Assembly: GCA_964270895.1 (NCBI GenBank)
Contig: OZ185437.1
Source of the DNA: Podarcis filfolensis
Taxonomy: Eukaryota
Length of the DNA stretch: 64,000 nucleotides
Direction: 5' to 3' (one strand)
The position numbers and the translations under genes are program-made. The notes under the pieces were generated by a model that searched no databases, was not told the origin of the DNA, and worked only from the letters and a program-made list of their open reading frames with translations. This document shows, piece after piece, positions 1 through 64,000 of the stretch (position 1 is its first letter; every line of letters begins with the position of its first letter).

Positions 1-423
1 CAAGACCCTGCTTTCTAGAATTACCCACTCTTCAACCTAAGGTTCCAGGGTGAGTTACAACAATTAAAAAATAAAATAAAATAAGTTTGAAACAACTTGC
101 AGTCACAGAACTAAGGTGGGTCCTCCCCATCTGAGGCAAAGTGACCGGTTCAAAATGCTATCAATAGCTGGGAAATTGAGATGAATATTAAACCAGAAGG
201 AATGTGATTAGTAAATATTGTCTTGCTTCCCAGTAATAATCAAAGATCCTTTTGTTCAGAATCAAAAATAAAATAAATCTTACCATTTTCTACACAGTCA
301 TTAGAAGGATAATAAAGAAATTATCAATGTTAAGCTGTCTACAGAGTCTGTATATTGAGAAGTGACTCTTTTCTAACCTTCAACACAATCTGTTACTCAG
401 ACTTGTATTTTATTTCTCCCCAG

Positions 424-521
424 GTTACAATGCCCCATACCTCTCAGTATACAGTGAAAATGCCGTTGATATATTTGATGTGAACTCCATGGAGTGGATT
501 CAGACTATCCCCCTCAAGAAG
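424..521 (+). CDS. CDC42BPA: CDC42BPA internal coding exon, CNH domain C-terminal part ((C)YNAPYLSVYSENAVDIFDVNSMEWIQTIPLKK)
   Basis: Acceptor ttctccccag ends at 423, donor GTAAAT at 522; 98 nt (2+96). Translation matches recalled MRCK-alpha sequence. Confidence 0.95.
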
Positions 522-1072
522 GTAAATAGCAAATGATACTGAAGAGCAAACCATTCCATAGGATAGATTCCAACGAGAGTTAAGAGTGTTTCAACCTGTT
601 AGCATATTCAGTCAAATGCAACTTATAAAAGAATTCCCTATCTGCGTTTATCATTTGTTATGCAATACAATTCCTCCTCCCCCTGAAATTCTCATACACC
701 AGTAATTTTTAAAATTATTATATTGAGAATTATTGCATGATCACTCGTAAGGCTTTAGCTGATCATTGTGTTTTTAATTTCTTTTTTTTTTAATTCAAAC
801 TGCATCATTTCCTCCATTGAAAAACACCTTGTGAACTTCTGTTTAATATTATGAGCAAATGAAAATGAAAAAATTATACACTATCTCAGATCTTAGGTAA
901 AATGACTCCAGGTTTTTGGCAAAGGTTTCAACACTAATTCACTAATCAGTTTCAGAGTGTGTGTTTTTAAGACTGTTGTTAATTATTGTTCTGCATCGTT
1001 AGCCTTTGAGTTTCAGAAATATTTTACTAAAGCCAATATTTACTAAGCTACTCATAACTCATGTGCTTTCAG

Positions 1073-1157
1073 GTACGTCCTTTGAACACAGAAGGATCGC
1101 TGAACGTTCTTGGACTAGAAACAGTGAGGTTAATATATTTCAAAAACAAGATGGCAG
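1073..1157 (+). CDS. CDC42BPA: CDC42BPA coding exon (VRPLNTEGSLNVLGLETVRLIYFKNKMA)
   Basis: Acceptor gtgctttcag, donor GTGAGG at 1158; 85 nt, phase 0 to 1, continues the previous exon in frame. Confidence 0.95.
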
Positions 1158-1204
1158 GTGAGGGAAAGAAGATTCCTCACTAAAATTAACTTATTGATAT
1201 AACC

Positions 1205-1330
1205 CAGGGATGTGGAACCTGTGGCTCTTCAGACATTGCTGGACTACTGTTTCCATCATTCCTGACCAATGGCTATGCTGATGGGAGTTAAACCCCAACA
1301 ACACCTGGAGGGTCACAGGATCCCCATCCA
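1205..1330. mobile_element. Degenerate ggactac-type MITE (further worn copies 35550-35650, 51745-51817, 60210-60340, 61745-61830)
   Basis: cagacattgctggactac...catcattcctgacca...gatgggagtt...acacctggaggg core matches 30247-30382. Confidence 0.6.
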
Positions 1331-3228
1331 CGATATAGCCCATTAAATATTGTGTATCATTGTTGATTCAGTCTCGTATAAGACATTTTTGGTTGGCCTT
1401 ACAACCATTTCAGCTGCAATCTGACAAAGACACTCATTCTCTCAGGGTTAAGAACAAAATTATGAAAAAGTTATTGTACCGTGTGCCCTAAATAGCTGGG
1501 AGACTATGGAGACTCTAGTACAGCAGCATGATTGACTTGGAAATCTATTGTTATTTTATTCTGGCCTACCACTTGTGATTCGTAGATGTTTTAGGTTCTG
1601 CTTATTTTTCCATAAATAAAATGGAAATTTTTATTGCTATTTTCTCAAACTTACAGAATAATTCTCTGCCAAAAAAGACTCCTGAAGCAGTTAACAATAA
1701 CACCTGCATAAATACAATAAAATCACAAACACAACTACACTTTTTGAAAAACCCAGTCCTTGATCACAACACTAGTTGTAATAATATATATGTTTATTTG
1801 GGTTGGTAAAACTTAGTCCAATCAGTATAGTCACCATTGACATTTAAGATCTGTACTGTAAATAACAATGAGAAGAGGAAACAAAAGATTAGAAATTATG
1901 TTGGCATATATATTTACCACTCCCTGTCCGGAGTGAAGTGCGAAGATTACATTATCACAAGAAATGAGTATATTTTTCTTTATAAATGTTTTAGAATATT
2001 GAGTGCTTATAGAATATTGAGTGTATGTTCCTAGTATCAGAAATTAGGTTATTTATTTACAGAACCTAGGATCAGTTATTTAATCCTAGAGCAGGTTAGA
2101 AAAAACAATAAAGCTATATAAAAATAAAAGAAAACTATTTGAAAAGCAAGAAGGATATAATAGTACAACAGCTTCACAACAACCAGTTTGCAATTCAGTA
2201 TTAAATCAGTCCCATGCAAAACTGGGTGAAGAGGTAAGCTTTTAATTGGTGCCAATTTTGATTTACCTGAAGATAATTTGGTTCTGTCGATCTTACAAAA
2301 AATGGATAAACAACAGCAGAATTATTAGGGTTAGATGAAGTGATCTTTTCCTTTTTCCTGCTTAGTGCTAGAATTCAGTTATCTACGTGAGTTTTTCTCA
2401 AAGCAGATCTCAAAATCTCCCCCCCCCCAATCATTGAAGCACAGTCTCAAACACCTACACAGGTATTAGTGCAGGTGTAAGGTTACCTACCCCAAATAAA
2501 TGGAAATGGAAGCATTTACTTAAGCATCCTGCTGTACTAACTTTTCTTCCCCTTCTATCCTACCACAACTTCTTGGATCAATCTCCCTGTACAAGTACCC
2601 ACTTTGTATCATGTACCAAACATCATTCATTATATATATGCAGCTTTAAAATATAGTTGTCTGCTCAGAAATAAGCACTACAGATTCCACTGAGACTCAA
2701 GAGTTAACTCAGTAATGTGTTTAATTAAGCCCCAATACATTTGTTTCCTTTGAAAGGAGGTGACTTGGGAGCTGAGAAGTAGGGAAGAGCTTAACACTTT
2801 CCTTATTTGCTGCTGCTGCTCAAAAGATTGCCATCCCTAATCCACTTTGCTTCCCTTGCCCCCATGTTTGAATCTCAGAGGAAGGCTAATTTGGGGCTGG
2901 AGAAGCAGTGGGAAGGAAGCAGGTTAAGCACCCTCCTCCCTTTGTACTTAATGTCTCAAAATCGCCCCCTCCCCAACTTAAAAAGGGGGGTGAACTTTTT
3001 AAAAGCATGTTTGCATGTGATACACAATTAGCGTTGGATTGCAGTCACAGAAATAGTGTTTTACAGTTTCTTCTTCCTACGTTATTTTTGTGTTTGTTTA
3101 TATAATTTCCCAGGGGCTCTGTTTAGATAACAACCCAGAATAGGGGAAATACATAGCTTAATACGCTTTTAACCATTTTATTAATTAACTTAATATGGAA
3201 CCTGCTGGGTTTTTTGCATCTTTCCTAG

Positions 3229-3352
3229 AGGGTGATGAGCTGGTGGTTCCCGAGACATCCGATAACAGCCGGAAGCAAATGGTCCGAAATATCAACAATA
3301 AACGCCGTTACTCATTCAGAGTGCCTGAGGAGGAGAGGATGCAACAGAGGAG
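3229..3352 (+). CDS. CDC42BPA: CDC42BPA coding exon (EGDELVVPETSDNSRKQMVRNINNKRRYSFRVPEEERMQQRR)
   Basis: Acceptor tctttcctag, donor GTCGGT at 3353; 124 nt, phase 1 to 2; lies within ORF 3195..3401. Confidence 0.95.
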
Positions 3353-4624
3353 GTCGGTATTCAACCTGTACTTGTCTTCTGTACATGCCTGTAGGCCCTG
3401 AAGACTTGTTTGTCTGCTGTCAATGTAGTTTTTTGGTTTGTTAGAACAGACATTTGTCTCTCTTCCCTTACATTTACTCTTTGTATATACTTTGTATAAA
3501 CACCAATCTAAAAGATTTAGTCCATTTAAAATTAAATCCTTGTGCAAAACAATTACTGTAATTTTCTGAATGCATGCCTCCATGTACTGTATATATGTAC
3601 ATTTGCGTGTGCGTGTGTGTGGATATACTGTATATATGAAGACTGATAATAAAATTTTTTACAAAAGAGGATTACATTACTAATTATGCATACGTATTAC
3701 TTTCAAAGTCTAGTACTTGCTGTTGTACTTTTTGGCAATGCTCATCCCATACTCTGTAACATTCCTCAGTGTTTAGATGTTCTTTATTTAATTGTCCCCT
3801 TGCGTGGCTTCTACGTAACAAATGGCTCACCTTGGAAAATGGTGTCTTGGGGTATATGAAAAAACTACAAACCTTTCTGAATATTAAGAAAATGTTTTCA
3901 GTAAGCACAAGACTGATATTTCAGTGTTTCTGGCCAAGTGTTCTTTCCATCCATAGACATTTACATGTAACTGCAGGAAAGACATATGTAAAGAACAGAA
4001 CTTCTTCTCAAATTGCCAAACTTTTCACTGGTAAAGGTAGCTAGATCTGCTTTTCTTTCTGTAAAGCTATTATAGCAGCACTTATTGTATGATTGGCTAG
4101 TTTTATGCTTTCTGCTTTTCAAAGATGCAGAGAACTCTTAAAGCATTTAGAATGGCACCTTCCTTTACAAACTCTTAAAGTTATTGTGACAGTTAAATAT
4201 GAAGGGTAGTGCAATATTCTTCTAATTCTTCTTCTTCTTCTTCTTTTTTCTTCTGTCCTTCACCTCTGCCTCCATCTTTGCAGTGCCAGGTCACCACTGA
4301 GCCCGCAACTGCACCTTTTCTTGAATGTTGTCTCAACTCCCTCTCTGAGTCTCAGTAGCCCTATGGACTTTTTACGGGCATGGGCTTTTAAGGCTTTAAA
4401 CCAAACTTCTGTTCTTCCCGACCCTTTCCCCTTTCATCAGGCTGAGAGCTGGCATAGAATCAACACCAGAAGTTAAAGTTACCCTCCTTTGAAACCTGGC
4501 CAGATATTTTTTTTTATTTATGTTTTAAAGTAACTTATATGAATATGTATGTAAATATATATTTCACCATTTTTACGAATATCCTCATGGACAAAATACC
4601 TGACCTGGCTATCCTCTCTTGCAG

Positions 4625-4742
4625 GGAGATGCTACGAGATCCAGAAATGAGAAATAAATTAATTTCTAATCCAACTAACTTTAACCACATAGCACACATG
4701 GGCCCAGGAGATGGTATACAAATCCTCAAAGATCTACCTATG
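4625..4742 (+). CDS. CDC42BPA: CDC42BPA CRIB-domain exon ([39 protein letters not shown])
   Basis: Acceptor ctctcttgcag, donor GTAAGT at 4743; 118 nt, phase 2 to 0; canonical CRIB motif [14 protein letters not shown]. Confidence 0.97.
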
Positions 4743-7700
4743 GTAAGTATATGAGAGTGTGTCCACACATAGATGTTATTGTTCTATATAGTAGATAAAA
4801 TGAACATATAGGCATTAAATTGTGATATAAATTGGAGTTGAACAGTTAGAAGGTTTTAATGAAATAAAAGGTGACTTTCATGGGCAGGGGCTTGAAAGTG
4901 ATAAAAATAGAGAAATACAAATCTTAGGAACATAGGAAGCTGTCTTAAGTCCTTTTCCCATCTTGCCAACTTGTCTGTCCTGCCTAGATGTGACGTTCCA
5001 GGTTCTCACACAATAGGTGCTTGGAAAGACCACTTCCTAAAATAAGTTTAACTAGAGATACCACAAGGTGAACCTGTCACTGGCAGTGCCCAAGTTTACT
5101 TCCCATAAAGGTTAACGTTTAACAGTTAAATGTCAATGGCTACATCTGTTGGACACACCAGTTCCACAGTTACGTTAATTAATGGATACAGATAAGGAAG
5201 TCATTCCACACAGTAACCTCATAGTAGCTTACGCAATAGTTCTTGAATAGTTACAACCATTGGTGAAATGCAGAAATCAGGCTACCTGCCCCTCCCATTT
5301 TTTTAATTGTTTGGGGGGGTGCTTTGGTTGGGGAAATTTTTTTTAAGGCTGGTCTGCTTCTTAGTCTGTGTTGTATTTGTTTGGTGGGTGTAGGTGTTTT
5401 ACCTGTTGTTGGGGTGGGGGGGTGGGCTCTGAGCATTGACCGTATCTGCCTATGAAACGTGACCACAACAGTTTCTTAGATTTCTAAATGTGTCCTGGGT
5501 CCCAAAAGGGTGAGTCGCCCTGAAGTTCAGTATTCAGCAAAATAACAGGCTGGGCCAAGTTCTTGCTTCTGTCTGCAGGGTACACAAGTGTCCCACCAGT
5601 TTTTTGTTTCTTCTCCAGATCTTCATGTTATCTGTTCTTCCCTGCTGTATATACAAAAGCATTCTGTTTTCTTTTCCTGCATATTTTTCTAAATTATTTG
5701 AGCTATACAAGAGGACATGAAAGAAGAGAGAATCACGGCAGGTGCTAAGAAACAGTTCACTGTTTATTTTCTCATATGTGCAGTCAGCAAAATTCACAGC
5801 CCAGGATTTATCTGTATTAAGGATTACCCTTTCCTGTGGTCTTCCCTCATGATATATACCAGACACAGAGTCCTCTTCCTCATATTTTCATGATTCTGTA
5901 GGTTTCAAGCATCCCCTGCCAACATAGTAAATGACAGCTCTCCCCACATAGGGTTGCTGTGCTGATTTTCCCTGTTAAAAATTTGCCATCATTCTAACTA
6001 AACAAGCAAAAGAGGATCCTATTCAAATGCTTGCAGGGACCTATTAGTAAATTATGTTACTTCCTTGGGTCCCTACAATTTTTTTTCTATTAAACTTCAG
6101 TAAAAATTAAACATTGTGCCTGATTTATCAGTATGCAAAGACACTATTTCTGTATACTAACCAAGGTATGTTCATCAATTTTTTTGAAGCTAATGGCTTT
6201 TAAAATGAATCAACTGCAGCAGATATTTCCATTTTTCCAACAACAACAAAATTAAGCTATTTAGTGCTTTATCAGAGGTGGGAACCTCCAGCCCACAGGT
6301 CAAACGTTGCCCACCAGGACTCCCTATTGGTCCCATAAGGCCATTTTCAAGAAGCCACCTCCATGCTATGTGTGAGGCAGGTAAGGGCAGAACATCAAAG
6401 GAACAACTGGGGACCCAAAGCTCTCGACTGTTCCTTTGTTCAAGCAAGGTGTGCAGTTTAAAGGAGACACACAGAGGGGGATGTTTGAAGGCATGTTCCC
6501 ATCGCATCAGCTGCTGGAACATGTCTTGCTCAAGGCATTCAAACTTGGGAAGCATGAAGGAGCAAGGTGGGGGTGCCCTCCAAGTACATGGGAGCCTGCC
6601 TCCAATCTCCTCCCCCTTCACTTTTCCTACAAGCCTCTGTGGCTTGAAGGACAAACAGAAGGGGGAGGATGTCTGAAAGCCCTTTATAAACATCCCTGCC
6701 CAAGGATATTTAAAGAAGGGCTGTTTGAAAGCCCCATGGTTTGCTTTGAAGTCCTGACAATTGGGGCTTCAAAGAGAGGCATCACCTGAGGTCACTGATG
6801 TCAGGTGATAGGCTGGTGGGTGGCCCTGCCCACCTGTCAACTTCAGCCAAAAAAGGATCCTGAGCCCTGTGGTATGTGAATAAGCCATTGTTTGAAGTTG
6901 ACTTATTATGAAACTTTCCAGAGTTTGTTTTAATGAAATGCTACACCGAGGTTCTGTAAAAGTGAAACTAAACCCCATGGAAGTCATCATCCACGTGCAC
7001 AGGAAGAGGAGGGGAAATTGTGTGAGCCCGATTCATTACTCAGGCTTGTTCAGGCTCATCTGCACAGCACTGAACCATGGTTTAGTATTACATGCAAACA
7101 AAGCCAGTGTGTAATGTGATACACCGTTTTCCTCCCTGATGAGACATACAACTCTGGTGATGGTCCATCTTCCTGTTTGTGTATATGCAAATTATTATTC
7201 AATTATTATTGAATAATTGGGCTCCATGGTAGCAGCAAGTAGGAAGCAAGAGTTCTTCAATAAAGTATATTAAAATTAACAGCTGGTCCTTAAGCAAAAT
7301 CTCCTACAGGATTTTCCTCTTATATGGAAAACACTGAAATTAGCACATGATTTCATTTGAGGGTACATGTAGGGAAACTGATGTGTTTGTGAATGCTCTA
7401 GTAAAAAAGGGTGTACATTCAGGGTTGTCCCCCCCCCCCCCCCCGGAGTATCTAGATGTTTGGATGACTGGTACATGAAGGAGGATAGAGCCAAAAACAT
7501 TAGTAACTCCTCCCCATACTGTGTTTCCTTGCAATCAAATGTTTGCAGTTGTTTCGTTTATTAATAAGAAAATGGGAGTAGGGTTTTGCCACCAGCTATA
7601 TTTTTTCCTTTGTCTGAAGAGTACCATGCTAGGGAAGGTAGGCTTGGATTTTATATTGCCATATTTTTATTCTAGTATAGCTGTCCCCAGCACACTGAGT

Positions 7701-9264
7701 GCGGGATGTATTCTAGTGCACCATTTGGAAACAGGGCTGTTATTCCCAGTGGTGGGGATGCCTACTGAAAGTGGCGCTTCTTAGGAAGATTAGCTGCATC
7801 AAGATATGTGAGATCATTGTATGTTTGCAAGAGATGATAATGAAAATTGCTCTTAATTTGTCTGACTGTTTTAGTCCTATGATCATCAGTCACGTTGAGT
7901 TCAGTCAGACTTGCTTCTCTGTAGACATGTATAGCATTTCACTGTTAATTTTGTGTCAGATCTTCGGTCTCTTCGGGTTACGTTCCATTCACTTCTTTGT
8001 TACAAATTAATTCAGGGAAAGTTTATTTTTCTAAGATAGTTTTAAAGGCAGTGGTGTTCTTTTTTTAAGAAAAAGAAAAACCCCATACACTTAAGCATCT
8101 AGCTTTTTACCACTAGATGGAGCTGATTTTGCAGGGTAAACTGTTATTAAATTGTGTATTGAATAAATGACGTTTTAAAATTCTACAAGGCTTACAGTAC
8201 ATTTATATACAGATACAGGAATACATAAGGAATATCAGGAGCTGCTTTATACTGAGTTGGACATTTGGTCTATCTAGCTCAGTATTGTTTACACAGATTG
8301 GCAGCAGTTATCCAGGGTTTTAGTTTACCTGTGTGGAAAAAGATTTATTTTCTTTCTTTTTGTGATGTTCACAATTTTTCTTTTTGTTAACTAAGGGGAA
8401 TGAAAGGAAAGGGAAAAAGAGAAAAAGCTATAGATTCATAAATGTAAACGTTATTCAAAAACTAGACCACATAAATCTGGGAGGTGTACACAATGGATAA
8501 TAATACAACAACTACTTTGTCATCTAACCTGCAACAAAAAAGGTACATGAAGTCCTTGACTTGGCCAAGGCCTAACCCATGACTAACTTAAATCTGTAGG
8601 TTTAAAAAGGGTCTGTTCTGAGTATGACTTAGATACCACACAATTTTTTCCATTGTACAGTAGAATATGTACATCACATATTCTCATGGGATTGAATTGG
8701 CTGTGTGAGAATGTCTGGTCCTTTGTATACCATGTACGTTAAGCCCACTTGTGTGTGATGGGACTGTGAAAGTAAAGCCTCTGCAGCCTGACGTACCTGT
8801 GCTACCCAAGGTGTGATGCCATCATAGAAGTCACTAGTAACACATCATGCCTTTTTCAGTCCATTTGCTAATTCAAGCAAGCTGTGAGCAGGTGAGTTTC
8901 CAGTGAAGCTCTACTCTGAGTAGCACAGGTGGTAGGGGGAAGGAGGGGACAGGATTTGATCAAAGGTGAGCCAGGAGGGAAGAATTAACTGTGATGTTTG
9001 TAGTACATGTCAATGTCTGAAGGCAGGAGAAGGGCATATGCTAGACTGCAGTTCACATGCCACTGCTCACTCTCTTCAAAATAGTAATGAGTACTTTGGA
9101 GAGCGAGATTCTAAAATACGATGGTGGTTGTGGTTGTGTATGTACAAAAGCAGTCTCTGGAAATGGGTCAGGCAGTATGCAAATGATAAATATGCCTGTT
9201 GATTTACAAGCCTCGTTTTTAATGAGCATATGCTCCATGATTTGTATTCCTAAGATCACAGATA

Positions 9265-9355
9265 CCCTCCCTCATTATCTCTTTCTCTTTCTCTGTCTCT
9301 TTCTCTGTCTGTCTCTCTATCTCTCTCTGTCTCGCTCTCTGTATCTCTCGTCTTT
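9265..9355 (+). repeat. (CT/TCTG)-rich polypyrimidine tract upstream of the cassette exon
   Basis: Directly visible; no AG between 9262 and 9358. Confidence 0.9.
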
Positions 9356-9360
9356 GATAG

Positions 9361-9546
9361 CCAAGCTCCCCTTATCCACCCTCTCATCATCACTCCCATC
9401 TCATCTCTTCTCCAAGCAACTTCGAGCACATCTATCACATGACTGTTAACTCAGCAGAAAATTTCCTCTCCCGTGATTCCATAAACCGTGCATATTCCCC
9501 ACCTCTACGCTCTGTCCCTCGTACACCAGCCTTTATGAATATAAGG
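9361..9546 (+). CDS. CDC42BPA: CDC42BPA alternative cassette exon with second CRIB-like motif (PSSPYPPSHHHSHLISSPSNFEHIYHMTVNSAENFLSRDSINRAYSPPLRSVPRTPAFMNIR)
   Basis: Follows a ~95-nt pyrimidine tract ending tctttgatAG (9360); donor GTATGA at 9547. 186 nt = 62 codons, open, phase 0/0 like the host intron. Contains ISxPxxFxHxxH. Resembles a 62-aa insert recalled from a human MRCK-alpha isoform. Confidence 0.85.
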
Positions 9547-11474
9547 GTATGAATTGTTCAGCCAGGTGTTCCTGCTACTAACACTGTGTGGTGTTCCTTC
9601 TTTTTTGGCCTGGCTAATATCTGGCAAGATTTCAGCTTTGCAGTTGGCTTCATTTGTGTCTGGATCTTTCTTTTTTTCCTTTTGCTTCCCTTCAGTTACA
9701 TTTCTCTGTAACCCCCAAATGAGGGGTGTGAACTTGGGCAACTACCAAAGTAGAAGTCCTTGACCTTTTCCCAAAATTACTAAGTATTCAAAACAACTTT
9801 TGCAATCCCATTAAAATTCTCCAGAGATTTTCACATGAGTTTCCCAGTTCAAAGGACCCACAGTGAGGAGACTGGCGTCCTAAAACATGTTTGGTACATT
9901 GCGCATGCCTCCCCACAGTCCCCTTGTCCACTGAGATTAGTAGATTCATAGGGGACTTGAAGGAAGCCCAGTGGTGCATCTCAACAGGATTTATGTGATA
10001 ATTATGGAAAGCTTGTTGCTGTATCCAAAGACTTACACCTGTGGCTTTTCTTTGCAACAGACAAGACTTAAACAGTTGGATGGAAATTTGGCTGCATGCC
10101 AAATGACAAAATGAGGCCTATGTATTAGAGATAACCTTGCGTATAGTGTTGGAATTCTGCATTTCAGTATGGTAATAGAATTCTGTCCACTTAATAGAAA
10201 CATCAATCTGATCTGATTTACATGACTTCTGCCACATTGCCCATGTACATACATGCTGCTGTACAGGGTCCTATAACAAAAAGAAAACCCTGTGCCCTGC
10301 CTTGAGGAGTTTGCAGTCTACATTCCAACTTTGTGGAGGCAGCAGAGGGAAGAAAGGAGAGATGGAGGCATATATATGTGCAGACGCAGTCTTACATACC
10401 TTCTTTTTTCTTGAAATCTTAGTCTTTTTCTTGAAATGTTAGGTGAAGGCAAAGAGCTTAAGGCAGAGACTTACCTGGGAGATGGAATTTGAGCTGGGAT
10501 TGAAAGAGAGGACAGAGAACTCCTGCGCCTTGTGGATTTGGGAAGGGAAGGGAGGTCCTGATAAAGCAGGACTGGAGAAATGGGGGCGCCATTTAAGGGA
10601 GCAGGAGGCTGTGCCTCTTCTTATTTCTAGTTAGGTCTGTAGAAGTAGGCTCTTGCTCTGTCAAGTGCTTCCTAAAAATGTTTTTTTATTTGTGGCCTAA
10701 CAATCCTGGTCTAAAGGGAGGTGTCTCACAAATCTCTCCAATCCCGAACAGAACAATAAGGCTGAGCAAGTGGCTGAGCTTCAGGTTTGTTACCATTTGT
10801 GTCCTTTCACATGTAGCTCATCTAATTCTCCTGCCAGCAAGATTGTTTACTGAACTGAATGACCCCCACTGAATGACCCAACTATATTTTCCAAGAAAGC
10901 ATCTTACATTTGGTGGCTGTTAAGTAAATTGCTTCTCTTTTCTGAAGTTAAAAGTTCTACGCAGTGAGCTGTAATCAATTTTATATTTTCTACCTTTCAA
11001 AAGAATGACATTTCAGTCCTGCTGACAGAAATGCAGGATCTATAAATTGTTATTATAAATAAAAATGTACTTTTTCCATTGAGATGTATTTGCTCTGAAG
11101 ATTCGTTTGTTTACCTCCTTGGTCTGTTAAAAAAATAACATCGGTATTTTAAAGGAGATGCTATAGGGTTAAGCTTCACTACCATTTCCTAACTAGTTTT
11201 GAGCAACCATGGATTTTCTTTTTGTGCATGACGTGAAAAGCTTCTCTTTCTCAGTTCTCTGATCTTAGCAGTGAGTTGTACAAATGTTTAGGAAAAGAGC
11301 AGTGAGGCATTTGCTTTGAGGTAAAGAGCACCTAAGAATTAGATGGACTCTGCCTTTTAATCAAATAAAATGAGTGTATCTTTCTCATATACCTGCAGCT
11401 GTGTTAGTTGCCTCCACCTTATTTTAAAATTGATTGTGATCATTAGATCTACTTCCCCAAATAGGGTTACTCAG

Positions 11475-12240
11475 CCCTTAAAGGACCAGGTTCATAGCCT
11501 GGGGGTCACTTTGGACCCACAGCTGTCCATAGAGGTGCAAGTCAACTCTGTGTCCAGGGTGGCTGTCTACCAACTCCATCTAGTACACCAGCTGAGACCC
11601 TACCTGCCCACAGACTGTCTCGCCAGAGTGGCACATGCTCTGCTTATTTTGCACTTGGACTACTACAATGCACTCTATGTGGGGCTACTTTTGAAGGTGA
11701 CTCGGAAACTACAATTAATCCAGAATGTGGCTGCCAGACTGGGAGTGGCTGCCGTGACCGTCTAACACCAATCCGAAAAGATCTACATTGGCTCCCTGTA
11801 CGTTTCCAAGCACAATTCAAAATATTGGTGCTGACCTTTAAAGCCCTAAATGACCTCAGCCCAGTATACCTGAAGGAGCATCTCCACCTCCATCACTTAG
11901 CCTAGACACTGAGGTCCAGCTCCAAGGACCTTCTGGTGATTCCCTCATTGCAAGAAATGAGGTTACAGGGAACCAAGCAGAAGAGCGTCTTCTTGGTAGT
12001 CGCATGCACCCTGTGGAACACCTGCCCATCAGATGTCAGAGTTAAACAACTCTATAACCTTTCATAGACATTTGGAGGCAGCCCTCTTTCGGGACACTTT
12101 TAATGCTTGGTGGGTTTTCTCTCCCCCCACTCCCTCTGTACTTTTGTTGGAAGCCACACAGAGTGGTTTGGGCAACCCAGTCAGATGGGCAATGTATAAG
12201 AAAAAAATTGTTGTTGTCATCATCATCATCACCATCATAA
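11475..12240 (+). mobile_element. 5'-truncated L2-clade LINE (RT C-terminus and 3'UTR)
   Basis: Translates PLKDQVHSLGVTLDPQLS...LDYYNALYVGLLLKVTRKLQLIQNVAARL (L2-type LDYCNxLxxG...KLQxxQNxAAR), then degenerates and ends in a (CAT)n-like tail. Boundaries approximate. Confidence 0.85.
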
Positions 12241-13734
12241 ATGCCCATCGTTCTGAGTGAAGGGGATGGGCTTGCAAGCTTCTTCTTTTACTCTACATAT
12301 CAGTGCACATTGACTCTTCCCCTCATCCTCCAGAGTTCATATTAATAAAGTCTAAAATCATTCCTCCTTGCAATATCCCAAATTGTTATGTTGCCCATAT
12401 AATTCAATAGGAGCCATTAGAAACTGAACCAGCTCTCAGTACATTCTATATCCCTGTCCTGGATTCTGTTACTTGACTTTTAAGTTAGTGTGCTTTCCAA
12501 ATAAGTGTGTTTGTTATCTGTTGACTAAACTGTCAGATTCCTGTTTTCTGACATGAAAGATTGGCATTTCCAGTCTCTCTTCTGCACTCAGCTTTGGAAA
12601 AATGAGACACAGTTAGGAAGTATCTAAGCAACAGATGGACATCAGGATGCTGAATTTCACGTGTCCTGATCAGTACCTATTTTCATTTTCATTCCATTAG
12701 TATTTGTTTTGTGTAGCCAGTGTTGCAGCTTCTGTGAGTGAATATTGTTGCAGCCTGTATCAGATTCACTGCTTACTGGCTAGCTTGGGTGGCTAGTGAA
12801 TCACTTGAAAGCTTTCTAGCAGTCAACTTCATCCTGTAACCATACTTTGTTTTCTCCTACCAGGAGGATACCCAGAGTTGTTGATCACATTGTTAATGTG
12901 ACTTGGGGAAGCAAGGAACTGACCTTTAATCTTTTAACTGAGAAGTGGGATCATAAACATACAGTGCAGAGGTGGCAAACAAACTGTTCAGTGAGAGAAG
13001 CAGAAAACAATAATTAAGATTACTTAGCTCTTTATGCCTGTCAGATGCTAATCGGTACATTGCATAAACAGAAAAACAGAAAAGCAATAGATTAATGGTA
13101 GAAGCATGCATTATAGAATCATGTGTTACATGCAACAACAACAACAGAATGCTATATCACCAACTCAAACTCAGAAAAAACCTTTTATTTCATACATCCT
13201 TAAAATATGCCATTTATTCCAATTTTGTACAGGGGATAGTTGAATATAATCAAATAAATAATAATATAATCAAATAAGCTGTGGCTATCTGTTAAAGACC
13301 AACCAAGCAATAAGCCCAAAGGAGTTTAATGAATTACAAGAGTGCATTTCTGAAATTTGAATGCACGCAGAGTACTAATTTTAGATGTGCTTGTTACTGA
13401 TGTGTTGAAAAACAAAACAAAAATGCAATGAATGCAATTCCTGAAAAATTATTCTTATTTTAATTTTATTTATTTAATATATTTTTATCCTGCCTCTCAA
13501 AAAAATAGCTTCACTAAGTGGCAGTCATGTAACTTGAAACTCACAGTAACCTTTAAATGGGTTTTTAAGTACTGTATTGTCACTTCACAGTACACAGGGT
13601 TTATATGTTTACAAGTACACAAAGCAATAAGCCAATCAGTGCAATAATAAAACACAATATAATTGAAATACTCAGGAGGTATTGAGATAAGCAGCAAATA
13701 ACAAGTGTATACTTTAAGGCCCGTGTAAAAATTA

Positions 13735-14245
13735 TTATTTTTATTTATTAAATTTGTATACAGCCCTTCATCCAGATATCTCAGGGCAGTTCACAGCATA
13801 AAAATACAGAATAAAACCACAAAATACAAAGTAAAAACAAGGGGAAAATGAAACAAACCGGGCGCCCGGTGAGCCTCCCTAGGGAGAGCATTCCACAAAA
13901 GAGGAACCACTGCAGAAAAGGCCGGTTCTTGGGCTGCCCCCCTCCTGACCTCTTGAGGCGGTAGCACATAAAGAAGAGCCTCAGATGATGCTCACAGGGT
14001 CCAGGTCAGTTCATATGGGGAGAGGCAATCCTTGAGGCATTGCAGTCCTGAGCCATTTAAGGCACTTTGAACTGGGAAGCTAATTAGAACAACCCACCGG
14101 AGTCGGGCCAGGAATGGTGTAATATGATCAAACCATCATGCACCAGTGAGCAGTCTGGCCACCAAATTCTGCACCAGCTGAAGTTTCTGAGCCATCTTCA
14201 GAGGCAGCCTTCTTCAGGGGTAGCATATTGCAGTAATCTAAACTT
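13735..14245 (-). mobile_element. Degenerate L2-clade LINE 3' fragment, antisense
   Basis: Reverse complement shares motifs and the 3' end (ctgagat..ggatgaaggg..aaatttaataaa) with the 41030-41580 copy. Confidence 0.7.
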
Positions 14246-14823
14246 GTGGGGATTGTTAGTGTCTGAATCATTCCAGCCCTCAGAAAGGGTGGTCCTGGGG
14301 ATAAATTTAGTGCCTATTCTTTTTCTACCCAATGTGTTTCAGAAAAGTCCTTGAAAGTGAAAGAATCTTGACATGTAGTAAAGAGAGAGGGAGAACTGGG
14401 AGATGCAAAAATCCATGCTGATAGTAAATAATATCTAGTAAATAATAGTAAATAGCATCTAGTCTCTGGCTGCATTGCTTAGCTGTCTGCATCCATGGGG
14501 ACTGTTAACATTGAAGACATTACACTAGGGTGTGTGATAGGTTTCAAATTCCTAAGAAAATATCAGAATTTAGGAGAAAACCTTGCATATTTGGCTACTT
14601 ACTGCCACATACAAATTAGCGTTTTGCAGTTGCTGCTGACGGCATTCTGTGTGGTTCCATCCACAGTGCTTATTTATAGAAATTAAGCTCTGCAGTCTTG
14701 CCTACTTGCCGTCTAGATAACCTGGAGACCAAGGCATTGTTTGACCATTGCTTGGACTGTAGTTTGATAACCTTGGTATTTCCACTGTAAATGATTTTGC
14801 TTCTTTCCTGTTTCTCTTTGCAG

Positions 14824-14941
14824 AACCTTCGACCTCAGGAAAGTCGGACCATGTTTAGCGGTTCTGTCAGTATTCCATCAATCACAAAATCCCGCACTGA
14901 ACCCGGACGCTCCATGAGTGCTAGCAGTGGTTTGGCGGCAA
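14824..14941 (+). CDS. CDC42BPA: CDC42BPA coding exon (NLRPQESRTMFSGSVSIPSITKSRTEPGRSMSASSGLAA)
   Basis: Acceptor tctctttgcag, donor GTAAGT at 14942; 118 nt, phase 0 to 1. Confidence 0.95.
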
Positions 14942-15766
14942 GTAAGTTGCTGCACCTTATCTCGGACATATAATGCAGAGTCCGTCCACATATATACAAG
15001 TGACTGGACTGGGGAGGGAGGGCAAAGAAACATGGTGTCACAAGTGACTTTTGAAACTCTCCGGTGCTGGCATGGTCCCCTGCTTGTGTTGGTAAGGTAC
15101 CCCACACCAACACAGATCTGGCACATGTCCAATACCAGAAAAAAAAATTGGGAATATTGTTTGTTTCAAATACTTTGACTCCTGCCTTCCAATCATAGAC
15201 TTCAAGGCACCTTACAACTGGTTTTTTCTCATAAAACAATATTAACATCTAGCAGAACACAGCCGATAAGACTCTCATTAAAAACTGACATTCCAACAAT
15301 ATAACAAGAGTAGCAGTAAAATAAAAGTAACTGAAGACCACTGAATACCCAAGTAATTAGAATAGTTTTTATTTGTTACATAGTATGTAGGAAGGAAATG
15401 AGAGGAAATTCTTATTTGCAGAAATGAAGTTTGTTAAAGATGCAAAACGCCTATTATGTTGAGATCCTTGGTGGGGATTAATTTGAAGAAATACAAATAA
15501 AACACTACTAAAACAATATCAACCAAGAGACTGTGAAGTCAAATTACACATTTAGTATAATTGGTGGTTTGGCCCAGTGTAAAACCAGATTGGTGCTGGG
15601 GTGTGTGTTTCAATGAATAATTGTTAAATAATTTACAGAGGATGCAGCTGGGAAACGGAAGAAGGCAGTTCAACAAAAATTAGCTTCAGGAAAACAATTT
15701 ACTAGAGCGTACAGCTATAATGCCTTCATATTTGTTACGTAGCTAAATCCCTGGGTACTTTCCTAG

Positions 15767-15924
15767 GATCATCTGCACAAAATGGCAGTGCTTTGCGGAG
15801 GGAATTCTCTGGAGGTAGCTATGGAGCAAAGCGTCAGCCAATGGCATCCCCTTCGGATGGCTCCTTGTCCTCTGGCGGTTTGGACCAAGGCAGTGATGCA
15901 CCAGCGAGGGACTATGAGCGAGAG
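15767..15924 (+). CDS. CDC42BPA: CDC42BPA penultimate coding exon (RSSAQNGSALRREFSGGSYGAKRQPMASPSDGSLSSGGLDQGSDAPARDYERE)
   Basis: Acceptor actttcctag, donor GTGGGT at 15925; 158 nt, phase 1 to 0. Confidence 0.93.
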
Positions 15925-17551
15925 GTGGGTATGACGTGGGAGGGGTGGGGTGGCAAGGGAAGCCTCTCCACAGAGCCCAAGTTCTTTACTCTGCTGTGCT
16001 CAAACAAAAGGATAGAGAAGTGTTGCACAGGACAGTGACCCCAGGAAGAATAACCACAGGTTTTACTGAAGGAAAAAGTATTTTCCTATTTAAAATATGA
16101 TAAAAATCCCCAAGGCAGGAGTCTGTATGACTTGAAACACTGTGGATTTAGATAATAAACTTTTTAGCAGCACTTGTAGATTTTTCTTCCTTTGGCACAA
16201 TAAGTGCTAGTGGTGCATCAAAGCGAATTACTACTGCCTCTAATAAGTAACCAAGCAGGGCATGAATCTAGGCAAAATGAAGTTTTTAGTCTCACTGATT
16301 TCACTGGAAATATTTTAACATGTGCTTCACTTTCCCACTGAAATCAATTTGACTTTTGTCCATATTCTGTTATACTAGTTTTGCAATAAGGAAATCTATA
16401 TTCTGAATTTTTACTGAATGTTGGTTCACATTAGTTTGTAGAATTTGACAGGGGCAGGAAGTAACTGGCCATAAAGGCAGCTGGTTGACGAAGGAGGAAT
16501 ACTGGCACTGTCCTGCCCAGTCCACAAGCAGCTTTGTTATCCTTAAGGTCAGTTGATGCAGTCAAGGATGCATTCACACAGCAGAGTTCTCTATGAATCA
16601 AGCTTCCTGTGAATACAGCCACTCCTTCTCAGCAGTGGCCGCTTTGATTGTGACAGACACTGCTGTCCTTGGCAGCAGTTTGCACAATGAAAGCGATGTT
16701 TTCATTAAGGTATTTTTTGCAGCATGTTTTGCAAAAGATCTACAGTAATCCATATGAGTTGTTCATGTCAGAACAAATAACACAGAGTGATACCCTTTGT
16801 ACAAAACCGCTGCCAAATCTCCTGCAAGTCATGAAACAAGAGAAAAAAACAAACGGAAGGGGGAAAACATTTAAACCAATTAGAAGCAACAAGAATATTA
16901 ATCACCTTTCCAAGTTCATCCAACATTTGCATTAATATCTGGCAGGTGTCTGTCTGGTATTGTGCTAATGATCTATGTGCAAATGCATCTTTGGGAGCAT
17001 TGCTTGCATGGAGGCAAAATGTGAATCAGCCCTGAATCAATGGAGGCCAGTTCATTTGAGCAGATGGGGCGCTGCCCCACCAATCTCAGTCTCAGCTAGC
17101 CCACACTTCCCTGTCTTCTTCCTTACAAGGAGTCCAGGTGGTGGCACTGCCTACTAACTTTCCTCCTCCTTGTACAACTCCACAAGGGAGGATGGGGACA
17201 AAACTGGAGTCTGGCTGCACCTCCTGTTGGTCTCTCTCCCGTATGCCCTACCAACCCCAAGTGGACACTGGCCAGCTCTGCCCTCAGTGGTGCACTTCAA
17301 GAAAATAACTTCTGGTGTTTTGTTCCCTCCCAGCCACTGTACTTGGGAGGCAATATGAGATGCATCCTCTTGAGAAGTTAGAGCAGTTGGTATCACTCCC
17401 TCGTGTGCTAAGGCGTGGGGTGTCGGGACAGGGCAGTCACTTGGTTCCAGACAGATCTTGTCCTCGGTGTCCCTTTCCCCTTGCTCCCACCCAGGCCTTC
17501 CTCTTCTGCTCCCGCTCACTGATATGTTCTCTTGCATTTTTTGGGCTGCAG

Positions 17552-17683
17552 GACTCTGACTCTCCAAGGCATTCGACAGCTTCTAACAGCTCCAACCTGA
17601 GCAGTCCTCCCAGCCCCATCTCTCCTCACAAGACCAAGAGCCTCTCCCTGGAGAGCTCTGACCACGCAAGCTGGGACACATGA
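17552..17683 (+). CDS. CDC42BPA: CDC42BPA last coding exon (DSDSPRHSTASNSSNLSSPPSPISPHKTKSLSLESSDHASWDT*)
   Basis: Acceptor ttttttgggctgcag ends at 17551; 132 nt ending in TGA 17681-17683; matches recalled MRCK-alpha C-terminus. Confidence 0.95.
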   Translation, partial: DSDSPRHSTASNSSNLSSPPSPISPHKTKSLSLESSDHASWDT

Positions 17684-20600
17684 ACTGCTTCAGCACTCAG
17701 ATTTTACATCTCAGCAGCTTACTGTCCCCATGACTCTCCGTTTGCTCTCACTGTCATCGCCCCCCAGCTTCCCTCCAAAAGCAGACTAGGGGAGGGAGGG
17801 GAGGAAGAGAGCATATCTTGTCTTCTCTGACACAAGCAGCGTAAGCTCCCCCCGATTCAAAAGTAGCAGCAAACAAGAGAAAACCTTGAGGAGGGCAGAG
17901 TGGGGGAGGGGTTGGTATACAAGAGATATTGGTATATTTGTATTAGTATCTATTTTATTTCATAGGGTTACAGCTGTTTCCATTTTTATGGGTATATTCC
18001 ACACCATGCCACTGTTCCAAACAAAACATAGTAGTGTTAGACTGACCAAAACAGAATCTGAAAGAGAGAACCAGATTTTGCTTTGAGGCACACAGTATCT
18101 CATTGTATTTTTTCAAGAGTTAGCACAGCAACACCCACCCATCTCTGGTGATGGGGCAAAATTTGCCCTGCAGGGGCAGATAACGCACGCTTTCAGCAAC
18201 CACTCTATTTGAATGTCAATCTGATTGTTGCCAGCAAATCCTTATTGATTTAAAAAGAAATGATGCATATTTTACTACAGTAGAGTTTAAGTAAATACGC
18301 AAAATTAAGAGTTAGTACATATGTATATAATAAAAGAAGAAGCATTGTGATGCAGCGAAAGATGGATTCCTATTTAAGAGATCCTTTAATTTAAGAAGAC
18401 TTGTGTTGTTCCCTTTTTCATACTAAATAATCTATGGATTGAGGATGTGATCTGGATATAGAACATGGCACTGGATAAAAACAGCCTGGGGGGAGATTCC
18501 ATCCTCACAATGTTCTCTGTAACATTACCTTCTTGTCAGTAGATGAACTAAAGCCATAATTCTCACTTTTTAACTATATCTCCCTCTTCTACTGTCTGCT
18601 TCACTGTACAAGCAAAACTCAAGATCTGCTGGTCGACAAGCCTGAAGTGAGCTCAAGGGCAGTTCTGCAGAGAATTGGTATTCAGCCCCAAGCAAAACTG
18701 AAGTAAATGCAGCCAAAGCCAGTGCAAAGAGATAACTAGTTTTGGGACGGTTGGAGCTGGGTTTCCAAACCCATCTGGCCAATTAATACCAGCAACCACT
18801 AGCTTGTAAGTTGACTTTCCAAATTTTAGTGATCAGCCTACATCTGGCAAATTCAAACAGCGCTGGTCTTGAAATAGAATCTTTTAAATATATAACTTGC
18901 TGCTCTAGCTCACTGAAGGCCATAACGTGCTGTTGGTCTTCAGAATTTGCTAGAACGCCGGGTGGTTCAGGACGCCTATTCCGAAGATGTTTATTATGTC
19001 ATCCCTGCTCTCCCACCGGGCCTGACCTAGTGTGTTTAGTGCTATTATTGCCGTGAAATACTGTGACGGTTGGATCCCACAGAGAAGCACTTGGCAGGGC
19101 AAAGCATTCCTCTCTGGAGAGAGCAGACAGTGGAGGTCCATCACCACCTAAATAAACAGTAGCAAGCAGTGCAACCTGCAAATGGAGGGCAAGAACAAAA
19201 CAATAGAAAAAGCCCACTTGCCTCCTCCTTTTCCTTCTTGAACAAGTTGAGTGCGGTTTGCGATTTGAGACTAGATGAATGTGATTTTTCTAATCCTTGG
19301 GATCATAACTACCTTTATGACGTGACCAAGCTCAAGCGGATAAGAGTTTGGATGGTGGTGTGTGTTGAATTTAGAATTCTAGTCTTCTGGGTTTTGGTAA
19401 CACTTCATGGCTATCATCAAACCATTCCAACCAAACAACAAAAGTGCAACTAATGGTGTTTCCCAGGTTCCCTCTGAAAAATGTCAGCTACCACCATACA
19501 AGGTACTGATTTAGAAGTACTCTGAGATACAGAGCGTTGTCTTTCATGATCTAGCTGTATTAAGTCTGCTAGTTGTTGGTTCTGTGTCTTCTTCTGCATT
19601 AAGTGGACTGCCACACCCCAAGCTACCATTTAGCTATTTTATACTGGGGGGAACAGTTGTGGGTGGGGGGGACACACAGCTTTTTTCTACTGCATATGGT
19701 GTCCTAATCCTGTCTGTGGAATTTGGCTTGTCAAGAATCTCCAAGTTGATGATGTGTGTTTTGTTGTCACAGGTATAAACAAGAGATTTGCAAATTGCAT
19801 TTCATAGCGGCCAGTTTTGACAGTTTTGCTGAGCAGGAAATTAGCATGTCTAAGAGCACAAGGACAGGTGTAGTTTAAAATCCATTGACTACTTCTTCAG
19901 CATTGGCTACTAAAAGGTTCTACTTCTCTTCCACCCTGTGATATTATCACTCATGCCCACCCACCGTTCTATACACTTGTGAAGAGATTGGACTTAGTTA
20001 TTTCTGAAATACAACTAGTGGGAAATAGGTTATCTGATTAAGGCTGCCAGGGCTTGAAATCCACAGTAGGCCCAAGCGATTATCCACTTCAGGAGTTACC
20101 TTAGACGTCCTTGCAAGGTCCTGTGGCAATTGATCTGTGCTCCATCTGAGAAAGAAAATTCTCACCTGTCTAGAATGAGAAGAAATTAGCATCCCAAGAG
20201 TTACATTTTATACGTTGGCCCATTTCACAAATTAAAAGTATTCTTCTTTTCATGCTGACCTAGGATGCATTCCTAGTACATTATGGACACATTTGAGCAT
20301 TGGCAGAATTGAAAACATATCTCTGAAATGGTTGGCTGGTGAAGTTAAGCTTTGCTGATAGGCATTGCTCAGTTTCCAGGCACACCTGATTACATTTCTC
20401 CAAGCACTTTCATAGTCTCTAGTTGAATCCTGACTCATCTGATGACACCTTTGTGTACATAGTTTGAGGCTATTATTTCCCTAACTGGACTAATTCAGAC
20501 ACCTCAGTCATTGCCTCTTTACACTTTTAGCCCATTTCTTGAGGCTCAATAAATCAGGTGTTGATTGTAAACGAACCTCAGATTGTACAGCTCCGTTATT

Positions 20601-21995
20601 TTTTCTATATTAAACACACACAGCCTATACATATCATTACTTTTTTCTTTTCAAAACACATTCCTGTCATAATATCCATTTTTATACTGCTGAAGCAGTC
20701 TCATTCGCTGGCTTCTTAAAAGTTGATTTGTGTGTTGTTTCGTGTTCCTAACCTGATTTTTTTTTTTTTTTTAGAACAGTTTTGGTTTTGCGCGGGGAGG
20801 GGGGGAAATACAGTTGATATTTGTGTTACTCTCTCAGGTATTTGAACGCAGCAGGATGTCTTCACACGATAAGCATGGAATGCAATAATGTATTTTGGGC
20901 ATGAGGTTCACCAGAGGATGTACCCTGAGCACAACTAAGTTTTTGTACTGAAATGATGCAAACCTGGGTAGGTGATTGGATTCAGGGTGGCAGTTTTAAG
21001 GTCTCGACTGTGAGAAAATTATCTGTGTCTTTTTTTAGCCAGTGCGCAGTAAGCAGGGCCTCAAATTCTTTTTCCCACCTGCAAAGTCATAAAGAAATTG
21101 GGAATCTGAAATCAGGCTTGTTGGGATTTTCTTAGCCTTACACCGTTTCACCACAGGTGTGAAAGTTACCTCTCTCCAACCTACGTTCCATATACAGGTG
21201 CCCTGTTTGGAGACCATAGGAAGTGCATATGCCTCAGGGTGAATGTCACTGAGAGGCTCATGACAAAAGTTTAGCCCAGTGCAATAAGGCTTTGTGCCTA
21301 GAGGCTAATAAGGGCACAAGCCTGTTTCATTCCAAAATCACAGTCATCAGGCTTTTCCTGGAATAGGGTTCTGAGCTTCTAACTAGTCTACAAGGGGCCT
21401 TCAGAGATCAAATATGCTGTAGATTTTCAACTTCTATGACCATGTTGTGCATTAAGGCAATTCCACATGACTTGTCACCTTGTCTTCTTCATTCTATAAA
21501 TGCTCCCATCCTACATAAGAATTTTTTTCACTCATGAGGAAGCAATCCACAACCAAAAACAGTGTTGGTATTTCACAGTAATTATACCTGCCTTTTTATG
21601 TATAATGGTTTCATATCATTTATTTTTTAAAAATATATTTTTAGGGTTTTTTTTTCATTGTAATATTATTGTACAGTTTTGCATGGCCTAGATGTAATCA
21701 CTTTTTTGTTTTGTTTTAGAGTATAAAAGCTGACAAGTGTGCGTGTGGGGGAAAGATTTCTGCTTTTTGCCTCTTCTCACTCTTCTCTTATTTTTGATTT
21801 ATGCCCTCAATGTTGTAGAGGACATTGTAAGAGATTCTCTGCTCCAGAACAATGATGTAGAGTCTATTGCACAGAAATATTTAAGGTGGATCAGTCAATG
21901 ATGTAATAAATGACAGGTCACCAATATTTTATGTTGGTAACACTTAATATTAACCTACTTTGATGTATTGCAATAAAACAGGGAACTATTAGAAA
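17684..21995 (+). other. CDC42BPA: Probable long 3'UTR of CDC42BPA
   Basis: AT-rich and free of recognisable transposons downstream of the stop. AATAAA at 18329, 20548, 21905 and 21972. The end point is inferred, not observed. Confidence 0.55.
21972..21977 (+). terminator. Candidate distal polyadenylation signal of CDC42BPA (AATAAA; second copy at 21905-21910)
   Basis: Two AATAAA hexamers 67 nt apart, followed by GT/T-rich sequence (ggtttgtctttttt ~22002-22016). Confidence 0.5.
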
Positions 21996-23829
21996 TACAG
22001 ATGGTTTGTCTTTTTTCCTACCCCACCAGACTCTTATGAGGCAACCGGGGCTACAGGGGATATGATGGGGTAGTCACATAATTTCAGCAATTGAAAGTTT
22101 TGTTCCTTTCAGCAGGTAGTTTCCTTTGGGATTTCTTTCCCTGCATCTAGCTGCTTCAAGCCATGAGCCATCACACCCATCAACAATGATACAGCTATGG
22201 GGAGGCCTAAGCTAGGAGATGCAGAAGGAATACACTGGGTTTGGGGAAAACTCAGACCTTGAAGGCGATTAGGAGGACCGCATTCTACAAACCAGGCCCC
22301 CAACCATTAGAGAGGAAGGGCAGCAGAAATGAATTAAAATAAAAAGCAGGTTGTGGTAAGTAGCTTTCAAATGCACAAGACAGAACTCCTCTTGAACAGA
22401 AAACTGAGCTTTTCATTAAGAACCTTCTGCCACATGACTTCCTGTTCAGAAGCTTCGTGGTTTTTCTGATTCCAGAGTCACAGAGAAAGGATGCAGTGTT
22501 TGCTTTTCAGAATGCTCCACCCCTACAGCCACAGCTACTGGTTGGGAAGGGTACATCACATCCCACACTTGGTTGTGCAAAAAGGTCTGTGAGTGGCGCA
22601 CATAATGGTCCTCATGTGATAGTCACGACATGAAGGGTCCGATTTTATTCAGCACAAAATCAGGCACACTTCACAGTGAAGTCCATTGATTGGATGCAAT
22701 CAGTGGATTTAACCACACATAGCTTTGTGTGGTTATTCCTTTAGACTTCCTTCTCTTCCATCCTCAGCGGAGAAAAATTCCTTGTTAATGTTGCCTAGTT
22801 CCAAAGATAACAACACGGAGTCGTTTCACACTGAAGTTTTTGTGGTCTTTCCTTTTTGGCTGATTTCTGATGTGTTTTCCCCAGGAAACTCCTTTTTACA
22901 AAAGAAACAGCAGCAGCACAGCTAATGCGTGGTTGGCAATACCTCTATAATAGCACTTCTACAACCTCTTATTTTTTCATTTGCCCTTGACATTAGCTGG
23001 GTTAAGACAGAATCCAACTTCCTGAAAAAAGCAATTCCCAGATGGCAGATGCCTTGATCAGAAAGTCTTTCCATGCAAATTACTTTTTTATAATAGCTCA
23101 GTGTGGAAACCCTTCTGGAACTGGATTTGAGGTAGAGGTTTTAGTGGATTTTTTCCTGCCCTGCTTTTGAGGCAGTTATAAAGCTTACAGCCTTCAGGGA
23201 TTTTAAAAAATGATTTTAACATCTTTGCAGTTTAGTGAGAACTCCCTCCGACTTCCCTACAAAGAGGATTAGGTGAACATAAAGATAGGGCTGCTCAGAC
23301 ACAGGAAGCAGTCTACTTTCCAATACAGGAATGAAATCCTTCAACTGACCTTTTGTGTAAACTGGGTTTAATAGGTATCCTTTCCGTGACGATTTTTGCT
23401 TATCCATAGCTGCTGTTTTACATCTGCTCAATCAGGCTCTCAACTGGTATCCAATGTGTTTGGCGCAACAAGTCCCCTTGTCAGCTTTTTATACTTTTTA
23501 TCAGTGCTTTAACCATCTCTTCATATTTCACCTTCGCCACCCCCCTCCAAATTACATACTTTAAAACGTTGGGGTTTTTTGGAGAATCAAAGTGTAAAAA
23601 GCATTTTCTAGTTTGAATATGTCAAATGACAAATGGTTTACATGCCAGATCAGCCAACATTTTAACTGTAATTAAATATAGAAGCTTAAAAGGATACAAA
23701 TTTCAGTTATTCTTCTCATAAAGTCAAATTTTAAATGAAGTTAACAGAGCACAACTGTGAAGAGCAGCCCAGAGGAAAAAGTAAGTTCGCTACAGTCCTC
23801 TATATGCATGCAAGGGGGTTGGGTATTTA

Positions 23830-24045
23830 AGCCCTGCCTGCCAAGGTGGCACAACTCCCACCATCGCCATGCATGCAGAGACCTAACTCCTGCTCTGTGA
23901 GGCTTTCTGTGCAGTTGAAAACCCTAATTGCAGAGGGTTATAAATCACCCAAGGTGGCACCACCTGTAGAGCAGGCTCCTGGCCTCAAGCAATGCACCAA
24001 CATGGCAACAGTAGGAGGAGTTGTGCAGCTCTGGCAGGCAGGGCT
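23830..24045. mobile_element. Degenerate fold-back element (MITE-like), intergenic
   Basis: agccctgcctgcca..gcacaactcc on the left, inverted ggagttgtgc..tggcaggcagggct on the right; no clear TSD. Confidence 0.55.
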
Positions 24046-25054
24046 CTAAACAGGTCCATCACACAAGTAACTCCTAAAGGGGGCTTGCATCTCAAATGTG
24101 AAGCTTATAAACAAAGAGCAGCACTAGGAACTAATCGAACAATAGGGGCAAGTAAGTAACTTCCTGCATTCTTGCCATCATCTAACTAGCATTCCTACAT
24201 GCAGCATGTCAAATAAGCGGGCGCTCATCATGCAAAAAGGTAAGAGAAGCTGTATTATGAACCACTTGCATGGAACAGTGTGCCACACAATTTGGGCCGA
24301 TTCATAAAATCTTAACAACAACTCCTCTTTTGTAATGGTTTGCATTTGGATGGTTAATAACCTCCCAAAAACACAGGTGATAGTTGTCCACACACCTGAC
24401 TTGCTAAATGTCTCGTTATTCAAATGAATAGGGCCAAATGGTGCCAGGCCTCGAGCCGTGTTACTATGAAGTTCCTAAAATCTGAATGGTCCAAGGAAAT
24501 TTTGCCCTTGCTTGTGTAAACTGGAATTCAGGGTCAAACACAGAGATTGATTCAACATACTTCTTCATGCAACACATAATTTACGAAATGCATCTCCCCA
24601 AGATTTGAATGAAATAATGGAGGATAAGCAGCCATGACTGCTAAAATGGACCGTTACATTCAGAGGCATTCCCTGAATACCATGGGCTGAGCATAAGCCA
24701 ACAAGGAAGGATTTATAAATTCTTATGGCACAACTGCATGACATTCCCATAATTTACCAGTCCAATACAATCTGCTGCAACTTGTCTCTAATCATCATCT
24801 TCACCACTGCACTTCCACCATGGGTGGAGATGGAAGATCTCTTTTGAGTTATAGGATAACTTCTATTGTCTGCCCAGCCAGATACTGCTTCCCTGCTTTA
24901 AAGGTGAAAACTAAAATTGTCAGCAGAATATAGTGCTTATGAAACAAAGTACTTAAGAGGCATTATTACTGGAACAGAATCAGAGTAAGCAGAAGCGAAA
25001 AAGTACCCATACACTTGCTGCTGCTTCCAGGTTAGTAAACAACAGCCAAGCCAC

Positions 25055-26169
25055 CTTCTGCACAAGCACTTCTTTATTGGAAATCGGTTGAAAGTTGTAC
25101 AGCTACAACTAACTGTTGTACAAAAAAACCCCTCCCAAAATACATTTGCCAAGTTGCCTCCAATTGCTTAAAGTTGTGCGTTCAGCTACTTTAATGTATA
25201 TTATGCTTTCCAACAAAATCTTGAAACACCACTGATAACACAGCAGTATCCCCACGCCCATCAAAGGTTGCATTACAAAGATGCAGGCATGAAGGTGGAG
25301 ATAGTTCAGCTTCACTGCTGGGTTTCTATAAATGCCGCAGTTAAGAGCTTTGGCTTCTCTAATTCTCCATTTAACGAGAGAACCCCATTAACTACATTGC
25401 ATATACATTCAGCTCAAGAGAATCAGACGGCTGCCACATTTGAAAGTAGGGCATTCTACATACGCCACTGCACCACTTTCTATCAGATCCTTGGAAATAT
25501 TCACTTTCCTTGAAAACTTAAGAGACTGAAGGCATAAAATAGGCTATGTACACATCTTACACTGCACCATCAGGAGATCCCGACCTTTATGGATTCCCAG
25601 CAAGCATCATACAAAAATAGTATTCTCTTGTGAGTTGTGTTGGCAATCTAAACTTCATAGTATGAAACCATTTGTATCCTGCCTTAGAAGAAGAAAAATT
25701 AAAGGACCTATGAAAAAAGGGTGGGGGGAGAAACCACAGACATTTGGAGAACTACAATACGATTTCAATGCCAACTTGTTTTGATTCTCTTTCCACCACC
25801 CCTTGCTTTGTTTTGTTTTCAATAAAAAAACAAATTGGTACACAGCTATCAGTATTAAAATCTGAAAAAGGGAGCTGATACCTGGGACAGTGAGATACAG
25901 AGCTGCCTAACCTTCCCTCACAATCCCTACACTAGGCTACAACCATTTTCCTGTAAAAAGAGAGGCTACACAGGGAATCAGGTGAGTGTAAAGTGGAGGA
26001 GAAAAGTCCAACAAAAGAACAACACTGTCCTTAGAACCGGGTATTCTTCTTCCAGGAGCCAGGCTGCTGGTGTTCTGGGGGGTATGAGAGAAAAGACACC
26101 GCACTGTGGTTTGCTAGAACCTTGGTGATTGGCCATAAACCCAAGGGGACGTTCAACAGTTCTGTGCTA
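25055..26169 (-). other. COQ8A: Probable 3'UTR of COQ8A
   Basis: Lies between the TAG stop (26170-26172) and the candidate poly(A) signal. Confidence 0.5.
25073..25078 (-). terminator. Candidate polyadenylation signal of COQ8A (AATAAA on minus strand)
   Basis: tttatt on + at 25073-25078, ~1.1 kb downstream of the COQ8A stop. Confidence 0.55.
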
Positions 26170-26457
26170 CTATTCCTTCTTCGCCTTTCTACTCCAGTAA
26201 TTTCTGTAGGCTTCCTGAAACATGTCCTTGCATGGAATTTGGGCCTTCAGCTTGGAGCATATGAGGAATGAGCCTCCCATTTTCCGATGGAGAGAGTAGG
26301 TCTCCTCGGGGGGTGGGACTAGCCTATGCTTCAGCATGACTGGAATTAAGCCATGTATCTTCTCGGTGGTGTTTTGGTTGCCGAAGTCAAAAGGTTCACT
26401 GGATGCAAAAGCTTCTCCAAGGATGAGGACAGCATCCAAGTGGGCGTCTTCCATAGC
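26170..26457 (-). CDS. COQ8A: COQ8A last coding exon ([26 protein letters not shown]...[50 protein letters not shown])
   Basis: Minus-strand acceptor ttttgctcag; 288 nt ending in TAG; matches ADCK3 C-terminus. Confidence 0.97.
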
Positions 26458-28069
26458 CTGAGCAAAACAAAAATGGAAAGAAGGGTGGTTCTGATCAGCT
26501 GTTCTGAATAGTTCTACAGAGGAAAAAGAAAGTAAAAAGGCAGCTACCATGTAACTCCTAACTCTACAGGTCATGAAGACGACGAGGAAATATCCCATAA
26601 ACAGCAGAATAGTTAATCTCTCTAGCTCTGGAATAAACATTCACAAATAACTATACCAGGCTCAGCCCACTTAGCACCGAGAGTCAATTACTGCAGGAGT
26701 TGTAGTCTGGAGGGATAAATGTTCTATTTGTCTGCTCATAAGCAGAGGCAGGGAGACTTTAGGCAGGTCTACCAGGTGGTGCCAGGTGTGACTGGCATGG
26801 TGGTGGAGATGTCAGTGGGCTTTGCTTTTTAAGACAGTGTACACCAGGCAGTGTCAGAACCCAACACTTCCAATCCTGTGCATGTTTATTCAGAAGCAAG
26901 TGCCACTAATCACAACCCAACACAGCTACTGTGAAGGACATACAAGATCAAGGACTATTTCCTTCACAGCCTAATGTGGTGGCACAGACTTCCCATATGA
27001 TCAAGGGTAGCAAGGAAAATGTTCCTCCAAGCTGCTAACCCTTAATAAACTACCTCTCACTTCCATTGTTAATTCAAATGGGGACTCTCTGAACAGGAGT
27101 CTTTCTCCACAGGCAGAAAAATGAAGGACTGCACCCATCTCAGTTTTTCACCAGGCCACAATTCTACAATATTACAGTGCATCATATATAAAAAAAGTCA
27201 AGCTAAATTCAAATAAAATTATTGCTGTCAGCAAAGAGTATTGCGAGGCCAGCAAAGTGGATATTCTGTTACTTCCTGCCAGCATATTTGAAATGCTAAA
27301 AATCTTGGAATTACCCTACTCAAAAATCAAAGGAACATCTCCACTGCCCCAACAATGGACACCCAAATTAGAATACTTCCAGCTCTACCACCATCCTTCT
27401 ATGTGACCATGACAGCTCCAACACCCCACAACTCCCCAATCCCATAACTGCAATCCACCAGAATAAAACTTGAATGGCAATGCTTTGGAGCCAGCTTAGA
27501 AATAATAGGAAACTGCCTCACCCTGACTCAGAACACTGGTCCATCTATCTCAGTATGGTCTACAATGACTGGCAGTGGCTCTCTGACATTTCGGACAGGG
27601 GCCATTCCCAGCCCGACCTAGAGATGCCAGGGATTGAACCTGGGACATGAGACACCCAGGAAGTGTGTTTTATAGCGTCCTTGCCAACTACCCACACTTT
27701 GCTGGAAACAAGCTTCCAAACCTCCAGTATCTCAAGCTAAACACTCGCAGACACATGGCAGGGAACTTAAGACATTCACCATTACAGGCTCAAGCCAGCT
27801 GCCCTGATCACACACCCAGATATTAGAAGAATGAGTGAATATCCTGCATGACAAATTAAGCTGGATTTGAAAGGAGTGATGAGATACGCCACTTAAGAGC
27901 TGCAGCTAATGTTGACCCCCATGGTGGCACTGGAAAGAGACACTTAAGTTCTATAGATACAATAAATATGTAGCTTCAAAAGGGGAGTAATTATTTAGCT
28001 GAAGTTTCTAGAGACTGACGTCGCACCGGTAGCTAAACAAAGAGTGGATTGTTTGGTGCTACTATGTAC

Positions 28070-28156
28070 CTTGTTTTCATAGCCAGTTAGAAATTTCATT
28101 TCTATTGATTTCTTCAGCACCTTCTCTCTGTCCATGTCAGCAGCTGCTTTGATTAA
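28070..28156 (-). CDS. COQ8A: COQ8A coding exon 13 of 14 ([29 protein letters not shown])
   Basis: 87 nt, acceptor ccaatacag, donor GTACAT; phase 0/0. Not in the ORF track. Confidence 0.95.
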
Positions 28157-29450
28157 CTGTATTGGAAGAAGAAGAAAAATTCAAAAGCCAGAAGGTGTAG
28201 GTGGGAGCCAATCCTATTAAGCACTTCAATAGCAAGGAAAATCCTTTACTCAGAAACAAGGTCAATACTAGGAAAGCTACATGTTTTCATCCCACAAAAA
28301 AGAATTCAGCCAAGCCTTTAAGAAGCATGAGCGGTTTTGAAAGATCACAAACTTCAGCTGTCTTCACTTGAGACCGGAAATGTGATACTAGGATGAAAGG
28401 AATGCATGCCCTTGTTTAATGTAACTTTTTATTGGGTTTTATAAACAAGGATCATGGGAATAATAAATGATACAAATGAATAGACCAAGTCTTCACATGT
28501 TATGTGTATAAAAATAGCATAATGAATTTGCAGAAGTAATGTCTGTGACGTACAGTTCCTTATTAGTGGTCAATGAAGAAGTTACTGGTTTGTGAACTGC
28601 TTTAAGCGAAGGGAAAACCAGATAGAACAGAGTTAATGGATAACATTCCACATTGCAAAGCTAAATGCCCAATTGGGAGTCCTTGTGGTTATGTTTAAAT
28701 TAAGAGTTAGTAATGGTCATTTTCCCTCCTGTGTTACCAGTGAAACAATAAGAAATGTTGGTATACTGAGAATGGATGCCCTAATTTAACATGGCTAGTT
28801 ACAATTGAAACACAGGACACATTCCAACCCATGAAAAATCAGCAGGCAAAAGGGGGCTCTACTCTTTGCTGGTAGCATGGAACCCTTTTCAAGAGTCCAG
28901 ATGTTTGCCTTGAGCAGATACTGCCAGAAAGGGGGAGAATACTTTTCTCAGAATGACATTTGTTTTTAGACTACTAGGAAAATATTGCAGTTTTCACTGC
29001 ACAAGTCCCACTTAAGAGAAAATCTCTGGGTCCTGCGCAACAGTACCTATTTCACTGGGAAAGGACCAATATATTCCCTATGGCAGTTTGCTAAAAAGCA
29101 ATTTTGAGTCTGTCCACAAGAACAATAGAATATGTACTTGGGTCATTTAAATAAAAACAAACAGCAACACATCTTAAGCGTTACTAAGGTTTTAAAAGCA
29201 ATTTCCCTCACACCATCAACTCCCTTTGCACATTTAAAAAAATCCACATTAGGAAAAAGTGAATTATGACAGCAGTCCAAGTTCTCCAATTTTAGAATGC
29301 AACAAACAAAGTTGGGCTGCCTGAGATAAGGGAGAACTAAAAAGCCAGTTAAACCTCTAGCTTTCTTTCAATCCAGCGACTTACAAGTCAAACATGCTTC
29401 TCAAGCCCACAAAACAACAAACCATCACAAAAGGTTTTAGGAGTCCTCAC

Positions 29451-29516
29451 CTCTATGTAGAGGTCTGTGAATTCCTCATCAAAACCCCGGGTTGCGCCAA
29501 AATCCAGAAGCGCCAC
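29451..29516 (-). CDS. COQ8A: COQ8A coding exon 12 of 14, DFG motif (VALLDFGATRGFDEEFTDLYIE)
   Basis: 66 nt, acceptor ctcattcag, donor GTGAGG; phase 0/0. Confidence 0.96.
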
Positions 29517-30246
29517 CTGAATGAGATGTACAAATGTGTTTTTTTACACTAGAACAGAAACTATTACACCGAGAGCATCTGGATGCTTGTCAGAACAATA
29601 TTAAGTGCTACAAAGAGCTGGAGTTCTTCATAAAGCCACTTTCTTTTCCCACTTGTTATTGGGATAGGGTGAAAACCTTAAACAGCAACACTTCACAGGT
29701 TGCTTTAGTACATGTGCTTTTATATACAAAAACTACATGGCTGGCAAGAACCCTCCTTTCATTGGGAGAATTTCAGCACTTTGTCCCCAGTTCTAACAAA
29801 GCTAAGGAAACAAGGACAATTGGACAGGCCCACCTGGTTGGAAGGGTCACATAGCACAAACATGAGGATGGACCAAGTAACCACCATGGAAAGAGGGTCC
29901 CCTCAGCAAATTTCAACACAGTGGCTGCAATGCACAGCTATAGGAAGGCACGGGGTTTATGCTCAAGCACACATGGATGGGGCTTAGATTAAGATGCAGA
30001 ATCCCCTGCAATGCACACACCACATTTCCTTAGCAGAACAAGTTAATATGGAAAGGGTCTTCTGGATGTTGAAAGTTTAATAGCCATTGCTCCAGTGCCC
30101 CTAAAGAAGGTAAATTTCTCTAGAGCTTGGGGGTGGGGGTGGGGAACCTGCAGCGCTCTGCTTAATTTCTGGCCCTCTAGACCCTGGGAGCCCAAGTCCT
30201 GCTCTCTGAGAGAGGTAGGTGGGGTGGCACAGAGGAAGAGCTATAC

Positions 30247-30382
30247 CAGGCATAGGCAAACTCAGCCCTCCAGATGTTTTGAGACTACAATTCCCATCAT
30301 CCCAGACCACTGGTCCTGTTAGCTAGGGATGATGGGAGTTGTAGTCCCAAAAAATCTGGAGGGCCGAGTTTGCCTATGCCTG
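30247..30382. mobile_element. hAT-type MITE, 136 bp fold-back, perfect 8-bp TSD
   Basis: TIR caggcataggcaaactc(a/g)gccctccaga at both ends, internal palindrome actacaa(t/c)tcccatcatccc; AGCTATAC at 30239-30246 and 30383-30390. Confidence 0.92.
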
Positions 30383-30772
30383 AGCTATACAGTCCTGCAA
30401 TGCTGGTTTTTCCAGTGGGTCAACGGCCCTTCAAAAGGAAAACAGCTTCCCCCATTCCTGCTCTAGCCATCTGGCAGGTGAGAATTTCTTACCTTTTCCT
30501 TCAAAGACAACATCAGTGGAATTCTATTTGATTGCCAGCAGAATCTTACTATCCCTCCCATTACATTCTTGCTTTATCGTTTCCGTGAAATACGATCCCT
30601 TTTCCACCTAAAACCCGCAAACTCTAGATTCCAGGCGCTACCCTCAAACCCACTTGCCCAGCTAATCGAACCACCTCCACCTAAAGGAGCACATTAGCCA
30701 AGAAGCCATTGCAAAAAAAGGAAGTGAGTGATGCATAAGCAGCTAGTGCCAAGTCCAGCTAGAGCCATTTAC

Positions 30773-30880
30773 CTTCTGCAATTCTGGGTCATAGAAGAAG
30801 TTGGACCAGTTTGGATCTGTCTGCATGTATCTGAACTCAAACAACTCTCGCAGGCACAAAACGAGTATGTTGTGGCAGAT
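30773..30880 (-). CDS. COQ8A: COQ8A coding exon 11 of 14, catalytic loop ([36 protein letters not shown])
   Basis: 108 nt, acceptor atttttgcag, donor GTAAAT; UbiB-family QTDPNxxN motif. Confidence 0.96.
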
Positions 30881-32270
30881 CTGCAAAAATTGCAACAAAG
30901 GGACAAAAATGAATTAGAAAAGCTCCCACTTGCATCAGATTATGTAGATATGCAGAATATACTGAAACTAAGTCACAGCTATCATGAATGTCTGGCAGAG
31001 GATGCTACAAAGACTCCTGGGATTAGGTGGATTACACATCTCCTTGGGGAGGGAGGCAGGAGGAAAGAGAGAGAGAGATGCCAAAGAGTCACTACTTTGG
31101 ACAATGCACAACTACAAAGCTCGAGAAGTGTGGCCCCTTTCATGTAACATGTGATATAGTCAGGGGGTGAAACTGCGCTGCTCGCCCAACTACACGGACC
31201 AGCAACAGGTCACTTAACTGCCCTCTAGCTTCCAGAAAGGCTGGAGTTATTGAGCCAGCATCGTGGCCAAGTTAGTGGCCCAGAGTAGGGATGCCATTTA
31301 CAGGAGAGAAGGGCTGAGGAAGAAGAGAGCACCAATTGCACCATTGTTTTGGTGAAAATTTAGTTTAGCAACCAAAGGGTCAGGATTTAAGCGTGCATCT
31401 CAGATGGGAAGGCAAAGTGCAAATGTGGCAACATGTGCTTGAAAATACGGACGCCATACAGGCACACTTGTCGGAGCCGAGACCAGCTTCTGCCGACACA
31501 GAAAGAGGACTGCTGGAGGGGAAAAAGGACAGAGCAGCAACACGTCAGAGTGACAAAGCCTAGACCTACATACATCATGTACCCGGGAGTTTTGTTGTCT
31601 AGAGACCAAACTTTATACTCCCACTCAGTGACTTGCTGACAGCTGTTAAGGGTGTTTAATGGCCTCCTATGGGGCACGTCGGAATACCAGGCCAAATCCA
31701 TCTGCCAATCTGGCTGCAGTCAGACTTGCTTGTCCTCCCATTAACTTTCTAGCCCCTTGCTATATTTGGCTCCGATGCTCTTTTGTCCATGCTTCACCTC
31801 TCGTCCGACCTCTTGTTTACCCAGTACTTTTCTACCAGGCTTCAGCTGCTAGGATTGGCCCAAGTGAGAAGCCTATATTTGGGTGCTTATGCAACAAGAG
31901 GGGGACGCGTTTCTGATTGCTCATTCCAGGATGAGATGATCTCTTTTGCCAAGCTGGTCATCCTACACACAAGGTCACGCTGTCTGTCTGAAAGATGGTT
32001 TGCAGGTTAGCAAAGCCGGTGGGCTTTGGGGTCCCCAGTGCAGGTGGCTCCAATACTGAGATTTGCAGGACACAACCTGTAGCAAAACATTTTCTAGGGT
32101 GCCAACCATTCCCAAGCGATTGATTTCTGCACACAATACTTAGCATGGCCCCAACCTGTCCATTCAAAGGACCCCTCTCGCAAAATGGCCTGAAGAAGAG
32201 GCCCATGTCCTCTGGCTCTACCGATCTCCTTCCTCCACCTCCAAGCTGAAAAGGGGCCAGGTGACCATAC

Positions 32271-32412
32271 CTCGTTCCTTATCTCCTGGCTGAGTTCTTG
32301 GGCTTGATCCAGCGGGAACCCAGTCACCAGCTCCGTCGTCAGGACATGTGGGCTGCACAGCTCCTCCACCACGGCAGGGACATAGAAGAAGGGGTGGTCT
32401 TTGAGCAGCTCC
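32271..32412 (-). CDS. COQ8A: COQ8A coding exon 10 of 14 ([47 protein letters not shown])
   Basis: 142 nt, acceptor gcccctcag, donor GTATGG; phase 2 to 0. Confidence 0.96.
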
Positions 32413-32654
32413 CTGAGGGGCAACAGACAAAACGCTAAGAGCTGCCCAACCCCTGCAGGGGCCTGGGGTTTCTGCAATATCTGGGCTCAGCAGAGTTAAC
32501 GCCATTTTGCCCAAAAGCAGCCACTTGCTACTCTAGATTCTTCTCTGAGCCTCTTTCCCCTTGGTCCAACAGCATGCACAAGCCCAGGTGTTTGGGATAA
32601 AACCAGAATCCCTCACTGCAGCATCTGGCGGGGGCAGATCCCCATAAAACACAC

Positions 32655-32748
32655 CTGAATTTCTTAGCGCAGGCAGCTTCTCTCTTGTAATCGCATTCCA
32701 GGGCCAGCTCTCTGCTCAGCACTTCAACCAGATGCTCAGGGAAGAGAC
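32655..32748 (-). CDS. COQ8A: COQ8A coding exon 9 of 14 ([32 protein letters not shown])
   Basis: 94 nt, acceptor tttgcctccag, donor GTGTGT; phase 1 to 2. Confidence 0.96.
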
Positions 32749-34174
32749 CTGGAGGCAAAACGGCAGGCGAAAGAAGCAGGTTAGGATTGAAATAGAAACA
32801 ATGACAGAATCAGGGGTGGGGGACCTCAGAGCTTAGAGCCAAATGTGGCCCTCCACTTCTCTCTGCCTGGCCCTTAGAACACTCCCAGGCCAAGCCCCTC
32901 CCAGGCCCTATTTGCACCTCAGATATTTTGCCCTGGCTGGCACGTGTCCTTGAACCCTGATAATACCTCTTGCTTATCTAGATGGTGAACAGAGAGAGCA
33001 CACAAGTGTATGCTAGTGTACATAAGGTAAAAACTGCCATTTCTTCTTTGCCCCATACCATGGGCATAAGGCCCTCAGGAGGCTGTCCAGAAAGGAATGT
33101 GGCCCCCGGACTGAAAAAGGTTCCTCAACTGAGCAAAGAGGTCAGCCTGGAAGACAGCGCTTCGCCAGTTACTTTCAGCCATATACAATTGTCCTTAGTT
33201 AACTGTAGCAACTGCACCTCTCTGCAAAGCATGAATGGTTCTCCTAAAATTAATGCATCCTGGACTTAAGGAATAGCATCCCCCACACATACGAAATCAA
33301 TTTAGGCATGTATTGGCATCCCGAGGGGCAACTACTGCAGCCACCCATGCTCCATAAATGGAAAAGGTGGAGATACAAAGCATTTGCGGACTTATAGCCT
33401 CCCACGGCTTCTTTGATGCCAAGATTAATGAGAGTTATCAAGGGGGGATTACAATTAAGGTTGTGGATCTCTGCCCAGCATTCCCACAGCCAGGCAAAAG
33501 AAGTTCAAAGGACAAAGTGGTTCTGTCTGCCTGAGCTCTGCTCCCATCTGGCAGCCAGTCCACAGACTGCCAACAAGGGAGGGAGGGAGGGATGAGTTAC
33601 GTTACACAGCAATCTTGCCACTCTCTCTTCATTGCCACATATCAGGTTCAGAATGCTGGGCTCTCCTGTGGGTTTGGACATGATTGGACTTTTCTTCCAG
33701 ATGAGCAAAGCAGAATGGATTTCTATCCGGTAAACATAGGCTAAAAACTCACCCCACATTTCATGCTAATAACCTGTTGCACAATATTGAGAGGTTGTCC
33801 CCCAGAATATGTGGGGCAGAGGTGGTAGCCCAGGGGGCCCAAGCCCTGAATATCCTGCCCTTCCCTCCACCCCCCAAAAAACCCCTCTTTTTCTTTTACA
33901 CTTTGCTCAGCTGGGCCCTCTACAAAGTGAAACCCAGGGCACAACCCATCTTCATATGCCCAGAGGCAAGTCATGGGCCTGTGGCTCCTGGTTTTTTAAG
34001 CACCTGGCAATACCCCAGCATCATTCCATGTCTCATCTTAGCAACTACGCTGCTTGTAAGAGGCAACAGGTGAAGCTTCCAACCAACTGTTTTAACACTG
34101 ACAGCAGACAACTGAGAGTAGTGTTCAGAAGACACACACAGAAGAATTGCACAACAGCCCCTTCCCAAAGTTAC

Positions 34175-34256
34175 CTTCTGGGAGAACATTGCTCATGCTC
34201 AGGACAGTCATCAGGTTGCTGACATCACTGTTGATGCTCTGGGCTATTCCAGGATA
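34175..34256 (-). CDS. COQ8A: COQ8A coding exon 8 of 14 ([27 protein letters not shown])
   Basis: 82 nt, acceptor tcttgtgcag, donor GTAACT; phase 0 to 1. Confidence 0.96.
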
Positions 34257-36146
34257 CTGCACAAGAGGGAGAGAGAGAAATGGAAATGCTGAGCACCTCC
34301 TCCAGTTCAAACACCTGCTACACTTTCCTGAACTAAAACAGAGGGTCAAGGCTTCAGTCATGGCAAAAACAAAATCCCTAAATAAAGGTGCTGAAATGCA
34401 AGGGTGAAAAGAGGTCACGGGAACCTGGCTAATCCTGTGTCTGATCCAGCTAGTGCAGTATTGCTTGCCTAAGAGTAAGTAGAGCCACCCCTTTTCTCTC
34501 TGCTTGCCACTTTCTCATGCACAAGCCCCACATCCCTTGTTCCTCCCATCCACCCACAGGTAGACACCCCATTCATCTATTCTCTTCCCCACCCACCCAC
34601 CCACAACGGCACACATTCTTTCCATCAGGAGCAACTCACACACATTCTCATGCCTCCTTCTCCCACTCCTGTTCCCCAGCCACACTGACGTTCTCTTGCT
34701 TTGTGTTTTGGGAAAGCAGAAACCACTCTCGGCCACAACAGTCACAGGCAGGTAGGTTCATGGACAAGCCTGGAGGTGCAGCTATGGACTGTGGCAGCAA
34801 GAGCATCTTTCTGAAGGATGCTACGCCACTCTAGCTGCTGCTACTCTGCAGGCCTCTTTTGCTGAGGAGAAAGGAAGGCGAGCTGAGATGGGGAGGAGGG
34901 GGGGCAAGAGTGGGGCAGAGCAGACAAGGTGGGACAAGATGACTCACAGGATCCTTTCCAACTCCACAATTCTATGATCCTAGAAGGTTCTACAAGCCTG
35001 ATCCAGCCTAGAGGCTGGCAGCTCTGCCCCCTGGTTTTTTACTGTCTGAGAACCTGGAGAGTTGCCTGCCAAACAGGGAAATTTCCCAGGATTGAACTTA
35101 GGATGGTTTGTTTCCCCATCATTTGCAAAAATCCTTCAGAAAAGATACAGTCCTATCACAATCAAGAGAGTTCTATGGTAATGCAGTTTACTTTGTGTAA
35201 GAAACACAGGCTGGTTTGGGAAATAATTAAGGGGAGGCATAATGAGCTACAGTTCCCTCTCTCTGAGCTAATTCAGACCGTCCAAACCTGACAACACACT
35301 TCTCAAATGCTCCTGCGAAGCGTAGCCTGCAGTCTAAAATTCCATCCTCTCCACCTCCTTTCTAAAAAAGAGCCAAGGGAGCCAATTTTCACAGTTTAGC
35401 ACCTGTGCTCTGGGTAGCAGACTGACATGAACAGCTGCAAGAACAGGAACTTTCCGTAACTTTTAGCCTACACTGGGCTTAAAAATGGGGGTGGGGGAGA
35501 GAGACAACAGCCCAAGAAAGCCACCTAGCAAAACCTTAGAACTATCTAGAGCAGGTGGTCCCTCCAGGTGTTGTTAGACTACAACACCATCATCCTCGAC
35601 CATGATGGGAGTTGGAGCCCAACATCTGAAGGGCCAGAGGCTCCCCATCTACAGGACTTTTCTACTGTCATGAGGATCATGAAAACTCCCAATGGAGAGA
35701 ATTATGGAAATTGCCAAAACCAGGATTTCCAGAAAAGGGAAATGCTCCTGGCACATCATCCCCCAAATTGCGCAAGTCTATAGTACAAATGGTTCAGACA
35801 CACAGTTTGATCAGCAAAAAAGGGAACTATAAAGTGTGAACCATTCGTACCATATACTTTGTCACAACCCAAGAATCAGGTTCAGGATTTGAAGGAGCCT
35901 GTCCTCCATCTGAAAATGTCTGTTGATCTCAGACAGAAGTGTTAGGGGCACAGTGACAGAACTACCCTACAGCCACATAGGCTTCACACAGGGGCCAAAG
36001 GTGATGAAATGAACCTCAGGACTCTGCAATTCTACACTTCTATGAAACTAATATATTGTAAAACATCAAGGAGTGGGCCTCAAAGTGCATATTCAGAGCT
36101 ACTGGTGGTCCCCAAGTCTGAAAACACTGAAGACCGCTAGGCCCAC

Positions 36147-36287
36147 CTGGATTTTCATGGCAACTTCTTTCCCGTTCTTCAAGCGCCCCAGGTGAACTTG
36201 TCCAATCGAAGCTGCAGCGAAAGGTCGCTCTTCAAAGAACTCCAACTTATCACGCCAGTTGGGACCAAGGTCATTGTTCAAAGTTTT
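36147..36287 (-). CDS. COQ8A: COQ8A coding exon 7 of 14, Ala-rich loop and catalytic Lys ([47 protein letters not shown])
   Basis: 141 nt, acceptor ttcaccgctag, donor GTGGGC; AAASIGQV and VAMKIQ motifs of UbiB/ABC1 atypical kinases. Confidence 0.97.
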
Positions 36288-36621
36288 CTAGCGGTGAATA
36301 AAAAACACAAATTGGAGTTTTCCCTTCCCAGGTAGACACTACCACTTGTTGCTTAGACTTGGGACTTTGAAATCCAGCTATGACATACGGACAACTGCAA
36401 ACAAGCACCAAGGGCATATAAATGGCCAGGATAAAAATCCAAGCAGCCACTAATGTATACAAATTAGAGAGCTAAACAATGAATTCCATCATGATTTTTT
36501 AAAAAAATGGTGTAAGCAAAGAAAGAAGGTGCAGTAAGGTTATTTAACACTTTGTTCTTGCAGCCTGCTCAGCAATGGCCCAGAACCTGTAAATAGAGGA
36601 AGGTGCCTGCTTTCTCTTTCA

Positions 36622-36816
<195 letters not shown>

Positions 36817-38798
36817 TCAGAGCCATAGTTAAACATGATAGCTAGTTCCTTTGATATGCAAGTACAGTCTCATTAAAAAGGTAGAAGTAGCCTTAAGTAC
36901 ATTTTGGATTGAGCATTGACATATATAGATGTGAGTGGATTTTGTGCTAGGGTCAGACAACGTTCTATCTTGCACAAAGGAACCAGCTTTATTGCTCATA
37001 AATTCCTATAAACATGTGACGCTTTACCCTTTGTCATCCGTGAAATATCCAATGAGAAGCCCGAAGACTCCCCCCCCTGCTGCAAGGAACTCTGCATATG
37101 CTCTGAAACCCAATGTTCTGCTCAAGCAAGCAACATGCAGCTAGCTATGTTAAATTGACTTCAGGGAATTAATTTATTTAGTAATTTGGGTTTCAAATAC
37201 TTAAAGAACAAATAAACAAAAAGAACATTATATACAAAAAAGGCAATTATCTTTAGGGAATTCATAGAGAAATCATTGCCTTCACTCTTCTCCAAATAAA
37301 CTTATTTATATTTTGTTATTTTGTTTCATTAGTTGTTGTTTTTAAAGCAAATCCCTAAATTTTCTCATTAGAATCTCCCTGTGTGACACTGCAGAGATGC
37401 TAAGTGACCTGTTGTGTTCCAAATTTTCCCCTCACACACAAACAAAATTGTGTACCTCTAAAGCTTTGGGAAAGTAAATTCACATCTGTTTATTTTCCCC
37501 TACAGCAGAACAGAAGGGGGAATGGGTCCTTGGCAGCAGGACCATGAAATCCTCGAGGCAGCTGGACAACTACAGTGCGGCCCCAGCATTTTGGTGGCAG
37601 CGTATCACTATTTACTTTTGAAGGGAGCTCTTATACAAAACAGGGACCTGCCAGTAAAGAGGGATCCATTCCCACCCACTCAATTCCTCCGAACATGGCA
37701 AAGGGTCAGATCCCCTGACCTACGTACAGGCATTGCCCACAAACCTTCAAGCTCATTTTTGCAGCTTAGAAGGTTCAAAAGAGCTTTGCTCAAGAAGGGG
37801 TACTGAATTTGGGCACGATGGAAGAATGCCCATGAGATCCTGGCAATATCCCTCATCCTAAGGCTTCCACAAGCGAAGAAAACAAGTGTGGCATCCTCCA
37901 TGGGGGTGTTGTGTGCTGAAACCTCATCTATTCTACCCCCGTCCCTTCCGAGACATAGCAGGAAGGGCTGGAGCTGGCAGGAGAACATTTCAATTCTCAA
38001 CAGGCTGCTCTACTTTCACCACCTCAGAAAGACAGAGAATAAACACTTGCATCAGCTGTGACTTGCATGTCTATTCCAACACTTATCTGCTTTGCTCGCT
38101 AACATCCCGATGAACCGCCTTCACTTGCTATTTAAGTGGCAAGTTTATTAGGCCTTCAAAGAACTCTGGAAAGAACGATTTGCCAACTGGTGCTGAAGTA
38201 ACCAACCAGATTATTTTTTAACAAAGCATGCTCGTGGTCAAAAACACAGGAAGCAAAGTATATGCAGAGTCAGACCATTAGGCCCATCTAGATGAATGCT
38301 TTCAACACTTGTCTGAAAGCTGACATTCCCAGATGCAACCCAAGGACTGAACCTGGGACCCTCCACATTCAAAGCATGTCCTCTGCTGCTGAGCTACAGA
38401 TTTTCCTCTTTGTGGCTTATGGTTTAGACTAAACATTAAAAGACACCCCTGCAATTAAGCAGTGACAGTCCGTTCCTCCCTTGCAAGGTTGGGCAAGACA
38501 CTGACCACAGAAAGGGTTCATGGTAAAGTTTTGCAGGGTGAAGCAACTGCAAGCAGAGGGCAGCCTGCAAGTTGCATCAACCTATTGTTTTTAACGGAAG
38601 CAAAGGGCTCTTGCTGGGGAAAGCTCATTTTCCTGGTCCTTTTCAGAAATACAGAACTGCATCTTTCTCAGAAGGCTGGCGAAGTTTAAAGGAGGGACAG
38701 AATGTCCATCAGATTTGTGAGCATTGCCTTGGCCTTCAGTTGTGTTTATTTCTTTAAAAGCCTCCAGTGGGTTTGGCAATGCTATGCTATTAGTGGGA

Positions 38799-38955
38799 NN
38801 NNNNNNNNNNNNNNNNNNNNNNNNNNNNNNNNNNNNNNNNNNNNNNNNNNNNNNNNNNNNNNNNNNNNNNNNNNNNNNNNNNNNNNNNNNNNNNNNNNNN
38901 NNNNNNNNNNNNNNNNNNNNNNNNNNNNNNNNNNNNNNNNNNNNNNNNNNNNNNN
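38799..38955. other. Assembly gap (157 N)
   Basis: Run of n; intronic in COQ8A, and no coding exon is missing across it. Confidence 1.
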
Positions 38956-39268
38956 AGTAGTTACTTCAGATCCCACCATTGTAGTAACTTTGGTGGTAGC
39001 CACATCACATATGGATCATCTACACACACACACAAACACTCTCTTCTGCTAATACCACTTTTCCATTTTCTCTTGGTCACAACATAATGTTCAGCTACAC
39101 ACTTCTGTCATCTGGATTTGTCAGGCTGCTGGCCTGAGTTGGGAGAATTCTAAACATCAGCCAAAAATAATGAGCACATGCTTGAGTCCAAATAGTTTCC
39201 AGAAGGGAGCCATGTTTGTGGTGGTTGTTTGCTGCAACAGACTTAGAGCCTTGTGTCACTTTAAAGTA

Positions 39269-39480
39269 TAGTCAAACCTTGGTGGTTGAATGTAATCCGT
39301 ACCATTTGACTTCCAAAACGTTCGACAACTGAGGCACATCTTCCAATTGTTGCAAGAGCTTCTTGCACTCAAGCAGAAGCCACGTCGGACGTTTGAGTTC
39401 CAAAAAATGTTAAAAAACTAGAGCATTTCAGGAGCTGAAATGTTCAAAAATGGAGCTATTTGAGAACCAAGGTTTGACTG
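39269..39480. mobile_element. Tc1/mariner (Tigger/pogo-like) MITE, 212 bp
   Basis: TIRs (t)agtcaaaccttggt / accaaggtttgactg, flanked by TA at 39267-39268 and 39481-39482. Confidence 0.82.
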
Positions 39481-40492
39481 TAGAAGCTTTTGTGGCTAAC
39501 ACTTCATACATCTGATGAAACAGACTCTAGGCCCTGAGAGTTTACTTTAAAGGGTACGGCTCTTTCTCACTTTTGCCCAAAATGAATACCACGGTATTGA
39601 TTTATTAGCAGTTTTAACGCAATATACACTTCATAATATGCAACTACAAATAAAGATTACAGGGAAGTTAGAAACAAGAACAGTATGTGGGATTCGGGCT
39701 TTTTGATGCAACAGCATTTATATGTGTACTGATGGTTCTCACCTGGTGGAAGATGAAAGGGATAAAGGGCAGAGAATAAGACGTTCTTAAAAACACAACT
39801 CAAAAACCTTGGAGGTAAAGAAATGCTACAATTGCAAAAGGTATGTTAACAAATTAGAAAGGTGGCCGTTTTTTCTAGCAACAGTGTTGGTGGTTGTTAA
39901 CACTTAAGACAGACTGTACCTTTCCTTGGGAGAGGGGGATTAAAATATTGACAATACAGGAATACCTTTTAGGGGAGCAAGCAACATGTCACAAAATAGT
40001 AAGCAAGCTTTCATGCTCTTCAGAATCCTTCACATGGCGGATGTTAAACAAAACAGGCAGGGGGAGAAAGCTAGCAAGTTTTTAAAGTCACAATGTCTAC
40101 ATTTGCAATAATCTAGCATGGAATCCTGGGGGGGGGGGGGATTTGCAGCCTTAATGGGTACTCTGTTGGGTACTAACTGGTTTCATGTTGCACCAAGGCT
40201 GCTGAGGACATTATGGCAAATATCTCCTATGATTATTTTACAAAATATAAACTTGAGCAGTTACTTCAAAAGGCACTTTCCCTCTGTACAAAATTCCAAA
40301 AAAAAAAAAAGGCACTGTTGTGCTGGGTTATTAAACAGAAACTGTATTACTGCCTCTTCTGCTTCCTGGCTCTGAAATACCTACAAAACTGAACAAAATC
40401 TGGAAAAGAGTCAGGAAACTCCCAAAAGGGAAAAATGGTTGGGAGAGTCAAAAATTCACCCGAGAGATGAGAGATCAAAGGGGGAGGATTCA

Positions 40493-40741
<249 letters not shown>

Positions 40742-41029
40742 TCAGGTGGTAGAGAAGTATCAATCACTGTGCAGCGTTCCTCAGTATAAGGAAGGTAAAA
40801 GCAGACAACCTGGTGCCATCCAGAGATTTTGGACTACAATTCATCTCAAAACGCTTTGTTCAAATGTGCTCTCACACGTTTTACCTCCCTGCCTCTGCAA
40901 AGCTAGGGTGCCAAGAAGACGAGCTGAGAAGCCTTTGTCTGGAAGGTGCTGCTTGCCACAGACGCAAGGAAATCTTAATGAGTGAACACATTCACACACA
41001 CTTTGTGCATAGGGCTGCCCCTGAAGACA

Positions 41030-41580
41030 GTCAGGAAACTTGAAACTTGTGCAAAATTTGGTGGCCGGGGCAAGACAGTTTGAGAATATTACACCTGGTC
41101 TGATTGCACTGGCTACCAATTAGTTTCTGGGCCCAATTCAAAGTGCTGTTTTTGACCTATAAAGCCTTAAAACGGCTCAGGACTGCAATACCTGAAGGAC
41201 CGCCTCTCCGCATACAAACCGATCAGGTCCCTGCGATCATTACCTGAGGCCCTTCTTCGTGTGCCTCTCCTCCACGAGAGGTCCAGAGGGTGGCAACACA
41301 GGAACAGGGCTCCCCATTTGTGGAACACTCTCCCCAGGAAGGTTCGCTTGGTACCCTCATTATATACCTTTAGGCGCCAGGCCTCTTCAAACAGGCCTTT
41401 AGCTGATTAACATCCAACACTCTTTTAAATGTGCGGGCGGGGCGGGGGGGGGGAAGAGATTGGGTTGTTTTTGTTCTTTATTTTTATTATGTATTCATAT
41501 TGTATTTTTATATTGTGAACCACCCTGAGATCTAGGATGAAGGGTGGCAGATAAATTTAATAAACAATAACAATAACAAT
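41030..41580 (+). mobile_element. L2-clade LINE 3' fragment
   Basis: gcactggctaccaattag...caattcaaagtgctg...cctataaagcc motif typical of L2 3' ends; ends in (AACAAT)n-like tail. Confidence 0.75.
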
Positions 41581-41589
41581 TCTCCTTCT

Positions 41590-42265
41590 GCATCTTTTTT
41601 GTTGTTGTTAATAATTAAATAATCTTTATTAATTTAAATTACACACATATACAAAGAATTTTACAATCTCATACTACAAAAAGAAAACTAAAGAAAAAAC
41701 AATTAAGAAGAAAAGAAAATACAATAAAAAGAAAGAAAAATCAGATTTACGTGCATAAAAAAACCTTAATCTTCCTAATTAATACTTAAATAAACACGTA
41801 AATAAAAAAGACTTCTGACAAAACGAGTCTTCTAATCATTCTCATTGTACTGTTTATACTGTCGTCGGTTTTCCCCGCACAATTTTATATTCTTTAATAT
41901 TGTTCCCGTCTACTCCACAAATGGTATTTGTTGTGTTTACAAGTATCACTCAAGTTCTACTAATATGGTGTGGTTGGTACAATATGATCTTATATAATCC
42001 TTAAATATTCTCCATTCTCCAAATATTTTCTGGTTCAATACTCCTTTAACTCTTCCTGTCACTTTTGCTAGTTGTAAATATTCTAATATGAGTATCTGCC
42101 AATCCTGTGATTGTCGGTATTGTTTCGTTTTTCCACTTCCTCACCACAAGAATTCTTGCTGCTGTGGTGACATACATGAACAGTATCTCCTTCTGCATCC
42201 TGAGACAGTATAATCCCAAGAAACCCCACCCTTTTAATGAAGTTTGAAGCAAAAACATGAAGGCT
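41590..42265 (-). mobile_element. L1/Tx1-like LINE 3' fragment
   Basis: Minus-strand ORF 42046..42258 contains TTAARILVVRKWKNETIPT, resembling the L1/Tx1 ORF2 C-terminal motif, followed by a T/A-rich 3'UTR. Confidence 0.6.
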
Positions 42266-43493
42266 TCACAGGGCAGGGATTTCTATTTGCTGGGCCATGG
42301 ACTCCTAACCTATTTGTTCCTGAAATACTGAAACTCATTGGAGGCTCTGAGCAGGTACTGCTGCAACAAATCTGTTTACTGACCTTGAAGCACAACTCAA
42401 CTCTCCTCTCCTGACAGAAGAGGGCATGTAGAGACTGGATTTCATTTCACGGCCCTGGAAGGACTGTCCTTCCCAACAGCCATCTGGGATCACCTCTAAT
42501 TTTTCCTCTGCTGCCGTAAGTACAGCTTTGAAGGTTAGCAGCGACCAACAGAGCTATTTTTACTTGGCTTGCTTGACAGACACAGTGAATCTCATCCAGA
42601 ATGCACAATGGACATAAACTTTTGCACACCTTTTTTTTTTCTCTTTCCAGGATAGCTTGAATGGGAACAGCCAAAGACAAGTTGGCTGGTGGGTCCAAGG
42701 TCTCTCATGCCTTGGGAAATAAGCTCACGGCACTTTAACTCTTCTCTGAAAGGGGTTATTTGGGTATTGTGAGGTGGGGGCCTTTACCCCATAATTTTAG
42801 CAGCAGCTCTTAACAGCCAAACTCTACCAACAAAATCATACTGTTGCTCCTCTTCGGAAGAGAACAACAGCAAAAAAGTGAGCCGTGATGCTTCATTTGA
42901 AAAGTCTTTTTGGAATGAATGACAAGATGGGCAGGTGGAGACAAGAGGCAGCCATAGGATACATCTTCTGACTTCATCAGAAAAACAAACTTGACCTGGA
43001 ATCGCAGAGGTAAACTCAAAGAGGAAACCTACAGAACTTACTGCTATTATTTTTGATTGATATTGCCATTTCCTGATGTTCCATATTGATTTCACTATTA
43101 AGTGGAAGGACATCTTCAGGAACACAGCAAATGCCAGATCAAAACTTGCACTCACTAGCTGGAGACCACCTGCTACCAAACGAGCCATCCCTTTCGTGCC
43201 CACTCCCTATTCTTAACAGTTGTTCCATGCAACATTACCCAAAATGTGTAAATCCCACACCTACTAGGTGTGTTAAGGATCGCAGTCTAAGATATCTGAA
43301 ACGTTCTCTGATGCCTCTCCAACCTTTACTGGAAGAGGTCCATTGGGAGAGCATTTGCAAAGCCTACCTTGTATCAGCCTAAACCGTGTTATAGGATTGC
43401 AAAGGTTGTCTTCTGAGTGTTGAGCCTAAATCTCCTGTCCTGCTTTACTGCCCCTGTTTTCCTCACCAGCTGTGAACAATTGATGTTTATGAA

Positions 43494-43725
43494 AGCCAGT
43501 GTGATGTAGTGGTTAAGAGTGGTAGACTCGTAATCTGGTGAACCAGGTTTGATTCCCCGCTCCTCCACATGCAGCTGCTGGGTGACCTTGGAAGTCTCTC
43601 AGCCCCACTCACCTCACAGAGTGTTTGTTGTGGGGGAGTAAGGGAAAGGATAATGTTAGCCGTTTTGAGACTCCTTTGTGTAGTGATAAAGCGGGATATC
43701 AAATCCAAACTCCTCTTCTCTTCTA
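43494..43725 (+). mobile_element. tRNA-derived SINE (Squam-type), near full length
   Basis: A-box-like gtgatgtagtggttaag, B-box-like ggtttgattccc, body gggtgaccttgg..agtc..tctcagcc..cctcacag, (CTT/CTC) tail. Confidence 0.75.
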
Positions 43726-46700
43726 TCTCCTTTCCAGAACGATTCTAAAGGCTGATTTCCCTGTTATCCTCTGAATGAGAGGCAGCACGATTTAAAATTC
43801 ACCCCTTCTGGTCTTCTACTCCAGGCAGCCAAACAGGCAGTATCCTTCACGTCTCTGCCTCACCCTTTTTTTACCCCTTTCCTCCTAGCTTCTCCCTGGA
43901 AAGAGGGGGTTTGCTTGAGAGCTGCAGAATTGACTAAAGTACCCAGACATCACTTTTAAAACCAGCGATCTATCCTTTCCATACTAATGTAGAATGTAGA
44001 ATCATCTTTTTAGTTATAACAAGAGATGTGGGGAAGCAAGTGGCCTTCCATGTAGGACTCCCAGTTTCTATGACCACTAGGCCATGCTGGGTGAGGAGTC
44101 AGAGTCCAACAGAACTGAGAGGACTACAGGTTCCTCCACTGCTAATCTACAGGTGGTCAGGAAAAAGGTCTCATGAGCTTGACCACTACACACACATTTC
44201 TACTTTTCTTCCTTAAACACACCAGCAAATTAACAGAAAAAGCCCTTAATAGGTCAATGTCTCCTTAAACCAAATCCCATAAAAATAGCTGCTCCCACCT
44301 CACCTTGCTGTTTTTGCCAGCAACAGCAAGTTCTACACCCTTTCATAGTATGGCTGAGCTTGCATGCAGGTCAGGGAGTGCCCGATTATACAAGGTACCT
44401 CTGGCAAACAGAAAAATGTAAACAGAACTGTTACACAATCTTTCTTTGAGAACAAGTTCTCTCCAATATGAGGAGCAAGAGTTGCAAGGGAATGCCTTCA
44501 GAGCCATTCAGGGTGATCTGCCACCATGCTTTTTCGGATATACATTTTGAACCTGTGCACAGATTCTGCTATTGTACAGCCTGATAGTTCTGCAAGAAAT
44601 TCAGACGTTTCTGCAGGAGATTTAAGGTCGACCACAGGTGACTTTAAACTCTTGTTCTACATGCCCCAGTTTTGCTCTGTGCACAGCGGGGAGTCCCATT
44701 CAGGGGAGTATATATGCACTGAGACACTTTCACATACTACACAAGCAGAATGGGGTAACACACATTTGTGAACCTGTCTGATGGGAACAGTGAAAGCTTT
44801 GCTGTCAGGAAACAGGAGCCAACATACTGGAAAGGTTGCAACTGAGATGCTAAAGTTTAGGGCATCAAGAGAGATCAGATAAATTCCATCTGCACTCTCA
44901 GGAAGGAACTAACAGTTTCTCCAAATATAATATGCACCTCTAAGAAAATGCTACTATAATTACGGGAGGAACATTATGCAGGGACAGGTTATCACAGATT
45001 GAGCAAGACTAAGGTAAGAGGGTTTAGTGACAGAGCTCACACTTCACATACCAAACACAGGAAAGCTGCATGACCATTGCTCTCTCTGGTTCTGTATTGT
45101 CTACGCTGGCCAGCAGTGACTCTCCTGGAAATGCCAGGGATTGCATGCAAAGCAGATGCTCCACCACTTCCATGCCCCTTCCCAAAACTTTCATGTTCAA
45201 CCCCAGCAGCTCAGGTTATAAGGACCCCAATGCTAAGACAGAGAAATCTCTGCTTGAGACCTTGGAGAGCCTATCAGAGAAGACAGCAAGTCATGTGTAG
45301 TTGTCAGGTAATGTAAGAAGCACAAGAATAGCCTGCTAGATCAGGTCAATGACCCAGACAGTCCAGCATCCTGTTCTTACAGGCGTAACATTCAGTTATC
45401 AGGGCTGAAACTGGCAATGGGCAGACACGCTCCTCTCTCTCTCTCTGCCATCTGCCAAGCTAAAGGGCATATCACCAAGAGCTTTTGCAATTAGGTGAAG
45501 GGCCGCATAAAATCAGGCTAAGAGTCACCCCTGCCTATGCTGGGGGTGGGCACACATAAGGAAGGATCGGTGTTCGCATATGTCAATGGGTCAGATGCTC
45601 AGTGGAAAGGCAGCCCCTTGCAACGTTATTGAGCACGAGGCTGGCTTCATGGCCAATTGCACTGCCAACCAGAGATCTTGACCTTTCAGTAATATAGCCC
45701 TGTTACAGAGGAAAAATGGACCCTTGGTGGAGTCACAGTTAGGTATGGCACTAAAGGCCACTACTCCCAGGTTACTTTTCCCGATGCACATTTTTAACAT
45801 GTAGCAAACCGGTGGGGAAGAAAGAGAAGCCAAATATACCAGGCATCCAGTGAATCAGATTTGTCAGACTTACACCTTGACCATTCACCAACGTTGGGCA
45901 GCTTGCTCTTATAATATTTTGAAGAGTGGGGAATTAAGGTGGGAAACATTTTACCTAACAACAATAACAACACAAAGGAAGAGCAGAAGGTCTGGCTTAT
46001 GGCAGCAAGATGTAGATAGATAGATAATTTATTACGGTCAAAGACCAGCTCGCATAACACAATAAAAACAGCGTTCATAAAGATAAAATATACAATCAGA
46101 GCAGATTGCAGCAGGCAGCAAGATGTAAATTTGGCACAGTCCTCCTCTTCCCAAACTAATCCAAGTGCATCCATTTTGGTTTTAAGAGGTATGAGCACCT
46201 TGGGCAGGATGGAAGTCCAGCCCTCTCTCCGCAGCCCTGGCTGACCCCTCCTGAGTTTGTGAACTTGCATCAGGCAAGATCAGATGCAAGTACAGAAATG
46301 ACTTCATTGCTGTTGCTGTGCAATAACACTTTACTCCTTATCGCAGATATATTCTGTATAACCTTCACTTCAGTGACTTGTCGTTAGCCAATGCCAAGAC
46401 AAGCAAGAGATCTATTTATGGTAAAACAAGGACTAGAACCATTATTATTATTATTATTTAATCATCTGAAAGGATAGAACCAGAAAGGCAAACTTCAAGT
46501 TCAAGGATTGCTGAAAAACAGGACAGGCAGCCATGAAGTCATTCATTTTCCTGAGCAAATAGACAACGGGCTTCTGTGTTGATCAGGGTCAGTAGAGAGG
46601 AGGACTCTTTGAAGGGGTGGACAAGCTCACCCTTCTCCACAGTTTAGCTTTCTCCTGTCCTGCTTTAGGGGCAAGAGGAAGGGGATTTGCTTTCCTTAAA

Positions 46701-46956
46701 TGCACTGAATCACCACTACTCCTTGAAGTATTTATTCAAAGAGGAAAACAATTGAAGGTTGCTGCGTAGGTTCAGGGGGAGAGCGGAATCTGGATGCAAA
46801 AACACTGTAATACTTTTATTAGTAACTACCCTAGTGACTATAGTGGTATGCTGCCCTTCCTTTAGTTGTGATTCTGTGCACTTGTAGAGCAAATTGTGTT
46901 TGGGGACAAGGACATGACCGGATGCTTGTATTAGCAGTAAGCAAAGGAACACTCAC

Positions 46957-47031
46957 CATTCTGCTCTTCGGATCTAAGGCTCTTTTTCGCAACCTCTGCC
47001 AAGGCTCCGATGCCAAGACCAACAGCTAAGC
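46957..47031 (-). CDS. COQ8A: COQ8A coding exon 4 of 14, transmembrane helix ([25 protein letters not shown])
   Basis: 75 nt, acceptor ccattaaag, donor GTGAGT; phase 1/1; Gly-rich TM segment as in ADCK3. Not in the ORF track in this frame. Confidence 0.94.
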
Positions 47032-48564
47032 CTTTAATGGACAAAAAGGAAAAGGGGGGGAGAGAGACAAGAGAAAGTCAAAGGCAGCGGGATAAAATGC
47101 CATCTGTATGTGGTTACATATCTTTGTGGCTTAATGAGCAGAGGCAAAGTAGCTCTTTATTCAATACAGTTTAAACTTGACTACAGAGCACAAAGGGAAA
47201 GAATCCAGCACCGCTCAGTTTCAGAGGCATGCTGTGCCCACTTTCCCCAGGGCAGCAAAACCTCTGTCCAAAGGAAACATCTTCTGTTCAGAGAAAAGGG
47301 CTTTAGAAACCAAGAGTTAAGGGGGCAAGCAGGGACAGTAGTAGAGACTGCAAGTTGTCCATCCATGTGGTCAAGTTTAGTACTAGTCACACAGGGTCTT
47401 TGATCTGACACAGCAAAAATTAGGGAGGTCAGTAAACTCTCCTGGAGGCTGTGCCTAGACCTTTAATATCCCCACATGCTCGTTTAATGCAACTGTTATT
47501 TCCACAACTGAAATAAAAGATACCCCACTTCATCTGGCATCCTCAATGTTTCATCAGTCCCTTTGACCTTCCTCCACAATCTGTTTTACCCTTTACCTTA
47601 CTGTGGCCAGCAGGGCTCCAATTTGACCCCAGGGCAACTGGAGGAGGAGAGTGAGTGACATAGCTTATACCTCCCCAACAGCATATTTGCCCTGGTGTTG
47701 ATACCTTGGAGCATTTAATGGTATCTAGATGGAGGATCTGGCAACTCAAGTTCTTACATGATAAGTTCTCTCCAAAAATATTTAATAACAAGATGATTTG
47801 AATCCAGAGCAGTCAAATGCAGGACAGGGGAGGGAAAGTTGCACAGGCTGGAACTGGAATGGAAAACCTCAATTTGCAAGTGCAATTAATGCAATAGCAC
47901 CTTGGCATGATGGCTGTGGAAGATAAGCACCATTCTGCCACACATGCAGACACGCACATACATGCATGCAATATTTGCACAAAATAACACAGGGAACACC
48001 CAGCTAAGCTCTGTTCAGCATCAACAACTATGAAACACTAACTGTTTGTTCCATATCCAACCTAGCTCATAATTGCTTAGAGAATGAGATTTTGGAATCT
48101 GCAGAGGTGAAATCTGAAGAGAATCTCTATATTCTTGCCTTGAGTGCGGATGTGTCGAATGAAATTAGGTGCTATTTCAGCAATCCTCACTTGAGTAGCA
48201 GTTCACAGTGACATAATAACCCAAAGCTACAGGATTCATATCTCCATAACTAGGCTGGCAGATCATCTAACCACCTCTTCATCTGCAAGTACATCAGCAA
48301 GGAGCTACCACTAACATATATGTGTATATCCACACACCCCATGGGAGGAAAGAAAAGGCTGCAATTTTATGGAGTAGTTGGTAGAAGACTCATGGCAAAT
48401 CTGACTAGCTGAACAAAGACTGGAGCCCTTACTAGGTCTGCAGGGCGATGCAGAGGGATAAATCTTACTTCTCTACCTGAGTTGCATTCACTCAGTGATG
48501 CTCTCTCACATCCATGTCATTAGTTTCCTTCAAAGCCCTAACAGCTTAAGACCATGTTAGCTGG

Positions 48565-49270
48565 CAGTGATCTTCAGGCTTGAGGTGTTGTTGGACTACA
48601 AGTCCCATCTTCCTTGACCAGTGGCTAAGATGTCTCAGAACAATGGCGGCTGTAGTCCATCATCATCTAGGGCAGAGGTTTTCAACCTTTTTGAGTCCAC
48701 GGCTCCCTTGACCAACTACGTTCTTTCTGCAGCACCCCTGTGGGGCTCAGGAGCCTTTTTATGTCATCCCTTGCCTGGCAGCCTCTCACCCTTTTTGTGA
48801 ACACCCTCCCTTGTGGAGTGATTCCTCAGCCTCCTTTCCTCTCCCCTCTCCTTGGGAGTCCTCCAGGCAGCCACTGCTGCCACCCCTGGTCTCTGAGCTG
48901 TCCCCCCCCCCGCCCCAAAGGCAGGTATCTGGTCACACTGTCCATTCCCAACAGCAAGGGCTGGCGGACTGGCTGGGCTCCCTGGCCCGCTTGCTTGCAT
49001 GCTTACTCCAAGGCCGCTCCAGCTCCTGGCAACCAGCACACCCTGGCCAGCCCCATAGGCATCATTTGCCTGGGGGCTTGTAGCCAGGGCTGCTGCAACG
49101 AACAGCCATGCAAGCCTTTTGGAGGCAGAGATGCAAGAGGGCATCAGAGGAGGGAGGGAAGGAAAGAGAGTTGCCCGTGGCACCCCTGACCATCATTCAA
49201 GGCACCCCAGGGGGCCACGGCACACTGGGTGAAAAGCACTGATCTAGGGACCCAAGACTGAAGAATGCTG
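48565..49270. mobile_element. Older ggactaca-type MITE split by the 569-bp hAT insertion
   Basis: cagtgatcttcag...ggactacaagtcccatc...tgtagtcc on the left and ...ctgaagaatgctg on the right; same family core as 30247-30382. Confidence 0.6.
48673..49241. mobile_element. Non-autonomous hAT element, 569 bp, perfect 8-bp TSD, nested in an older MITE
   Basis: Imperfect TIRs cagaggttttcaacc / gggtgaaaagcactg; ATCTAGGG at 48665-48672 and 49242-49249. Confidence 0.88.
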
Positions 49271-50341
49271 GCTTAAGGATGAGTTGCTCCCATACAGGTC
49301 AATCATGAAATGAAGATCAATGCCAGAAGTCTTTGTTCTAGGAGTCATGTCAAAAAAAATTAAGCAAGTGAGCATGAGATATGGGGCCATCTCTGTGGCA
49401 GTGCCATGATTGTTGCATGCCCTCCCAATTGAAAAACATGTTTATTTCAGCCTTTTTATTGTTGCAGATTTCAATATCTAGCATCTTTTACTCTTTGTGC
49501 TTCTTGCTTTGGGTACTCTGTTACGGCTTTTAGAACTGGCTGTACCTGCTTTTTTATTAATTAGAATTTATGCTACATGCCACACTGGGAACTTTTAGTA
49601 GAAGAGTGGGATATATTTTATTAAATAAGAAAGTAATTATATAACTATAATGCAAAACAACCTATTGTTATGCCAGCAGTTTAAATGAGCCAAGAACTTG
49701 ACATTTACATGCGCTTCGATTTGACTTATCCAGCTTCAACACCTCTTCTTCCCCACTGGATAATGTTTAGACGTGTACAATATGTACTTTCCCTTGTACT
49801 GCACAGCTCCACCTTAATTATCACATAAACTCACCTCCCTCCCCAGAACCACAGCAGCCGAAGATAGGCGCATGTCATAAACAACTCCAAATGGTTGGCT
49901 TTTTAAATATTAACCAGGAGGTATATCTTGCTTCACTGTTTTAGAACTGTTTACATTATCAATTTATTTTGATAAGGCCATTCTCCTTCAAGGGAGGCAT
50001 TCGCCTTAGTGTTTGCAAACAGACTGCATTGTAAAGCCAGGTTGGTGGTGCTGCTCTTTGAAACATTGTAGGGGTATTTTCAAGCCTGCAGAGTTTTTTG
50101 TACATTTGACAGTCACCTAAGTAAGAATTGAATTCTTGCACCACATGCTCCAACTCACGATTCTTAATCTACTTTTTTTGGGGGGGGGGTTCCTGTTTTT
50201 AAGGAATTATATGCCATTATAGGAACCTTTCTTTTGGGTGGTGCAGTTGGACCACGACAACAGGTCAAACAGCAGGATTCTCACCTGCTGATTTACACCG
50301 GCACAAAGCCAGCTTGGCTACTTGACCACCCTGTGTTGAAG

Positions 50342-50643
50342 TAGGGTTACCAGATGTCCCCGGTTCCCAGGGACAGTCCCCAGATTTGCAAATCTGTCCC
50401 CAGGAAACATGGCAGCTGCAGCCTCAGCAGCCTGGAGCCAGCCTGTTACTCTGCACATTTATGTTTCACAGGGTGCGAAAGAAGGGCTTTGCACCTTTAT
50501 ACAATATGCATGTGTGCTTAAGCCCAGGGTCTTTTGCCTCACCATCCCCACTACTGACTACCTGTTGCTACGCAGCTTCAAAATAATTTTTTTTAAAAAA
50601 TTAAAGTGTCCCCAGATTCATTGAAAAAAATCTGGTAACCATA
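50342..50643. mobile_element. hAT (Blackjack-like TIR) non-autonomous element, ~302 bp
   Basis: TIRs TAGGGTTACCAGAT / ATCTGGTAACCATA; flanks tgttgaag (50334-50341) and tgttaaag (50644-50651), a 7/8 TSD match. Confidence 0.8.
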
Positions 50644-50675
50644 TGTTAAAGGCCCCTCACCAACTTCTTCACTGT

Positions 50676-50970
50676 AAAATCATAGAATTGTAGAGTTTGA
50701 AGGGACCCTGTGGGTCATCTAGTCCAACCCCCTGCAGTGCCAAATGCATCATAATTGATCGGAAGATAATACGGGGAATGCTATGCAAAATCAGTGCATA
50801 AAGTAAAAGCCTAATCTGGAAATGCAACAGCAACAGTTTTTTGTTTTTGTAAAAAAATGCTTCTTAGAATCACAGAATTGTAGAGTTGGAAGGGACCGAA
50901 AGGGTCATCTAGTCCAATTCCTGCATTGCATGGGGTTGGGCTACATGACCCTCGTGGTCCCTCCCAACTT
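50676..50970. mobile_element. Cluster of CR1 LINE 3'-end fragments (50676-50740 -, 50866-50930 -, 50930-50970 +); others at 34941-34982 + and 45310-45385 -
   Basis: atcatagaattgtagagttggaagggacc = reverse complement of the CR1 terminus ggtcccttccaactctacaattctatgatt. Confidence 0.7.
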
Positions 50971-53900
50971 AAAACTGAAAGCAGCCCATATATTTTTCAT
51001 TTGCCGTCCAGCCAATGCATGAAGATTAGTACCAAGGGAGTGTGAAGGGCAAATATGAAATGCAATACAACAGAAGGCTGGTTTGGAAAGATAGGCACGC
51101 CCTTGTAGGGTTTGGCAAACAAGCCTATGATTAGCAGAAAAATCAAGTGATAACTATGCAACCAATAACCTTGTTCACACTGTAATAAAATCCTGTTGTT
51201 ACAGAGTCGCCACAGAGTCTTGGCAGGCATAAACACACCCACCCCACACACATAGCTTCCCTTCAGAAGAACAAACAAGCCCTCCCCTGTTCACAGGGTT
51301 CTAACAGTGGAAGAGGAGGAGCTCCTATGCTTCTGAACTCTGTGGCCAGCTGTGGAGGCAGGCATGTGCAAAGTCCGCCCAACAACCACTGCTGCTTACC
51401 TGCTGCGCTAATTACATCAATTCAATACCCATAATTCAAAATGCACTGATATAGGCCAGACTATGTATCGAGGAAAGCTAAACGTTGCACAGCATGCAGG
51501 TTTGCATGCATCTGCCCCAATGTGACATGCATTTTAGCAAAAGCAGCCAGAAGGAAACAAGACTCAAAGGAAACCCAATTGAACAAAGGCTGGAGTCCAT
51601 ACTAGGCAGGCAGGATGGCGCAGGTGAACAAATTCACACAGTGGCGCTCTCCCACATCAATGTCATTAGCTTCCTATTTGCGCCCAGGCTCAATTCAAAG
51701 TGCTGGTTCTAGCCATCAAAGCTCTAAACAGCTTAAGACCATGCCAGCTTGCAGTGATCTACAGGCTCGGGATGTTGTTGGACTGCAAAGCCCATCATCC
51801 TTGACCACTGGGCTAAGCCAGTGTTTGTGAAACCTGGTTAAAGTTACATAGTTACATCAACCTTGATGCAGAAGGCACACTACATCCCAACCAATGTTGA
51901 AAAGTGAAGACGGGGAAAATTTGCATGGGAGAATGGTTACGTGACGAGGAAGCATGATGCCTGCGCAAGGACTCTTGAGGCTATGTTCACATTTCCAGGC
52001 TTTCTGTAGCCCACCCTTCCTCCAGATCAGATCACAGGGCAGCTTACGATGCCACACATTCAGTGGCCAATGTTAAATAAAACAGAATTAACTCCAGACA
52101 CCCAGCATCAGCCAGCATCATCAGGATCCAGACTAAGTCAAGAACTACTGTGTTCACCGCACTCTTCAAGGACCTCATTACACTTTTAGAGAGAGAATGC
52201 AACTGCAATTACTATGGGCCTGAATCTGATTTTTAAAAGAAATCTCATTGCTCTGCAATTTCTGACTTTACATTACTTTTTTTTTTAATTGCTTTCACTT
52301 CTCCAAAACCAAGTTGATCTTAACTCTTTTTTATAGATATAAAAAGCACTGCAGCTATATTTAAATAGCAGATGAGGAGAGTTTTTGTTTTTACTGAGAC
52401 CAGTAAACCAGAAACAGAGAAAGGAGGGCCATATGAACTTTTAAGAGAAGGTATATTTTCAGGAAGGCTTGGTGAATCCTACATCCAGGATCACATTCTG
52501 TGCTCAGTGAATAGCCTATGCACACAGAGCCTGACAAATAGCACTGATCTTTATAGAACTAACTTATGTATCAGCCTGTTTAGGACTGGGATGCCAAAAC
52601 AAAGCTGAAATGCTTTGCCTGCTGTAAAAACTGGTATTTTAAGGGAGAACTCTTGCGCTTATACACTTCTTCCACCCCTTCTGTAGTATACAGTTACTCC
52701 TTCCTTCCTTCCTTGGCTGCAGGCAACCCATGGTTTTCTGTTCTGTCTAAGTCAATAAACTATGGTTTCCAAATGCTGGACTCTAAGGCAAGTGCAAGCC
52801 AGAGTTTGCTGGTTTATGCAAAACAGAAAACTATGGTTTGCCTCATACAAGGAAGGGAGGGAAGCACTGTACATGAGGGCAGAGGAGGTGGAAGCCACTG
52901 AGCCAGAGACTCCTTAAAGCCTCTTTCATATACTGCTAAACCATAGCTTGGCACTACTTTTAATCAGCCCAGTTCAACACTGAGAAAAATTATTTTGGGA
53001 GAAGCTTCTTTTAAAGACAACATCAGCAAACAGCTGTTCACAGTAGAAAGAGGAAACTGACTAAGATACCAAGCTAGTTTAAGTACACAGAGTGACTTTT
53101 GTGTTCCCACACCAAGCTAGAAGCAGATTACAGCACTCCCACCACCCCTGCTGAATTGTTTGAGTCAATTCATAAGCCTGGCCTGTCAAGTTTCAGACAC
53201 TGGTCATCCCCCTCCTGTGAATTCCTGACACATTTTGGAGACAACAGTTCAAAATATCTGCTGCATATACTTAGTTAACTGAAGGCTAAACCTTCTCAAC
53301 TCAACACAGAAGCATATATTTCCTATTTAAAGCTTGAGTGTGAGGAAATTCTAATGGGAAAGCTGCTACTACAGGATCATGAAGACACTTGTGGCACACA
53401 GCTTGATATCAATAATAAGTCTGATGTGCAGAGCCAAAAAAAGTTCCCCATCTCTGTCAGGCCTCCCCATTTAGCCTGTGAAACCATTCTGGCCAATCTT
53501 CACCCACCTGCTGTACAAGTGACATCATTTATCTGTTTAACCCACCAGATGGATCCAATTCCCCACCCCTGCCCTGGAGGAGAGCTTTCTACTCCTCACC
53601 TGCAAAAAAAAAGTGACAAAACACTTGAACTCAGAGAATTCTTGAAGAGTTCTTTCCATAGCTGATATAGAGAAGACAAAATAAGATTCAGCCCATGACA
53701 TCTGTCTTTTAAAGGTGCCAAGGACTCCTTCAGCTACAATCTGCAATTGTTCCACATCAGAACCATAAATGTCTACAACAACTCAGCAGACATTCCCATT
53801 AGTGAACATATTCAAGGAAGAGGAAGTATTCAGGAGGTCCCAACCTAAACAATGTGGATTAAAGTGTTTGCAAGCACAAAACTTATTTACAAGGGAGGGA

Positions 53901-55139
53901 GGAAGCATTCATAGCATTATTTCTTGTACTAACTCAGGGAAATGTTTACTTTGTTCCCTAGCTTTGAATCTGCTTCAAGTAAAATTGTATACTGCACAGG
54001 CCTGAGGTGCCTTGCCTTGCAGAAGCCAAGTTCCTTAACACTTTGCTACATAGACAGAAACGTTCAAAAGGCATATAGAAGTAGATCTCATCTTGGAGAA
54101 ATGAATACTAAGGAGAGGTGCCAACTCGAGCTATAAATAGGGAAGGTCACAAAAACAGCAGGGACGCATGTTGGCTGTCTATACACTCGCTACACCAAAC
54201 ATACCAGAGGGAAACTGATACCCTTTCATCATGCTACAGGGTTCAAGATGCTAGCGATTCCAGGGAGCTCAAAGAGGTGCAGAGAGGGTTCTTGGTCTGG
54301 TTCTAGATGTAGAAAAGTACCTTTAAAGAGCCAGGATTTCACAACCTTCAACTTTTCTCTCTGTTGTGTTATAGTGATGGGGAGGGGCAGGGGTGCCCCA
54401 CCTGGTGGAATCCTCCCTTTTAAACGTAAATCTTAAAAGGAGTAGTATCTCTTTGTAAACAAAATGTGTGCCCCAAGTATTTGGAGCAATACTGACTGGG
54501 CTAAGAGTCAACGGCTGAAAAACACTGCCATTAGCTGCTGTAATTTGAAAGCCACTTGTTTCTTGAATCATTTTATGCCATCTCTGACACCTTTCGAGTC
54601 ATTTTTGCAAAACAAAGACCATGTGGATAAACTTGCTACTGAAGGAAGCTATGCACACTTACCTTGGAGTGAAGTCCCATTAAACTCAACAGGGCTTACT
54701 TCCAAGCAGATATGCACAGGATAACACTGTTTAAAGGTTTGTATACAAAGAAAGAAGTGGGAGCTTTTGTGGGGAGGTACTCCTTGGATTTTTAAAAATG
54801 CATTATTGAGGGTTTTCAACTGCTGGTAGCCACCTTGGCTGATGGGCTGGGAAGATGGGCTGTGCATATGCCTGAAATACTGAACACGCTTTTATTCATA
54901 TTTAAAGCCTCTATTCAAGAGCTCCTAGTCTCATCTTGGACACACTCCTATCTCTTTGTATCGTTTTAAGTTTATATCCTGCTGCATCCCTGTCAATTTC
55001 CTTTAAAGTACATCATGTCTCTCTATTCAAGTACCAGCTTCCTGATGAATACAGTGAATGAGGCACCTAGTGCCCCTTTAGTTGATCTTTCAGATTAGGG
55101 AAAGCGAGGAACTTGCAGCACTTGCAGCCAGAGGTACTT

Positions 55140-55290
55140 GGCTATACAGTGCTAGAGCATCAACACTGCATGCAGAAAATCCCTGGTTCAATCCTTAGCA
55201 TCTCTAGGTAGGGCTGGGAAAATTTCCCTGCCATTGCCAGTCAGTGTGGATAATACTGAGCTAGATGGACTCAATTTAGGCAGCTTCTTT
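55140..55290 (+). mobile_element. tRNA-derived SINE with CR1-like tail (related copies 57195-57368 +, 27530-27650 -, 38268-38400 -, 8245-8320 -)
   Basis: B-box ggttcaatcc followed by gcatctc(t/c)aggtag...ccagtcagtgt..a.aatactgagctagatggac...ggcagcttc, shared among the five copies. Confidence 0.65.
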
Positions 55291-55895
55291 GCTTTCCTCA
55301 AAATAGAAGAGATTTAGCATTGAAATGCAGGGGATATGCAGACATTTCTAACCTAGCAGGTTCTCTTCTTTTCCTCCTTTCCCCTGCCCACTACCACTAA
55401 AGCCCAAAATGTCCTGCCATCTAAAATGCAAGTGTTCAGTCGGCATCCTGCTCCTTAAATCTTTGCACACACAAAGCAGCGGGCAACATTTATGCAATGG
55501 TTTCGTGCAATTGCCAGATGGCAAAATGAATTCCAGAGATTTGTAGGGCCCAGAACAGATAATAAATTTAGAAGGGGGCCAAAGTTCAAAATGATACCAC
55601 CTAGATCAGCGAATGGCACCTGAAATGAACCCTTAACACTCCATGCCACCCAAAACACACACCTCCCCCAGCAAATTCTAACTTGGCTTTGTAGTTCAGT
55701 CAAAACTACATACTATGTACTGCCAAGCAGTATCAGCTCAGACATTCAGTTTCAGCATCCCTGCTAAAAAGATAATCAGAAACCCTGTTTCTTCTACACA
55801 CAAACATCCATGAATGTGCATGATGCAGTTCACAGAAAACTGCCTGGTTTTTCAGAAGCATCTACATTCACAGTCTTATTCACCACCACAATTCA

Positions 55896-56042
<147 letters not shown>

Positions 56043-56724
56043 TCAATTTTGGCAGCAGAAAATTGGCTGGCAGTGCAATCCTATGCATGTCTGCAAAGAA
56101 CTAAGTCCCATTCTGTTCAACAATACTAGTTCTGTAATTACTTATGAATGTGTAAGAAAACATCCAGATCAATCCTAGTTGCTACCATGCCTCTAACTTT
56201 TAGAGCTAGATAAATTAGCCTGACAACCAATGTCTGATGACATCACAGAAGCCAAGCTGGAAGAAAGATGATTTTTTGTTGTTTGAAGGCAGAATTGCAA
56301 GGGGTGTGTGGAACATGCACAAATTTAGAAAGGTTGCATAACTTGTCTAAATTAAACAGCTTGAATATTTCCATTTGACCAATTATAGAATTTTGATTCT
56401 GGCGTCGATGTCTTCAAATCACAGAATACACAACATCCATTTCCTGCACTAAGTAATTCCCCAAGCTGTGCCAGTTACTTAGTTATGTCTGGTATAGTTT
56501 GTTAGTGGTAGATCTCTTTAGGTGGGTGATCTGGTCCCTGATGCAGTTACAGCATCTGGATTACACTATTTCTTTCTCTCTCTCCCTCCCTCCCTTACAC
56601 ATACACAAGATAAGAAAAGAACGTTGCACCATGAGTACAAATACAAAATTTTAAAAATAAAATTTAAGTACTATTAGGGCCAGGTCTATAGGGGTACACT
56701 GGCACCCAATCATTCTGACACTGC

Positions 56725-56934
56725 TGGGGTGTGACCTATAAAGCCTATAGTGGCTTGGGACAAGACTACCTAAAAGATCACCTGCCTAGACTCAGAGTTC
56801 ATCCAGAGAGAGCCCTCTTCTCTATCCCTCCAGCATCTGAAGGGCTATTGGAAAGAACTCAAAAAAGCACCATCTCAACCAGAATTTTGGAACTCGCTAC
56901 AAGGTAGAACTCCCTTCACTGATGGTGTTTAGCT
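56725..56934 (+). mobile_element. L2-like LINE fragment abutting an assembly gap
   Basis: gacctataaagcctatagtggcttgggacaagactacctaaaagatcacc resembles the same L2 segment seen at 41150-41210. Confidence 0.55.
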
Positions 56935-57134
56935 NNNNNNNNNNNNNNNNNNNNNNNNNNNNNNNNNNNNNNNNNNNNNNNNNNNNNNNNNNNNNNNNNN
57001 NNNNNNNNNNNNNNNNNNNNNNNNNNNNNNNNNNNNNNNNNNNNNNNNNNNNNNNNNNNNNNNNNNNNNNNNNNNNNNNNNNNNNNNNNNNNNNNNNNNN
57101 NNNNNNNNNNNNNNNNNNNNNNNNNNNNNNNNNN
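56935..57134. other. Assembly gap (200 N)
   Basis: Run of n, flanked by L2 and SINE fragments; intronic in COQ8A. Confidence 1.
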
Positions 57135-58710
57135 GTTAAGAGGTTCAGCTCTTTTCCTTTCAAACTCAGAGGAGTTGTGCACTGCAGCACTTGTGGACGA
57201 GTATACTATAAAGCATCTGCTTTGCATGCAAAAGGGCCTGGATTCAATTCTTTTGCATCTCCAGGTAGTTAGGAAGGACACCTGTCTGGATCCCTGAAGA
57301 CCCACTTGCCCGTCAGTGATGAGCTAGATTGACCAATGATCTGACTCAATATAAGGCAGCTTCATGTGTACTGGACTGATTTGTTTGTTTGGTTTTTTCT
57401 TCTGATGCTGCTCTGTTTTAATTTGTATTTCTGTTTTAAATTATGTTTTTAACTAGCTGCCAAAAAAAATCTGCAAAGAAACATAGGAAACTCCACTAAA
57501 CCAGGTCAGACTATTTGCTTCGGGAGATTAGTACAGCACAGTCTAGTCCAGTGTTCCACTTTAAGCTAGGATTTTCTGCTTTAGAAAAATTACTCAACTT
57601 CCAGCAGACAGAATCGTCTCTTAAGAGGAAATGGCAAGGCAGAGGGGGGTGGCAAGCAAACCTGGGTTGCACCTGTTCTGAATTTCAGCTGGAGGAGCAC
57701 AAGAACACACGACAACAAGTACAACTTCTTAACCATCCCAAGCATTTAGCAGAGTATTGAGTGTCCAGTAAAGGGAAGGTGAACACCTGTTAAACATTAA
57801 AAAGCAAAGGTCTATTTCTAGGGGTGCATTTTGAACTCTCTAAACAAATGAACAGTTGCTAGCCCGCCTTGCTTAATTGCAATAGGACATTTACAATACA
57901 GCTCTCTTCACTTTGAAAAGCAGAGCTGAACAAAAAATGTGGTTATCATCTATTTTAACTCCTCTCTCTAGTCTGCCTTTCAGTCGAGCAGACCTGCAAG
58001 AGGGCTGACAGTATAAAAGCAACAATAAACCAACTTTTTTAATGGGAAACAATTCATATGTTAAGTTAAAATAAACAGACAACCAATAAAACAAAACAAG
58101 TTACAACTACAAACCAAAGAAACCAGTTACATCTTTTCGGCTCACCGAAAGGTAACTGAAAAGGGAGCAAAGAGAACCTACTGAGGAAAGACATCTCCAC
58201 ACATTCAGCATTCTCTGATTAACATGGTGTTAATCTTGGGAGTCTGTACATCCCTCCAGTAAATGGAAGCCCATCTGAGTGTCATACAAGGCATGTACCA
58301 CATTGAGATTATTCCAAGGAAAATAATAGGTTAAGAAAGCCACAGGCTTTGGCAAGTTATTGAGTTTCCCCACCTGTTAAAATGGGAAGATTAAATTTAA
58401 AGAGTGTCCTCTCAAAATTGTTACTGAAATGCGTGGCCTGGTTTCCCGAAGTGACCTGGGAGAAAAGGAACTTGCATTTTCTTGGCACATTTCCCATGCG
58501 GTTACCAGTTGAGCAGCAGACATGTCTTAAAGATAAATTAAAAACAAAGGAAAATAATGCACTGCTCCCACTACTACCCAGACATGTTCATCATGCAAAA
58601 AGTTTGGTAGGGCAGGGTTTTGTTTTGTTTTTTTAAAAAGGATAACCTGCTTTTTAAAAAACAACAACAAAAAACTCCTATTTTCCAGTGGTGTTACACA
58701 GCCTACATAC

Positions 58711-59127
58711 CATCTGTTTGTACGGTTTCTGTTGTGGATCTGCTTTCGCCTGCCTGGCTTTGTCAATATCTTCAGCCGTGAGTCCGCCCACCGAGGAATG
58801 GTCTTGGTGAAAAGCCCGGCTTTGCCCCCAAGCAGGAGCAGAAGGATTCCAAGGGTCCCTAAAGCCTCCAAAGAGCTTTGCATTCACTTTGGCAGAGATG
58901 GGGTTCCAACCCACACTAGGGTCTCCGCTCTCACCGACGTTTGGTAAAGGTCCTCTGGCAACGTACGAGTGAGATGGGCCCTCTGCACCACCAGACTTGG
59001 GAGGGTGTTCTAGAGGGGGAGGGTAGACGTCCTTTGCAGCACCTCCCAGCTCCGATTCAGAGAAGCTCTCGTCTTTTCCAAAGTCCTCACCAATATCTTT
59101 CAAGTTCTCCTGTTGCTTGCCCAGATC
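58711..59127 (-). CDS. COQ8A: COQ8A coding exon 2 of 14 (DLGKQQENLK...RAFHQDHSSVGGLTAEDIDKARQAKADPQQKPYKQM)
   Basis: 417 nt, acceptor ctgtttgcag, donor GTATGT. The conserved FHQDxSxVGGLTAEDIxKARQAK motif follows a divergent N-terminal part. Confidence 0.93.
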
Positions 59128-59300
59128 CTGCAAACAGAACATTGAAAGGTGTTTTTCCTCAGCCAAAAAATAAGGTGTAAACTGCTCTCACAGTCACTCA
59201 CACTGCTCCCTTCTTGAAAAGACAAAACACTTTCCACACACCTACAAATTCTGATATTTCAATGTCTTGTGTTGTGAACAGCCCCAAGATCTATGGGTGG

Positions 59301-59301
<1 letters not shown>

Positions 59302-59333
<32 letters not shown>
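59302..59333. repeat. (AAT)n microsatellite
   Basis: Directly visible, ~10-11 units. Confidence 0.95.
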
Positions 59334-61510
59334 TACTCTTGTTTGTATCAGCAAACATTTTTAGAGAATTGGTCCGAATCAGTGTTGGTCATTCCTGTAT
59401 TTTAAGATTTTATAATTAAGACTTTTACAGTAATGATTTTATAATCATTATTATAATACAGTGTCTTGATATCTGTAACATTTAGTGGTTTATAAATACA
59501 CTTACATATAAAGGAACCAAAATGTATGCAATATGCTGATAATTCACTCCAAGTGATGGAGCCACCGCCACCACCCCTTCTCTACAGCCAACACTTTTGG
59601 AATTTGTACTCCACCGACCCCAATTCCTGTCTTCATTTATCCCTCACTTCCCGAATGCTTCCTGAAACAGGGTTGCTTCATCGCGCAGCATGACAGGACC
59701 AGGTGTGCCACTTCCGTCAGTATGCCTCCTTGGAAGCAGAAACCGTTTTGCACAAATGTGCTTAATGGTGTACATCAACCTATGTTTCTATTGAGTGGGA
59801 TCCAGAGAGCTCCTTCTGCGATTCAGTGGAAGCTTCTGCTTGAGGAAAGAGATAGGCAATCATCTCCATTCCCCATGCAGTCCCACCCACCCCATCACCT
59901 CTCGCACAGTTCCAGGGGGCCTTGGATTTTTTCAGAGCAGCTTTTCGGGGTGGGCAGTGGGAAGGAGGAATCAGCAACAGTCACTTCCCTCCTGACCTCC
60001 TTCCTTCAGCAGAGCACCCATCGAACGGAACGGCACTCGTGGAAACTTTGGATTCAACCCACTGCACAACAACGAATTGCTATTCTTACTATTTTGAGAC
60101 GTTGTAGAACTCAGCAGTTTTATCAATGGATTAGGTGGGCCACATACTGCCAGGAAACAGGCATAATCCCGATTGAAAGAGAGCTATGAAGAGAACAGCC
60201 ATCCTAGCCATTCCCAATCTAGTGCATCCAAATATTTTGGACTACAGGTCCCACCAGCCCCAACCAGAACAGCTGTATGATGCTGGGGCTGAAGGGAACC
60301 GTAGTCCAAACATCTGGAAGGCATTAGGTTGAGGAAGTCTAGCCTAGCAGTTCCCCTTCATATCTCTCTTTCAGTCTACATAGGCTAACCCTATTCTGTG
60401 ACCATGGGCCATTGGTGTAAAAATCTAGTATGTTTCATGCACACAACAAATAATATATTTACATGTATCAGCTGGTTAATGTGCTTGTGACTGAAGAGAA
60501 GCACTGAGCAGTGTTGATTAGGACAGCCATTTTATAAAACATTTGTTTTCAAGTAACATGTTCAGTGCTTCCAAAGATTTGTATCATGATTCAGACACCA
60601 CCTAGATTTCTTTCACAATAGGAGACTCTCTCCAGTTTCCCTTCTTTTTTTCCAAACCTTTGGCAAAGATTTCTCTGAAAATATGAAAGCCTTTTTTTTT
60701 AAGGAAGAGTAATAATAAATTGAAAGGTCTTTATATTCTACATTGTGAGAACTAGGTGTCCCGGTAACAGATTTTTCCAGAATGCCATTTAACAACACCT
60801 CTTGGCCGATTTAACTACACCGCCACAGAGGTAACACAATGGAAACACTTCTCTTCCAACATTAATAAAAAATAGTTTAGAAAAGGCTACAAGTATCAGA
60901 AGTTGGCAGGAACACCACCAAAAACAAAGAGTAATTTACTGGAAAACACTTCACATTTCCACCCCCCACCCCCCAGTAGGAAACAAAAATAACTACAGGT
61001 TTTTTAGGCAGACATTGCACATCCATGGAAAAAGCAGCTTCCCTCTTCTCTAAGCAACTGCGTTTCCTGTAATCAATGCGTACTTTTAAAATTTTAGCTA
61101 GCTGCTATGGAGAGCACAAGCAGAACCTGCATCTAAAAGGGGCACCAACAGACATAGCCACTGAGGTTAGGGTTTCTTGTTGCTCAATTTCTTTCTCCTT
61201 GTGTCACCTTCTATTCTACTTTAATTCACCTCTCTGATTCTTGCCCTTCCTGATATCAACTTGCCTGAAATCAAAGTAATATGTACTTTCAAAAGGGCAT
61301 GTGATTTATTTAAATATTGTTTTTAGAGTTGTATGATGCCGAGAAAGCCTGTGGGATGATAAATGTGAGATATAAATTTTAAGAAACAAACGAAACAAAA
61401 GATCCAGCAATAAGATATTTCCATTACAATTACCCAAATTCACAGCGTGCAAAAGGTTTCACCAGATCTTTAAACAACAGCACCTTCAGTTATTTCAACT
61501 TTCTAGAATA

Positions 61511-61723
61511 CAATGGTACCTCTGGTTACGAACTCAATTCGTTCCGGAGGTCCGTTCTTAAGCTGAAACTGTTCTTATCCTGAGGCGAGCTTTCACTAAT
61601 GGGGCTTCCTGCTGCGTGCGCGCCTCCCGCTCACATCTCGGGGCAAACTTTGCAACCAGGAGCAGCTACCTCCGAGTTAGCGGAGCTCGTAACCTGAAGT
61701 GTACGTAACCAGAGGTACAACTG
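61511..61723. mobile_element. Tc1/mariner (Tigger/pogo-like) MITE, 213 bp
   Basis: TIRs caatggtacctctggttacg / cgtaaccagaggtacaactg (18/20), TA at 61509-61510 and 61724-61725; CpG-rich. Confidence 0.85.
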
Positions 61724-61991
61724 TAGTGAGACTACAGCAGCCATTGGTCAGTTATTGCTGTACTACAACTCCCAAGACCCCTGTCTGTTGGCCATGCTTT
61801 CTGATGTAGTTCAGCAACATCTGGAGAACTACCCTGGATTAGAGGGACACATAAATTGACAACTGCTACAGGCTGCAGTCCTCAATTTACTTCCAGTTAA
61901 ATGTGTATATGATTGCAACCTCACATGCTTTTCGCTGACAAGAGACTGGGAAAGAAACCAAAAACAGGCTAAATGCTTATTGATATGACGG

Positions 61992-62022
61992 TGCGCGCGC
62001 ACACACACATACACACACACAC
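61992..62022. repeat. (GC)n(AC)n dinucleotide microsatellite just inside the intron after COQ8A first coding exon
   Basis: gtgcgcgcgcacacacacatacacacacacac. Confidence 0.9.
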
Positions 62023-62028
62023 TCTTAC

Positions 62029-62205
62029 CTGCATTTTCCCCATGGCAGCACTGAACTGCTCTTCAGCAGTGGCCTGGAAGCTCCTGACCATGGTTACTGC
62101 ATCACCACCAAGGACAACTTGCCGAAGCTGTACCGTCTGTGTTTCTAGAACTGCCTTGCTGAGCTTTGCCAGTCCTCGCATCACCATGATGGCATCGCCT
62201 GCCAT
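62029..62205 (-). CDS. COQ8A: COQ8A first coding exon (MAGDAIMVMRGLAKLSKAVLETQTVQLRQVVLGGDAVTMVRSFQATAEEQFSAAMGKMQ), mitochondrial-targeting region
   Basis: ATG at 62205-62203, donor GTAAGA at 62028; 177 nt, the same size as recalled for human. Acceptor candidates ttctgttttccAG (62225-62224) or gatcAG (62209-62208) imply an upstream non-coding exon. Summed CDS 1953 nt with no internal stop. Confidence 0.93.
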
Positions 62206-62238
62206 GACTGATCACTTCCAGTGCTGGAAAACAGAACC

Positions 62239-62281
<43 letters not shown>

Positions 62282-62330
62282 CTTTGTTGTCATTGTACAA
62301 CCTGTGTACAATGAAATTAAAAGAGCCTCC
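62239..62330 (-). mobile_element. Short LINE 3' end (Rex1/Babar-like) with (TAT)14 tail
   Basis: Minus strand reads ...atttcattgtacacaggttgtacaatgacaacaaagg then (TAT)n. The ttgtaca..tgtacaatgacaa(t/c)aaa end resembles Rex1-type termini; family assignment is by recall. Confidence 0.55.
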
Positions 62331-62398
62331 CTCCCTGCCCCCAAACACTTATAACCAACAGTTATATGCAGTACAGCAAAACCAAAGGACTATCTTGC

Positions 62399-62645
62399 AG
62401 GTAAAGGTAAAGGAACCCTGACCGTTAGGTCCAGTTGCGGAAGACTCTGGGGTTGCGGCGCTCATCTTGCTTTACTGGCTGAGGGAGCCGGCGTACAGCT
62501 TCCAGGTCATGTGGCCAGCATGATTAAGCCGCTTCTGGTGAACCAGAGCAGAGCATGGAAACGCCGTTTAACTTCCCACCGGAGCGGTACCTATTTATCT
62601 ACTTGCACTTTGTGCTTTCGAACTGCTAGGTTGGCAGGAGCAGGG
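62399..62645 (-). mobile_element. Sauria SINE (Bov-B-related tail), partial
   Basis: aggtaaaggtaaagg = reverse of the (ACCTTT)n tail; body ...ggtcatgtggccagcatgac/t...gagcggtacctatttatctact... recalled as Sauria SINE. Supports squamate origin. Confidence 0.8.
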
Positions 62646-62657
62646 CTCTTCCAAGCA

Positions 62658-62916
62658 CCGTATTTTTTGCTCTATAAGACTCACTTTTTCCCTCCTAAAA
62701 AGTAAGGGGAAATGTGTGTGCGTCTTATGGAGCGAATGCAGGCTGCGCAGCTATCCCAGAAGCCAGAACAGCAAGAGGGATTGTTGCTTTCGCTGTGCAG
62801 TGACCCCTCTTGCTGTTCTGGCTTCTGGGATTCAGAATATTTTTTGTCTTGCTTTCCTTCTCCAAAAACTAGGTGCGTCTTATGGTCTGGTGCATCTTAT
62901 AGAGCGAAAAATACGG
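62658..62916. mobile_element. Tc1/mariner Tc2-type MITE, 259 bp
   Basis: TIRs ccgtattttttgctctataaga / tcttatagagcgaaaaatacgg; TA on the right (62917-62918), CA on the left. CCGTAT ends are characteristic of Tc2-like elements. Confidence 0.8.
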
Positions 62917-64000
62917 TACTTATGAGTGGGTCCTCAACCCTGTCCCCACAGCTTTGACAAGTTCACCAGGGGATTGTCTACTCAACACTTTGTGTTTCAC
63001 AAAAGCAAGCTACATGGAAATGTAGCAAACTGCCTTTCCATCATGTTTCCCCACATGGCACAGCAACCCCCCTTTGAAAATGGGACACATCTCCAATGCA
63101 ATTTATGCCACAACACAAGGGTCTGCACTTCACATGTAAAAGAAAACTACATTTGGGCTTGAGCAGTTGTCTGGAACTGGAAGAGCCTTCAACACCGCAG
63201 CCCAGAGGATTTTAGGTGGGTAGGAAACGGCACAAAAAGAAAAAAGCCACGTGCAGAGACAGCAAATAAAAAGACTTTAGAAGGATATCCTTTTGAAATT
63301 TCTCTAAACTTGGTCTCAAAAACCAGGATTGTTCTTTCATTCAGAGGACTAATATTTAAGAAACATGTTGGTCTCTAATATGAGCAATTAATTAACCATG
63401 TTATAATAAGCATCTACCACCTCGACTAGAAGTTATACTCAGCAGTCTTTGGGACTATTGAAAAGAAACTTTTGCTCAGTCCCTTTTATCTGCTGCAGTT
63501 TTAAGAGACACAAGGGAATTGCTACGGACCCACAAAGTGGCATTTGCAAAATGCATAAAGACCTCACTATCCCAATGCAGATCACTGTTCTGCAGTTCTC
63601 CCCAGCAAGCCAACAGCTCTAGCTGGCAGAGAATTGTATCTATGGCTAAAGGCCCCCTTTGATGTGAATTCACCAGCTACTGTCCTTGTGAAAAGTCAAC
63701 ACTGAGCAATTAGAATTCTGGCTACACCCTAACCTGCAAACTGCCAGAGTTTCAACCATTCTCCAGGTGACCGTTTTTAAGAGTCTGCACTGCTTGTTGA
63801 CATTAGAAGATTGGTTTGTCATAAGCCTTTGTTCTGCCACACAAATAAGCTGGTCCAGTTACATTCTGTGGAAGTGGAAAAAACTACCTTGAAAAAGTTG
63901 TGATTTATCAGTCACGTATAGGCAGCATGAGAGGCTTATGGCAGACAATGAACAGCAGAGCAGGAATGCCAGTGCCTGAAAAAATATCAAGGACAGTTTA

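Follow-up and report, generated by a model that had tools for sequence, protein, structure and literature searches.

The 3' end of CDC42BPA and the exon within its 10-kb intron

The 64,000-nucleotide stretch of DNA analysed here, further referred to as the window, contains on its plus strand the last coding exons of a gene for which the named database matches are MRCK alpha (P0078, P0011, P0035, and P0039), while the MRCK-beta matches read GMQVLMDLPL/S... and are unlike the window. The protein encoded by exons 3229-3353, 4625-4742, and 14824-14941 is 100% identical to the open reading frame (ORF) of the sauropsid transcript contig L009, which is described below, and the flanking exons are assigned on these matches to the C-terminus of MRCK-alpha (CDC42BPA). 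The canonical Cdc42/Rac-binding (CRIB) exon of the gene is followed by an intron of 10,081 nt (4743-14823), and 4.6 kb into this intron lies the segment under study. It had been predicted as a stop-free stretch of 186 nt with AG/GT ends and phase 0/0 inside a 10-kb intron after the CRIB exon, and this is confirmed by its coordinates and by the phases of the flanking exons. The features of the locus are the following (the slash marks an exon boundary).

3229..3353, plus strand: constitutive CDC42BPA exon upstream of the CRIB exon; 89% identity to nt 1-118 of L009, amino acids 100% identical to the L009 ORF
4625..4742, plus strand: canonical CRIB exon of 39 codons, 91% identity to L009; CRIB core at 4662-4697; ends in phase 0 with ATG/GTAAGT
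9278..9349, plus strand: (TCTC)n-like pyrimidine tract before the cassette acceptor, a tandem repeat of period 4/12
9359..9360, plus strand: cassette acceptor AG, ctttgatAG/C, belonging to the in-frame TAG at 9358-9360
9361..9546, plus strand: cassette exon of 186 nt, 62 codons, phase 0/0, no stop; translation PSSPYPPSHHHSHLISSPSNFEHIYHMTVNSAENFLSRDSINRAYSPPLRSVPRTPAFMNIR
9400..9471, plus strand: near-invariant block of 24 residues, LISSPSNFEHIYHMTVNSAENFLS, in which the second CRIB core (9403-9438) is followed by 11 conserved residues, MTVNSAENFLS
9547..9552, plus strand: cassette donor GTATGA, AGG/GTATGA, with the GT at 9547-9548 and a TGA at 9550-9552 that closes the frame on read-through
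14824..14941, plus strand: next constitutive exon by L009 alignment, NLRPQESRTMFSGSVSIPSITKSRTEPGRSMSASSGLAA plus 1 nt; starts with NLRPQESRTMFSGS... in phase 0
15767..15924, plus strand: penultimate coding exon by L009 alignment, -SSAQNGSALRREFSGGSYGAKRQPM...DYERE
17552..17683, plus strand: last coding exon, DSDSPRHSTASNSS...SWDT; stop TGA at 17681-17683, then the 3' untranslated region (3' UTR)

The open frame of the cassette is tightly delimited by the two in-frame stops, TAG and TGA, that overlap its splice sites. Since phase 0 holds both at the end of the exon 4625-4742 and at the start of the exon at 14824, inclusion of the segment results in a 62-residue insert in frame. The exon had been described as missing from the ORF list, which fits with the list giving a single ORF for this frame (9439..9552, 37 aa), with an internal Met as its start; an exact look-up of this 37-residue ORF found nothing on record. 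Upstream of the acceptor there is an AG-exclusion zone of 97 nt, which is 87% pyrimidine, and the corresponding AG-free zones span 85 and 108 nt in the other two sauropsid genomes and 50 nt in frog. The polypyrimidine tract of the cassette is formed by a (TCTC)n / TCTCTGTCTCTC microsatellite at 9278-9349 (72 nt), which is far longer than in the other sauropsid genomes.

Several observations concern the surroundings of these exons. The 3' UTR (17684-17988, plus strand) aligns to the transcript of the other sauropsid with about 88% identity up to 17739 and 75% identity over 17908-17988, and the comparison suggests conserved 3' UTR elements after the CDC42BPA stop. Farther downstream the ORF 32094-32477 on the minus strand matches the ABC1 atypical kinase-like domain (PF03109) with 30.4 bits (cut-off 22.9) and probably represents one exon of a gene similar to COQ8A/ADCK3, convergent with CDC42BPA and located downstream of its 3' end; this agrees with the gene order at human 1q42, where COQ8A/ADCK3 follows the CDC42BPA 3' end convergently. 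The GC content climbs to 0.48-0.51 at 30-36 kb, and the window contains two runs of N at 38799-38955 (157 bases) and 56935-57134 (200 bases).

The second CRIB-type motif and its relation to the consensus

In this intron an open frame flanked by AG and GT is no more than chance would produce, as 97 other open segments of 186 nt or longer with AG..GT borders and phase 0/0 are present, whereas the CRIB content of the segment does exceed chance. Across all six reading frames of the 64-kb window the core pattern I[ST]xPx(2-4)FxHxxH has just two occurrences, one at 4662 and one at 9403, with 0.007 expected per shuffled window. The second motif, ISSPSNFEHIYHMT, possesses the Ile, Ser, Pro, Phe, and both His residues of the consensus I-S-x-P-x(2-4)-F-x-H-x(2)-H-V-G and carries Met in place of Val, as does the canonical MRCK CRIB, while all six orthologues have Thr at the position of the final Gly. 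The retention of I-S-x-P, F, and two His with Gly changed to Thr had been part of the original prediction, and it is seen both in the translation and in the six-orthologue alignment. The proposed spacing of about 38 residues, on the other hand, has to be corrected: the two motifs start 41 residues apart (counted from I13 in the 39-codon exon to I15 in the cassette), and the start-to-start distance is 42 in frog and in the other sauropsid.

When the Pfam PBD profile (PF00786) was applied to single exons, the cassette exon scored 17.8 bits and the canonical CRIB exon 19.7 bits, both below the gathering score of 21.3 because they are short pieces. Natural proteins that bear the insert contain two PBD stretches and pass the 21.3 cut-off, with 24.5 bits for the sauropsid P0010 and 31.9 bits for the frog P0008, and in the latter the cassette motif scores better than the first CRIB. 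In the search of solved structures a single cassette peptide produced only noise (His-tag and Schlafen matches), and with the cassette profile the best matches were the PAK4 CRIB peptides 2ov2_I and 5upk_A, which are weak (E 0.2). AlphaFold2 modelling of the natural two-CRIB tail (P0010:1-150) predicted no fold (pLDDT 55, pTM 0.18), and a CRIB region that lacks its partner would be expected to look unstructured in a single-chain prediction.

Orthologous exons, transcripts and selection

The exon was followed through transcripts, gene models, and genomic contigs of other species; the exons of the window were searched one by one, and the natural proteins P0010, P0002, and P0008 stood in for the spliced product. 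A word search with the 62-residue peptide gave no match among proteins of 34-108 residues. The exhaustive protein search with the cassette peptide retrieved bullfrog gene models, a ranid genomic ORF (P0004), and a sauropsid genomic ORF (P0007). Four further candidates were dropped, namely P0001, a Ser/Thr/Pro-rich repeat protein of 1920 residues that is a compositional match, and P0003, P0005, and P0006, multi-CRIB repeat proteins that match via the generic CRIB core only. The last three are unnamed proteins of 788, 504, and 964 aa, respectively, with 4 to 7 CRIB cores of the type IGPPTNFQHVxHVG and spacers rich in Gln, Glu, and Trp.

In the bullfrog models PIO38374.1 and PIO38372.1 (P0002 and P0008) the canonical CRIB exon, the cassette, and the next exon occur in this order; an exact look-up of the bullfrog model found nothing on record. 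A word search from the frog tail led to P0010, a 242-residue ORF on L009, which is a 1228-nt Logan contig of run SRR28499600. L009 aligns colinearly to the window in six blocks (3236-3353, 4623-4742, 9367-9546, 14823-14940, 15767-15925, and 17550-17739) with 83-91% identity. Because it is intronless and colinear and its blocks abut at the predicted exon boundaries, L009 represents a spliced sauropsid mRNA that includes the cassette. Its cassette is identical to the genomic copy in contigs L011 and L012, where it is bounded by AG and GT.

A search with the cassette part of P0010 alone found a titi-monkey (Plecturocebus cupreus) protein annotated as "MRCK alpha, partial" (P0078), with 78% identity over the cassette, and in a mammalian transcript ORF (P0058) the sequence runs from the internal Met of the cassette through NPRPQESR... 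to the C-terminus. P0078 was seen as a gene model and P0058 as a transcript ORF. The titi-monkey model places the true cassette amid Alu-like translated segments (...SRFVTQARVQQHDLGSLQHPPPRFKRFSC...), and these surroundings, unlike the exon that they enclose, have the look of an artefact of annotation. The order and position of the cassette, between the CRIB exon and the exon beginning N-x-R-x-Q-E/D-S-R, are common to L009/P0010, P0002/P0008, and P0058.

At the genomic level the match to the window is limited to 9334-9619 in the contigs L001 (6 kb) and L011 (2.8 kb) of the two other sauropsids and in the frog contig L010 (1 kb), so that conservation spans the exon and about 30-70 nt of its flanks. 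Four genomes keep the acceptor AG/C and the donor AGG/GTA[TC]G. The acceptor context ctttgatAG/C is identical in L001, L011, and L012, and frog has ctttatcAG/C. The exon lengths in the four genomes are 186, 186, 189, and 186 nt (62, 62, 63, and 62 codons), all divisible by three. Reading frame and splice sites are retained in all four.

The dN/dS of the cassette is 0.25-0.31 among the window, two other sauropsids, and frog, and 0.14 between those two sauropsids; the differences between the window and L011 are distributed over the three codon positions as 5/11/20. For the 62-codon exon the value of about 0.25 indicates purifying selection. The neighbouring 212 constitutive codons show a dN/dS of 0.01 at a dS of 0.76, and the cassette is thus constrained, yet it evolves far faster than its neighbours (0.25 versus 0.01, a 25-fold difference). 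In the alignment of the reptile, two other sauropsids, a primate, and two frogs, 30 of the 62 cassette residues are invariant from frog to primate. The block LIS[ST]P[SI]NFEH[IV]YHMTVNSAE[NK]FLS is identical in 21 of its 24 columns, while the Pro/His-rich head and the tail are the variable parts. Ser/Thr-Pro sites at residues 3-4, 17-18, and 55-56 are kept in most or all orthologues.

According to these data the exon is protein-coding, is under purifying selection, and is at least as old as tetrapods. The principal claim of the original prediction, a real coding CDC42BPA exon whose inclusion puts a second CRIB-type motif directly behind the canonical CRIB exon, is supported by L009, P0002/P0008, P0078, P0058, and the conservation described. 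The opposite reading, a chance open segment or decaying pseudo-exon with an accidental CRIB resemblance, could draw on the abundance of comparable open segments in the same intron and on the blank word search with the 62-residue peptide. However, that search reflects its length limit, since only candidates of 34-108 residues were compared, and the CRIB pattern is far too rare in shuffled sequence. In addition, the cross-species conservation is an island of the exon and its short flanks, the splice sites, frame, and length class are maintained in four genomes, the dN/dS is 0.25, and mRNAs of another sauropsid and of a mammal include the exon. This reading retains hardly any probability and is already refuted by the splicing of L009, the splice-site conservation, the dN/dS, and the orthologue alignment.

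Whether such a coding exon is skipped or always included is a separate question. The exon is probably alternative, because in MRCK-alpha of fish and shark DLPM is followed immediately by N-x-R-x-Q-E/D. Exon-skipped forms were found in shark and pipefish (P0012, P0036, and P0011), and the reference mammalian MRCK-alpha isoforms presumably also join DLPM directly to the next exon. The long CU-rich tract together with the 97-nt AG-free zone and the moderate donor suggests regulated, possibly tissue-specific, inclusion of the cassette; a moderate donor, a CU-rich tract, and a long AG-free zone are features commonly tied to regulated exons. If the exon were instead constitutive in this lineage, every MRCK-alpha mRNA would carry both CRIB motifs, and the only sauropsid transcript recovered, L009, indeed includes the exon, with no sauropsid transcript bearing a DLPM/NLRPQESR junction among the matches. 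The searches, however, were seeded with insert-containing queries and were length-limited, which left sauropsid transcripts that skip the exon no chance of a good rank. Skipped forms do exist in shark and teleosts, the cassette has a dN/dS 25-fold higher than its neighbours, the donor AGG/GTATGA is moderate, and the long CU-rich AG-free tract before the exon is of a kind typical of regulated exons. We therefore regard constitutive inclusion as quite improbable.

Apart from the skipped forms, the fish-like MRCK-alpha transcript ORFs P0017, P0037, and P0040 contain at the same junction an insert that has no CRIB motif (DLPM/VGAP..RPRPHPRPHP../NVRVQESR). This fish insert is Pro/His-rich and resembles the head of the tetrapod cassette, PSSPYPPSHHHSH.

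Proposed function and comparison with known systems

Taken as a whole, the segment 9361-9546 is very probably the orthologue of a CDC42BPA 3' exon of at least tetrapod age which adds a second CRIB-type motif to MRCK-alpha, with a cassette character, a GTPase site, and regulated inclusion as its proposed attributes. MRCK-alpha is recruited by GTP-bound Cdc42/Rac via its C-terminal CRIB. Inclusion of the exon between 4625-4742 and the exon at 14824 would add 62 residues in frame and place the second CRIB-type motif 41 residues after the first. This second motif may act as a working Rho-family GTPase site, and its inclusion would then affect the identity or the number of the GTP-bound Cdc42/Rac-type proteins that bring the kinase to membranes. 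The motif is considered a putative GTPase site because the CRIB contact residues, together with the 11-residue extension, are what has stayed invariant for about 350 My, and binding of a Rho-family GTPase is the function that these residues point to. A two-CRIB MRCK-alpha isoform could accordingly differ from the one-CRIB form in the recruiting GTPases or in the strength of recruitment. That the long isoform has a function can be argued from the conservation of the exon, its splice sites, and the 24-residue core across tetrapods.

Two features are contrary to GTPase binding: Thr stands for Gly in every orthologue, and the conserved extension is unlike other CRIBs. They fit a different reading of the same exon, in which it is coding but the CRIB-like motif does not bind a GTPase and the insert is a spacer or a regulatory linker. 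Such a linker could alter the presentation of the first CRIB or of the C-terminal tail, could engage another partner via HMTVNSAExFLS, or could be controlled via the Ser/Thr-Pro sites. The replacement of the consensus Gly after the second His in six of six orthologues agrees with this reading, as do the 11 conserved residues beyond the CRIB core, which resemble neither the canonical MRCK nor the PAK continuation, the conservation of the three Ser/Thr-Pro sites in most or all orthologues, and the lack of a predicted fold (pLDDT 55). Against it, all the other CRIB contact positions (I, S, P, F, and both His) are invariant over about 350 My, the PBD profile rates the motif as well as the proven first CRIB, and better in frog, and among solved structures its closest relatives are CRIB peptides in complex with Rac3 or Cdc42. 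On balance the linker reading appears unlikely, although it keeps an appreciable share of the probability.

Similarly doubtful is the proposal that the second motif represents a separate module, conserved for 350 My and composed of the Thr-for-Gly core plus TVNSAExFLS, which might bind a different Rho-family partner or allow two GTPases to be held at once in a tissue-regulated manner. If this were true, the partner of the long isoform might be, for example, a TC10/Chp-type GTPase. Compared with these alternatives, a second CRIB-type motif serving as a Rho-family GTPase site remains the preferred reading of the exon.

The exon itself is already known and is not a discovery, since it is already part of public transcripts and of the gene models deposited for frog and primate. 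The original prediction was right in calling it probably not new to biology: it is present in the bullfrog and titi-monkey models and in a mammalian transcript. Its annotation value is small and consists in adding the exon to the CDC42BPA models of the species. The second CRIB is conserved and appears little studied as to its function. Human MRCK-alpha reportedly undergoes 3' alternative splicing that alters its GTPase-binding region, as is said to have been described by Tan, Cheong, Lim, and Leung (reportedly Gene 2003;304:107), and we take the mammalian isoforms with an insert of about 62 residues to be products of this splicing. In a review of the MRCK kinases from 2014 a single CRIB is given per protein and the splicing is stated never to have been systematically characterised. 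The literature search did not find a description of a second CRIB in MRCK-alpha or a characterisation of such a module.

The closest known counterpart is the mammalian MRCK-alpha insert (P0078 and P0058), which shares with the exon of the window its position before N-x-RPQESR..., its length (61-63 residues), and its core ISSP[SI]NFEHIYHMTVNSAE[NK]FLS; the window and the primate segment are 75% identical, and the only differences of the mammalian insert are those of ordinary divergence, found in the head rich in Pro and His and in the tail. In the bullfrog (Aquarana catesbeiana) the gene AB205_0135800, annotated as "CRIB domain-containing protein", shows the same exon order and two Pfam PBD stretches, its cassette is 64-67% identical to that of the window, and the splice sites are kept in the ranid contig L010. 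The bullfrog protein differs in its tail, SSEPAHPTSSSYSSPSLSTTPANHR, and the model is a fragment that reads into apparently non-coding sequence.

Within the same gene, the canonical MRCK-alpha CRIB (4662-4697) shares with the cassette the string I-S-x-P-x-N-F-x-H-I-x-H-M, including the MRCK-typical Met, and the exons bearing the two motifs are short, compatible in phase, and separated by a few kb. The likeness is consistent with an origin of the cassette by an old duplication of the canonical CRIB exon. The two nevertheless differ in the Thr that replaces Gly and in the continuation TVNSAENFLS, BLASTP aligns only 18 residues of them (E 0.002), and the dN/dS of 0.25 in the cassette contrasts with 0 in the canonical CRIB exon.

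Outside the MRCK family, the CRIB of PAK4, a group II PAK with structures in complex with Rac3 (2OV2) and Cdc42 (5UPK), reads ISAPSNFEH and agrees with ISSPSNFEH of the cassette at 8 of 9 positions. It differs in continuing with RVHTGFD, which retains the consensus Gly, and in belonging to an unrelated context, the N-terminal regulatory region of PAK, and the match is weak (E 0.2). Two consecutive CRIB domains have been described in the Dictyostelium gelsolin-related protein GnrC (PMC8847673). In a comparison made from this published description, GnrC is like the two-CRIB MRCK-alpha in having tandem CRIB motifs and unlike it in being an unrelated protein in which the CRIBs are N-terminal and constitutive (PMC8847673).
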